In this document: positions 1 through 64,000 of the stretch, one piece after another | Layout: each line of letters opens with the position of its first letter | Position numbering within the stretch: position 1 is the stretch's first letter | Virus record (IMG/VR): IMGVR_UViG_3300005253_000186 | Location: 1 to 64,000 of that record | Strand: one strand, 5' to 3' | Length of the DNA stretch: 64,000 bases | DNA from: a virus | Notes under the pieces: model-generated | What the model saw: only the letters and a program-made list of their open reading frames with translations | The model's database searches: none | What the model was told of the DNA's origin: nothing | Position numbers and translations under genes: made by a program

Positions 1-2
1 AT

Positions 3-386
3 GTACATCCGAACCCGGACGGATCCCGCAAGAAATGCGATAATTGCATGATGTTCATCTCTGGAGAAAAGCAGTGCGAAATCCACGACGTGAACATAGC
101 CGTTACGAAGGATATGACCTGCGGCTACCATGTCTACGGAAAGGTGCACGCCAAGAGGATGCATCAGCCAGACGGCGAACACCTGGACGCCGTGGACCCG
201 AAGCACAGCGGGTTGGCCGAAGTCAAGGGCGGAACAAGCTGCAACATCTGCGAGTATTACCGCAAGATCGATGACGGCAAAGGAACCTGCCTTGTCGTGC
301 AGGTTGGCGTTGGCGAGTCCGGGTCAGCCGGCAAGCTCGCCACCGTCGAAGCCCTCGGCTGTTGCGCCAGGTGGGAGAAAAAATAG
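3..386 (+). CDS. Cys-rich protein, 5'-truncated by the window edge (CxxC...C..CC repeats, possibly metal or Fe-S binding)
   Basis: Frame is open from the window edge (VHPNPDGSRKKCDNCMMF...). C-terminal CNICEYY...GTCLVV...GCCARW. Confidence 0.55.
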   Translation, partial: VHPNPDGSRKKCDNCMMFISGEKQCEIHDVNIAVTKDMTCGYHVYGKVHAKRMHQPDGEHLDAVDPKHSGLAEVKGGTSCNICEYYRKIDDGKGTCLVVQVGVGESGSAGKLATVEALGCCARWEKK

Positions 387-662
387 CTATATGAATAGCC
401 TTTCGAGGATGCGCAAAATCAGGGGCTCCCCTTACTCTCCTCGCATAGCCGAGTCTAGGAGGTTGGTTTTAGTGGCTCAGCTCCAATTCAGAGACACGTT
501 CGGAGCCCGTCTGCTGTTATTCGTTTGGGATAAAGATCTCTTTCCTGCTCCAAGTAAAAAGAAGAAAAAGAAACGCCGCGACAGTCTTGGACTTATTATC
601 GGCCGGCGCGGGATGCCCAGGACCAGGACCAATAGAAAGAAAGTGATCGGGGCGAAGAGGTT

Positions 663-887
663 ATGACTGGCGTATTCGCCAAGCCAATGGTTTTTAGCCC
701 AGTGATGGCAACGGCCATTTCCATTGTCGAAAGCGCGGCCTACGATGACCAGATGAGGCAGGCCAGGCGATTTATTGATGAGCGAACCCTCACCAATATC
801 GAGTACGATAAAATCATATCGAACTGTGGAAAGATTTCAGACCCGCCCGACCTTGGCTATAGAATTCTGAATTTCCTGTACTTCTAA
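663..887 (+). CDS. Small hypothetical protein with LGxxIxxF motif (DLGYRILNF)
   Basis: ORF track; motif shared with many small ORFs in this window. Confidence 0.5.
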   Translation: MTGVFAKPMVFSPVMATAISIVESAAYDDQMRQARRFIDERTLTNIEYDKIISNCGKISDPPDLGYRILNFLYF

Positions 888-919
888 CGGTATAAGATGA
901 GCAACCCGGGAGGCTCCCC

Positions 920-1432
920 ATGAATATGGGATTGCTCGTTCAGGACGTTATGTACGGAGAAAAGGTCCACAGGATTCTCCAAGAGATCGATTTGTTCCAC
1001 GCGGAGATTTGTGATGAGTACACACCAATCAAACAAGTCGTCATAGAGATCAAGGATTGCCCGTCATTCCGAAATCTCATGAACGAAGTTAATAGGATAG
1101 TTGCATTCCGCATCATCATTCGCGAGATGTATTTTAGATATACATCAGTCTCCAGAGAGACTATCTTTCCCATTATCATTGTCCACCTTTTGCTTCTTAG
1201 GCAGGAGTACCTCCTGGAAACTACGCGGCCCGAGGCTGTTGTCCAGGCGGCGGCGAGCGAAACAGTCAGGTGGATCTTGATCGGCCACGAACTGGGATAC
1301 CTTTCCTGTCCTGATCTTCGGGCCGAGTACAAGGAGACTCTCGGCAATACGTATAAGAATTGGATTAAAGAGAGGAAGTCCGCAGAGGAGACGATTGCAA
1401 GGGGCACCCCACCGTCCGGCTGTTACTTCTAA
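920..1432 (+). CDS. Hypothetical protein
   Basis: GGAGG SD; GGTATAAG motif at 889-896 upstream. Confidence 0.65.
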   Translation: MNMGLLVQDVMYGEKVHRILQEIDLFHAEICDEYTPIKQVVIEIKDCPSFRNLMNEVNRIVAFRIIIREMYFRYTSVSRETIFPIIIVHLLLLRQEYLLETTRPEAVVQAAASETVRWILIGHELGYLSCPDLRAEYKETLGNTYKNWIKERKSAEETIARGTPPSGCYF

Positions 1433-1443
1433 AAGGAAACCCC

Positions 1444-1908
1444 ATGAGTAAAAATAAAAAGATTAGTATCGGCTGGGAGATTTCAAAGTTCATGCACGAG
1501 GAGGGCATGGGCGATAATGACACATGGAAATGCGTCAGGATGCTCGTAATCATCGGGATGAATCTAACCACATACGGCCAGAGCAGAGTCGTCGACCTGG
1601 GCGACGTATGGTCTGAGTGGAAAAAAGGAACCATGAAGACGTTCTGGTACAAAAAGATAATGCGAGACGCCAGCAGGGATTTTGTGCTGAAGGTCGTTTG
1701 CGGGGGACTAACTGCCGCGAGAGCCGTCTGGCGGTTAGATGCGAAAAAATCGGAACCGCAAACTCCGGCCTCCGAACAACAGTTGCTGATTTACATCTGG
1801 CTCATCGAGTTGATCCAGGGAGCAAAGTGTAGGCCGCAAGGAACCTTGGGCGACCTGGCCCTGAAATGGTACGGATACGCCGTTTCGATGAACCGGAGCG
1901 CCCTATGA
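1444..1908 (+). CDS. Hypothetical protein (ISIGWEISKF N-terminal motif)
   Basis: ORF in operon, ATGA-coupled to the next gene. Confidence 0.6.
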   Translation: MSKNKKISIGWEISKFMHEEGMGDNDTWKCVRMLVIIGMNLTTYGQSRVVDLGDVWSEWKKGTMKTFWYKKIMRDASRDFVLKVVCGGLTAARAVWRLDAKKSEPQTPASEQQLLIYIWLIELIQGAKCRPQGTLGDLALKWYGYAVSMNRSAL

Positions 1909-2345
1909 GCCTAGGCGAGATGATCATGGATTTCTGGTACGATACGCCAGAGTTCAGGCGGATTGTGGCAAGAGCGGTCTACACGATGGGTGTATCTGGA
2001 TATGGCCGGACTCCCATCAGCCCGGAGTTGCGAGACAAGATAGTCAACAGCAGGTTCGTCAAGCCTCTGTCCCGGATGCCCACGGTCGCCATCAGGATCG
2101 TTCTGAAGACGCTGGCTAGAAGAAAAGTGTCCTGGGCTGGCTCGCTGATAAGATGGCTCAATCAAAACTACCTCTATTTCTCCCCAGAGATAGAGCAGGA
2201 GGCATGGGGGCACATGGAGCTTCTCGAAGTTCTTCGCATACACGCAAACATATCCGGATTCTACATCCGGAGTATGAAAACGAAGAAAGGGGACCATTGC
2301 TTGAATAATTGGTTCAAGTGGGCTATAAAGAGGAACTACCTATGA
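1905..2345 (+). CDS. Hypothetical protein (MSLGEMIMDF...KWAIKRNYL)
   Basis: ATGA overlaps on both sides; C-terminus resembles that of the next ORF (KWAETRSYL). Confidence 0.6.
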   Translation: MSLGEMIMDFWYDTPEFRRIVARAVYTMGVSGYGRTPISPELRDKIVNSRFVKPLSRMPTVAIRIVLKTLARRKVSWAGSLIRWLNQNYLYFSPEIEQEAWGHMELLEVLRIHANISGFYIRSMKTKKGDHCLNNWFKWAIKRNYL

Positions 2346-2716
2346 CGCTTGGAAAGAAGATCTTCGCCTTCCTGGGCGAATCATCTACCTACTTTCAGCT
2401 TCTAGAATATATGTTCAAAAACATCCGGAGGAACATATCTAAATACGATAGCGGGTGGACTTGGGGCGAGTTCGACACAGCATCATTCAAGTACTCGCTA
2501 TTCATCAATTTCGAGTGGGACTACAGCGCCTTCTTCTTCTTCCTGCGAGCCCTGAACTATGAAATATCAACGAACGGAGTAAATGAGGATTGCCGCACGT
2601 GGCCATTCTCGTTCGTCATCGAGCGCCTGTGGGGAACCATGACGCCCGAACCTAAGCCGCAGGGAGGATCGCCGGAGGACTACATTAAATGGGCGGAGAC
2701 AAGGAGCTATCTATGA
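2342..2716 (+). CDS. Hypothetical protein (MTLGKKIFAF...)
   Basis: ATGA overlap; paralog-like termini shared with the previous ORF. Confidence 0.6.
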   Translation: MTLGKKIFAFLGESSTYFQLLEYMFKNIRRNISKYDSGWTWGEFDTASFKYSLFINFEWDYSAFFFFLRALNYEISTNGVNEDCRTWPFSFVIERLWGTMTPEPKPQGGSPEDYIKWAETRSYL

Positions 2717-2760
2717 TGGTCGCAACTGGCTATAATAGCCAAAACTATGGAGGGAGCATT

Positions 2761-3102
2761 ATGAGAGCTGACGAACTCTCGGTGCTCGAAAGGTTCCTCG
2801 ATCATGCGGAACAGTGGATCAGAGAGACCAAAAACATATCCGGCACCGAGAGGTTCTTTAATGAGAACCATCGTAAAATCGTCGAGATGGGTAAGGACGT
2901 TATCCCCATCCTTCTCGATGACATGGCCAGTGGATTAGAAACAGACGAGGGCCCGACCCATTGGTTTTGGGCCCTCAAGCTCATCACAGATGAAGATCCT
3001 GTTCCAGAGAAAGAACGAGGTAACGTCGAGCTCATGGTAGAACGGTGGATCGAATGGGGGAGAAAGAATGGCAAGATCAAAAAAGAAAGAGAAGGCAATT
3101 AG
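2761..3102 (+). CDS. Hypothetical protein
   Basis: GGAGGGAG SD before ATG at 2761; typical coding composition. Confidence 0.65.
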   Translation: MRADELSVLERFLDHAEQWIRETKNISGTERFFNENHRKIVEMGKDVIPILLDDMASGLETDEGPTHWFWALKLITDEDPVPEKERGNVELMVERWIEWGRKNGKIKKEREGN

Positions 3103-3276
3103 GCCGAAGGATTGGGAGAAGCGTAAGACCGCGCTTGAGCGGAGAGATCGTGCAATAGAAAGACTCTTAAGACCTGAAGATCTAAAGCGTTAGAAGAAAG
3201 TTTCCGGGAAATGAATCCGGGACTTTCTTCCGCCCCTAGCTAAAGAAAAAGGGCGAGAGCCCCATTTCTTTACCCA

Positions 3277-4083
3277 TCACCACAGAGGATAATATCCCCA
3301 AGCCCATGCTCCGGGATGTTTCTTCTGGAACTCCTTGAACTTCTCGCACTCGTGCCCGTACCCTTTCCAAATGTCGAACAGGTGCGAGTCGAACTTTTTT
3401 GATCTTCCCTTGAGGTAATCCCATGCATTTGAGATCACGATCTTAACTTCCGGGAAGTCCTTCTTCAAGATCTCTCCGAAATATGCGGCGATGTACGGGT
3501 TGATCTCCACGATCGTCACGGACTTGACGCTCTTCTTCTCGCACACCTTTCGCGCCATCCATCCCATTCCGAGCCCGGCAATGACTACGTTGCCCTTGGC
3601 CTTCCTGATGCCAGGCCTGAGCGTCATGATTTCGTTGGGCGACAGACTCATCCAGGTGCCGCCTCCTTCCCTGCTCAAGACCGGGACGTTCACGGGGCCG
3701 GTAAAGTATACTATCCCCTGTTTGGTGGCCCCCTGAGCAACCCGGAGGCCGTTACGGATCCAATTGAAGCCGGAGGGCGCGGCCAGGAACGAATATGTCC
3801 ATACCGAGTCCCACCTGTGGGTGTGGAAAATCCTACGGTAGAGTCTGCACTGGCCGATCGAGATCTCTTCGCATTTAGCGGAATCGTCCGAAGTTTTCAT
3901 CTTTGTGAGCATGGGCATTTGCTTGTTTACCCACCTGTTGTAACTCTTGGCGTCGATCAATAGTTTCGTTTTGAACTTGACGCTATCATCCCACTGGATC
4001 GCCCCCTCCTTCTCCCAGCGATTCAGTTCCGGCATCGGACGGCGGCCCTTCTTCTTTTTCTTCTTTGTCTTTGTCGCAGACAT
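3277..4083 (-). CDS. Class I SAM-dependent methyltransferase / spermidine-synthase-like protein
   Basis: Motif I VVIAGLGMG, motif II TIVEINP, later FDSHLFDIW; AGGAG SD before MSATK. Confidence 0.7.
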   Translation of the reverse strand: MSATKTKKKKKKGRRPMPELNRWEKEGAIQWDDSVKFKTKLLIDAKSYNRWVNKQMPMLTKMKTSDDSAKCEEISIGQCRLYRRIFHTHRWDSVWTYSFLAAPSGFNWIRNGLRVAQGATKQGIVYFTGPVNVPVLSREGGGTWMSLSPNEIMTLRPGIRKAKGNVVIAGLGMGWMARKVCEKKSVKSVTIVEINPYIAAYFGEILKKDFPEVKIVISNAWDYLKGRSKKFDSHLFDIWKGYGHECEKFKEFQKKHPGAWAWGYYPLW

Positions 4084-5131
4084 ACTTATCTCCTTCTGAC
4101 GACTCGAACTCTGACTCCGGAGGATTGACCTCCTCGTAGGGGTTCCCGTCGAACATCCTCGCGATGGGAATGAACTCGTATGCTGGCTCGCCCATCTCTT
4201 CATTCCAGGTCATGTTCGATGCACAGACGACAAATACAGGTTTTCCGGTCTTTGCGTCTGTGCACTCCATCAGGGCGATACTGTCGTCCTTGAAGGCCCG
4301 ACGGAGCGTCTCAAAGTTGTTTCTGTGTCCTTCTGGGATGGCCATGGCTACTCCTCCGCCTCGTCTTCCTCAGGTTCTTTGCCGCCTTCCTCTTGAATCC
4401 GCGGAGGACTTGTGAATGCGTGGGTCACGTTCGTCGATACCCGGAAGTCGCATCCGCACTCGCATGACGAATCGTGATCTCCGTCCTCGAATAGATCATA
4501 CTCCTCGGAGTGATAGGGGTCCCATTGGAGTCCGCACTTCGGACACCTGACGAATTTCCTGCTGGTGACCTCGCCCTGATCTTCCTCCAGTCTCTTGCAG
4601 TCACCGCACTTCCACTTCCTCCCTTTCGGGAAAATAATGAAGTCGCACTGGCAGACGTGGCATATCTCTCCGTTCTCGATCCTGGCCTTCCTGTATGCAG
4701 TCCAGTCTTCGCTGTCATCTTCCTTTTTGTAGTCTTCTGATTTTACCCTCGGTACTCGGTTGTCCATGGTAGCCTCACTTGAATGCGCCGATGATCGACA
4801 GGACGATGTGCCAGAGAAGACCGGTCACGAGCAGGAAAAACGAAAGGCCCGTCCAGATCGATGCGATAGCTGCGAATAAGATTACGAAATCCTCGGCTTC
4901 TCCTTTCCCCTTTGCCACGATCGTCATGCTGACGACGAGCAACACAAATCCACCCGCGGTGCAGATAGCCGACCAATACATGAGGCTGTTTGACGTTAAG
5001 GCTTCCAACTTTTGAGTCCTCCTAGTGTTGTGGGTCCTGCCTCGGGAGTAGTTATCCCCAGACTATCAACAAAAAAGACGGCCGATACCGAGGTTTGAAC
5101 CCAATATCGACCGTCTTGGACAGGCAATTAA

Positions 5132-6172
5132 CTACTGCGCCCTCACGCGAAGTTTGGTCGCCTTAGGCGTCATGCTCATCGGATCGCCCTTGCGCCACTT
5201 GTTCCAGCAGTTGATGCACACACGGTACATCACCTCCGGAGGCGCGGACTTTTTCATGTTGACCCGGTATGTGGCGCCAGTGGTGTGGTCAGCCAGATAC
5301 TTCCTGAGTCTCCACCTGGCATCGGTCTTGTTGGTGAGGTCAAGACCGGTGATGACGGGACCCCAGAACTGGCCGGCCATCCGCGGCACTTTGTCGTAGG
5401 TCGCCATCATGCAGGCGATTACGGGCTGCCTTTTCACGTCGCCGATGCTGTCTTTGTTGTCCTGGAGCATAAGCGCAACGGAGCGAAAGGTCTGGGAGTG
5501 CTCCTTTACAAGCATCGCCATCTCTTCGTTGCGGTGACGCTTGCGATCTGTGGACTTTTCGAATAGCCACATCTTCATCCCTGAAACCAGGGCGCTAATG
5601 AGGGACATGTGGACACCTGTTGTGACCTCGGTGTCGGCCAGGCGCACTTTGGTGAGATGCCCTTCTGACCGCGGCAAGCTCTGGTCAAACATGCTGTAGA
5701 TCGACTTGAGGTCCTCTTTGGTGTCCACGCTGTAACTGATCTCGCGGACCTGGAGTTCGTAGTCTGATGGCATGTTGACCAAGGCCCAACAGGTGTGCTG
5801 GCCGTTGATTTTGTATGTGACGTGGTCGTATCGGCAGGTAGCCAGGGTGACCAGTTTGTCGTCGAAAGATCCGCGCTTCATGCGGTCCCAGAGTTTTTGG
5901 ACGTGGTCCTCGGAAATATCCCGCTCGCCGGCGAAAATCGGCAGTGCGCAGTATCTGTACGCCTTCTCGTGGCCCAAAACGGTTTTCCTGTCGGAGATGA
6001 CCGTGCACTTCGGAGCTCTGATCCCGGGAACGTCCGGAAGATCCGTATTGACTTTGAATCGGAGGCGCTCATCCGGCCCCTTGTCTTCGGCGGCCCTGCG
6101 CGCCGCCTTCCGTTTCTGGCTTTTATTTTTCTTGCTTCGTTTGGATGCCCGCTTCCGTTTGGGATTCGGCAT
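5132..6172 (-). CDS. ParB/DGQHR-like domain protein with basic N-terminus
   Basis: KINGQHTCWA resembles the ParB-family (D/N)GQHR motif; GGAGG SD. Confidence 0.55.
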   Translation of the reverse strand: MPNPKRKRASKRSKKNKSQKRKAARRAAEDKGPDERLRFKVNTDLPDVPGIRAPKCTVISDRKTVLGHEKAYRYCALPIFAGERDISEDHVQKLWDRMKRGSFDDKLVTLATCRYDHVTYKINGQHTCWALVNMPSDYELQVREISYSVDTKEDLKSIYSMFDQSLPRSEGHLTKVRLADTEVTTGVHMSLISALVSGMKMWLFEKSTDRKRHRNEEMAMLVKEHSQTFRSVALMLQDNKDSIGDVKRQPVIACMMATYDKVPRMAGQFWGPVITGLDLTNKTDARWRLRKYLADHTTGATYRVNMKKSAPPEVMYRVCINCWNKWRKGDPMSMTPKATKLRVRAQ

Positions 6173-6214
6173 TTCCTGTAGCCTCCATTTCCAGTGATTG
6201 TTGTTGGACCGTAA

Positions 6215-6721
6215 CTAGCCCTTGAGAATAACCTTATCCCATTTAATTTTGACCATCCGTTTAAGTGACATTTCGGCTTTCCCTAAAAATTCTCCTACAA
6301 GCCACTCGTCTGCGATACCAAAGTACGGAGACCATGGCGGCGTCTCTTTCCTGCGCCACATAAAGCCTTTCGTGCGATCAACGAAGTCGGGGAGCGAGTA
6401 GCTGTACTCGGGGAGCCTATCGAAGAGCTCTTTGTTCATCGTGATCTCTTCCCGAGCGTCATACGGGAGGGTCTCGCCATTGGCCATCCTGTGAATTTGC
6501 AACCTAAGCCGTTCTACCTCGTCCCGGGATTGACGATGGGCGGACTGAGCCCTTTGGGCCATCCGTAACCTTTCGTCCCCCGTAATCTTGGTGTCTTTGA
6601 CTTTAAGGCGCTCCACGATAAGCTCCTGCTTCAGTGTATCTCTCTGCTGTTTCAGCTTGAAGCACAGCGCCTTGTGTAATTGGATCTCTTCTTTCTTCTT
6701 GGCTAGTTTCCCTCTACCCAT
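6215..6721 (-). CDS. Hypothetical coiled-coil protein
   Basis: ORF within a minus-strand operon. Confidence 0.6.
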   Translation of the reverse strand: MGRGKLAKKKEEIQLHKALCFKLKQQRDTLKQELIVERLKVKDTKITGDERLRMAQRAQSAHRQSRDEVERLRLQIHRMANGETLPYDAREEITMNKELFDRLPEYSYSLPDFVDRTKGFMWRRKETPPWSPYFGIADEWLVGEFLGKAEMSLKRMVKIKWDKVILKG

Positions 6722-6723
6722 CC

Positions 6724-7158
6724 CTAGGCCTCCGCATCGTCTGGCTGAGGAATGATCTCGAAAAATACATTGCTGTCCCCGAGCTGTTTCTCGAACATCT
6801 TCATCCCTAGGAAGTCGGGATCTTGATACATGCGAACGGTAATGGCTCCTGCCGTCCTCTCCATGGCACCAGGGATGCTGCCAAGGTATCCATCCGTGAT
6901 GAGGATCAGATGGTCTACAGGGTCTTTCCTCAGCAATTCGCCCATCCTATTCAAGGACGACGCTCCGTACCGAAGATCTAGTTTCCCGAGATCTAACTCG
7001 TAGAGGTCCACGACTTCATCAAAATCCACCGTCCCCGTGAAAAAGATCAAGCGCACCTTTTCGTGCCCCATCTCCATCCTGAGTTGCTCAATCAGTTTGT
7101 TCCCGCGAATGTCGTCTGCGAACGACCCGCTGTGGTCAATCGCGATTGCCGTGCTCAT
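6724..7158 (-). CDS. vWA (MIDAS) domain protein
   Basis: IAIDHSGS (DxSxS) and LILITDG motifs. Confidence 0.7.
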   Translation of the reverse strand: MSTAIAIDHSGSFADDIRGNKLIEQLRMEMGHEKVRLIFFTGTVDFDEVVDLYELDLGKLDLRYGASSLNRMGELLRKDPVDHLILITDGYLGSIPGAMERTAGAITVRMYQDPDFLGMKMFEKQLGDSNVFFEIIPQPDDAEA

Positions 7159-9080
7159 GTCGATTCTCCTATCGCCTTAAGGACAGAGGCTTTGTCTTTG
7201 GTTAGGATGAAGATCTTCCGGAGGCCCTTGCCATCATAGGCCTTCACTTCGATTCCCCCATCCAGATCTTTGGAGAATCGGACTGTCCCCGGAGCATATC
7301 TGTGGCGTGCGGACTCGGGCACGCCCAAGATGATTTTCGCGCCGAGACGCTCCATTTTCGACGCGAATCGCCTCAAGTGTTTGGAGATGCTGCTGTGCTT
7401 ACCCCTTTTCTTTGTCTTTCCCATGGAGAGTCACCTCGATTGACTCCTTGATCTTTTTGACACGGTCCACGATGGCCATGTCCCTTTGGTAACTTCCAGT
7501 CCCATATGCAGTTGTATGCATGCCTGGTTCAGAATGACGCGCCCATACCGGGATAAGAGACAAAAGAAATTCTGCATCTTCAGCGAGCTGTTTGGTTTCC
7601 GGAATGACGATAGCGGCTTCTCGTTCCACCTTATACCCAATCTCGTCCTTTGGAAGTTCGAGTAGCCTTGAACCAAATCCTGTATTTGCCTCCACCCCTG
7701 TTTGGGGCATATCAAGCCGGAGCCACGCGATCTCCCACTCCGAGCGGCTCCAGAATTTCACCCAATAGTATCCAGGTTCAAACCGGGCCTTGAGCTCACT
7801 CTTTGCCATCGTCCTTGCCCTCCACCGTTTCGTCACTCTCCACCGGATGACACACCGATCCGCACTTGGGGCACTCGCCCGATGGCATGATCTCGCCGGG
7901 CTGGACTCGCTCATAGAGCTTGTGTATTTCACCCAGAGACTCGTATAGCCAGTATTCCTCGCAGTTCTGACACTGGTGCAGGCCGACAACGCCGGACGGC
8001 TTTTTCATGGTGACTTTTTCGTCCGCAACCCTGGCCTCAGCTACTCTGGCCAGGGCCGACATGGTGCCATTGAATGTATTCTCAATGATCTCGGCCACAA
8101 TTCTGGTGTTCTCTTTCGAGTCTGGGCCGAATGTTGTTCCCGAAATCGTGACTGCTGCCTGCCTGGACAGCTTTCTTGCAACCGTCTGTCTAGCCAATTT
8201 CCTTGATCTCCTTTTTCACATCTTCGATCTTCTTCCGAAGATGGACCAGTCCATGCGGGAGAAAGTCGTGGACCTCATCCTTCTCGACGACCATCCTTTG
8301 CAAGCCAATGCCTTTTCTGAGCCTCAAGATGCTTTTCGCAACTCGGATAGGCTTGTCTCTCGCCTCTGCCGTAGCAAACCAGTGCGCCCATCCGAGCACT
8401 GTCATCAAGAGTGCGAACGTCAGCGTGTAGCCATTCCCTGTGTATGAGGCGATGACGTAGAGAACGATGGATAAGATGAACGCCGCCCGCCCTTCCCTTT
8501 CCCTCGAGAAATAGATCTTCCTGGCATCCCTGTACTCCAGGAGCATATCGTAGTGCCTGTTCTCCATCTTGAACAGGTGCATGAGGCGTTCTCGGTTATA
8601 TCCCATCTCTCTGCCTCCTGGCCCCTAGGGAGCACTCTTTGCAAAGGAAGTCTGGCGACTCGAACTCAACCTTTCTCTGATAACACTTGTGGCAGGTGTC
8701 AGGCGCCAGGACGTTCATGACGATTTTCTTAATCGCCCCTGTCAGCAGTTCAGGCTTGTCCTTATTCTTGCTACACTCATGCATGACAGACCCGATTGCC
8801 CGGATCAGATTCGTCCGGTACTTCTCCAGGTCCTTGATCTTCTCGCGCTGAGTGTCACCGCACTTGATTGCCGTGTCCAGTCCTGCTTTCAGGACTGTCA
8901 GGCTCTCATCATCGGCCTTCAGTGCAGCCAAGATGATCGGGTGGATCTCCTTGATGTAGACGAAGTCGGCCCAGACCGACCGCTCAGTCTTGTTTCGTCT
9001 CGCCAGCTCATGAGCCGCCGTCCCGACCTTGTGGGACAGGTCCCGCGCTCTCGCTTCTGTTGAGTCCATCTCCTTTCCTC

Positions 9081-9605
9081 CTAGTCAACCTCCAACGCCT
9101 TCATCAGCGCCTCCACCACTTGCAGTGATTCCTCCAGCCCCCGTTTCGTCTCCGCCAGCGCATCCGCCTGCACCGTCAGCCCATAAGACTTGAGAAACTC
9201 CGACAACCGAGAGGGCGGCTTGAAAAGTATCGACATTTCACTGTCGTCTATACGCAGTGCCACTTCCTCGTCCAGCTCGGTACCCGTCAGCACCAGAGAG
9301 CCGTGCGGCCAACCCTGGTTCGACCAAACCTCGATCAGGGGTTTCCACGCGGCATCATGGGACGAAGCCTCGTGGTGAATATCCAGCCGGTCCTTGCCCT
9401 CCTGAGGCGGAAGATGCCAGCCAGTCTTGGGAATAAGCTCTTCTTCGAAGATCATCTTGACCAGCAGCGCCCGTACCTGATCTGACAGCCTTCTTTGGAC
9501 TTCCCAGACACGTTCATGTTGATCTGCAATATCTTTGTCCACTTCGGTCAGCTCATCTCGCACACGCTCCCACTCCGGTCTTGCGGGATTGGTTGTCTCA
9601 TTCAT
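9081..9605 (-). CDS. Hypothetical protein
   Basis: Strong SD (GGAGGAAGGGAG) and coding composition. Confidence 0.65.
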   Translation of the reverse strand: MNETTNPARPEWERVRDELTEVDKDIADQHERVWEVQRRLSDQVRALLVKMIFEEELIPKTGWHLPPQEGKDRLDIHHEASSHDAAWKPLIEVWSNQGWPHGSLVLTGTELDEEVALRIDDSEMSILFKPPSRLSEFLKSYGLTVQADALAETKRGLEESLQVVEALMKALEVD

Positions 9606-10656
9606 CTCCCTTCCCTCCGTTAATTGTCATCTCCAATTGATCTTCGCTCGATCATGTCGGCATACTCCAGAACAATCATGAGCGCTGTCGCATCGGCGAC
9701 GGTCATCTTCAGCGCGGCGGACAGGGCCTCGGGGGAGGTCGCGCCCTGTCCATTTTCATTCTCCGAGACGAACCTCATCGCCTCGTCGATCTTCATGTTG
9801 TGTTGGGCCATACGCCTCATCTTAAGCTCTTTAAGCAAGGGAAGCATCAGATCCGGCGATCCGTTTGGATCTGAACCCTTCAGGGGCCGGCCTTCTTTGG
9901 CGAACCACATGACCGTCACCTCGTGGCACTTCTCGGTGAGATTGATTAGTTCATCAAGCTTCCAGTTATCAATCGGATTCCCCATCGTCTTTCTTCCTCC
10001 CGATAATGACAGACATGAAGTCCATCGCATCGACACCCGTTGGCCCCGTGAATAGCCTGCCCCTCTGGCCCTTGAGCATTCCATCTGCCGCCTTCATGCG
10101 CGCAGAGTAATCGTCCCGTTCTGCCACCGTCCAAATGTAGGCGTGATGAATGCTCTCATTGTAGAGCATGTAGATGGCCAAACCGTTTGGGCTATGCATG
10201 CTCTCCGGCCCTCCGTTCCTTGTTGTGGGCGATCCAGAATGCCACTTTGATATTATGGGTCACATCCCTGCCCATATGGAACCATTGGTCGGCCTTGTCT
10301 ATTGCGTCGTAGAAGTTTCCCTTCAACTCTAAGTCTTGCCGGTTTTCCCTTGGGTCCCAGTGGCTCACGAATGCGCGGACTCCCTGGTCTTCCCAGACGA
10401 ACGTGAGGAATCCGAACTCCCTTTCTATCCTGATGTAGGCCCCGTCATCGCGCACCACGTACACGTAGGGCTTATTCACGAGCTTCTGGTCGGTGTTCCT
10501 CTTCCAGTGAGCTGGCATCTTTGGATCTGGTCGCGGCCTGCTCTTGAAGGCTTTGATCGCTTTGATCGCACATTCGATCTCGTAGAGAACGAAGGTGACT
10601 ACGGTTATGAGCCCGATCAATGCGAGAATTACAAGGATGATTTCCACGGCTATCTC

Positions 10657-11478
10657 CTAGATCTCGAACTCGTCGCCCACCTGGATGAACCCGCCGAACC
10701 CGTCCTCGGCACCAGCATCGGGCGCCTTGGGCTCGTTGTAATGATACAGATAGATCTTCTTCTTCACGTCCTCCGGGAGCTCCTTCATGTCGTCATAGTG
10801 TGGATGGACGCCCGACCTGAATCCCGTCTCGCAGTCATGAAGGACAATGTTTGCCGTAGTGTACAGGCTATCAAGATTCGGAACAAACTGCGTGTCCCCC
10901 GTCAGGAAGATGCGGCGCTTAATAACCGGTGCTCTCGGCATCAGCATCGGCTCGATCATCAGGCCGTAGCAGAACTGGATCCGAAAGCCAGACATGACGT
11001 GTGTGGTCTGAACGGGCCGGAATATGATCCCCTCCCACGTGAAGCTCTCGTTGATATTGATAGGCTGAACGTCGAAGTACGTGGTCAGCCTCGCCTCGAC
11101 CGACGTTCCGATCTTCTCCCTGACCTGAAGCGTCTCAAGACCACCTCTCAGAGACTTATCCCACAACTCCTGCATCAATCCTCCAACGCAGTAGAGCTTT
11201 GGCGGCGGGCAGTTCGGGTTGAAGAATGTGCACAGGGCCAGCCACTCCATCCCACCGATGTGATCTGCGTGGAGATGACTGATGTACACGCCGTCGATCT
11301 CCCCTACCTGGGCATTCCCGATCCCGTAGGCGTTCCTGAGCATGTCCTGGACTCGGAACCCGCAGTCGATCAGGAGTTTCTTGCCGGTGTCAGACTCGAC
11401 CACCATGTTGGAGTTGCCCATCTCTGCCGCGGCGAAGGCAGAGCCGACGCCGATGAACTTGATCTTTGCTCTAGGCAT
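10657..11478 (-). CDS. MBL-fold metallo-hydrolase, Apyc1-like cyclic nucleotide phosphodiesterase (candidate anti-Pycsar)
   Basis: GVGSAF, LLIDCG, SHLHADHIGG (HxHxDH), LWDKSLRGG, TGDTQF, HDCE, SGVH, YLYHY. Confidence 0.8.
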   Translation of the reverse strand: MPRAKIKFIGVGSAFAAAEMGNSNMVVESDTGKKLLIDCGFRVQDMLRNAYGIGNAQVGEIDGVYISHLHADHIGGMEWLALCTFFNPNCPPPKLYCVGGLMQELWDKSLRGGLETLQVREKIGTSVEARLTTYFDVQPININESFTWEGIIFRPVQTTHVMSGFRIQFCYGLMIEPMLMPRAPVIKRRIFLTGDTQFVPNLDSLYTTANIVLHDCETGFRSGVHPHYDDMKELPEDVKKKIYLYHYNEPKAPDAGAEDGFGGFIQVGDEFEI

Positions 11479-11479
11479 G

Positions 11480-11692
11480 TCAGCCCTCCCGTTTGGATCG
11501 CTTGTTGAAGATGTGCGGAATCCTCTCTGGCTTTTGCTCAATCTGTTTCACGCGAATGAGCTCCGAGTGGCAGTCCCCTGGATGGCCATGTGCGATCCGG
11601 GACCGGGCGATCTCCTTTCCCTCGTCATCGACGATGCGCCACTGCCACAGATCATCCTTCTCATTCTGATAGACCTCGTAACTCATCGTCAT
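11480..11692 (-). CDS. YegP/DUF1508-like small protein
   Basis: YEVYQNEKDDLWQWRIVDDEGKEIARS pattern. Confidence 0.55.
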   Translation of the reverse strand: MTMSYEVYQNEKDDLWQWRIVDDEGKEIARSRIAHGHPGDCHSELIRVKQIEQKPERIPHIFNKRSKREG

Positions 11693-11693
11693 G

Positions 11694-12254
11694 TCACCCC
11701 TCCAGTAGGATGTAACCCAAGTTCGATAGCCATCTATCCGCTGCGGCCCTGGCTTCCTCTGCCGTCTCGCAGATTCCGCCCCAACAGTGATGCCCCGATC
11801 CGCAAGGAGACGGGACATTCGTCTTCCACCCCCACATATCGTGCGTTTCTTCCCCGTGCGGATGAAGGTGCCCATCCAAGGTCGGATCCACGATGGCGAG
11901 CTGCTCTTTGTCGAACAGATCGTTCCTAACATATGCCGGCGGAGATCCCATGCACTCGGTCCATGGCATCGCGATCTGACACTTCTTCAAGATCTTCATC
12001 CCGGCCTTGATCGACTTCGGATCCAGAATGTTGATCTCGACGTGATCCAAACTCCGATTGATCTTAATGCAGATCTCTCGGACCTTCTTCGGCGTTACCG
12101 ATGCGAATTCACCCGCGATCTGTTCGTAACTGCGGCCGGCCACATGCATCGCGTAGATCTCCCCTTCCAGACCACCGATGCTCAGCCTCTTGCTCTTTTT
12201 CGCGGTCTTCTTCTTGCTGGCCAACTTCTTGCCCTTCTTCTTTTTCTTGAGCAT
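11694..12254 (-). CDS. Hypothetical protein with Lys-rich N-terminus and HTH-like segment
   Basis: GRSYEQIAGEF...VREI; GGTATAAG immediately upstream (12257-12264). Confidence 0.55.
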   Translation of the reverse strand: MLKKKKKGKKLASKKKTAKKSKRLSIGGLEGEIYAMHVAGRSYEQIAGEFASVTPKKVREICIKINRSLDHVEINILDPKSIKAGMKILKKCQIAMPWTECMGSPPAYVRNDLFDKEQLAIVDPTLDGHLHPHGEETHDMWGWKTNVPSPCGSGHHCWGGICETAEEARAAADRWLSNLGYILLEG

Positions 12255-13924
12255 CTCTTATACCCCCTGAGCATCAATCCCCAGAGCGGCCAACAAGTCC
12301 TCCAGAAGGCAGCCTGGGCCGTAGTCGCAGGAAAATATCTCGACAAACTTCTCGTCCCCAGACTCGTCTTCTGCCCCGCCCCAATGCCCGGCCCTGACCT
12401 TGTCGTTGTCGATCAGGAAAAGGAATCCTTCTGGCAGATCACCAGACTGAGCCCGCTCGATGATCTCTTTCAGCTCTTCTACCGCTTCTTCGTCAACCAT
12501 CCTCTCCCTCCTTGGAATTTCTGTCCATTCTGGCCAGAAGTGCTAACCCATTCGATGCTAGATCGTTCGCCTCTTTGATGAGCCCCTCCAGGTTCTCGAT
12601 GGTATTCAAGAGCCCAGGAACTCTCATTCTGGCCATGTCGGCTATTTCTGAGTCTTCTCGGTCGCTCTCGAAGAACTCTCTGAGTTCGTCAATCTTTTCC
12701 TGTTTCATCTTGTCCCGCTCTCCATTCCTTATTCCTTCATCTCGTCGACACGCAAGTGCCTGTCAACGTCCTCTGCGGCGCTCTGTAAGTTAGCGAGTCT
12801 CTCACGAAATGCCTCACGCCGCTCTTGTTCCGAACAACCAGGATGGGCATAAAGTACAGGATCGAAATGCATTGGCCAGTATTTGGTTCGGTCGATCAAC
12901 TTATATTGCATAGGGCGATCACCGTCAGCATCAGATCCCCATTTCTCCGCGATCAGAGCATCCATTACTGCATGAAATCTGACCATATCCTCGTCTGTGA
13001 CGAGTGCGTAACCGCCGTCAGATTCCCTCCGTTCCTCCAGGAGGCTCAGGATTGCTTGACGTACTTTGTCTGGAATTTTCTTCATGCTGAGTCTCCTCGT
13101 GGTGTTTCCTCCAGTGCCACGTGTCGCACACGCGACATTTAGGCGCTGGCGCGCTCCTTGGTCTCATTGTCCCTCGTGGTATCCGATCTCCTTGAGCAGC
13201 TCCTTGTCGCTGAGGACGATGAGGGTGCAACAGATTTGTGCCGTACAAGGGGTGTCCGATTTCCTGAATCGGTGCAGCCAAGTTCCTGCAACCATCGTGG
13301 ACACAGAGCATTTGTGAGTTTCGGGCGACTCGCAATACCCACACTGCCGCCGCGCCGCCGCTCGCAGGGCATTCCTCGCGCCATTTAACATCTCCTGCCG
13401 CCCGAAGGCCTCGGTTCGTGCGCCGCCCGGGTTCATCCTTACAGAAAACAACGGCTTTTTTGGCTCCTTTTTCTCCTCAGACATTGCGCATCTCCTCCAG
13501 AAGTTTCAGTTGGCCATCTTCTCGATCTTCTCGATCTTCTCGATCCTGGCCTCCATCTTTTCCATCTGGTCTATCATGATGGACAGTCTGATTGCCAGTC
13601 CAACGACCAAGATCAAGAGCAGAACCATCCAATATATCAGTGGTACGGGTTCGTCCCTACTGGACATAGTGCATCTCCGCGTAAAAGAGAGAGAAGATCG
13701 CGTGCCGGCAGATCTTCATCTCTCTCATGTTTTATCTGTCTTGGTCTGAGCGGACCGGCACATCCACCCTTACGGTATCACATGGCTGTTCTCCCCTGGC
13801 TCGTGCCATTATAGATTCCAGTCTTGCAACTTCTAAGCCTGCGGCGAATGCCACAGCTTACCTCAGACACTTGTCTTATACCGCATTCGCGCCCTGGGAG
13901 TTGTCCCGAACGCAGAAATCTCCC

Positions 13925-14395
13925 TTAGATCACGTTAGTCTTCTCGTCATCGCCATCGCCGACCTTGATCTCGTTGATTATCTCAGTTCCATTCTCGCCT
14001 AGGCTGCCGACCTCCAGCATCTTCTGCCGGAACCAGAGGATAATGTCCTCCAACAAGTGGTAGGTGAGTGGCTTCGGGTGAATCTGGTCGATGCCTACCG
14101 CTGCGGCCTGCGTGGAGGTTTCGAAGCACGCGCTGGTCACCATCACGATAATTGCCGTAAAGCCTCTCTTGCGCAATGCATGAGCCATGCGGAGGCCGTC
14201 CATGCGCGGCATCATGTAATCCGTGATGACCAGGTCGATCTCGTGATCCAGCGCCTTTTGGGCTCCTATTGCGCCGTTCTCGGCCGTGTGGATATGGAGC
14301 TCGGGCAGGCTTGGATGCTTGTCCCGAATCGCACCGAGAATATCCACCGTCATATCGCGCAATACTTCTTCGTCGTCCACGATTAGAATATTCAT
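13925..14395 (-). CDS. Stand-alone response regulator receiver (CheY-like) domain protein
   Basis: MNILIVDDE, DLVITDYMMPRMDG (phospho-Asp), IVMVTS, HPKP. Confidence 0.85.
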   Translation of the reverse strand: MNILIVDDEEVLRDMTVDILGAIRDKHPSLPELHIHTAENGAIGAQKALDHEIDLVITDYMMPRMDGLRMAHALRKRGFTAIIVMVTSACFETSTQAAAVGIDQIHPKPLTYHLLEDIILWFRQKMLEVGSLGENGTEIINEIKVGDGDDEKTNVI

Positions 14396-14714
14396 CTCTC
14401 CTCCCTCCTCTCTTCCCATTCTTCTATGGCGATCTTGATGGGCGTCATCAGTGCAATGACAAGAACCCACAGTGGCCAGAAGATCGAGCAGCCAAGTATC
14501 TCTGCCCTGCTGGCGTCTTCTTCCGTACTGGCGAGGTAGGCGATAGCCATGACCGCGCCCAGCACATACAGCGTGATTGTCATTATCATCCAGGGCATTT
14601 CAGACTCCTTTCTCGGCTGAAGTGTAAGTAATTGGCTCTATTGATCTTATACCTGAAATACGGGTAAAAAATAGGAGGCAAAAGAAGATGTGCGTACTGC
14701 CACATCTTCTGTGA

Positions 14715-15149
14715 TTATGCCATCAGTTCGTCAATCCTCCGCGAGACGTACTCATTGATCTTTGGGACGAACATTATGTTGATCTCTTCGGTCTTTGGAA
14801 TTACCGCCTCGAACAGGGCCGGGGAAATATCCAGATACTCCTGCATGACCGGGGACTCGTACATCTCGATCACCTGGTCGACCAGAATCTCGCTCATGAT
14901 TTCGGCGCACCCGGCAGCGATCTCTGTCCCGATGGCCGCGCACATCTCCTCGGAGTACTTGGCGATCGCTTCCCTGGTGGCCTGACTGATCGCCCTGATG
15001 AGTCGATCATCCATTTTGCCGTTGAGGGTCATTTCCTGAGCGTGAAGCATTCCATGCAATCCGCCCTCGATGCCTCGCTTGATGCTGTCCATGGTCCGCG
15101 TCACCGCGAGAAGCCTCATGACCTTCTTCTCGAACATTTCCTTTTTCAT
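14715..15149 (-). CDS. Helical hypothetical protein (DUF2059-like)
   Basis: ...VIEMYESPVMQEY pattern; AAGGAG SD; GGTATAAG motif upstream. Confidence 0.5.
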   Translation of the reverse strand: MKKEMFEKKVMRLLAVTRTMDSIKRGIEGGLHGMLHAQEMTLNGKMDDRLIRAISQATREAIAKYSEEMCAAIGTEIAAGCAEIMSEILVDQVIEMYESPVMQEYLDISPALFEAVIPKTEEINIMFVPKINEYVSRRIDELMA

Positions 15150-15283
15150 GGCCTTTCTCCTTTGGTTGGAGTCTAGTATTGGTCTAACTAACTTATACCG
15201 CAATCGGATACACGTTTTAGCTGGACAATCAGGCTTACCTAAGATATATTCGCTTACACAGAAGGGGAAGAAGTGTAAATACT

Positions 15284-16480
15284 ATGGACTTGGTCCCACC
15301 AGACGACGTGTCCGGCCCGCCATCTATCATTAAAGACGGTGGCCCTGCGGTAGAGCATCCCAAAGAACCAAACTTTGTCACGCTGAAGCAGTTCGCTGAG
15401 CGTGCCAATATGAACATCTCGACGGTCAGGAACTATGTCCGGAACGGCAGGATAGAGTCGAAGCAGCACCCGCACTTCGATCATCCGTATCGTGTCATCC
15501 CCACAAGGGTGCTCCATCGCGCACAGATGACCCGTATAGGGCTCCACGTGCCTTACCATGGCCGTGAGTACCCGCACCAGTTCTATCTCTACTACTGCCT
15601 CGCATCCTATGGTAATCGGCGAGACCTCCTGACGGACGATCTCAAGCTCTACGGGTTCGAGGTCCCGCGGGAACTAGAGCTCGTGGCCATGGAGGAGGCC
15701 ATTTTCACTACGGCTCCAAAGCTCATTCGCAGGCGGCGCGACGCCGGGGTCAGATACAATACTCTCGTAGAATTCGAGGACTGGATGGAGCACCTCGGGT
15801 TCCAAGAGCTCTACGAGGATCCGATCGGGTTTCTTCCCCCTGGCCTCCTGAACTCCAAACGGATCAGGTTCCTCCTGGAAATCATGGCGTCTGCCGGCAT
15901 GAAGCCCCACGTTATGTCCGAGAACATCTTCAATATCACGGACATGCATGTTGAGCCCAGGGTAATCCGAAATTATCTGATGATGTTTTTCTACATCAGA
16001 GCCATGGAAGAGGTCGACTGGCTGGACTATCTGGCGGATGTGCGCGGAGCCAATCCGCAAGAAGCAAAGATCAGGGCTGACTGTTGCGACTCCAAGGTAG
16101 AACTATACAAGTATCTCGGACTTACGGGAGATCTCAGTTTCCGGGAGGAGGTCGAAAAGTGTTTCTGGATGGCGACAGCCCTCTACCAGGATTGGGCCAG
16201 CAGCAACGACTTTATCAAACAGGCCGCCAGCCCGACCCACGCCCGCGTGATGATGCAGGTCTTGCACGGCATGAATCAGTTGATGGAGAAAGAAGAGGAG
16301 AGGTCCAAGAAGCTGGAAGACCGGAGAAAGGCGTCCGGCGCCGGAGACCTGAAGGACAACACGAAAGAGAAGTCCGAGGAGGACAACGATCCGATATTCC
16401 GGGAGGAAGTTGAAAGCGGGAACATAAATAATAGTGGAGAGGAAGACGACGATGGGCAGGCCAGTATCCCAAGCGCTTGA
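15284..16480 (+). CDS. Putative terminase small subunit / HTH DNA-binding protein
   Basis: N-terminal HTH (VTLKQFAERANMNISTVRNYVRNGRI), acidic tail; directly upstream of and overlapping the TerL ORF. Confidence 0.5.
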   Translation: MDLVPPDDVSGPPSIIKDGGPAVEHPKEPNFVTLKQFAERANMNISTVRNYVRNGRIESKQHPHFDHPYRVIPTRVLHRAQMTRIGLHVPYHGREYPHQFYLYYCLASYGNRRDLLTDDLKLYGFEVPRELELVAMEEAIFTTAPKLIRRRRDAGVRYNTLVEFEDWMEHLGFQELYEDPIGFLPPGLLNSKRIRFLLEIMASAGMKPHVMSENIFNITDMHVEPRVIRNYLMMFFYIRAMEEVDWLDYLADVRGANPQEAKIRADCCDSKVELYKYLGLTGDLSFREEVEKCFWMATALYQDWASSNDFIKQAASPTHARVMMQVLHGMNQLMEKEEERSKKLEDRRKASGAGDLKDNTKEKSEEDNDPIFREEVESGNINNSGEEDDDGQASIPSA

Positions 16481-18152
16481 GACGTGTGCGTACCTGGACG
16501 ACAAGTCCACACGTATGGACATGAAATCTCCGGCTGATGCGAACGGCATGAAGCCGGAAGACGACGCGATGATGGCTCAGCACGCCCTGACCCATTCAGA
16601 GTGGTGCGAGAAGTACCTGGTCCTGAAGGGGAAGGCGTTCAGCCTGAAACAGAGGCCGTACTTGAGGGCCATCTACAATCGCCTGGGCGGCAGACACAAG
16701 CGCGTGATCCTCAAGGCCGGCCGCCAGGTCGAAAAGAGTACGACGCTCGCTAACAAGATCATCCTGAACAACTGCCGCCGCTCCAGCTTCGCCAGTATGT
16801 ACGTGGCGCCGCGTGGTATGCAGGCCCGGCAGTTCAGTATCGACAGAGTAAAGCCGGTAATTCGGTACTCTCCTTTCGTGGCGACATATATAGACAACAA
16901 CTGTGTCGATCAGGTATTCGACAAGACGTTTAACAACGGGTCTTCGATCTACTTCCGGTCCTGCTATCTGACCCCGGACTCCTGCCGTGGTCTGTCCGGA
17001 GACCAGCTCAACATCGACGAGATCCAGGACATTCTCCCCGAGAACATCCCGGTCATCGAAGAGTGTCTTTCTCACTCCGATTACAAGATCTTCATGTACT
17101 CGGGTACGCCAAAGACCACAGACAACACGATGGAGCACTACTGGGACTTGAGCACCCAGCGAGAGTGGCTGGTTACTTGTAGGCACATGGGATGCCGACA
17201 CGTAAACTTCCTCGACGAGGAATCTCTTGGGGACCGCACCCTGATCTGCAAGAGGTGTGGCAAGGTCATCTATCCGCAAGATGGCAAGTGGTACATTATG
17301 AAGGAGAAAGCCACCTGGGAAGGCTATCGGATTAGCCAGCTCATGGTGCCGTGGGTGAAGATTCACGACCCGACCGGCGAGGAAGAGTCGGTCAAGGATA
17401 AACAGGCTCGGTATTCATCTGCCAGGTTCCACAACGAGGTCCTGGGCCTCCCTTATGATCTTGGCCAGAAGCCGATCACGGAATCCGAGGTCATGGCGTG
17501 CTGCAACCTGAAGCATCCAGAGACCAAGAACCCAATGCCCAACTGCGTCAACCCTGAACCGTGGATGCAGCGTTATCCGTGCTTCGCTGGGATCGACTGG
17601 GGCACAGGCGTAGGCGAGCGCCCAGCGTACACTGTGCTGACCATTGGAGCCTGGTTGTTCCCTGGGAAGTTCTGCGTGTTCTACTGCAAGCGGTTCGAGG
17701 GCAAGGACGCCAACCTGGCCGTACAGCCCGAGATGATCTCGAAGATATGTTCTCGCTACAACGTGAAGCTCATTGGCTCTGACTGGGGCTTCGGTGCCAG
17801 TCAGAATGCTATCCTTCGTGAGACCTGGGGCATCGAGCGGGTCATGGAGTTCCAGTACGTGGGCGACCAGCGCCTGCCTATCAAGTTCGACAAGAACACT
17901 TTGCGCTACACGGTCAACCGCACATCGATCCTCAACGAGATGTTCAGGAAAATCCAGAGGCATGAGTACATGTTCTTTCGTTGGGAGGAGTTTAGTATCT
18001 TCGGCAGAGACATTCTGAACATCAACGTGGAGTACAACGACGCACGCCAGGTGATCCATTACACCCATGGATCGCAGAACCCGGACGACGCCGCACACTC
18101 GATGATCTACGCTGACCTTGCGGCCATGTTCTACGTTGGAAAATACAGATAG
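16434..18152 (+). CDS. terL: Phage terminase large subunit (gpA-type ATPase plus RNase H-like nuclease); true start may be a downstream ATG
   Basis: Walker A LKAGRQVEKST, Walker B IDEIQD, SGTP coupling motif, Zn ribbon (CRHMGC..CKRCG), NEVLGLPY, nuclease GIDWG and PDDAAHS. Confidence 0.9.
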   Translation: MERKTTMGRPVSQALETCAYLDDKSTRMDMKSPADANGMKPEDDAMMAQHALTHSEWCEKYLVLKGKAFSLKQRPYLRAIYNRLGGRHKRVILKAGRQVEKSTTLANKIILNNCRRSSFASMYVAPRGMQARQFSIDRVKPVIRYSPFVATYIDNNCVDQVFDKTFNNGSSIYFRSCYLTPDSCRGLSGDQLNIDEIQDILPENIPVIEECLSHSDYKIFMYSGTPKTTDNTMEHYWDLSTQREWLVTCRHMGCRHVNFLDEESLGDRTLICKRCGKVIYPQDGKWYIMKEKATWEGYRISQLMVPWVKIHDPTGEEESVKDKQARYSSARFHNEVLGLPYDLGQKPITESEVMACCNLKHPETKNPMPNCVNPEPWMQRYPCFAGIDWGTGVGERPAYTVLTIGAWLFPGKFCVFYCKRFEGKDANLAVQPEMISKICSRYNVKLIGSDWGFGASQNAILRETWGIERVMEFQYVGDQRLPIKFDKNTLRYTVNRTSILNEMFRKIQRHEYMFFRWEEFSIFGRDILNINVEYNDARQVIHYTHGSQNPDDAAHSMIYADLAAMFYVGKYR

Positions 18153-18791
18153 GAGAAGCCATGTACGTCATCGCAGGAACACCAAAGGGCTGTGGAGAAG
18201 TCAGTTCGGACGAGATGGCAAAAGTCTACAAGGGACTTCTTAAGATGGTGGAGGCGGAGCCATGGGAGGCGACGGAGTAGTATACCGATCCACTGCGAAC
18301 GTCGTGGTCGGAAATGTGAAGATTTACATCGGTGACGAGTTCAAAGTCATCGACGGGAGGTTGTGGTGTGCTACCTCGAAAAAGCCCTACGTCTTCGCGC
18401 TCGACCCGGACAAAGAGTTTCCTTACGACGACTGGAAGAAGATACTGGAGGAGATCGATGACGCACCTGGAGATAGCAAAGAAGGCGGTTGAGAAGTGTG
18501 GTGCGTGCCGAGCGGCGATCCCCCTTGTGATGTGTCCGCGTGCACCGGTGGGCCTCTACGAGAAGATAAAGTTCCACCTTGGGATCAGGCGATTTCTCTG
18601 GGGCCTGGCCCATCTTGATCTCTTCGCCACGTATGAGGCCGCTGGGATATATCACTGTGAAGCCCTGGATCTCGTCGAGCCGCTTGTTACAGGCTATCGC
18701 GGCGTTCAAGACCAGATCCCAATCTGGGAGAATGGGTACGAGGACGTGTGGTACGACCTGACAGACGAGCTGGACGACGAGGAGGGGGACG

Positions 18792-19409
18792 GTGAGGATA
18801 ACCCTGACGAGATACCAGGTAATTGAGGCCAGGAGCTTCGGCCGAGCCAGGTGCGGCGCCAAGCCTCAGGATATTCGCTTCAACGACAGCGGGTATCACG
18901 ACGAAACGGACAGGGCCTATCCACATATAGTCGGCATGGCCTCCGAGATAGCCTACTCGAGAGTCACGGGCAAGCCGTTTGATAGGACAATTAAAAAGGC
19001 CGGCGATTCGTATGACTTTCCGGGAAACATCGAGGTCAAGTCCTCGATGTTCATGGGCAAAGATGTTGAACTCAAGATCAAGATCAGGGAATACTCCAAG
19101 AAGAATCCGGTTAAGTATGTCCTGTGCAGGGTGAGCAAGGACTTGAAGACCGTTGAGATTCTGGGCGAGATAACCAGAGAACAGTTCGACAAGGTCAAGC
19201 GAAAGAAGAACTATGGACACCAAGATAATTGGGTATGCGGAATTGATGATCTGACGCCTGTCAAGATGGCCGGCACTCCTGAGGTGCGCCTGAGAGAAGC
19301 GGACTATGCATGGATGACGGCCGGCGAAGAATGGGGGGCCGGTGGACCTTTGTATGCGAAATGGAAGCAACTCTTGAGGGAGTCCAGGGCTAAAAAAGAG
19401 GGCGGCTAG
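18792..19409 (+). CDS. Hypothetical protein, possible PD-(D/E)xK nuclease
   Basis: GMASEIA...YDFPGNIEVKS pattern. Confidence 0.45.
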   Translation: MRITLTRYQVIEARSFGRARCGAKPQDIRFNDSGYHDETDRAYPHIVGMASEIAYSRVTGKPFDRTIKKAGDSYDFPGNIEVKSSMFMGKDVELKIKIREYSKKNPVKYVLCRVSKDLKTVEILGEITREQFDKVKRKKNYGHQDNWVCGIDDLTPVKMAGTPEVRLREADYAWMTAGEEWGAGGPLYAKWKQLLRESRAKKEGG

Positions 19410-19744
19410 CCCTCCTCTCCTTGCGATAGCAGACCATCGGCCTCCTTGATGGTCTCTCTCTCACAGTCGAGAATTTTCTCAACGAGCTTGCGCCGCACAT
19501 GAGGCGAGCATAGCTGTCCCTGGATTCTCTTGAGAAGACTGGCTTTGGCCGACAGGATCATCTGATTCCCGTGTTGATTGACGCAGTCCTGGATCGATCC
19601 GTTGACTAGGTCGTGAATATAGTTGTTGAGTTCGTTTTCTGGTTGGCCACGGCCACGGGCCCACTTAAGTGCCTTTACAAAAGCTTCTAAGTATTTGACT
19701 CTTTCTCGCAGTGCTTCCGTTTCCTCGTCTGCTGCCATAAGATG

Positions 19745-20149
19745 TTATCCCTCCACAAATACGCCTCCCTCAGGAAAGTTGGTGCCGATCTCTTTTTCAT
19801 ATGACGAAATCTGCTGAGATCCAGACCATTTGGTCAGAACCTTTTCTACTTTTGCGGAATTGAAATTCTTGCAGGAGAGCATCTCAAAGAAGAACCACCG
19901 CGCCTCTGGGTAGGTGTGGATCACCACGTGGCTTTCGCACAAGAGTGCGACTCCGGATATTCCTGGTCCTTTTCCAGCATCCCTGGGTGGCTCCTCTGCG
20001 ACATACGGGCCCGCCAGAAGAGACATGCCGGCCGCCTTGATGGTCTTAGTGAGCAGGCTCTTGACCTTATCCTCGTCTCCAAGCACCTCTGCATTACGGC
20101 AGCAGGCGCCTTCGATCTGGAGCTGGATCCCATATGGTTCTGCGTCCAT
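19745..20149 (-). CDS. speD: S-adenosylmethionine decarboxylase proenzyme
   Basis: GISGVALLCESHVVIHTYPE (ESH self-cleavage site), SCKNF. Confidence 0.85.
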   Translation of the reverse strand: MDAEPYGIQLQIEGACCRNAEVLGDEDKVKSLLTKTIKAAGMSLLAGPYVAEEPPRDAGKGPGISGVALLCESHVVIHTYPEARWFFFEMLSCKNFNSAKVEKVLTKWSGSQQISSYEKEIGTNFPEGGVFVEG

Positions 20150-20898
20150 AGGCTTTGCCCTCCGTCCGCTTCGACTCGATGTTATCGAATCTTTTTGGAT
20201 GAGTCAATCTTCTTCCGCTTGGTCTTCACTCCATGCCGTTTTGGTCGGCCTCGCGGACCGGTCTTCCTTTTTCTCAAGTGGTGCGGCTTGGCCATCTTGT
20301 CAACCTTTGCTTTGGCGCTGCTGGCATTTGCCATGTCTTCCAGCATCTGTCGTCGTTCCTGCTCCAGCTTCTTGGGGTCGATCCCCAGGAACTCGAAGAT
20401 CAGATCATCAATCCTTTCAATGCATGGAGTCCAGAAATCGTTCTCGCCCTCCATACGGGCGAACTCGTAGCGCCTCCCTTTTCTCTCGCCAGCGATCCAC
20501 TCCATGAAGTGCAAGAGCGCCCTGTATTCGGTGTCCTGTTCGCTCAGCCTCGTGGCCATGGGGTACTTCTTAATGTCTCTAGCTGTCGCCATCTTTCAGC
20601 TCCTTTCTGATGAATTCCTTCAGGCCTTCGAACAACTTTACATCGCCAGTTTTCACGTTTCCCTCAACGATCTTTAATCAGCTCGCTCAGCAGGCCATGC
20701 TCTTTGAGCACCTCACAACTATCGCAGATCTTGTACACAAAATTACGATGGCCTTCGGGCAGCGTGATGATGTGACCGTCACAGCCTTTGCAGTAGTAGT
20801 ACATGGAGCTCCCGGCAGGCAACGAGCTGTTGTCTATTCGCTCCTCGTTCCGGTTGGCGAGCTTCCTTCGGACAAACATGCGGCAGCATACCGCCAGA

Positions 20899-21357
20899 TC
20901 AGGCATCTCGAATCTCCTCAAGTTCAACCCTGACCTTCATCAGGATTCGGCCCAGGTGGTTGTAGCCGGGGTAGTCACACGATGACGAACCACATGTACA
21001 GTTACCCCAGAAGTTGTCGTGCCACCGGTTAGTTTCAACTATCTCGGCGTCTTCGGTAGCCAATAGCTTTCTCGTGAGGGATGAGTTTCCGGCGAACTTG
21101 GAGTGGACGATCCTGTCCATGATGCCGAGCTTGACCTGGTCCCAATCGTTCCGCAAGGTGATCTTCTTGCCGACCTTCTTGGATGCGCCTGGCGTCAGGC
21201 ATAGCTGGATCATGGTCTTCTCGTCCTTGTCATGCGTCTTGGCCGCTTGGTACGCATGCTCAGAGGTTTCCCACGTGACGCCGTCGTATTTGACCCGGTG
21301 GCCCGAGAAATTGGACAGGAAGTTGTACTTTCCCCTGAAGTTCTCAATGGTATCCAT
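20899..21357 (-). CDS. NADAR (YbiA-like) family protein
   Basis: FLSNF, SEHAYQAAK, DWDQVK, KF, LLATEDAEIVE..W.D.FWG, NHLGRILMKVR. Confidence 0.9.
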   Translation of the reverse strand: MDTIENFRGKYNFLSNFSGHRVKYDGVTWETSEHAYQAAKTHDKDEKTMIQLCLTPGASKKVGKKITLRNDWDQVKLGIMDRIVHSKFAGNSSLTRKLLATEDAEIVETNRWHDNFWGNCTCGSSSCDYPGYNHLGRILMKVRVELEEIRDA

Positions 21358-21775
21358 CTTTCTATCCCTCAGATCGTGTAGGCGGTTGAATAGAACTCCG
21401 TGGGCTTCTTGGTCTTGACTCTGATCACGTCGAAGAGCTTGCTCATGATGTTGAGCTCTGGAAGGAGATTGCTCATTTCTTCGCTGTAATAGATCTGACG
21501 TGTGATGATGATGCCTTCTTTCTCGTTTCCGTAATACTCGTCGGAATCACACGCCCAGCAGTAGTTGAAGACGACTTCTTCAATCAAGATTTGCCCTTGA
21601 CAGCGTTCGGGAAGGGGGCCGCCCTTGGTATTGAAGGTTATTATCCCTTCCATCTCGCCAGGTGTGACGATGATACCAGAGGCCTTCAATTCATCTTTTA
21701 CCCTAGAAATCCAGTCCTTGGCGTACTCCTCGTCGCACTGGATCTCGATGTTGAAACAGGGCCCTATGCCCATTA

Positions 21776-22441
21776 TCATACCCTCCTTAGGTTCAGCGTC
21801 GGTCTCGAATCGTACCCCTCGATCTTCAGCTCAAGATTGGAAATTTCCTTTCCCGACAAGAACATAGAGATGACCCTCGTGGCCTCGGCAGGGCGGCCAT
21901 TAAACAAGAAACTCATGCTGACCCTGGTCTTCTCGGGTTCCATCTCGGAGGCATCGTCATTATCATCCTTCTTTGCCATCGGAAACTCCTTGTCAATCGA
22001 TCTCTTCGCGCCATCCAGAGAGTCCCATGCGCGGACATTTTTGCGCGTCTTTGTCCTGAGAGAGGTCCAGTTATCCTTCTTCCCGCCGACGTTCTCCTTG
22101 GCGTAGAATTTCTTTACCTTCGCCGCTCCGCATCGCTGAATGATGAAGCGATCATCGGATCGTATCCAGGTTAGTTTTAGAAAAGCATCTTCTTTCCAGT
22201 GGTCTTCCTGTCCCATCGGAAACTCCTTGTCGATTGCCTTCATGGCGTTGTGATGGGTCATCCATCTCCGCCGGACGCCAGGCTGCCCTTTCACGTCTAG
22301 GCTTGCCATCGGAGTATTTCCCTTAATTCTCCTCCTGGCTTTAGCCACCTTTAGGTCGCCACCCGTGTCTACCCATTCGACGAAGAATTCTTTATCCTTC
22401 CTTATCCATCCGCCGATGATCGGTTTCCAGTCAGCCTTCAT
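21776..22441 (-). CDS. Hypothetical protein with internal duplication (..R.W......K.IDKEFPM x2)
   Basis: AMKAIDKEFPM and AKRSIDKEFPM; related segment in ORF 29564-29890 (ARKKIDALYPL). Confidence 0.6.
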   Translation of the reverse strand: MKADWKPIIGGWIRKDKEFFVEWVDTGGDLKVAKARRRIKGNTPMASLDVKGQPGVRRRWMTHHNAMKAIDKEFPMGQEDHWKEDAFLKLTWIRSDDRFIIQRCGAAKVKKFYAKENVGGKKDNWTSLRTKTRKNVRAWDSLDGAKRSIDKEFPMAKKDDNDDASEMEPEKTRVSMSFLFNGRPAEATRVISMFLSGKEISNLELKIEGYDSRPTLNLRRV

Positions 22442-22806
22442 CGCGCCCTCCTAGTTTGCTCCACGAGCTCGTCTCGGCACTGCCGGCAGAGGCGCCACTC
22501 AAGAGATTGTCCGAGGTGAATGACCCAAACGTACCGGACCCTTCGGCTACAGCCATTGCACCCGCCTGCTTGAATGGCGTCGGACTCGATTGCGACCATC
22601 CGGCGCCCTTCCTCGTCTGCACCAGGACGGATTGGGCCGGCCGTCTCGTTCCATGACTCGATCGCTCCCTCCTTGGTCTTGCGGGACGGCCCATGCGCCC
22701 AGCAATCACGGCACCACACCTGGTACTCATTCTTGCCCTCGAGGTTGGTACAGGCCACAGATATATCTCCGCCACCAGGACAATGCGGACACAGTTCGAT
22801 CTTCAT
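22438..22806 (-). CDS. Lar-like (restriction alleviation family) Zn-finger protein
   Basis: ELCPHCPG...VWCRDCWAHGP...EGAIESWN. Confidence 0.55.
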   Translation of the reverse strand: MKIELCPHCPGGGDISVACTNLEGKNEYQVWCRDCWAHGPSRKTKEGAIESWNETAGPIRPGADEEGRRMVAIESDAIQAGGCNGCSRRVRYVWVIHLGQSLEWRLCRQCRDELVEQTRRAR

Positions 22807-23456
22807 TTCTTCCTCCTTGGAGACTTTTTGGCGGCTTTACGCAAGCTGTCAGCGTAGAGCTGGCTGTCCATCGGAATCATGGCGCCCAGTTTCAGTTCCC
22901 TCATCCTTTCATATACCTCAATAGAGTGACCATCGAGATGCTTAGGTGAGATGTGGGCGACGTAGTGAAGCTCCATCGGAGTCATGTGCGTGCAGATGCG
23001 AGAATCATCAAACAGTTCAGAGAGGAATAGAGGAAGCCACGGAGTTTCCCAGTCCAAGAATATAAGCTTTTCGTTCTCCCTTTTGGGCTGTTCGATTTTG
23101 AATATGGGATCTTCCAGCATCTTCCAACTGCCTTCATCGTACTCGTCTGAATCCGCCGGTCCGCTCCACATATGCGGCTTCTTATCTTCAAAGACCCACC
23201 GAGTCGGATCAAAGATTGTGCCCTTGTACTCGACCCAGCCATGCCGATGGAACAAGATATTGGGGCGCTCCACGTTGGAACCGTGGTATTTGCCGTAAAC
23301 GGCTCTTGCGCCATTGCCGATCATCTTCGCCATAAGTACGGATACAACGTAGCACTTTCCCATCATAGTGGCGTAGACCTGCCTCCTCTTTGGAATATTT
23401 CTCTTCTCGCAGTACTCGGTGAGCACCTCTCTAAGGGTTGGGATCTTTACTGGCAC
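22803..23456 (-). CDS. Hypothetical protein (C...H.W...DPT, transglutaminase-like triad possible)
   Basis: GKCY..., HRHGWVE, IFDPT. Confidence 0.45.
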   Translation of the reverse strand: MPVKIPTLREVLTEYCEKRNIPKRRQVYATMMGKCYVVSVLMAKMIGNGARAVYGKYHGSNVERPNILFHRHGWVEYKGTIFDPTRWVFEDKKPHMWSGPADSDEYDEGSWKMLEDPIFKIEQPKRENEKLIFLDWETPWLPLFLSELFDDSRICTHMTPMELHYVAHISPKHLDGHSIEVYERMRELKLGAMIPMDSQLYADSLRKAAKKSPRRKK

Positions 23457-23700
23457 GTTCTTCCTCCCTTTTCTTCATCTCCATCTCGGCCAGAGCATTG
23501 CCGAGCGACCACGCCTGCTTGGCGATCTTCTTCTCTGGCTCTGCGTAGTTGATGTACGGACTCTTGTCCCCCAGGGTTCCGGTGATGATTGCCTTGATGA
23601 ACTCAACCCGCATCTGCCTCTTGGTCAAATCTTCGTGCGCCATGATCTCTCCATGTAAAAAGACGGGCCGTGATTAAGCCCGCCTAAGGAACTTGTCCGA

Positions 23701-24123
23701 TCAGCCATCCAGGACCGCAGGAGAACGTACATTCATGCCCTTCCTGCGCCTCTCCATGTACCCATTTTGGCACGAATGGCATCTCGTTGGAAAATTCAGG
23801 AGCTTCCTGTCGAACCACTCCATATATTCTGGATATTCCGGTTCTGGCGGCAGTAGGCCCCCACATTCTTTGCAGGGCAGAGACCCGACAAATTTCGCGA
23901 TCAGCTTCCTGACTCTCACCTGTAGCCTCCGGACCTTGTAATTTCCCATCCGGTATATGGTCGAGCGGGATACCCCAATCCTCTCAGCCATGGAGATCGC
24001 GTTGACTCCACTGTCTTCCCGATACTTCTTGATCAGTTGACACAAATACCATACATGATTCGAGACTTGCTTCTCTCCGCTTTCTTTCGCACTTCTCCTG
24101 TATCGATCATATTTCGTTTTCAT
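23701..24123 (-). CDS. HTH plus Zn-finger protein
   Basis: AISMAERIGVSRSTIYRM; CKEC, CHSC. Confidence 0.6.
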   Translation of the reverse strand: MKTKYDRYRRSAKESGEKQVSNHVWYLCQLIKKYREDSGVNAISMAERIGVSRSTIYRMGNYKVRRLQVRVRKLIAKFVGSLPCKECGGLLPPEPEYPEYMEWFDRKLLNFPTRCHSCQNGYMERRRKGMNVRSPAVLDG

Positions 24124-24353
24124 GATGATCTCCTGGACTATAGGAACTGACAGGCGGCCGGATTCCACCACCCGGACCGAAGAGGGCTTACAGGTGCAAT
24201 GGTCGACAGACCGCCCATGCCCCATCTACCAACGCCACATCCTCCACCTGGGGTGGTGTGGACTTGGGCCAGCTTTCGCTGGACGCCAGAGGTCCACCCC
24301 GTGATTCCCCATGCCCAACCTACGCGCTGCCGCGCCGCGCCTGTCAGTGCCTG

Positions 24354-24731
24354 TCAGTCCACTTCAATGGTGATGCTCATCCTTCCGAATGACAGTTTGA
24401 GCGGCGGAGTGGTCGAGCTGCCCGTGTCCAGACCCAGGGCCTCCTCGACCTCTCTCATGTTGGGCAACTCCACGGGCTCCGGCGATCTTGCCTGTCGGCG
24501 GACCGGCTTCCTGGGCGCACTGCTGCCGTTGCCGCCGAGCAACTTGAGTAGCTTCTTGTGCGTCCTGTCATGGAGGCGCTTCGACTTGTTCTTTTCCAGA
24601 TTGACGATGACTCCGCCAGAGATGCCCATCTTCTCTGACAGTTCATTGACGCTCATGCCCTTGTTCTCGCGGAGCTTCCTTAGGCGAACGCCTATGTCCC
24701 GAAGTTCCGACTTGACTGATGTTCCCTTCAT
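24354..24731 (-). CDS. XRE-family HTH transcriptional regulator
   Basis: IGVRLRKLRENKGMSVNELSEKMGISGGVIVNLE. Confidence 0.8.
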   Translation of the reverse strand: MKGTSVKSELRDIGVRLRKLRENKGMSVNELSEKMGISGGVIVNLEKNKSKRLHDRTHKKLLKLLGGNGSSAPRKPVRRQARSPEPVELPNMREVEEALGLDTGSSTTPPLKLSFGRMSITIEVD

Positions 24732-24919
24732 GGTTCTTCCCTCCTGGTGGGTGAGAAATACGAAACAACTCTAGTCTTCTTATACCGTAAAGCTAAAAGG
24801 GAGAGGCAGACGACCCTCTCCCCCAGCCGGCTAAGCCGACTTCTTAAAGAAGCGGGAGGGGCGTATGCACGGCTGCCGGCCCCAGGTGGTCGGCAGAAAT
24901 GATCGCCTCCCCCCGCCCT

Positions 24920-25501
24920 TTACGTTCTGCGGTTAGGCGTCACGATGTGATGCTTTTTGATGGTTGCCCTTAAGGCAGACATGTGCCGATAGACGGCCAG
25001 GAAGTACAGCTTGGATTCCTGGAACGCTCTCTGCTTCACGAGCTTGGCCATCCTGTTGCCCTCGAACATCGCGGGCTTGGTCCTGCGGAGGATGGTCATG
25101 ATGGCCCTGTAGTTCGACAGGCACCATCTGTAGAGTTCGTGAAACGTCGGGTTCAGCGTGTAACAGCGTTTCTCCCAAACCCAGACGATCACGAAGTTTC
25201 GATCTCGGAGATCGGCCATGGCGGGGCCATAGATCTCGTTATGGTACCCCTCCTTCTTGACGGCCCTTCTGAGATCGTCAGGATGGACGTACCGCTTCTT
25301 CCTCAGTGCTTTGAGGACAACATCACTCAGGGCCGTCTGCTGACTCCCTGGTGGCGACGACTTCTTCCTGGCTTTCCCGGGAGTCGCCTTTTTGTTCGTT
25401 CTTACGTGCCTGAGACTCTTCCCCTTCTTTTTAGACTTCGGCGGGGTCTTCTTCGTAGTACGTGTTGACGGCCTGCTCCTTGCTGCTTTCGTCTTCGCCA
25501 A
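24920..25501 (-). CDS. Basic hypothetical protein (possible DNA binding)
   Basis: Lys/Arg-rich N-terminus; TTG start with GGAGG SD. Confidence 0.55.
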   Translation of the reverse strand: MAKTKAARSRPSTRTTKKTPPKSKKKGKSLRHVRTNKKATPGKARKKSSPPGSQQTALSDVVLKALRKKRYVHPDDLRRAVKKEGYHNEIYGPAMADLRDRNFVIVWVWEKRCYTLNPTFHELYRWCLSNYRAIMTILRRTKPAMFEGNRMAKLVKQRAFQESKLYFLAVYRHMSALRATIKKHHIVTPNRRT

Positions 25502-26729
25502 TTGAAACTACCTCCTCTTTCTCGGTTCCCTGTGGATCTTCCTGGTCCACCCTGGGCGCGCCTGGCCCCTGCCTGAGATCATCGTCCTCGATGGCCCGTC
25601 TCAGCTTGGTGTTTAAGAGATCCACCATGATCCCCTGCATGCCCTTGTCCTGACACTGAGTACGGAATACAATATCATCATCGTGTTCATGTAGACGGAT
25701 GCGACACTCCACGTCTCCGTTGACCTCGAACCATATACGCATGCATACACCTCCTTTTCGGCTGATCTTATACCAGCTATTTTCTATCGGTTTCGCCTCG
25801 CAGCATTCCTGGCTTTACCGATACCTTTTCCCGTAAGGGCGTACTTCTCCCCAGACTTCTTGAGCTCCCCGCTCGCCACCATGGAATCCAGGATGAAGGC
25901 CAGATTCCCGCTCTTCTTATCCATCCACGGGTCAATGTCCATGGCAGAATCAGACCCTCGGCCGCACCAGATCCCCGCGGCGCGGATACGCCTGGCGATC
26001 TTGCGGACCCTGTCTCGCTCGTATCCAGTGAACTTCGTGATTCGGTCGGCGTTAGGGCCTACGGACATGCACGACAAAAGAACGACAGCGGACTGGAAGA
26101 AATACTGATCATCCTGAGACTTGCATTCAAGTACTTCTTCGACGATCCTTTTTACTTCTTCCAGGTCTGGATGAAGGCATGAGCTCTTCGTCGACCTCTT
26201 TGGCGAGTCTAGCCTCGTAGTAGTCTTCGGGTTCGTCGGTGTGAACCCAAGCCTCTCCCTCTGGTTCTTCCTTGGCCTGGCCGAGATCAGGCTCGTTGAC
26301 CGGAATGGAATCGGAGCTGGTATCGCTGATAATGAATGCCAGTGCTGCGTCTTCGCCATAGTTCTGCTCCACTTGTTCAGCCTGAACCACGGACCGTCGG
26401 ATCGCGATCTCCTCAGGCTCCTTTGCCAATTTCCTGATCGCCCGGGCTGTCTCGTCGGACGACCGGTCTTCGCACATCATTGCACAGACCTCGAAAGCCT
26501 CTCGCAGACTCTTTCCTTCATGAATGCACGCTGCGCACACGAAGTCCGGGGCCCAGTCCACGATGCCCAGCCCTATGGCGTTTTCTACGAAGTGCCCGCA
26601 CGGCAACTTCGGCCTTTCCTCCATTTCCTTCTTCAAGATGTTGCGGTCCTCCGTGGTTAAAGTAGATTTGATAAACATGAGATACTCCCTGGTGGCATGG
26701 TTTATGTTCATATTTTTCTTATACCTGAA

Positions 26730-27599
26730 TCAATAGCCAGCGAGGAACTTCTCGAAGTTTTGCCTAAAGATCGCATCCGCCACGCAGATCACAGGGTGGA
26801 ACCCGTTCCTTGTTCTGGACCATAGGTGTCTGCGACCAGCATCCCGGTAGTAGGAATCGGTATGGCAGATGTTTAAGGTGATGCTGCCACTGTTGCCGTT
26901 AACCGAACGATTCAGGTGCAGGTGACACAGGGTGATCTTGCCTCTCTTGGTCTTTTTCGACTTCTCGATCACCACATTCCGCACAATGTATGTCCTATCA
27001 AAGCCCCCTTCCTCCGCGAGGATAATGGTTTCTCCTCTGAAGCTCCTAATGAAGTTCACGGTCTGATTGCCGCGGAGCCTGACAAACTGCCTGCGCAGGA
27101 AGTGATACATAACCAGGTTGCTGACCATGATGGACAGATTGAACCCGCCCTGCGACTCGCATGTTCTCACGTATGCGGTTGCAAGTTTACTGGTGTCGTT
27201 GTCTAAGAACGCATCCCCCATATTGGCTTCTATGGCGAAGTACCCCGCCCTGGTTCTGTCTGAATTGGGGATGTGTGTAAATCCAGGCCTCTCCATAACC
27301 ACTGAGATCTTATCCGAGACGACGCTGCAATTGGCCTTGGGGCTCACCCCGTATATTCTCGGGGTCTGCGCGTCGTTCCGGACCATGTAGTCGATCACCT
27401 CTACGAAGTTGTCGATCTCCCTGCGAACCCCCTCGACGTAGACTCTCTTCCGCATGATTTCTTTGGTGTACTTAACCTTCGCCCTCATGATGAGGTCAGT
27501 GGCTTCCCTCTGGGTCTGCTCGATCTCCTCCTTGAGATGCCTGATCGTCTGCTTGAAATCCGTCGCCAACGCCTTCAGGAGGCGCTTTTCTGTCCACAT
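26730..27599 (-). CDS. Hypothetical protein
   Basis: Long ORF; GGAAGGAAGGGG SD before MWTEK. Confidence 0.6.
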   Translation of the reverse strand: MWTEKRLLKALATDFKQTIRHLKEEIEQTQREATDLIMRAKVKYTKEIMRKRVYVEGVRREIDNFVEVIDYMVRNDAQTPRIYGVSPKANCSVVSDKISVVMERPGFTHIPNSDRTRAGYFAIEANMGDAFLDNDTSKLATAYVRTCESQGGFNLSIMVSNLVMYHFLRRQFVRLRGNQTVNFIRSFRGETIILAEEGGFDRTYIVRNVVIEKSKKTKRGKITLCHLHLNRSVNGNSGSITLNICHTDSYYRDAGRRHLWSRTRNGFHPVICVADAIFRQNFEKFLAGY

Positions 27600-29466
27600 C
27601 TGTGCCCCCTTCCTTCCGGATTCACGGGTAATATGGGTCTCTCTTGTAGCCGCTCTTTCGCCTCTTGACAGGTGCGCCAGAAAGACTATTTGTATGAACC
27701 CAAATGGCATACCAGCTCTGCTTATAGAATTTGTAACCGGACTTGAACGATCGCAGATAGTTTCGAATTGTTTTTCGCTTACGGAAGTCCCTCTCGTGGG
27801 CCTCCATGATCGTATGTTCATTATTCACCGCGATTCGGCCGAGTGTCCACACTGGGCGACTTACCCCCTGACACAACGTCCAGATCCGACCTTGAAATAC
27901 AACTTCATCGCCAAGGTTGTAATCAGGTATCCATCGAAGGGAGACCCACACCATGAACAGCCACCATTTTATTTTGATCATCATTTCTCCTTTCGGCTAA
28001 AAAGAGCCCGAAGGCCCTTTATTTCCTCATCTTCCTGGCCTCGTACATGTTCTTCGGAGCCTTATCTGGATGGAAGATGTTCATGAAGGCCATGAGCTCT
28101 TTGTCCTTCCGCTCTTCCTGTTCCGGGCCGTCATACGGGTCCGGTACGCCGAATAGCTGATCCTGAAGCATAGCGACGCCACGAACCTTCTGGATCAGCT
28201 CGTCACCGTCCCGCTCCTTCCGTTTCTTCCTTTTCTTTGCCATGATTTGTCTCCGGATAAAAAAGGAGCCGAAGCTCCAATTTTGGTTGTTAGATTTCCA
28301 GCATTGCGTCTAAGAGAGTATCGGCGTCGTTCTTCTCTCCTTGTGTTGCCCTCTTCGCACCGCGCTGTTCGAGGTCCTCGAAGATCTCGCAGGCGATCCG
28401 CATGGACCTCAGGTTAACGCGGCGCGGGTAACACGGGTTGCCGCTGTTGCGCTTCAGGTGCTCATTAACGACTTCCCTGGCCTTCTTCGCCAACGCGATT
28501 GTGTCCGAACTGATGCGTCCGAAGAATCCGGTCATGACGCGCTCCTTTCCCTTAGAGATGATTCAGGATGAAGCGGGCGTGCTCCCCGCGCCACCTGACA
28601 ACCTTTTTGAGAGGGGCCATCGGGAGATTTGTGAAGTTGGTCTTGATATACTCAAGCTCATCTCCATCTGCCTGGATCTCATCGACCTGCTCCAGGTTCA
28701 CACCTGGACGGCCCTCCCTCACGTGCCATTCAAAGATCTTGTCCGAGCGTATGAATTTGATACATAGCATGGCTTTCCTCCTTCTCATTTGATATGGACT
28801 TGCACCTTGAGTTCGATCTCGGCTAGCGCGGTCGACCTGAATGCAACGAACTTGTTGTTGCTGTTGCTGTTGCTGTTGCCAAGAGAGAGTCTCGTGATCT
28901 CCTTCTTCCACTCTTCTTGATCCTCGGTGACGAGGTACTGGATATATGGATCGTCATGAGCTGCGTACCCATGGCCAGGATTTTCCTTGGACCTCTCGTC
29001 AGCAGGGATGTGCCTGCTCCTGAACTTCAGGATTGCGTAGTGCGAACCCTTGGGCATGTCTTCCGGATTCAGTACCGTTTTCATGGTGCACCTCCTTTTT
29101 TCAGGTAAGCCTTCATGGTTATGGCGATGCCGGACGTGAAGCCGGCTATCCAGACATGCGCGCCTTCTATATTGGTTTCTGGAGTCCACTCGTCCTGATC
29201 CCCTATCTTGAAGCTGTATCTGACGCCAACCTTCTTCAAGGTGATCCTAGGAAGCCTTGCTGCGACCATGACAACGTTGGCCCCAGAAATATATTCTTCC
29301 AGCGTCCTGGATTTGGGGTCTCCAGGGAACAGGGACCCGATCATCTCATCCATGAAGTCGCTCATGTGGCCTCCGATCTAAGATAATGTCTTCACTCTTC
29401 TTATACCTAAAAAAGAGGGCCGAGACCTCCGAAGAAGTCCCGGCCTGAACATAACTGTAGAAGAAA

Positions 29467-29558
29467 TGGCAGAGGACAAGAGAATCGAACTCTCAGACCG
29501 TATTTCAGGCCAATTGCTTAGCAAGCAATCCCAGCGAACCAGTATCTGGCTATCCTCT
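29467..29558 (-). tRNA. tRNA-Ser(GCT)
   Basis: Cloverleaf, ATTGC-TT GCT AA-GCAAT, long variable arm, GCCA end. Confidence 0.9.
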
Positions 29559-29891
29559 CTTCATTATCTCCAGGTCCTGAGCGGGTAAAGCGCGTCGATC
29601 TTTTTGCGAGCTCTTCTGTGCGACTTGAAGCGTTCGACCTCGGCAGGCTTCTGGCCGTGCTGAAGGAGAAGCTTTCCCCCGCCTCTCGACATAAGACCTC
29701 CTCTCGAGTACTCAATCGGCGTCTTGGCGACCCAGTCATCCCCCTCCTTGTAGATCAGGGCGCCATCGAATCTCACATACATGTTCTTGCTGATGCGCTC
29801 CCAGTCTTTCCTGGGCTTGTGACCGACCTTCTTTTCGAGTAGAGACTTCCTACCTCCTCTTGCCCATGGCGGCATAGATAATGAAATCATA

Positions 29892-30335
29892 TTACCTCCC
29901 TGTTGAACCGAACCCCGCGTCCCCCCTGGACTCGTTCTCGGGCTTATCTTCGACCTGTGCGAGGAAAATCTTGTCGAGCTTGAACGGCACCATCTGGGCG
30001 ATCCTGTCTCCGACCTTATACCGGAAAGGCTGGGTGCCGAAGTTAAGCAGAATCACCCTGATCTCACCAGTGTAATCCTGGTCAACAGTTCCAGGCGCAT
30101 TCATGACGAACACGCCTTGCTTGGCAGCAAGTCCGCTCCTGGACCTGATCTGGACCTCAAACCCAGACTCTATGCCAAGATGAATTCCGGTCGGCACAAC
30201 TCCCCATGACATGGGGCCAATCGCGCCGCCTTCGCATGCGTACAGGTCAAAACCTGAATCCGTCGGATTCGACTTGGTCGGCATCTGCGCATCCTCGTGC
30301 GCGAGGTATATCTGCAACGTTGCCGGGTGTTCCAT
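29892..30335 (-). CDS. dut: dUTPase (trimeric)
   Basis: SGFDL, RSRSGLA, GTVDQDYTGE, RIAQ, RGDAGFGSTG. Start at MEHP because the upstream part of the ORF is a tRNA. Confidence 0.95.
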   Translation of the reverse strand: MEHPATLQIYLAHEDAQMPTKSNPTDSGFDLYACEGGAIGPMSWGVVPTGIHLGIESGFEVQIRSRSGLAAKQGVFVMNAPGTVDQDYTGEIRVILLNFGTQPFRYKVGDRIAQMVPFKLDKIFLAQVEDKPENESRGDAGFGSTGR

Positions 30336-30351
30336 CTGTTTCTCCTGAAAA

Positions 30352-30437
30352 TGGCGGAGAGCGGAAGATTCGAACTCCACCCCTCTCGGGGCCACCTGTG
30401 TTCCAAACAGGGCCAGCTCCTCGCTGGTTCACTCTCC
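30352..30437 (-). tRNA. tRNA-Ser(GGA)
   Basis: CCTGT-TT GGA AC-ACAGG, long variable arm, GCCA. Confidence 0.9.
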
Positions 30438-31855
30438 ATCTTTGGTGTACAAGTACAATAGCAGTCCAGCCCCGAATGATCCAGCGCCCCACTTCTCTGA
30501 GAGTATCCGTTTTGTCTCTGACCACGCAATGATTCTAACCACGTAGTTATCTTGCGTCGTCGCCAGGCCCCAGATCGGGCGGCTGGGCTTGCCCCCGTCA
30601 GGATAATATCGGATCATGGCGCAGCCTCCACGGAGAGAAGGTTCCCCTCATAGTTCCCCTCATAGTCCCTCTCCGTGGCGTAGAAGTATACCAGGATGCC
30701 AGCGCCAACGGAACCATTGTTCCAGGCCTCCCATTTTCTCCAGGCCCATGGGTCTCGGACTGTGATTATCCCTGAAGCCTCCTTTTCTGCCTTCAAATAC
30801 TGGCGCGCCTCTTTGAGCATCTTTATATCGGGCTCCCCATCGTCATCCACCACGATCATAGGTCGCCCGTCGTAGGAAAGAGCTTCCGTTTGGACGCCAT
30901 TGCAGGCAGCAAATATCGCCTCTTTGTAGTTGCCCCCGGATCCGTGGAATCCAAAGAAGACAAGCCCTGCCGTGGCTAGTTTTTCGCGATCTTCATACAT
31001 CGCGTAGTTGGCCTCTTCGACCGATACCTCTATCCAGGTTTCTTCTTCCTGTTCTACTGCATCGTACCAATCCTCACCCATGGCTGAGCAGAATTTTGGT
31101 TCATCAGACTTTCGGAATGTTATGTACAGCGAACAACGGTCTCCCATGACTAGGCCTCCTGTGCTTCATGGCTAGGAATACAGATACAACAGAAGTCCAG
31201 CTCCGAGAGATCCTTTGTTCCATCTCCGCAAAAGCTTCTTCACCAAATCTCCGTACTTCATGGACCTGGCCATCGTGAGATAGTCTGCGGTCGGTATTCT
31301 GCTCATAGCCGTTCCTCCCGACCGCAAAGGAATAACATGATCCCATCTCCTAGCGAAGATTCGTGGTTCCACCTTAGGAGAATTCTCCAGTACAAAAGAT
31401 CCTGCTTTTCTATCTCGCTTATCGCCCGATACTCGTGCTCTAGCTCGGCCTGGTAGACACGAAGCTTTTCCATTTCCTCGACTTCGTCGTAGGCGCCGTC
31501 CCACGCGGGCTTTGGCTCTTCTGGCTTACGTGGTAGATCCCAGTCTAGGTCCATCAGATCTCACCGTACAAAAACAGAAAAATACCGGCGCCAATAGATC
31601 CGTGCCACCACCTGTTCTTCCACAAAGAGACAGTGTTCCCATAGCCGTATGCTTCACGCCAAGCGGTGAATTCCTTGCTATCAAGATCAAGCAGCGAGTC
31701 TCTCATAGTGCCTTCCTCCAGATAAACAGAGCGATTCCGGCCCCTATAGACCTGCTGCTCCTCCAATGTTGCCGGAGCATTCTTATTTGAAGGCGAACGA
31801 TAGCGTCGGCCTCTGGATCTGTCATAGAGCGGATCATGTTCATCGTAAGTTCCAT
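30429..31855 (-). other. Cluster of six small paralogous CDSs sharing a W-x(2-4)-S-x-G-A-G-hydrophobic motif (30429-30617, 30614-31147, 31172-31306, 31303-31554, 31554-31706, 31703-31855)
   Basis: WGAGSFGAGLLLY, WNNGSVGAGILVY, WNKGSLGAGLLLY, WNHESSLGDGIMLF, WWHGSIGAGIFLF, WRSSRSIGAGIALF; mostly stop/start overlaps. Confidence 0.7.
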
Positions 31856-31870
31856 TGGAATCTCCGCAGA

Positions 31871-31956
31871 TGGCGGAAGCAGTGGGACTCGAACCCACAA
31901 GGCAGTTACGCCCACTTGTTTTCAAGACAAGCCCCTCGTCCAGCCGGTCTACTTCC
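31871..31956 (-). tRNA. tRNA-Ser(TGA)
   Basis: CTTGT-CT TGA AA-ACAAG, long variable arm, GCCA. Confidence 0.9.
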
Positions 31957-34813
31957 TAGAACTTTCCACTCAGGATATGGTACTGTCCACACTTAAGGCA
32001 GCAAGGCTTCCTGACGTTCGGAACCAGCATCATGATATTCTCGCATCTCTTGCAGATCATAGCCACTCCTATGCCGTAAGGCGCGTCCATGTGGATGATT
32101 GGATACGGCTCATACAACCCGTCTAGGTACCTGCTTATACCGTCTCCCAGGTTCTTCATTCTGGATCATCTCCGCTTCATCGCTGGGACCACAATAGCCA
32201 GCTTGCCGCATCCAATGCAAATAAAAGCATGCGGCCCCTTTGAATGCATCCTATGCCCATTCGGGGCGTTGCATCGTGGACACCTTTGATTCTGACCTTC
32301 GATTTCGACGTGCGGATCTTCGTCGTACATCCCCCTCAGGAATACCCAAATCCTGTACCCAATTGTCACGTGGTTTGGCATCAGCGCCTGCCCCCCTTCA
32401 GGACGACGGTGTTTACCCCATGGCAGTGGCCGCAGTGTATTTCGGTGCAGATCTTCTCAAGCCAGGAAGTTGTATTAAGCTCTCGGCAATAGGCGCACAG
32501 CCAGTGCCTCCCGCTTGTCCAGGGATTCGTGATTTTCGCGTCAGGATTAACTGCTCGTACCGCCTCGACCACTGGCCATTCGCCCCATCTCGACAGGAAT
32601 CGTGAGATTCTGCCCCCGATTGTCCATTTGTAGTCCGTGTGATCCATCAGTTCCGCTCTCTCCCGCCTATGCAGACGATGTGTCCAGCGTCGCACTCGTG
32701 ACAGCTAGTGCGGTACGGGTTCGTATAGGTTACCGCGGCAAGTCCATCCATATGGAGGAACCCGCAGGATACGCAGCGCCAGGCCCTCCGGTAGTCGAAG
32801 ACAGTGCGGACGACGTAGCTCTCATTAAAATCTCCTCTACGTCCGATAAAGCTCGTTATCCTGAATCCGAGGCTCATTTGCCGTGCCTCCTCTTGCGCGG
32901 TGTCGAGATGTAGGTGAACCCGCACTCAATGTTCGAGCATGAGAGAACAAGCGGCTGCGGCCTGTGCTTGTGCTCCACTTTGATGGTCCCGCATTGTGGG
33001 CACTTGAACAGGCCCCTGTGTTCGATTATGGGACGCTGTCTGTAGGTCCCCCGGTCGCCCAGGAATAGCTTCATCTTAAGTCCGAGGCTCATCCCTTCTC
33101 CTTCAGGCGAATCAGAGAACCGCATTTATCGCACATGTAATTGCCGTCGCGGAACTTTTCATCAAAGTTGACCAAGGCGTAATCGATTAAACACCGAGGG
33201 CATGGCGGATATGCAAACACCATTCCGCTGGTCACTTCAACTATGTACTGGCCCCTCGTAAAGGCGAAGATAATCCGTCCGATATTCATTCTATCGTCTC
33301 CGCGAGTATCACCAGATAAGATTGACCGCAACCGAGACAGAAAAATTCTTTCGGAGTTTTGGCTGGGAACCTCACATAGACGCCTCCCATTCCCGTGGGA
33401 CACACAATGCACTCGTATCTAACGGCTTCCAACTTCTCCCTCTTGGTGATCATTGTGTCTCTCTGCTGGATAAACGCGAACATCCTAATCCCAAGATTCA
33501 TTCCGGCCTCCTGAAAATTAAAATGTACGGTTGCCAGCATCTGTCACACGCGCCTTCTGCGGTGCGGCCTCCATTCCAGTCTACATTAACTATTCCTTCT
33601 ACGCATTTCGAGCATTGGTACTTGTCCTCTACAAGTCGATGCTCCTTATTGAGGATCAGCGTCTCCTTGTCCTGGAGGAATGCGTGGATCATGCCACCAA
33701 CAGTCACGGGACACCTGTTACAATATGAGGTTGCCCGCATCCTCGGCAGTGAGCCCTGACTGTCTTCCCGCCTATCCCTGGCATGGTCCTTTGCCAGTCT
33801 ACTCGAATCCTCCCGCCGCAATCGTCGCAGTCATAGGTTTTTATATACGGCAGTCCGATGTTTTTGAATTTCAACACACTTGGCGTCTTCCTGAGAAGGA
33901 AAACGTAGATCATGTATCCAAGAGTCATTTACGTCTCCCTTTCCCTTATTCGGTAGACCCGGCGACAGTAGTCGCAGGCACAGTGAATGGGGAAGATTTT
34001 GTCCCAATCTACTTCAATCCTCCCTATGGTACAAATGCGGCAAGCGTAAGATTCTCCCCGAATAAGAGGGGCTATGTGTACATACGGCAATTGTTCGTTT
34101 ATGAACGCGAATATCTGGTAGCCAAGAGTAATTGGATAGCCAAGAGCCATACCTATCTCCTAGGTCTAAGGAGCTCATGTCTTCTAAACAGGTACCTTTT
34201 CCCGCACGTACATGTAGTGTAGTGCGGCATTTCCCTCTGGCGCCCAACTCTCTGGTCGCAGTAGATGCACTTGGTCCAAGAGGTAGAGGTGAACACGATG
34301 ACCACGTCCTGGTCAAAGCTGTATATGTTGTACACGAGATCGAAAATCATGTGTCCGAGGGTCATTGTAATCTCCCGGAATCAAGGATGCTAAGGCGCCC
34401 CATGATGTATCTCTTTCCGCATTGGCAGGTCAGAAGGTGGGGATTGAGAAACAGGGGGCGTAGAACATGGGCGCATCTAGCGCAAACGAACTCCCAGGAG
34501 CCGGGCATAATCATGGCGTAACTGGATTCACACCTGTAGTAGATGAAATTGAAGATCGTATCTCCGAGCGTCATGCCCTGACCCCCTCTCGTGCGGTGTT
34601 CATCCATCGCCTTCTCCTGAACGCGAACCTCTTCCCGCACTCGCATGATGTGAAGTGGGGAGCGTTTTCTAGGCGTAGAATCTTTTTTCCGCATCGGGGA
34701 CACGTAGTCCCATGCAGTGCCTCGCGCAGTCCGGAGTGGAATATGATGGTCAAATCTTCGTCGAAGTCGTACATGTTGTAGATGAGCTGATAGATCATCG
34801 TGCCGATGGTCAT
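31956..34813 (-). other. Tandem array of ~13 small Zn-ribbon CDSs (65-90 aa) with N-terminal (S/T/N)-(L/I)-G-x-x-I-x-x-F motif
   Basis: MSLGFRITSF, MSLGLKMKLF, MNIGRIIFAF, MNLGIRMFAF, MTLGYMIYVF, MTLGHMIFDL, MTLGDTIFNF, MTIGTMIYQL and others; each has two Cys pairs; coupled stop/start codons. Confidence 0.75.
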
Positions 34814-34829
34814 GTGAGACTCCTAAGAA

Positions 34830-34917
34830 TGGCGGGGTGTGCGAGACTCGAACTCGCAAGGCATGTTTCAGCCCACACCGTCTCGAACGGTGATCTTCAT
34901 CCAGCCAGATACACCCC
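34830..34917 (-). tRNA. tRNA-Ser(CGA)
   Basis: CACCG-TT CGA GA-CGGTG, long variable arm, GCCA. Confidence 0.9.
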
Positions 34918-34933
34918 TAGATGCCATCTCTAC

Positions 34934-35494
34934 TTATCCCACATATTTGCGCCATACAGACCTGCTCTTGACCTTGATCTGGAGCATGGCCATTGGGTCA
35001 GGCCTGACTGGCTTCCTGCGCAGTTTCATGCCGGCCTCGCCTGGTGTTTGGTCGGCCTTGTCAGAATTGCATGGCGAGCAGGACGTGACACAGTTGATCC
35101 AGGAGGTCCTTCCGCCCTGGGCCTTGGGCGTCACGTGGTCGATGGTCACGCCTTCCCGCCCAGGCTGGCTGCCGCAGTACTGGCAGGTGTACTTGTCGCG
35201 CTTGAAGATTGAGTACTTGGAGAAGTTCCTGCCCATCTTGGGTATCTCCCCGTACTCCGTCAGAACGATGGCCTCGGGGACCTGAACGTCATAGCTGGTG
35301 GTCTTGACGAACGGCATGCCAGGATCGACTCCGCGCTCAACCCAGGAGCCAAACCTATGCGTGCTGTAATCCCTGCCGTCGACGGCCACTGCCTTCCCGC
35401 AGTACATCTTCACCATCGCTTCGCTGGCCGGCTCTACGCTAACTGGCCTCCATCCTTTATTAAGAATGAGCACGGGTTCGTCCAGGGGTCTCAT
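34934..35494 (-). CDS. HNH endonuclease
   Basis: VLILN..W.P; IFKRDKYTCQYCG...TIDHVTPKAQGG..SWINCVTSCSPCNSDK. Confidence 0.9.
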   Translation of the reverse strand: MRPLDEPVLILNKGWRPVSVEPASEAMVKMYCGKAVAVDGRDYSTHRFGSWVERGVDPGMPFVKTTSYDVQVPEAIVLTEYGEIPKMGRNFSKYSIFKRDKYTCQYCGSQPGREGVTIDHVTPKAQGGRTSWINCVTSCSPCNSDKADQTPGEAGMKLRRKPVRPDPMAMLQIKVKSRSVWRKYVG

Positions 35495-36151
35495 CTTGCC
35501 CTCCTTTCTTCGGGTTTATATATAGAGGTCCGTCGAGCCTTTTCTCGCGTCGGCAAAGCATCGTCCGCGGTCCACGTCCCGGTTCGGGGGCTGCCTTTTT
35601 ACAGGGCCCGCAGGCTACGTCTTTTTTCAGTTCCGGCCGGACCTCAATGTGTCGGTTCTCCTCCGCAGCCTCCGTCTCCGATGTTCTTGCGATACCACTT
35701 GGCAAATTCATCATAGTTGATCCAGTGCACATAATCATGCTTGCACTTGGGGCAGACAGTCTGCCCGGGGCCACCTTCCGTAATGTACTCCACGGGATCA
35801 GTGTCTGGCTTTGGCAGGATCCGGTAGTCTTCCCATTTGAATTTACAGTCGTAGCACTCGTACCAGCAAGGCGGAAATGTCTTCTGGGTCTGCTGTTTCG
35901 CCCTCTTTCTCTTAGCCATTACTCGGCGTCGTGTATTGGTGCGCCGCCACACGCCATGGATATTACTCGCTGGGTCATGACTTGAATATCAATCTTCTCG
36001 CTCGAATTTGTCAGATGGTGTTGCAGCAAGTCGTAGATTCTGCCGAACTCGTCTCCTGGATCATCTTTTGGGGTTCCATGGTCTTCGAATTGAAACATAG
36101 TCGTTTTTTCGACAATTACTTCGATCTTCATATTATCTCCCTGGACGTGGT

Positions 36152-36236
36152 TGGTGAGGGCGGTGGGATTCGAACCCACAAGGCCGAAGCCAGCCGGTCT
36201 TAAACCGGCCGTGTCTGCCAATTGCACCACGCCCCC
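36152..36236 (-). tRNA. tRNA-Leu(TAA)
   Basis: GCCGG-TT TAA GA-CCGGC, long variable arm, ACCA. Confidence 0.9.
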
Positions 36237-36467
36237 AGCGTCTTTGCCTGTTAGACTACTGGCCCTTCTTTCCAGTGGCTTCCGTCGTGTGCGTTGTAAA
36301 CAAGTGAGCCTCAACCGCCGAAATCGCTTGGTGCTGCTCCTTCATCATGTCAATGAGAGTCTCGTCTCCATCCGTAAGGCTCTCGTCCAGAGCGTTCTCG
36401 CGAGCGAGATCCAGGACGACTGCCAAAGCTTCTTCAAAGGTCATCGCAATCTCCTTATGGTTAAAAA

Positions 36468-36551
36468 TGGTGGGGCGAGACGGAGTCGAACCGCCAAAGC
36501 CGAAGCGTCTCGTTTACAGCGAGGTGGGCTCTCCACATGCCCAGTCGCCCC
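36468..36551 (-). tRNA. tRNA-Tyr(GTA)
   Basis: CTCG-CT GTA AA-CGAG, variable arm, ACCA. Confidence 0.85.
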
Positions 36552-36553
36552 AT

Positions 36554-36850
36554 GAAGCCCAGGAGGGTCGTAGCATCTACCCGGCAAGCAAGCCGGTGCA
36601 CATCACCCCAATACGGGCAGACGAGCTGTAGGCTGCCCCCTGGACTTCGGTTTGGGTGGCCTCCGGGTCATAGCATCGCTTCCACTGGTTTCCCTCGCCG
36701 GGAAGAGCTTCTGCGGCTACCCTTCGGCCATAGTTAATAAGTAACAGTCTCGGGATCATGGCATCGCGGCATTGGACCTTTCAAGGATCCAATGTTACCC
36801 TGGCTCCACGGGGTACAATTCCCGTTGCCTGGCGGCTCCCCCGAGACTGT
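36554..36850 (-). ncRNA. Three tandem small structured RNAs (36554-36648, 36657-36730, 36744-36850) sharing a double-bulged helix motif
   Basis: Each is closed by a terminal stem and carries GGGN-AGC-CNN ... NNG-AT-GCY-AYG-AYCC; they lie between two tRNA genes. Confidence 0.65.
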
Positions 36851-36853
36851 ATC

Positions 36854-36932
36854 TGGTGTCCATGGAGGGAGTCGAACCCTCAAAATCTCCTGCCCCTCAA
36901 GCAGGCGGCTTTGCCAGTTTGCCCACACGGAC
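36854..36932 (-). tRNA. tRNA-Leu(GAG), short variable region
   Basis: CCTGC-TT GAG GG-GCAGG, ACCA. Confidence 0.85.
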
Positions 36933-36961
36933 ATTCTTTCTCCAACTAGACGAAGTGGCTT

Positions 36962-37414
36962 TTATTCGACCGTGATTGAAAAGACACAAGGGTCGCTTTC
37001 ATTCCCTTGGCTGTCTATTAAAATGACCGTGACAGAAGGGTCGGCGGCGTGTAGCCATGGATCATAGCCATTCTGCACCCAAATTAAATCGCCAGAGTCA
37101 ATATCAACAGATGGCCAGTTGTCGAACATTGGCACAGTAACGTTCACTATAAATTCAGTACCACCTTGAATATTTGTGGCCCATCCAGGAATAATATAAA
37201 CTGGGCTAGTTGCGCTCTGTGCGACTGTAATATCGCCTCCGCAGGTGAATGCTGGAGTTCCTGGTTCCGGAGTTGGCTCCGGTTCGGGGGCTGGGCCTGG
37301 GGCTGAAGGTTTTTGATGTGAATGACTATCCCACGGAGGATGTGCTAAGGGATATTTCTCACAACCAGTGAGAAGCACAAATCCGATTAACATCGTTAGC
37401 GTTTTCATTCTCAT
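36962..37414 (-). CDS. Putative lipoprotein with Pro-rich linker
   Basis: Signal peptide with lipobox LLTGC; PAPEPEPTPEP; locally lower GC. Confidence 0.65.
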   Translation of the reverse strand: MRMKTLTMLIGFVLLTGCEKYPLAHPPWDSHSHQKPSAPGPAPEPEPTPEPGTPAFTCGGDITVAQSATSPVYIIPGWATNIQGGTEFIVNVTVPMFDNWPSVDIDSGDLIWVQNGYDPWLHAADPSVTVILIDSQGNESDPCVFSITVE

Positions 37415-37764
37415 CTTTTTTCCTTAGGCTGGTGGCCAGGCTAATCTAGGGACGGCTTCGCCACACCCGCTACTTATCGTCTTCATCGTCCAGTGCCGCA
37501 AATAGTTCTGCCCATGGACCGTCTGCCGGCAGGATCATGATTATCGGGACTTCTGATTCACGAAGTGTGCCGTCCGGATCGATACCCTTTGCCTCCGATG
37601 TTACCATTTCTTGGGCAACGACCGTGTCTGTGTAAAGGAACTGGTCGTCTGAATCGTGCCCGCATGGCACGCTGACCTCAAGATCCTGGTCGTACTTTGA
37701 CAGTAAGCTGATAAGAGCTTTGACTTTCATGTGAAATCCTCCTGGTGATCTTATACCAGGAACA

Positions 37765-37840
37765 TGGTCCGGCAGGGTGGAATCGAACCACCGACCTGTC
37801 GCTTATAAGACGACCGCTCTTACCCCTGAGCTACTGCCGG
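37765..37840 (-). tRNA. tRNA-Ile(TAT)
   Basis: GTCGT-CT TAT AA-GCGAC, canonical D and T arms, ACCA. Confidence 0.9.
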
Positions 37841-38241
37841 ATCCTTTCGAGCCCAATGTTGCCACGCCTTGCCATTTAGATCGTCATCCTGAGATGCGAT
37901 CATCAAGTATCCGACAACATAACTGATAAATGTGTCTGGTTCAATGTACGTCCCCTGGAATCTTCTTGATGGATATGGGCAGTTGCCCGCACCCACAGGG
38001 TGCCCGTCCCAGAGGATATTGGTCCCGCATTCTGGACAATATCGACTGGCGCTAGGGAGAAAAGGTGTCTTCCCATAGACCAAGTCGCCGGAAGCTCCCT
38101 CTAGGCCCCCGTTCCCATTTGGCCTAATGTCTTCAGTGACGATGCATCTTGGCCGGAGGCATTTTGGACAGAGGACGATGGACCCGGCCGGGATGGAGTT
38201 CCTTTTACCATGCTGCAAACCGGCTAGGCTAACCGTCTTGA

Positions 38242-38637
38242 TCACCCCAAGTACTTCGAGTTCGAGGCAGACCAGGCTTCCTTCCAGCCCCACTGATCCT
38301 GGACATACTCGCGGAACTGGTTGTCACTGAGCTTGATCTCGTCATCCGATGACATTTTGAGCATCTGGATGATTCTTTCGTACTCCTCGGTGTGGTCCTC
38401 GGGCTCCTCGAACAGGACGTTTGTGATTGCCTGGGTGTGGCGATGGCCATGTCCACGGTCCGCCTTGACGGTAGTGAGATCGCCCTCTTTTGCGCCCGCC
38501 GCTACCTTGTCGGCTTCTTCGGCGACTTCCTTGAGCCATCCCTTGCGGGCCTTCTTGAAGTCCTCTCCGTGCTTATCGCGGTTCTCGGTCAGCTTTTCAA
38601 GAAGATCATACTTCTTGAAGTTCATTGAGAAACTCAT
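38242..38637 (-). CDS. Hypothetical phage protein
   Basis: SD and ATGA coupling with the upstream ORF. Confidence 0.7.
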   Translation of the reverse strand: MSFSMNFKKYDLLEKLTENRDKHGEDFKKARKGWLKEVAEEADKVAAGAKEGDLTTVKADRGHGHRHTQAITNVLFEEPEDHTEEYERIIQMLKMSSDDEIKLSDNQFREYVQDQWGWKEAWSASNSKYLG

Positions 38638-38834
38638 CTGCTTACTCCCTTTTGTTTGTATTGGTTTTTGCGGTGGCGCTTCCAGGAGCGATCTTCAATA
38701 TCGCTGCGCCATTGATCATCCCAGGCCGTCGGTATCATCCTGGGGGTCCTCTTGCCTCGGACAGGCCAGTCCTGATTTGCCGCTCGTTCCTGATGAGTCC
38801 GAGGGTACTTCAGCATATCCTTGATTCTTCCCAT
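38634..38834 (-). CDS. Small basic protein (..PTAWDD...RSWKRHRKNQYK)
   Basis: AGGAGG SD inside a hairpin; preceded by a leader ORF. Confidence 0.7.
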   Translation of the reverse strand: MGRIKDMLKYPRTHQERAANQDWPVRGKRTPRMIPTAWDDQWRSDIEDRSWKRHRKNQYKQKGVSR

Positions 38835-38857
38835 GGTTCATCCTCCTAGTGTGGTCA

Positions 38858-38884
38858 CTAGGGAGGATGGGCTGATTCAAACAT
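38858..38884 (-). promoter_or_regulatory. Candidate leader peptide MFESAHPP* overlapping an SD-sequestering hairpin
   Basis: AAGGAG-N6-ATG TTT GAA TCA GCC CAT CCT CCC TAG; CATCCTCCCTAGTG pairs with CACTAGGAGGATG. Confidence 0.5.
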
Positions 38885-38900
38885 CACAGTCTCCTTGAGT

Positions 38901-38977
38901 TGGTACTCCCGGCAGGATTCGAACCTGCAATTAACTGCTTTAGAAGAGCAGCGCCTTTCCTATTAGACCACGGGAGC
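38901..38977 (-). tRNA. tRNA-Arg(TCT)
   Basis: CTGCT-CT TCT AA-AGCAG, ACCA. Confidence 0.9.
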
Positions 38978-39295
38978 TACTATTTTTCTATCACGAACAG
39001 ACGAATCTTATGACCGACACGTCCTCGGGTAGTTGTGTCGTGTCGACCTCGAAACCCGTCGATTCTTTCTCGCTGTACTTCTTCAGCCATGGCGGGAGCT
39101 CTTTTTTCTCCGCACACTGCGACCAGCACCCCGCCTCCACCCCTGATTCGTCGGGTGGCTCTCTATTGAAGAACTTGTCGACTTCCTTGGGCGGCTCGAT
39201 TCCGGCCTCTTCACACGAATCCCAGACGGCTTTCATCTTCTTCCACTTCTCGTTGGGTGGCTTAAACGCCTCAACATGCATCGACATTATTCCCA

Positions 39296-40435
39296 TCAGC
39301 GTCTCCCTCTCGATTCTGTTGGTCTCGCAACAGTGTTTTCTCTGCGCGGGCCGCGGAGTTGGTTACCGGACTGGAACCCGGTTGTCCGATTGGTTCCGAG
39401 ATGCTGGGACTCGTTTTTGTCTTCGGCAATATCATAGATCTCGGCGATGCTGAACCTGTCCCCCCTGAAGTCCCCATCACCCGTCCAGGTCTTCTTGCTG
39501 TTTATCTTGGAAGCAAGGTCCATCGCCTGAGCCCGATTCAACTTGACGAACGCCCTGTTAGCGTAGCACCGCCCAGGACGGATTAGGGCCTCGTCGATCT
39601 CGTTCATAGACAGGTTTGTGGTCATGATGATCTTCTTGTCGTCGCAGCGAATGAATCCATCTGACGCGGACAGGAACTTGTGCATCAGATTATTGCCTTC
39701 TTTCCGCGGAGCCAGGAAGGCATCAATATCCTCCAGGATCATGAACTTGTGGTCGCCAACCATGAACGAGATGAAGAATGACTCCTGGGTCTCTAAAAGA
39801 TTCATGTCTGACGTGTACATTACGCCTGCTTCACCATCGTTCATCAAGGCGTACTTCATGACAATGTATCGGATCAGGCGGCTCTTCCCGGTCCCGGGAG
39901 GCCCAGTGAGGATCATGATTGGACTCTTGCTTCTGAAGTATCCGCTTATGAACGCATCGAGATCGTCGATCTCGGGATATGCTTCTGGATGGACCTTCTC
40001 CTTGATGATCTCCGTCAGTTCGTGTGAGTCCATGCCGTTGCGTCCCATGAAGTACCAGTAGACCGAGGCCTGGACAATCCCTTCGAGATTAGCGACATGG
40101 TCCTTGAACACCTCTCTGACCGACTTCCTGATCCCCTCGCAACTGTCGATATTGCAGTAGATGGTGAAATAGAGTTCTGTCAGCCCGTCTGTGTGCCTGA
40201 CACTCGTCTGCATGATGTAGTCTTTGCAGAGCCACTGAAGGTCTTCTCCATCGAATACGGGCTCGCCCATTGTTCTGACAATCTTGTCGATGGATTCTGA
40301 AGAAATGTTCTTGAGAATAATACTGAAGCTGTCGCTCTGGTTGATCTTGTTTGTCTTGACGAAATCACCGATCGTCTCGTTCCCGATGTTGCTCATCACA
40401 TATGCTATGAGCTCGCCCTGGTTCATATTGATCAT
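39296..40435 (-). CDS. AAA+ ATPase
   Basis: Walker A GPPGTGKS, Walker B MILEDID, TTN, DEALIRPGR. Confidence 0.9.
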   Translation of the reverse strand: MINMNQGELIAYVMSNIGNETIGDFVKTNKINQSDSFSIILKNISSESIDKIVRTMGEPVFDGEDLQWLCKDYIMQTSVRHTDGLTELYFTIYCNIDSCEGIRKSVREVFKDHVANLEGIVQASVYWYFMGRNGMDSHELTEIIKEKVHPEAYPEIDDLDAFISGYFRSKSPIMILTGPPGTGKSRLIRYIVMKYALMNDGEAGVMYTSDMNLLETQESFFISFMVGDHKFMILEDIDAFLAPRKEGNNLMHKFLSASDGFIRCDDKKIIMTTNLSMNEIDEALIRPGRCYANRAFVKLNRAQAMDLASKINSKKTWTGDGDFRGDRFSIAEIYDIAEDKNESQHLGTNRTTGFQSGNQLRGPRRENTVARPTESRGRR

Positions 40436-40458
40436 ACGTTGCTTTCTCCCTGAAAGAT

Positions 40459-40535
40459 TGGTGGGCGCGGCGAGATTTGAACTCGCAACATCCTGTTCTT
40501 GAAACAGGCGACTCTGCCAGTTGGTCTACGCACCC
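40459..40535 (-). tRNA. tRNA-Leu(CAA), short variable loop
   Basis: CCTGT-TT CAA GA-ACAGG, ACCA. Confidence 0.85.
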
Positions 40536-40879
40536 TTATACCGCATGTGCCACGTTTCTGTTATTGACCTCATCGAGGAGTTCCTTGGCCGACTCTCTGT
40601 CCAGGCCGCAGTTCGTTAAGGCGCGGACAACTTCTTGCTCTGGATAATATTCTCTCTCTTGGCCCGCGAGCATGGCATACCCGCCGAAGATGGCGTTATC
40701 CTTGTCGTTGGCCTTGCCCAGGACGCAAGCAATTGGCGCAAGTCCAAACATCATGAGGTCGAAGCACCACGTGAAGTGAATGATCGGGATCGTGGCGGAC
40801 ACTATATCGTCATCTTCCAATCCAATGAAACTAACCCGGACGGGCTCTATGTCCCTGAGCATCGCGTCTCCTAAAATAT

Positions 40880-40954
40880 TGGTGGGCCCCCTCGGAGTTG
40901 CACCGAGATCAGCTCGATTAAAAGTCGAGAGTAATACTGTTATACTAGAGACCC
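40880..40954 (-). tRNA. tRNA-Lys(TTT)
   Basis: CTCGA-CT TTT AA-TCGAG; variant T-loop TGCAACT; ACCA. Confidence 0.85.
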
Positions 40955-41164
40955 TAATTGAAGAGGTTTTCGTTGGGTCCTTTCATCTTTTTCCTGGAGC
41001 ACTTCTGGGAGCAGTAGACCCTTCTGAACCATTCCCTCCCGCCGAGTTTCCTCCCGTTCTTCATATGGGGCCAGGGGAACTCCCTTTTGCAGGCCGGGCA
41101 GATCTTTGTGTCTGGAAGATTGGAGAATGGATTTTCCTTGGCCATGGCTGCTCCCTGGAATGAT

Positions 41165-41241
41165 TGGTTGGGCGGCTGAGGATTGAACTCAGGCTTCCAG
41201 CTTATCGGACTGGCGTGCAGAAACCACTACACTACCGCCCA
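41165..41241 (-). tRNA. tRNA-Ile(GAT)
   Basis: CCAGT-CC GAT AA-GCTGG (C33), ACCA. Confidence 0.85.
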
Positions 41242-42141
41242 GCTTCTTTCATCTTTAGCTCCACAAGCATTGTAGTGATAGAGACGAGATTTGCAAATTG
41301 TTGATCGGCATGCCCGCGAACTTCTTCTCTGATCTCCCGCATGACCGCACGCCACCAGGACATGCCGTTTCGCCGGCGCCAGCGCTTCTTGATCTTCCAC
41401 TCCCAGTGGACCCTTTTCCTCTTGAACTGGCGCCTTTGCTGTCCGGGAAGCCTTACGACAGGCCCAAGAACCAGTCGAATGGGCCTCTGCACCAGGGCGA
41501 ACCTGATGAAGTTATTGATCCTCCACTCCAGGATCAGCCTGTCGAACGCCGAGTTCCTCATCCATCTGACGCATGGCCTCTCGCATGCTGCCTCCGACTG
41601 CCCTGAAGTCATCGCCAATCTCCTCTCCGACTGATTTGCGTCTCTTGAGTTCGTTTTCGTGTTTCCGCAAGAGGCTTTTCATATTGGCCCTGAGCCCAGC
41701 GCCGCCAAAGTCCAGGAGCGAGCCCATGCCATGCAGAATGGCCCTTAATTTGGATCTCATCTTATACCCTCATAGTCAACGAAGAATCTCAGTCTGTGCC
41801 CAAGACTCGGGTCAAGGCTCCCCTCGCTACATGCGAAATGGGGAGGCATCTCAAAGAACACCGCCGTGTTTTGGACGACGTACTTCTCGCACTCTGGGCA
41901 TGACCAGCATGGCTGACCTTTGACGAGATGTAGCTGGTCTGGCGATCTTCCATCCAGCGTTGTGATGAACTGCCTCGGTATTCCATGATAGCCGGTGTAT
42001 GGTTGGAGACTGGCTAAGTCCGCGGTCATCCGCCAAATCGGCATCTCGCAGTGGCCGCAAATGATGATCGAACCGGCGTAAATGTTAATTCCTCTGTGGA
42101 TGCGGAACAGGGTTTGCTTCAGCATGATCCCTCCATAAAGC

Positions 42142-42218
42142 TGGCGTTCCCGGAAGGACTCGAACCTTCAGTCTCTACCTCCGGAGGGTAGCGCCGTATC
42201 CAATTAGGCTACGGGAAC
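42142..42218 (-). tRNA. tRNA-Arg(CCG)
   Basis: CTACC-CT CCG GA-GGTAG, GCCA. Confidence 0.9.
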
Positions 42219-42219
42219 G

Positions 42220-42305
42220 TGGTGACCTCGGCAGGACTCGAACCTGCAATGGCTTTCGCCGCCGGATTAGGAATCCGGTTCCATCTCCTTTAGGATCACG
42301 AGGTC
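42220..42305 (-). tRNA. tRNA-Arg(CCT) with long variable arm
   Basis: CCGGA-TT CCT AA-TCCGG followed by a GGC-GAAA-GCC arm; ACCA. Confidence 0.8.
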
Positions 42306-42311
42306 AGAATA

Positions 42312-42752
42312 CTACGAGTACGGCAAACCTTTAGACCTACACTCATCGCGCCATCTTCGCCTGCGTTTGTTCACGCAGTCATTGCATTCATGCGCATACC
42401 CGTACCTCCTAGTGCGATTTCTGGAGAAGATCTTTTTGTCCCTGTAGGTCTTACACCTGCCGCACCAAAGCTGGTTTCCTTTCGGAGGCTTTGCTACCTC
42501 ATCTGCTGTCTTCTTCCGATGGCAGATGAGGCACAGGATCTGGCACTTCGCCAGTTCCTTTCTGCGCTTAGCCTTTGACCAAGACCACACGCCGTGACTG
42601 ACCTTTGTCACCCGGTCGATGTGATCCACGTTAAGGCCGTCCCAAGACCCGCACTGAGCGCAAGGACCGTTTTCTTCCAGCCATTCGCGCCGGGCCTTCG
42701 CAACCCGCTCGCGTTGGTACTTGCGTTGCTTCTCGGGATCTTTGTACGGCAT
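42312..42752 (-). CDS. HNH endonuclease (free-standing, homing-type)
   Basis: CAQCG...LNVDHID...ELAKCQILCLICH plus C-terminal CGRC..CNDC. Confidence 0.85.
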   Translation of the reverse strand: MPYKDPEKQRKYQRERVAKARREWLEENGPCAQCGSWDGLNVDHIDRVTKVSHGVWSWSKAKRRKELAKCQILCLICHRKKTADEVAKPPKGNQLWCGRCKTYRDKKIFSRNRTRRYGYAHECNDCVNKRRRRWRDECRSKGLPYS

Positions 42753-42758
42753 GCGGAT

Positions 42759-42787
42759 ACAGTACCGCGAGGCGTACCATAAGTCAA
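42759..42787 (-). promoter_or_regulatory. sigma70-like promoter TTGACT-N17-TACTGT, 6 nt before the HNH ATG
   Basis: Direct sequence match and spacing. Confidence 0.6.
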
Positions 42788-42811
42788 GTACTATCCGTTA
42801 CACCATAGGCG

Positions 42812-45088
42812 CTACAGCAAGTTCCAGATTTTGTTCCCGAGGCTACACTCGTACTTGGCCAAGCACATGGGGCAGCGAAGAATGTCGTCGTGCCTGGTGC
42901 CGGGACGAGGGAACGCTATGTCGACTAGATCCGTCGCCACGCCTGATTTCACGGGAGTATAGGTGGTCTTCACTACAACCTTTCGGAGTGGGTGGAAGAC
43001 CGACTTGGTGTCGTAGTAGCCACAGATCATGCAGGTGAGATCGGCCTCCATGTACGAGAGATATGTTTCGATGAACGGGTATTCAATCGTCTTCAGCGGC
43101 TGCATCGAGTCGCGCCTCCCGCTCCTCCATGGCCTCCAGAAGCTCGTCGAAGTTCTCGCCCTTCGCTGCGGATACTCCGGCCCGTTCTGAGCCGTAAAAC
43201 TCGAGCACCTTCGCCTTAACCAGGGCTATATCTAACTTCCCGGATAGTTTCGAGGGTGCCCCAGAAATCGAGTTCGGTCCCGAGAAGATAAAGGAACTGT
43301 CGTCTTTCAACAACGGACCTGGATCTAAAAGTGATCTGAAGTTTGTCTTTGGGCATATCCGGTCCTCCAAGAAGTTCTTGAGTCTTATACCCAGAGACCC
43401 TCCCAGTGATGCGTGGCAGTCCGGGCACTTCTTTCCGTGGCCTTTGTCAAACCTGATGTATCCGCAGACATGGCATTCGGCCCAGAAGTGGGCTGGGATC
43501 GACATGCCGTTGAGATTGAGTGTTTTCATCAGAAGTACCTCGTTTCCATGACGTAAGCCCCAGCGTCTTCGTAGTGGACCTTACACATGAAGTTCCAGAG
43601 AGTTCTTCCGAACGTGCACGGGAAAAGAACCCCGCACGTTGGGCACATGAACTGTCGGTATTCTCCTACTGTCGGGTCTTCCAGGAACTCAGCAAGTGGC
43701 CCATTCCGATCGCAGACCATGCACTTGATCCATCGGCCCAGGGCGCCCGCGGTCCATATCTCGAACGGGTAGATCTCTTTCAGCTCGTCTCTATCCTTAC
43801 CTTTCTTTCTCATAGGAATTCCTCGCCAGATAGTTCTGGATCATGCTCCCTACGCCCCTTTCTTCCACGGCCATACAGCTAGGACAGTCAAGTCTACAAT
43901 ATGGACCGTCGGAAAACGTGGTCCAGCAAACACTACATACGATGTTCATATTCGTAATCGTGAAGGGGTATCGCTCTTCATACATTAACTTAGATTCGAT
44001 CTCATGAAAGTCCATCATCGTACTCGCTATCTTCCGGTTCATAAGCCGCTCCCGCCATGAAGTTGAACAGCCTTCTCCCGAAGCTCTGGTCTTCGACAGC
44101 CCCGCAGTTCGGACACACCATCTCCGAATGCTGATGGACCCAATTTCTTCCGAACTCCCAGGCGTGTCCGCCCGTCATGCAGGCTAGGCAAATTATGGTC
44201 CCCGGCGCGCCGCTCGTGAATGGGAGATTCACATCCGGGTCCGGCCTTGTTCTAGTGGCAGTCATAGGCCATCTCCATCAGGAAGTTCAAGATCCTTCCG
44301 CCAAGGCATTTCGGGACGCTGGCTCCACAGGATGGACATTTCATCTTGCCCAGATCTGCATAGCTGTCCCACCTATAGGTTGGACTCTCCCATCTACTCG
44401 ACCTCGGAAAGAAATATTGGGAAGGGTGTATGTCGTCGCAAATGCCGCATACGACATAAAGCATCTTGGGGCCAGTAGTAGTCTTAAACGGGTGCGGCAA
44501 CTCGACGTGGATATACGTTGGCACGGGCCGACTCCCCTATCATGAAGTTCATAAGTTTCCTGCCCAAGCTTCTGCTCTTCTTGGCGCCACAGAGCGGGCA
44601 GACCATGACCTCGGCCGGATCTTCGAGTCGCGATCCGGGCACCATATGTTTCAGCCAATCTGGGCCTGCGCCTGTTAGGCCCTTGCTGGCATCGATTCCG
44701 AATATCTCGGAGGCATAACTTACCCGGCCACAGGCCCGGCAGAGGATGAGGTTGCGCGATCCGCTCGTCGCGAACGGGTACGGAAGCGCTACAGCATAGT
44801 CGCTCACAACGGACTCCCGGCCATGAGGTTGATGATCTTGTTCCCGGTGGTCACGTCGGATTTGGCTCCACACTTCGGACAGAGCATGTCCGCGGCGCTA
44901 AATCCGTATCGGTCTGAAACCCTGAGGATCTCGATCAAGTGCGTGGACATGGTAGTAGATAGGTGGTGGTCATTTAACTTGTCTCCGAAGAACTGAGCTG
45001 CGTAGCTCTTTAGGCCGCAGATGTGGCACATGACGATGTTTTTCCACCCATCCTGCCAGAATGGCTCCGGAATCTCTATTTCAAACAC
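42812..45088 (-). other. Tandem array of 8 small Zn-ribbon CDSs with CPxC...(S/T)-(L/F)-G-x-x-(I/L)-x-N-F motif, mostly C-terminal (ORF 41757-42125 is related)
   Basis: CSLGNKIWNLL, GSLGIRLKNFL, TFGRTLWNFM, GVGSMIQNYL, SFGRRLFNFM, CLGGRILNFL, SLGRKLMNFM, TTGNKIINLM. Confidence 0.75.
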
Positions 45089-45107
45089 AGCGTCCTCCTT
45101 GAAAAGT

Positions 45108-45183
45108 TGGTAGGGCCACCTGGACTCGAACCAGGATTAAGAGATTCGTAATCTCTCGTGTTCTCCAGTTACACTATGGCCCC
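45108..45183 (-). tRNA. tRNA-Arg(ACG)
   Basis: AGAGA-TT ACG AA-TCTCT, ACCA. Confidence 0.9.
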
Positions 45184-45608
45184 GCGCTTTCGATTCAAAG
45201 GCTTGTAGCCGGGCAGGGATTTGAGGTAGAGATAGATGGCCGTGCGGTTGGACTTGCAAGGGAAGAATCCGGAGATCTTGTCTATGGAGCAACCCTTGGC
45301 TCTGAGCTCTTGGATGAACTTTTTGTCGTGATCGTCAAGCGACGTGAAGGAGTTCTTCTTGGGTTGCTTTCCATCTTTCATTGTGCCGGCCCTTGCGATA
45401 GAAGACCTTCCCGAAATGGCAGATCTGGCAGCGAGTCTTGCCGCAATCATATGGACTGTGCGCAGAGAGGCGGCTCCTCTTCTCCAGAAGCTGCTCATAC
45501 CAGTCATCGTCCTGGGAAAGATCCCTAACAAGTCTCAGCCTGTTCTCGATGACTCTTTCTTTTTGGTGCCGTCTCCACGCTCTCGTTCTGCCCATGGGTT
45601 CTCCGAGT

Positions 45609-45683
45609 TAGTTCGCCTGCTTGGATTCGAACCAAGACTAACAGCTCCAAAGGCTGTTGTGCAACCAATTACACCACAGGCGA
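45609..45683 (-). tRNA. tRNA-Gln(TTG)
   Basis: ACAGC-CT TTG GA-GCTGT; 3' end reads ACTA (CCA not encoded). Confidence 0.85.
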
Positions 45684-45933
45684 TCAGCTATTTCTCTTTG
45701 ACGTGTATGCTGTCTCCCCGGCCTTCGTTATCTCTCTTCGCCGCTTCCAGCTTGCTGTTGAAGCCCAGGACCGCGCAGTCCGCGGCTCCGCCCATGGTAG
45801 CGGCGCTGACCTCGCCGACGTTTATGTTGTCAATATAGACCGTCCACTTCTTTACAGGATTCCTCGCCATATCAGACCCTCCGGGTTGGAAGTATAGTTT
45901 TACACAAGATCCTTATACCTGAAAGCTAAAAAA

Positions 45934-46009
45934 GGGAGAGCCGAGTGGGATTCGAACCCACACATAACGGATTTGCAATCCGTCCCCTTAACCATTTGGG
46001 TATCGGCTC
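45934..46009 (-). tRNA. tRNA-Cys(GCA)
   Basis: ACGGA-TT GCA AA-TCCGT, U73 discriminator. Confidence 0.9.
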
Positions 46010-46324
46010 TCAACGCCCTGCTTTTCCTTCCAGAGGTGAAGAAAAGAATGTGAAGAAATTAGCGTAGCTAATTTGTTCGCATTGTTTGTTGAACGCTGTC
46101 ACGGGGGCATTGCCTCCCGTGACATTATCACCAGTATTCATCTCCACGCTGGCGAAGCGCCAGCTCATTGTACCAGGGCCCTGCTTTTATCTTTATTCCC
46201 GCATCGGGTTATCGGGGCATAGTTTCACGGAAACTTATGCCCTCTAACCCGATAGGAAGATTGCTCGCTCCTATAATATCCGTCCCGGCGAAACGCCGGG
46301 TCAATGTACCAGGGCTTAACGCTA

Positions 46325-46401
46325 AGGGCGACCAACCAGATTCGAACTGGCATCTACCTGAGCCACAGTCAGGCGCTCTATCCAATTGAGCTATGGCCGC
46401 C
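46325..46401 (-). tRNA. tRNA-His(GTG)
   Basis: CCTGA-CT GTG GC-TCAGG; G-1:C73. Confidence 0.9.
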
Positions 46402-46496
46402 ATACTTCCCCGACAGCCCTTGAACCGCCTACTGGCGTATCAAGCTCACCCCTTTGAGGGCGCGTGTCGACTCGCACTGTCCACGGGGAATTGTAT

Positions 46497-46572
46497 TGGT
46501 GCGCCGGGTCGGATTCGAACCGACAGACACAAGATCCTAAATCTTGCGGCTCGCCAGATGGCCTACCGACGC
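46497..46572 (-). tRNA. tRNA-Leu(TAG), short variable loop
   Basis: CAAGA-TT TAG GA-TCTTG, ACCA. Confidence 0.85.
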
Positions 46573-46580
46573 GAATATTT

Positions 46581-46657
46581 GGGCTGGCGGGGTGGGGCTC
46601 GAACCCACAAATCTCTCGGTTAACGGCCGAGGGCATGACCAGTTATGCTACCCGCCA
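46581..46657 (-). tRNA. tRNA-Asn(GTT)
   Basis: CTCGG-CC GTT AA-CCGAG (C33), G73. Confidence 0.85.
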
Positions 46658-47097
46658 ATCTTTGTTTCTATAGATACGATCGAGTTCTCGGCGATCTTAT
46701 CCTTTTCCTGTTTGGGAATCTTCACTCCACGCTTGAAGAACTTCCCGATACATATTCTAGAGCAGAATGTCATCGAGACCTTCCTTTTTCTTACGTGGGT
46801 AAGTCTAGCCTCTCGTTCAAACACTTCTCCGCAAAACGGACACTTAATAGTTGCAACAAGTCTCCCCCGCTGCGAAGTATGGTATCTCGAATGCTCCTTA
46901 TGGTCTTGTAGTTCCAGATTTTCGTACCGGTTGTCTCTTTTCTTGCCATTCTTGTGGTGGATGATTTCCCCGTCGCCCGGGATGGACCCAGTAGTTTCCC
47001 ACCAAACAAGATGATGCTCGTAACAGTATCGTCCCCGGTACTTCTTTCCCGGGTAGCCATCAGGAGCCTTGACCAGTTCGTACTCGCCGTTTCTCAT
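46648..47097 (-). CDS. HNH endonuclease (HNH_3-like, homing-type)
   Basis: YEHHLVW...IIHHKNGKKRDNRYENLEL...HSRYH; CPFCG...FCSRIC. Its 3' end overlaps the tRNA-Asn 5' end. Confidence 0.9.
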   Translation of the reverse strand: MRNGEYELVKAPDGYPGKKYRGRYCYEHHLVWWETTGSIPGDGEIIHHKNGKKRDNRYENLELQDHKEHSRYHTSQRGRLVATIKCPFCGEVFEREARLTHVRKRKVSMTFCSRICIGKFFKRGVKIPKQEKDKIAENSIVSIETKIGG

Positions 47098-47103
47098 GCA
47101 GAC

Positions 47104-47132
47104 AGTATAGCCTGCATGATTAACACAGTCAA
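47104..47132 (-). promoter_or_regulatory. sigma70-like promoter TTGACT-N17-TATACT, 6 nt before the HNH ATG
   Basis: Near-consensus -35 and -10 with 17-nt spacer. Confidence 0.7.
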
Positions 47133-47466
47133 GAATAATGCGATACCTAAATCTACCAATGGACAATCCTCTCCCCCGATTATGCTCTCTTGATTCTCTT
47201 CTCCAGATCCCTGAGGTCCTTTCTGATCTTCCGCTTCTTCTCGAACTTCTCCCAGACAGATCCTGGAGTCTTCATCATGAGATCCTCTGCCTGATCGGCC
47301 AGATCCTGGAGCGCCCAGAACAGATCCTCCCTTACGGGAATGTGCTGGAACTCCGCGAACTCAAGGCACTCAAGGTCCTCCTCGGAGATTGTCATGTACG
47401 GATCAGCCAGTTTCGCAATTAACTTGTTCAGCGCCACGAACTTGTTGCACATGTTGATGAGATGAA

Positions 47467-47717
47467 TCATATTCGGCCCTCGTAGATCATGTCTCTGACC
47501 TTGCTCATTACTTCGACCATGCCGCCGAATATTTCGTAGTTGTCGAGATCCGTTACGGTGATCGTTCCGAGGCGATAGGATGCCCTGGCGATGCGGCCCA
47601 GCATAATGCCCTGTCTAGATCTGTCCACATCCGAGATCCCCGTCTTGATCAGATATTTTTCTATCGACCTGGCGAACAGGTCGTGACCTCTGCTGCTTCG
47701 ATTAACGTGCAGATCAT
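47467..47717 (-). pseudogene. Frameshifted member of the MIC family
   Basis: The ATG frame (MICTLIEAAEV...) stops after 18 codons; the -1 frame stays open to the TGA at 47467 that overlaps the next gene start. Confidence 0.5.
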
Positions 47718-47988
47718 GGCAGCATCCCCGCGAAGTTGACCCTTTTATTGAAGAAACTCTCCACGTCCCATAGATGAGCTTCTATCGCAACGAGCAAGGC
47801 AGATATGGCTGGGTCCGGATCGCTGCCACGCATAACCGCAAGGCCGTTCCCAAAGAAGGTTTCAAGGCATGTATGTTTCAGAGAATTCCCGCGGACGCCA
47901 TCGATGTACGCATCGATAGCGATCCTGTATCGTTCTACGACACAGATGGCGCTCAATAATCTGCATATCATGACTTCTCCCTAGGTAT

Positions 47989-48063
47989 TGGTGGAGTCGA
48001 GCGGAATCGAACCGCCGTCTCTTGGCTGCCGACCAAGCGTGCTACCATTGTCACCACGACCCC
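47989..48063 (-). tRNA. tRNA-Ala(GGC)
   Basis: CTTGG-TC GGC AG-CCAAG, G3:U70, ACCA. Confidence 0.85.
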
Positions 48064-48124
48064 ATCGCCGATATTTTTTACGCGGCTCGGCCTAGAAGGA
48101 CTTTCACCTCCACGCCGCAGTATT

Positions 48125-48200
48125 TGGTGGACCCGGCGGGAGTCGAACCCGCGACCTCCTGCGTGCAAAGCAGGTGCTCTCCCAATTGAGCTACAGGCCC
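48125..48200 (-). tRNA. tRNA-Ala(TGC)
   Basis: CCTGC-TT TGC AC-GCAGG, G3:U70, ACCA. Confidence 0.95.
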
Positions 48201-51172
48201 TTATACCGGATATACCTCCGCTCGAAGTGCCACTGGATCTCTTTGGCCCAGTTGTAGCACCCATGATATGTCTGAATGATTTGCTCTGAGTTGGGCAGGC
48301 CACTATTATACAGCCATCTGACCTGATGGGCGTGCAGATTACACGCCTTTTTATTGAGGGCGGAGCCGGCCATGTCAGCGCTCAAATCCATATTTGCAAT
48401 CTCGTAGAGAATGTCTGAACATCTCATCAGGGCCCCAATCATGATCACACTCCCGACTTGATCTGCGCCTCGTAGTCCTTGTCGTAGATCGTGTTCATCT
48501 GGGTCTCCTCGATCATTTTCTTCCTCTTACTGAAGTGGGTCGACAGGCGCCTCAGTATAATAAGGCTTTCGCGAAGGTCTGACATTAGATCGGGATCTGA
48601 ATGCTTCCGTTGCATCCCGCGGAGATGATAGAGATCTCTCTGCCATAAGTAAATCTCGTCGACACGGAAGCGGCAGTAGTCGAAGTCTAGACTTTCCTTG
48701 TCGAACTGTATGACCCGGTGAAGGGCGTTCGCCTCAGAGATCATGGTTCCAATCATCCGAACTTCTTCCATTGTCCCGGCCTCCATCTCCTTCTTGCCTT
48801 CCGCTCCATGATTGCGAGCCGATACATGATCGATGAGGACTCGTGGTCTCCGAGCACAGAGAGATCCGACCCAGCCGACTCGAATACGTCCACCCTGTAC
48901 GACCAGTTGTAATCACCCCTGCCGGACATGATAAAGTTGACATGGTCCAGGACGGAGATGATCTTCAGCAGTCTCAAGATCATTGCATCATCCTCCCGAG
49001 CTCATCTTCGGCGTCGAGGTTGTGGATCGCCTGCATTGGAAGTCCAAGGGCCCTGCCCGCCGCCCTCGCTGCAACATCTCCAGACTCGCGGTCGCCAAGC
49101 ATATCGAGCTCGGCTGAGATTCTCGTTAGGCTTCCGGCCATCGATCCACTGTGCCACTTGGGCCAGGCGCTTAGGAAATTCTGGAGATCGTCCAGATGGC
49201 CTATGATTTCCAGCAATGAGCAGATCATGGCACGACCAGAACGGTCTTCAGACTGCCCAGATAGGGCACGCTGTAGACGACGTTCGGCCCCATGGTCTCC
49301 CTTCCCTTAAAAGGGAGCATGATAGACATGCTCCTTGCCCTGCCGGCGATGCTAGCGGAGTCGTAGTCTTCCCGCGCTATAAGCTCGTCTTCAACCCGGC
49401 CAAAGGCGTGGTATCTTTTCTGCGTGTTGCAGTGAGTCCAGTTGTCGATCCAGTACTGGAGTTCGTCCAGCAGCTCAATGGTCCTGAGAAGATTGCAGAT
49501 CATCCTCTCGTCCTCCTCTCGTAGAGCGCCTCTCCAATGATCGACAGGCGCAGCAAGACTATTCTCGACTCCCGATCTCCGAAGCCCCGTATCGATCGTA
49601 CCATATTGGTGAGCCTATGATGCATGGTCGTGATGTATGCCTCGAATCTGTCCATGGCGAATCGGGCATCACCCCTGTACAGAAGGATCTCCAAGCGAAC
49701 CGGAATGTCTTCCGAGAGTTTTTCGAGAAATCTTGCTTCGGCCATGTGTGCGCAGATCATCGTATTGCCGCTCCTGCCTGATGAAGAATTGCTAGCGCGT
49801 GGGCGGAGACCGTCTTGCCAGACTCTTTGAATCCAGGTTTCCTTGACATTTCTTCTCCCTTCAACCACTTCGCCATGAGCGTATCTGCCGTCCACCGGGA
49901 CAACCACGCCCCTTCTCTCTTCTGACAGGAGTAGGCGATGAAGTCCGCGATTATTTCCAGCTCGTTGACTTGCTCTATCTCTTCCAGTAGCGGGCAGATC
50001 ATTTAGACTCCTCCTCCGACAATCTGTCCTAGTTCGCTGTACGTCGCATTCGCCTTGAGATCTCTTACGCGCCGGAAGGTCTCCAAAATGAACCTCGCCA
50101 TTTCAGTGATGGCACGGTAGGAGTTTGAGTCGCATACAACCGTGCACTCGCATCGCGTTATTAGATCGGCCAGCGCATCTTCGGCCTCGTGGAGGTCAAT
50201 GCTGCTCATATTTGGGCATTCGAGTGACAGCCGGTTCATCGCATCGCTTACTCGTTCTAGGCAGTCTGAAGTATCCAGCAGATTGACTAGGAGAATCATG
50301 TCGTGCTCCTTAACCAAGTTACCGCCATCTAGATCTCCCGATTTCTCCAAAAAATTGCGACGATGTTATCCATCGAGCTCTCGGCGCGCCTGATGAATTC
50401 TTTGGTTTCGTTAAAGACCACATAGTCTGCCCTGTCCTTGCATGTCATTCTATGTATACTCCAGAACGATTCATTGAAGAAGTCCCGCATTTCGTCGACC
50501 AGCCCCATGTGGCTTCTGGCGCGCCAGCGGACTATGAAGTAGCTCATCTTCGCAGTTATGTCGTCGACGATCTCAATCGACTCAAGGATAGGGCAGATCA
50601 TATGGATCCCCCTCTTGTGTCGTAGACGAAAATGATTCGATCGACACGGCACAGCCGATCTCCTCCAGCGTCGTGCAGTCGTGCCGCGGATGCAGAAAGT
50701 GAGCCTCTTCGATCTTTCGGCTCCCGCATATCTTGAACAACCTCTGGGCGTCCTGGGTCAGGTCGAAGGCATCGTCGAAATCGTTATTCCAGACCCCCTG
50801 CGCACCAAAGCTTTGGTGTCGCTTGAAGAGTTCTGTTCTGATAGTTTTCAGATTGATTAGGTCCCCCATTAAGAACATCTCGGTTATTCTACTGAAAATG
50901 TCGGCCGTTTCAAGCAGTAGGCGTAGTCCCATGCGCCCTCCTGACCTTGTCTCCTCCGTGGTTCATTACCGCGGCGACCAGGCGAACCGACATGGCGTAG
51001 GTCTCTATCAGCTCCCTGGTCTGGTGCTTCGATACCTGAATACCTAGGCCGGTCGAAATAGCGCTTAAGTCGACGAAGTTTCCCATGGAAAATAGGTTGC
51101 GCATATTTTCGGTGATGGCCGCCATCCTGAGGCAGTGGCAAAAGGGTGACATGGTTTGCTCCTAAAAGAAAA

Positions 51173-51248
51173 TGGTGTCGGGAGCCGGCACTGCCCCGGC
51201 GACCTCCTGTGCTTCAAACAGGCGCTCTACTATCTGAGCTATCCCGAC
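51173..51248 (-). tRNA. tRNA-Phe(GAA) with non-canonical T-loop
   Basis: CCTGT-TT GAA GC-ACAGG; T-loop GGCAGTG; ACCA. Confidence 0.85.
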
Positions 51249-51340
51249 ACCTATAATCGGCGTGCCGCCGGCAGGGAGTGACCGACGACACACCGTCACA
51301 TTATAGGAGATTTTATCTATATTCGGTTGTCAAAGAGCAC

Positions 51341-51496
51341 AAAAAAACCCCGCCCTGACTGGTCTCAGGAGCGGGGTGAAGTCGAGACCAGTCGAAGTTA
51401 CGCAGGCGAATTCAGGTAGGCCAACGCCCGCGAGGACGCAATTCGGCATGCGCTAAAGCGCTGATGCCGTAATTGTTTGGCTGACCTGAGTATCAC
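51341..51496 (-). promoter_or_regulatory. Attenuator-like leader: short ORF (51398-51496) plus alternative antiterminator/terminator
   Basis: GACTGGTCTC can pair with GAGACCAGTC, excluding the terminator CCCCGCTCCTGA..TCAGGGCGGGG-T7. Confidence 0.55.
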
Positions 51497-51523
51497 CGGT
51501 TTAGCTCCGACCGGAAGAGTTTT

Positions 51524-51598
51524 TGGTAGCAGGAGAGGGACTCGAACCCTCGATCTCTACGTTATGAGCGTAGCGAGATACCGCTTCTCCATCCTGCG
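51524..51598 (-). tRNA. tRNA-Met(CAT), initiator-like C1 mismatch
   Basis: CTACG-CT CAT AA-CGTAG; C1xU72; ACCA. Confidence 0.85.
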
Positions 51599-51660
51599 AT
51601 CGTCAAAGGGCACACTACTCTATCTTTCTTATACCGTCAAGTAGGTAGTTCCGGAATTTT

Positions 51661-51736
51661 TGGAAGCCACGGTGGGAATCGAACCCACTAGAAGGACCCT
51701 TATGAGAGGTCCCGAGGTGCCAACCTCCTCGTGGCT
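51661..51736 (-). tRNA. tRNA-Met(CAT), atypical
   Basis: GACCT-CT CAT AA-GGGTC; short D-loop; TCCA end. Confidence 0.75.
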
Positions 51737-51861
51737 ATAGCCCTGTGTACTCCAGGAAGATCATGACTGCCACAAGGTAAATGGCCATTCCGATCCAGAG
51801 AATCCAGAACTTCCACCGTGGTGTGGGTTCGAAATCCTCCATGGTCACCTCAAGGTAAAAA

Positions 51862-51938
51862 TGGTCGGGGCAGTGGGCTCCGCCCCCACGACCTCCTGCT
51901 CCCAAAGCAGGCGCGCTACTAAGCTGCGCTATGCCCCG
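51862..51938 (-). tRNA. tRNA-Pro(TGG) with non-canonical T-loop
   Basis: CCTGC-TT TGG GA-GCAGG; T-loop GGCGGAG; ACCA. Confidence 0.85.
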
Positions 51939-52206
51939 ACCTTCCTACATGCAGTAGGGATTACACTTTGGACACGGACAAGAGATCGCGCAGGCCTTCG
52001 AGCGCTGTCCGATTGGCTTCTTCGCCTCGTTCTTGAAGAACCGATCGACCATACAGGGCATGGTCTCTCTGCTGAGAATCGGCTGGATCACCTCGTTGAG
52101 CTTTTTCCAGAAATCATCCGGGGCTGCCGAAAACGGATCGATCCGTTCGTTAAGTTGATCTGAGTCAATCGTTTGTAGTCTTGCGCTGTCTACCATTTTC
52201 CGCTCC

Positions 52207-52401
52207 TCACTCTGGGCTTCGCAGGATTTCGATCCCAACGACATTCCCGCCCTTGTCATAGTCGATATTGATCTCGCTGTTGATCTCAATCGTCTGTTCA
52301 ATATCACGATCACGGAGTCTAAGATACGCCGCGTCTGTCTTCGGGTCCACTGATAAGATGAATATTTTCCCACCAAATCCCGGCAACTTTGTGCTAGCCA
52401 C
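52207..52401 (-). CDS. DUF2283-like protein
   Basis: DPKTDAAYLRL...T.EI...INIDYDKGGNVVGIEIL. Confidence 0.7.
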   Translation of the reverse strand: MASTKLPGFGGKIFILSVDPKTDAAYLRLRDRDIEQTIEINSEINIDYDKGGNVVGIEILRSPE

Positions 52402-53047
52402 GATTGTCGTCCCTCAGCTCTTCGATGGTCCGCAGGCCCATGCGCCACATGGCGCCCTGGATGAACCCGAGCCAGCGCATGGCTTCCTCGGTCTTCCCTG
52501 ACTTCATGAGATCGATCGCTTTCAGGCACGTTTTCTTGAGATGATCCGTGAAACTGCGCTCGAATGGCACGCAGTCTACCAGATTCTGGACGAGAGTGTA
52601 CTCGTAATTTTCGAGGATCTCCACAAATTGGTCCTGGGTCATAGTTCGTTCTCGATAAAGAAGGCTATATCGGTGAAGTTCTCGCCCTTGTCGTTCATCT
52701 CGATCAAAGTAGTCTCGTCGTCATGGTCTAGGCCAGACCAACTCGCCACTTCTTTTGGGGTCTCTTCACCGCTCCCCAGATAAGATAGCTCCTTGGACAT
52801 GATCTTCTTGACTTTTCCTTTGCTCCCGACGAACTTGGACTTGGACTTGTAATTTCTACTTTCCTCCCAGCCACCGCCACTGCTCTCTTCCGCATGGATG
52901 TTGCAGAGCACGCCCAGGCAGCAGAATCCGGTCCTGCCACTACTGGTGGTCTCCGCACACAGGGTTCCCTGGATCTGGTCATACTGGCCGCTGCGGAGCG
53001 CCGTGATCCACTTCTTTTTGACCTTCTTGTTCATCTTCCCCTCCTTG

Positions 53048-53494
53048 CTATTCAGATGCCATCTTATCAATGGATCCCCAGGCCACCTCATCGTCTTGAA
53101 GCGGCTCATGTTCGGCGGCCATCTTCTCGATGATAGGAATTATATCCTGCCGGTCCGAGCGGTAGGCTCGAATTACGCACGTATCAACGTCGGCCTCAAT
53201 GACTTTCCAGATTGTCGTCCACTGACCGTCGATCCATGCGTCGCGTCGTTTCCGCGTGTTGTTGGTGGCGTCGAGGATGACGACCTTGTGTCCGGCGTGG
53301 AACAGGGCGCGGACCATTGTCTTTGCGATTGCCCATACATGTGGCTCGGCCTCAGGTGCGAATCTCTGTCCGTGCAGGGCCAGGCGGATTGCGTCAGGAC
53401 ATACGATGGGACCTCCGTGCGCCTGGGCGAACGTGGACTTTCCACTCCGCGGGAGTCCGACCGTTCCAATCAGTACCAGTTTTATGTCGTCCAT
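53048..53494 (-). CDS. P-loop kinase (AAA_33 / polynucleotide kinase-like)
   Basis: VGLPRSGKSTFA, VCPDAIR, VILDATN...RR. Confidence 0.85.
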   Translation of the reverse strand: MDDIKLVLIGTVGLPRSGKSTFAQAHGGPIVCPDAIRLALHGQRFAPEAEPHVWAIAKTMVRALFHAGHKVVILDATNNTRKRRDAWIDGQWTTIWKVIEADVDTCVIRAYRSDRQDIIPIIEKMAAEHEPLQDDEVAWGSIDKMASE

Positions 53495-54168
53495 CTTTTC
53501 AACTCCGTGTCCGCCTTCAGATAGAGCGGGTGTCTGGGGTGCCCATCTTTGGTGAGGCCGAGCTGCCCGCTCCAATTCATACAATCACAGTTTTTTCCCT
53601 GGAGCAATTGGCGCTCGCAGTTCAGTGCAGCCAACTTCAGCCATCGGATGCGAGTAACTCATACCCATCGGAACACCCTTGAAGTGGAAATCCAGGCCGC
53701 AATCCGCACACTTGATCTTGATTTCTGCCATGAACTCCATCACGTCTTCGATCCTGGCGACATTAACATTCGCTTCGAAGTTGCGATGATCACATATCCC
53801 ATCCATCAGGCGCTCCCTCCCCCTTCTGTTTTACTGGTATGTTGTTGGTAGTCGACAAGCCTCGCGAAGACGTGGAATCCGCATTCTTCTGGGCAGACCA
53901 GGCTTGGATTTAGTGTCCCGTCGTCGGCGACGGTATGATCGAGATTGCCAAAAGCTCCGCAGTCAGGGCAGGAGACCTTCACGTACTTGCCGGCGAAGAT
54001 CGTCCACGTGCCCTTCGTGGGTTTCCATCTTGATTCCCAATCTGCATACGGAATATCGTAGATTGCCATCAGCCGGTTTCCCCATTTTGTCCGGCCCGCT
54101 CTCAAAGCCAGCCTCACTCCACAACCACCTTTAGCTCGGCCCACACCTTGATGGCAAACGTAATAAGT

Positions 54169-54528
54169 TGGTGGAGGTGCCCGGATTCGAACCGGGGTCT
54201 TGAAATGCATCCAAATGCGCGTTTACGTGCGTAGAAGGTTCTGATCGCCTTCGGCCTTTGGTCAACAGATTCCAGCAAGATCGCCTAGGCCTACACGGCG
54301 AATTATGTCTCAATCACCTGAACGCCGAACGCAGATGATCCAGTCGTAGTTCGTCCGATCTCCAGCTACGACGACAACCTCGCCGGGATCGGGACTACCT
54401 ATTCCTAGGCAGCCATGCGGTAGCCGTTGTCGGCACCTAATTTGTCATCGGATTTTTACGTGGCCTTCCGATGAACCACGGCACGAAGCAACATTCTTCC
54501 TCATCCAATCGATTCCTATATCACCCCC
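54169..54528 (-). ncRNA. ssrA: tmRNA; tag peptide ADNGYRMAA* (54405-54434)
   Basis: 5' GGGGGTGA...ATCGA and 3' GACCCCGGTTCGAATCCGGGCACCTCCACCA, G3:U70 acceptor, 360 nt, tag ORF ending AA-stop. Confidence 0.92.
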
Positions 54529-55012
54529 ATATTCGTTGAGTGTGACTTCCTAGACTGCTCGTTCTTTCAGGTCCCCCGTGAGGTTCCCGTCCGGCACGAT
54601 CAGGTCTGCGCTGGCGCCTTGTACGGGATCGGTTCTTCATCGGCGAAACGCCAATAGTAACCGTGTGCTCCCGCACTGGACTTATGGCCCACAGACGACG
54701 CATGCTCAATCTGTCGTCCGCCCGAATCCCGACGATTCTTGTCAGGGGATACGAACGTCAAATTGATGCATGGGATATAGTCGCTGTCCCATTCGCCGTG
54801 GACACAATTCACCAACGCATTCAGCGGACGGCCCTTCGTATCGTGAAAGATACAGGGATCGCCCACCTCCAGGGTACGCTTACCCATCCTGCTTCACCTC
54901 CTCTCAAGAGAAAGGGTTGCAAAATAGACAGGCCCATCGCCCGTCACACTCAGATTGTCAAAGAACATAATGCGGTCGATCCCCGTAGGGACTACAGCGA
55001 CCGGGGTTTTAA

Positions 55013-55087
55013 TGGAGCTACCACTCGGATTTGCACCGAGACCTCTAGGGTACAGGCCTAGCGTGCTGCTGTTATCACTATGGCAGC
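55013..55087 (-). tRNA. tRNA-Thr(TGT)
   Basis: CTAGG-CC TGT AC-CCTAG; T-loop TGCAAAT; TCCA. Confidence 0.85.
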
Positions 55088-55461
55088 TAGTTGAGCTTCT
55101 TTGCTCTCTGCGGCCACCAGAAGTGGCCGGCCACGAATCCCCCGACGAACACGATCAGGGGCACCCACAAGTCTATCGCCAACTCGTTGTGCAGCGCAAC
55201 AAGATTCGCCGCAATTAAAACAACAGAGCTGATGATCATGGCGAGTACATTCCACTTTCCTCCATCCTTCTTATTCCAGAAAAGATGGCCCATTATGCCC
55301 CCGATACTCCAGGGGAGCAGCCAGAGCCGGTAGCTGGTATCTCTGGCAATCTCGGAGATCGTATCTCCCCGCATATCGTTGGCGGCGACGATAATGTCCC
55401 AGATTAGCAGGATGATCCCTATCACAATCAGTATCCAGGTGGTGGTTTTTCGATTGTCCAT
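55087..55461 (-). CDS. Membrane protein with duplicated GH(L/F)(F/W)W helices
   Basis: Four hydrophobic segments; GGIMGHLFW and GFVAGHFWW. Confidence 0.7.
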   Translation of the reverse strand: MDNRKTTTWILIVIGIILLIWDIIVAANDMRGDTISEIARDTSYRLWLLPWSIGGIMGHLFWNKKDGGKWNVLAMIISSVVLIAANLVALHNELAIDLWVPLIVFVGGFVAGHFWWPQRAKKLN

Positions 55462-56099
55462 CGTTACGCCCTCCGTGAAGTTGCCGACTATTGTACCAGA
55501 GGATGTTGAAAGAGTCCAGGCGACTGGGGTCGAGGTGGTGTCCTAATTTGATTCTCGGGTTTGGTGATGGCCGCGTGGGCAGAGGCTATGTGCGAAAGTG
55601 CTTTAGGAGCGCGGCGAGAGCTATACTCACGTAGTAGATGATGATGGCAGATAGAGCCGCGACCTTTGCGATTTTTATTGAGTTGCGCACGAGCGCTCGC
55701 GCCTCGACCGGGTCGTAGGGCGTGATGATTGACGATAGGCGGTGGAATATCCCTCCCGACGCGCTCGAAACAAATGTCAGCAGACACCCCGCCAAAGAAA
55801 TGAGAAGTATCTCATCCCAGAGCCTGCTGCCGTTGATCCGTGGCGATCCGCGACATTTGCCCTTACGCCAGTCCATCTGCGTCGGGCTTGGGGATCTGAG
55901 CACAAACGAGCGCCCCACCGAGACGCTCTTCCAACCATGCGAATAATTTTTCAGTGACTTGTAGGACGCCTTCCACGGCGGGAAAAGGAAGAGTAGCACC
56001 ACAATGCTCGCAAACACTCCTGAGATCACCCGCTGTTCCTTCTCGAATTTCATGGACCTCCCCTCTCCTCATTGTAAGTGTGCTTGTGCAAATCAATCC

Positions 56100-56358
56100 T
56101 CTGGCCCGGGTAGTTCATCACTGCCTTTCTCCAAGCGGCGACACGACCACTAAGCAGGGGCGTTGCTGAAGTCGCCGGGTGTTTCCACGAAGTTTCCCTA
56201 GGCTCCTCCGTGGCCCGTTCACGGCATGTCCATCCACGCTGCACGCATTCTCAATGCTCACGACACGCGGCCGACTCGAACGGCCTGAGTGGGTCTTCCG
56301 CCCACTAGCGTTGGCGCCGACGCTTGTGCATTCCCGCGCACTTCGCACGTGCCGTAGA
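56100..56358 (-). ncRNA. Candidate ~260-nt multi-hairpin ncRNA directly downstream of tRNA-Val
   Basis: Serial stems ACGGCA/TGCCGT, AGCGT/ACGCT, AGTGGG/CCCACT, GGCCG-TTCGAGT-CGGCC, GCATT/AATGC, CCACGGAG/CTTCGTGG, CGGCGAC/GTCGCCG; no credible CDS. Confidence 0.55.
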
Positions 56359-56361
56359 GTT

Positions 56362-56438
56362 TGGTGGGCCCAGCAGGACTTGAACCTGCATGACTCCTGC
56401 TTGTAAGGCAGGCGCTTGGCCAATTAAGCTATGGGCCC
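56362..56438 (-). tRNA. tRNA-Val(TAC)
   Basis: CCTGC-CT TAC AA-GCAGG, ACCA. Confidence 0.9.
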
Positions 56439-56441
56439 ACC

Positions 56442-56517
56442 TGGTAGGCCGCCTCGGAATCGAACCGAGATCTTCCTGATTAAGAATCAGGAGCATTCCC
56501 TGTTATGCTAACGACCC
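56442..56517 (-). tRNA. tRNA-Lys(CTT)
   Basis: CCTGA-TT CTT AA-TCAGG, ACCA. Confidence 0.9.
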
Positions 56518-56525
56518 ATTGGTCT

Positions 56526-64000: not shown

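What the first reader, a model, noticed from the sequence alone, without database searches (positions are those of the whole stretch)
36554..36850. Three tandem unknown small RNAs sharing a double-bulged helix
Between tRNA-Leu(GAG) and tRNA-Tyr are three stem-closed units (minus strand): ACAGTCTCGGGGG-AGC-CGC...GCG-AT-GCC-ATG-ATCCCGAGACTGT; TGGCCGAAGGGT-AGC-CGC...GCG-AT-GCT-ATG-ACCCGGAGGCCA; and GAAGTCCAGGGGGC-AGC-CTAC...GTAG-AT-GCT-ACG-ACCCTCCTGGGCTTC. The flanking helices covary and the apical domains are unrelated, while the AT bulge, GCT/AGC helix and AYG bulge are kept. I do not recognise the motif. Inference: it is a protein-binding or processing module, for example a decoy or scaffold RNA.
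Basis: partly seen in the sequence, partly recalled or inferred. Interest (0 to 1): 0.72.

Follow-up and report, generated by a model that had tools for sequence, protein, structure and literature searches.

The report
Kink-turn small RNAs between phage tRNAs
Three small folded RNA genes packed between two tRNA genes of an uncultured marine-sediment phage share a conserved internal loop with the sequence signature of a kink-turn, a sharp RNA bend that usually serves as a protein-binding or folding handle; the family is real and uncatalogued, but its partner and job are unknown.

Summary
Three stem-closed units (74-107 nt, minus strand) fill the gap between tRNA-Leu(GAG) and tRNA-Tyr. They share 5'-N-A-G-C-C and 3'-G-AU-GC-YAY-GA.

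The same triplet sits at the same place in two assembled relatives. Terminal helices covary, apical domains differ, and no Rfam family matches.

I read the shared loop as a kink-turn: a 3-nt bulge, then G.A (9 of 9 assembled units) and A.G (5 of 9; otherwise A.U as in ribosomal Kt-23, or A.C). The terminal stem is the NC helix. An invariant AU bulge two pairs into the C helix is not part of the standard motif.

Against this: the signature carries little information, one diverged relative has U at the key G, and no RNA data or kink-turn-binding protein gene was found.

Most likely these are stable RNAs cut out of the tRNA transcript. The kink-turn would be a common handle and the fast-changing apical domains the variable part.

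Pattern and model searches found the family only in this phage lineage. Earlier notes of this scan report kink-turn RNAs in tRNA clusters of other phages, so this may be one case of a wider class. Function is unknown.

The parts
36744..36850 (-). Unit U1 (107 nt). It has an 11-bp terminal (NC) helix, the kink-turn-like core, a C helix (GC, AU bulge, CGC/GCG), then a junction with hairpin A (36808-36825) and hairpin B (36770-36794).
   Evidence: z -4.0; consensus fold with relatives; 6 pairs kept through changes on both sides.
36834..36840 (-). U1 core, non-bulged strand: 4n G, 3n G36839, 2n G36838, 1n A36837, then G36836 C36835 (C helix) and C36834.
36755..36765 (-). U1 core, bulged strand: G36765, AU bulge 36764-36763, G36762 C36761, loop C-A-U 36760-36758, G36757 (1b), A36756 (2b), U36755 (3b).
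   Evidence: In run X7 the loop reads U-G-U.
36793..36826 (-). Hypervariable hairpin A of U1. The stem is kept, and the loop differs in every relative.
   Evidence: the main substitution hotspot between the window and L181 over 1.5 kb; 11 substitutions and 2 indels in X7 at 36793-36819..
36657..36730 (-). Unit U2 (74 nt). It has a 5-bp terminal helix, a 3x3 internal loop, GGG/CCC, and the core with 2n = U (A.U at 2b.2n) and 3b.3n = C-G. The apical domain is a single arm.
   Evidence: (z -1.7).
36667..36677 (-). U2 core, bulged strand: G-AU-GC-UAU-G-A-C. The partner strand is 36715-36720 (G-U-A-G-C-C).
   Evidence: In X7, 3n changes G to A.
36554..36648 (-). Unit U3 (95 nt). It has a terminal helix with one bulged U and the core with 2n = C. 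Its C helix is GC, AU bulge, CUAC/GUAG. A three-way junction follows with two hairpins.
   Evidence: (z -3.1). The 2n position is U in L181 and X4.
36567..36577 (-). U3 core, bulged strand: G-AU-GC-UAC-G-A-C. The partner strand is 36631-36636 (G-C-A-G-C-C).
   Evidence: In X8, L3 changes C to U and 1b changes G to U.
36854..36932 (-). tRNA-Leu(gag) with encoded CCA, 3 nt upstream of U1.
36468..36551 (-). tRNA-Tyr(gta), starting 2 nt after U3.
57135..57189 (-). P2: a circularly permuted copy of the module, a hairpin inside a tRNA-like gene (57094-57236; T arm and ACCA end). It reads GGUGUUG-AU-GC-UAG-GA-UUA-[7-bp stem, 8-nt loop]-CAU-G-A-GC-CAACAUC.
   Evidence: Pairing was worked out by hand.
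57366..57408 (-). P1: the module letters at the tip of the anticodon arm of a cloverleaf with an encoded U-CCA end (57323-57442). Position 1b is U. The minimum-energy fold prefers a 7-bp hairpin, GCUACUA/UAGUAGC.

Best explanation
U1, U2 and U3 are three paralogous genes for small structured RNAs (about 75-110 nt).

Inferred: they are transcribed as part of the phage's long minus-strand tRNA operon. They would be released by the enzymes that mature the flanking tRNAs: RNase P at the 5' end of tRNA-Tyr, and 3'-end processing after the CCA of tRNA-Leu. Their own terminal helices would protect the ends.

Shown at sequence level: all three are built on one module whose conserved letters are those of a kink-turn.
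- The terminal stem is the NC helix.
- It opens with 3b.3n (U.G or C-G), A.G/A.U/A.C at 2b.2n and G.A at 1b.1n.
- A 3-nt loop Y-R-Y follows on the 3' strand.
- The C helix (G-C, C-G, an invariant AU bulge, then 3-4 more pairs) leads into an apical domain. That domain differs between the units and changes fast between relatives.

Inferred mechanism: the kink folds the apical domain back along the terminal helix. Together with the AU bulge it makes a common handle. The handle either nucleates the tertiary fold or is gripped by a kink-turn-binding protein of the phage or host. The apical domains would carry the unit-specific activity.

The same handle is grafted into tRNA-shaped genes at the head of the cluster. 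This suggests that the handle, not the scaffold, is the functional constant.
For: Real and conserved:
- Model R1, built from the three units, finds a syntenic triplet between tRNA-Leu and tRNA-Tyr in the related phage G001. TerL identity is 80%.
- A metagenome contig, L181, carries the same three units.
- With filters off over 97.7 kb, R2 finds exactly these nine.
- Covariation: 5 of 5 outer pairs change on both sides, 93.8% of cells pair, and 0 of 500 shuffles reach the score. Slid controls pair 33-57% of cells.
- The U1 consensus fold keeps 6 pairs through double changes.
- X8 carries a compensatory A-U to G-C change in the U3 terminal helix, at 36646/36556.

Not coding: a 1-nt deletion at 36680 in L181, X4, X7 and X8 would frameshift the only minus-strand ORF across the units.

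Kink-turn signature:
- 1b.1n is G.A in 9 of 9 units.
- 2b.2n is A.G in 5 of 9, A.U in 3 of 9 and A.C in 1 of 9.
- The loop is 3 nt, and its letters vary (CAU, UAU, UAC; UGU in X7).
- All three G001 units read GGAGCC / GC-UAY-GAU.

These features fit the published definition, the statement that loop letters are poorly conserved, and the natural A.U exception Kt-23 with U.G at 3b.3n (PMC2790904, abstract, introduction and Table 1 read). [quoted passage not shown]

Specificity control: of 292 database matches to the core letters outside this lineage, one has a flanking helix of 5 or more pairs (a 6-pair run, four of them G.U). The counts are 107, 116 minus the one true hit, and 69, plus 7 inspected by eye.

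Operon context: no terminator-like site in 35800-38200, and all 33 tRNA/tmRNA genes are on the minus strand.
Against: - No RNA evidence of any kind. The ends, stability and processing are inferred.
- The kink-turn signature alone is weak evidence. A generic descriptor (helix, A, then a 3-nt bulge with GA, helix) hits 81 times on the minus strand of the tRNA region, against about 62 in shuffles.
- The C helix is interrupted after two pairs by an invariant AU bulge. This is no part of the standard motif as I know it.
- 2n is not G in 4 of 9 units. In the Kt-23 context, U2nC abolished ion-induced folding (PMC2790904, section 12), and U3 of the window has C there.
- The diverged relative in run X8 has U at 1b of U3, and P1 also has U there. 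[quoted passage not shown]
- No L7Ae-family gene was found in G000 or G001. Both are only about half-complete genomes.
- The weakest G001 unit (13.3 bits) is not separated from noise by score. It rests on synteny and anatomy.
- All comparative data come from one narrow lineage.
Confidence: 0.5

Rival explanations
1. The loop is not a kink-turn. It is a double-bulged helix: an AU bulge, a 3-bp AGC/GCU helix and an AYG bulge. It would serve as a sequence-specific recognition or cleavage site for a phage or host ribonuclease or modification enzyme. The units would then be processing or regulatory modules of the tRNA transcript.
For: The most invariant letters are G-AU-GC and A-G-C-C, not the loop. 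The AU bulge has no role in a standard kink-turn. Copies with U at 1b (X8 U3, P1) fit a bulge better than a sheared G.A pair. Minimum-energy folds draw this structure.
Against: The pairs this model needs are not maintained. A pairs with U in most units but is A.C in U1 of G000 and L181. The pair below the bulge is G.A in 5 of 9 units and C.A in 1 of 9, without compensation. A 3-bp helix between two bulges on the same strand is thermodynamically marginal. No nuclease partner was identified.
Confidence: 0.2
2. The units are self-contained folded RNAs (ligand-binding or catalytic). The kink-turn is purely architectural, as in riboswitches, and no protein partner exists.
For: 3b.3n is U.G with 3n = G in 5 of 9 units. 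That is the class predicted to fold without protein, as in SAM-I riboswitches (PMC4382518, abstract). U1 has a conserved multi-helix apical domain with covariation.
Against: The three apical domains are unrelated, and the U2 and U3 domains are not recognisably conserved between G000 and G001. A specific pocket or active site would be expected to be conserved. U1 hairpin A is hypervariable. No Rfam riboswitch or ribozyme model matches at E<=10. U2 and U3 of the window lineage have Watson-Crick 3b.3n and a non-G 2n, which are predicted not to fold alone.
Confidence: 0.12
3. The units are structured spacers with no function of their own. They would be stable hairpins that merely punctuate the polycistronic tRNA transcript or protect it from exonucleases. 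The shared letters would reflect recent duplication.
For: The units are packed tightly between tRNAs, with spacers of 2-13 nt. The family is found only in one narrow lineage.
Against: Duplicates drifting neutrally would not keep an identical 15-letter internal loop while every flanking helix and apical domain has been replaced. The loop is also kept in G001 at 80% TerL identity and in permuted form inside tRNA-like genes 20 kb away.
Confidence: 0.1
4. The units are degenerate tRNA or Y-RNA-like (YrlA) derivatives.
For: They lie in a tRNA cluster. Weak YrlA-model hits exist elsewhere in the cluster, at 57570-57635 (17.1 bits) and 57418-57510 (14.9 bits).
Against: Neither the tRNA nor the YrlA model hits the units at E<=10, and ARAGORN calls nothing there. 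The YrlA hits are far below the gathering score of 69 and rest on T-arm-like hairpins. No TROVE (Ro/Rsr) gene is present in G000.
Confidence: 0.04

Closest known systems
Standard and Kt-23-type kink-turns (H. marismortui Kt-7; T. thermophilus and E. coli 16S Kt-23), as described in PMC2790904 and PMC4382518
   Same: A 3-nt loop is followed by G.A at 1b.1n and then by A.G (as in Kt-7) or A.U (as in Kt-23) at 2b.2n. 3b.3n is U.G, as in T. thermophilus Kt-23. Loop letters are variable. A regular helix lies on the 5' side of the loop.
   Different: An invariant AU bulge interrupts the C helix after two pairs. One unit has A.C at 2b.2n, and two copies have U at 1b. This is not rRNA. The kinked geometry has not been shown.
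Protein-bound kink-turn hairpins (U4 snRNA 5' stem-loop, box C/D and C'/D' motifs, L7Ae sites). Anatomy recalled, not from a call, except Table 1 of PMC2790904.
   Same: The permuted copy P2 has the same topology: the bulged strand is 5' and the NC helix is capped by a loop. It also has G.A, A.G, then U.U at 3b.3n.
   Different: In the three tandem units the bulged strand is 3' and the NC helix is the terminal stem. That is the reverse of a terminal box C/D motif. There is no second motif and no guide-like spacing, the host is bacterial, and no L7Ae or fibrillarin-like gene was seen.
Phage T4 stable RNAs species 1 and 2 (rnaC, rnaD) of the T4 tRNA cluster
   Same: They are small stable RNAs of unknown function encoded among phage tRNA genes and matured with them.
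   Different: Whether T4 RNAs carry a kink-turn was not checked.
Kink-turn RNAs noted earlier by this scan in tRNA clusters of other phages (e1-5744752, e1-5409165, e1-5380279, e1-6017051; AI notes)
   Same: They share the genomic niche (phage tRNA arrays) and the proposed motif. One of them includes tRNA-shaped scaffolds that display a kink-turn where the anticodon should be.
   Different: They lie on other genomes. No sequence likeness to this stretch was found (0 look-alike windows). I did not examine those loci.
YrlA / bacterial Y RNA (Rfam RF02553)
   Same: It is a modular non-coding RNA that combines a protein-binding stem with a tRNA-like domain, and it occurs in some phages (recalled).
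   Different: The Rfam model does not hit the units. No TROVE gene was found. The conserved loop letters differ from the model consensus printed.

Membership tests
kink-turn motif | Three-nucleotide bulge between two helices | tested here: met
   All 9 assembled units and P2 have a 3-nt loop (CAU, UAU, UAC or UAG) between the GC/GC pairs and the G.A position.
kink-turn motif | Regular base-paired C helix on the 5' side of the bulge | tested here: inconclusive
   Two invariant pairs (G-C, C-G) are followed by an invariant AU bulge and 3-4 more pairs. Whether two pairs are enough for the A-minor contacts cannot be judged from sequence.
kink-turn motif | G.A pair at 1b.1n next to the bulge | tested here: met
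   G and A are present in 9 of 9 assembled units and in P2. The exceptions are U at 1b in U3 of run X8 and in P1.
kink-turn motif | A.G pair at 2b.2n | tested here: inconclusive
   A.G in 5 of 9 units, A.U in 3 of 9 (the Kt-23 exception) and A.C in 1 of 9. U2nC blocked folding of Kt-23 in vitro (PMC2790904, section 12).
kink-turn motif | Kinked geometry with A-minor contacts; folding on Mg2+ or L7Ae binding | not testable with these tools
   This needs FRET, gel assays, probing or a solved structure.
any Rfam 15 family | Covariance-model match | tested here: not met
   At E<=10 the only match overlapping a unit is a 23-nt plus-strand fragment of the Cobalamin model (9.2 bits against a gathering score of 31.5, E 7.5). 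The G001 units give only a 5.5-bit lncRNA fragment.
tRNA | Cloverleaf recognised by ARAGORN or the Rfam tRNA model | tested here: not met
   No call falls inside 36554-36850.
YrlA / Y RNA | Match to RF02553; Ro/Rsr (TROVE) partner | tested here: not met
   There is no YrlA hit on the units. PF05731 is absent from G000, which is 51% complete.
box C/D guide RNA | Terminal kink-turn with the bulged (C box) strand 5' and the D box 3', plus an internal C'/D' motif (definition recalled) | tested here: not met
   In U1-U3 the bulged strand is the 3' strand. No second motif occurs within a unit.
HDV-like 'theta' ribozymes next to phage tRNAs (bioRxiv 10.1101/2023.06.13.544163; listing and start of abstract seen) | Match to HDV-like models; nested double pseudoknot (recalled) | tested here: not met
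   No HDV-like Rfam model matches at E<=10. The units are closed by simple nested terminal helices that covary.
T4 species 1/2 stable RNAs | Sequence or structure homology | not tested
   No T4 sequence was compared. blastn of 36000-38000 against the phage collection matched tRNA pieces only in the 20 rows listed of 37 records.

The most novel reading that the evidence does not exclude
The phage carries a modular RNA system. One constant kink-turn-plus-AU-bulge 'handle' is gripped by an as yet unidentified protein. It is fused to interchangeable, fast-evolving 'heads'. The system comes in free-standing form (U1-U3) and grafted onto tRNA bodies (P1, P2). It would be a bacteriophage counterpart of the archaeal and eukaryotic kink-turn RNPs. 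The heads would act as specificity elements, either as guides or as mimics of host RNAs that divert tRNA-directed defence or modification enzymes. If the kink-turn RNAs noted in other phage tRNA arrays work the same way, this would be a widespread and undescribed class of phage RNP.
Probability: 0.12. Interest if true: 0.85.

Novelty: new variant of a known kind. Interest (0 to 1): 0.55.

Why it matters
Phage tRNA clusters have long been known to hide small stable RNAs of unknown function; the T4 species 1 and 2 RNAs are still unexplained (recalled).

This stretch gives a clean, conserved and experimentally tractable example. It offers three short RNAs and a 15-letter module with a specific, testable structural prediction: a kink-turn with an extra AU bulge. 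There is natural variation at diagnostic positions, and permuted copies sit inside tRNA bodies.

If the handle binds a protein, it would reveal kink-turn RNPs in a bacterial virus. It would also give a route to the partner by pull-down with a 75-nt RNA. If it folds alone, the AU-bulged variant extends the sequence rules for kink-turns.

Either way, the family is absent from Rfam.

Tried and rejected
**Y-RNA idea.** I suspected a Ro-binding stem. There is no TROVE gene and no YrlA hit on the units, so I dropped it.

**Partner search.**
- PF01248 (L7Ae) is absent from G000 and G001.
- Pfam on 10 ORFs and on 93 ORFs via a dummy alignment gave only an AAA ATPase, terminase, HNH, NADAR, dUTPase, a response-regulator receiver, HTH, a Cas4-like domain and a zinc finger.
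- No RNA-binding family appeared.

**Wider homologues.**
- Two core patterns were scanned in viral contigs, one in metagenome contigs and one in genome contigs.
- Apart from G001 and L181, none of the matches has the flanking helices.
- One metagenome hit (L174) has a 6-'pair' flank, four of them G.U. I took it as chance and did not follow it up.
- R2 gave 0 hits at E<=5 on 20 loci around distant AAA-ATPase relatives.
- R2 gave 2 weak hits (E 0.28 and 0.95) on 30 whole records of TerL relatives at about 40% identity. The better one is not a member on inspection. The other was not inspected beyond the tRNA scan.
- R2 is tuned to this lineage, so more distant members could be missed.

**Generic kink-turn descriptor** over the tRNA region: 81 hits against about 62 in shuffles. 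It is not informative.

**Pseudoknots.** I looked by eye for conserved pairing between apical loops and linkers. There is a 6-bp A/U match in L181 only, which is not conserved.

**Expression.** No RNA holder was listed. Only DNA contigs could be laid.

**Literature.**
- Searches (kink-turn/k-turn with phage and tRNA terms) listed no paper on kink-turn RNAs in phage tRNA clusters.
- Searches were for VIPR and for the kink-turn rules.
- These searches cover the held library only. Supplementary files were not consulted.

**blastn** of 36000-38000 against GenBank phages matched tRNA pieces only in the listed rows.
Full report
**Context**

The window is the first 64 kb of an 84.5-kb IMG/VR virus record that CheckV puts at about 51% complete. 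It carries 32 tRNA genes and a tmRNA gene, all on the minus strand (Rfam agrees). It also carries a gpA-type large terminase.

Near-identical or related DNA occurs in marine-sediment and sediment metagenome runs of three studies. Runs X2, X4, X7 and X8 were laid; X1 may be the source sample.

**Observation**

Three units fill the 302-nt gap on the minus strand between tRNA-Leu(gag) (36854-36932, encoded CCA) and tRNA-Tyr (36468-36551). They are U1 36744-36850, U2 36657-36730 and U3 36554-36648. Spacers are 3, 13, 8 and 2 nt.

Each unit is closed by a helix formed by its own ends. All share N-A-G-C-C on the 5' strand and G-AU-GC-Y-A-Y-G-A on the 3' strand. The three apical domains (32-66 nt) do not align.

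- Folding energies lie 4.0, 1.7 and 3.1 sd below dinucleotide shuffles.
- The exact 10-mer occurs four times in the window, all on the minus strand and three of them here.
- No terminator-like site lies in 35800-38200.

**Relatives**

A covariance model of the three units (R1) found three tandem matches in the only close IMG/VR relative, G001. TerL identity is 80%, and the matches score 20.8, 19.8 and 12.6 bits. They lie in the same place, between tRNA-Leu(aag) and tRNA-Tyr.

A core-pattern scan of metagenome contigs gave one more relative, L181. It is nearly identical to the window and has the same three units.

A second model (R2) was run with filters off over the whole G000 record and both loci (97.7 kb). 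It finds these nine units. Twelve other matches have E >= 0.34, and one of them outscores the weakest G001 unit. That unit therefore rests on synteny and anatomy.

On the nine units:
- 93.8% of cells pair, against 78.2 +/- 2.6% in shuffles and 33-57% when partners are slid.
- All five outer-helix pairs change on both sides.
- The five core pairs next to the loop never vary, or vary on one side only.

The alignment was fitted to the model, which favours the structure.

U1 is orthologous across the three genomes. Its consensus fold has a terminal helix, the core and a junction with two hairpins. Six pairs are kept through double changes.

Contigs of two diverged populations add natural variants (RNA sense):
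- X7 has U-G-U instead of C-A-U in the U1 loop, and A instead of G at 3n of U2.
- X8 has a compensatory A-U to G-C change in the U3 terminal helix (36646/36556).
- X8 also has U instead of G at 1b of U3.
- In X7, the stretch holding U3 and the start of tRNA-Tyr is replaced by 157 unlike letters.

A 1-nt deletion at 36680, shared by L181, X4, X7 and X8, rules out the only minus-strand ORF across the units.

**What the shared loop is**

In Lilley nomenclature, all three G001 units and U1 of every genome read as follows: NC helix, 3n G, 2n G, 1n A, then G-C on one strand. The other strand reads G-C, a 3-nt loop, 1b G, 2b A, 3b U, NC helix.

[quoted passage not shown] The same paper says that loop nucleotides are poorly conserved.

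U2, and U3 of L181, have A.U at 2b.2n. That is the natural exception seen in Kt-23 of T. thermophilus and E. coli. Its T. thermophilus form also has U.G at 3b.3n (PMC2790904, Table 1).

[quoted passage not shown] Five of 9 units (U.G) would therefore fold without protein. U2 and U3 of the window lineage (C-G, with a non-G 2n) would not.

It also needs a pair below the bulge that is G.A in 5 of 9 units and C.A in 1 of 9. The kink-turn reading accounts for exactly these 'mismatches'.

Points against the kink-turn reading:
- An invariant AU bulge lies two pairs into the C helix.
- U3 of the window has A.C at 2b.2n, and U2nC blocked Kt-23 folding (PMC2790904, section 12).
- X8's U3 and P1 have U at 1b.
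- The signature is low in information. A generic descriptor hits 81 times, against about 62 in shuffles.

I put the kink-turn assignment at about 0.6.

**Other copies in the window**

The same letters recur in permuted order inside tRNA-like genes at the head of the cluster. Earlier notes on this genome also report this.

- P2 (hairpin 57135-57189, inside 57094-57236, which has a T arm and an ACCA end) is a good kink-turn hairpin. It has a 7-bp C helix, the AU bulge, GC, loop UAG, G.A, A.G and U.U, then a 7-bp stem. By my hand parse it sits after an anticodon-arm-like hairpin rather than replacing it.
- P1 (57323-57442) folds as a cloverleaf with a U-CCA end and has the module at the tip of the anticodon arm. 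It has U at 1b, and the minimum-energy fold prefers a competing 7-bp hairpin.
- P3 (about 57672-57756) keeps the 10-mer but lacks the partner strand.

ARAGORN and the Rfam tRNA model call none of the three.

**What it is not**

- No Rfam family matches the units at E<=10 in the window or in G001. The only overlap is a 9-bit plus-strand fragment of the Cobalamin model.
- The units are not tRNA, YrlA or HDV-like.
- They are not box C/D. In these units the bulged strand is the 3' strand, so the orientation is reversed (definition recalled).

**Distribution**

The family appears confined to this lineage at the sensitivity available.

- Core-pattern scans of IMG/VR, JGI/ENA metagenomes and 185,579 species genomes returned 8, 108, 116 and 69 stretches.
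- Outside G001 and L181, none has the flanking helices. The maxima are 4, 6 (mostly G.U) and 3 pairs.
- R2 found nothing in 20 loci around distant AAA-ATPase homologues.
- R2 found nothing credible in 30 whole records of phages with about 40% TerL identity, eight of them at least 90% complete.

**Mechanism**

Shown: a conserved, covarying, non-coding, modular architecture packed into a tRNA operon.

Inferred:
- The units are co-transcribed with the tRNAs and released by tRNA-processing enzymes.
- The loop kinks.
- The kink plus the AU bulge is a common handle, and the apical domains are the specific part.

Turnover of the apical domains is striking. The U2 and U3 domains are unrecognisable between G000 and G001. 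Hairpin A of U1 is the main substitution hotspot between the window and L181 over 1.5 kb that is otherwise about 97-100% identical. It is also where X7 concentrates 11 substitutions and 2 indels. The stem is kept throughout.

No partner emerged. L7Ae and TROVE are absent, and Pfam gives no RNA-binding hit on 103 ORFs. Both phage records are half genomes, and the host is unknown.

**Relation to earlier notes of this scan**

Notes on other genomes (AI notes that I did not check) report kink-turn RNAs in other phage tRNA clusters. One set is grafted into tRNA bodies. No sequence look-alike of this stretch is indexed. I had reached the kink-turn reading before opening the notes (one search states it at 40%).

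**Verdict**

This is a real, conserved and uncatalogued family of small RNAs with a probable kink-turn handle that carries an unusual AU bulge. Its function is unknown. It is a new variant of a known kind and of moderate interest. It would rank higher if the recurring kink-turn RNAs of phage tRNA arrays prove to share a partner.

Noticed in passing
window 36793-36826 (-): Hairpin A of U1 is a local hypervariable spot. The loop reads differently in G000, L181, G001 and X7, while the stem and the rest of U1 stay nearly constant.
   Followed up: partly
L181 3620-4290 (-): In the close relative, the tRNA-Tyr position holds a tRNA-Tyr-like 5' part. It is followed by an ORF with Cys/His motifs that looks HNH-like by eye, and then by a second tRNA-Tyr-like sequence. 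ARAGORN calls no tRNA-Tyr there. This may be an intron or a homing-endonuclease insertion.
   Followed up: no
window 57528-57665 (-): An odd tRNA-like element has two T-arm-like hairpins, one nested in a long stem. It gives a weak YrlA-model hit at 57570-57635 (17.1 bits, gathering score 69). Its fold is not better than shuffles (z -0.5).
   Followed up: partly
window 51176-51248 and 55016-55087 (-): The Rfam tRNA model matches here (51.9 and 47.7 bits), but ARAGORN did not call these sites.
   Followed up: no
window 54169-54528 (-): The phage encodes a tmRNA with the tag peptide ADNGYRMAA.
   Followed up: no
window 36473-36630, in run X7: A 19.7-kb contig of a diverged relative has 157 unlike letters in place of U3 and the 5' part of tRNA-Tyr. 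This is either a strongly diverged U3 or a different insert.
   Followed up: no
whole G000 record: Very few ORFs have Pfam matches: 11 families among 93 ORFs. They include NADAR, dUTPase, a response-regulator receiver domain and a Cas4-like domain. Earlier notes place a VIPR guide-RNA array at 59.2-63.4 kb.
   Followed up: no
window 36962-37414 (-) and 36256-36444 (-): The small ORFs flanking the Leu-units-Tyr block are not kept together with it. The 150-aa lipoprotein-like ORF appears to be missing in G001, and the 62-aa ORF in L181. I judged this by reading. Neither ORF is therefore a conserved neighbour of the units.
   Followed up: partly
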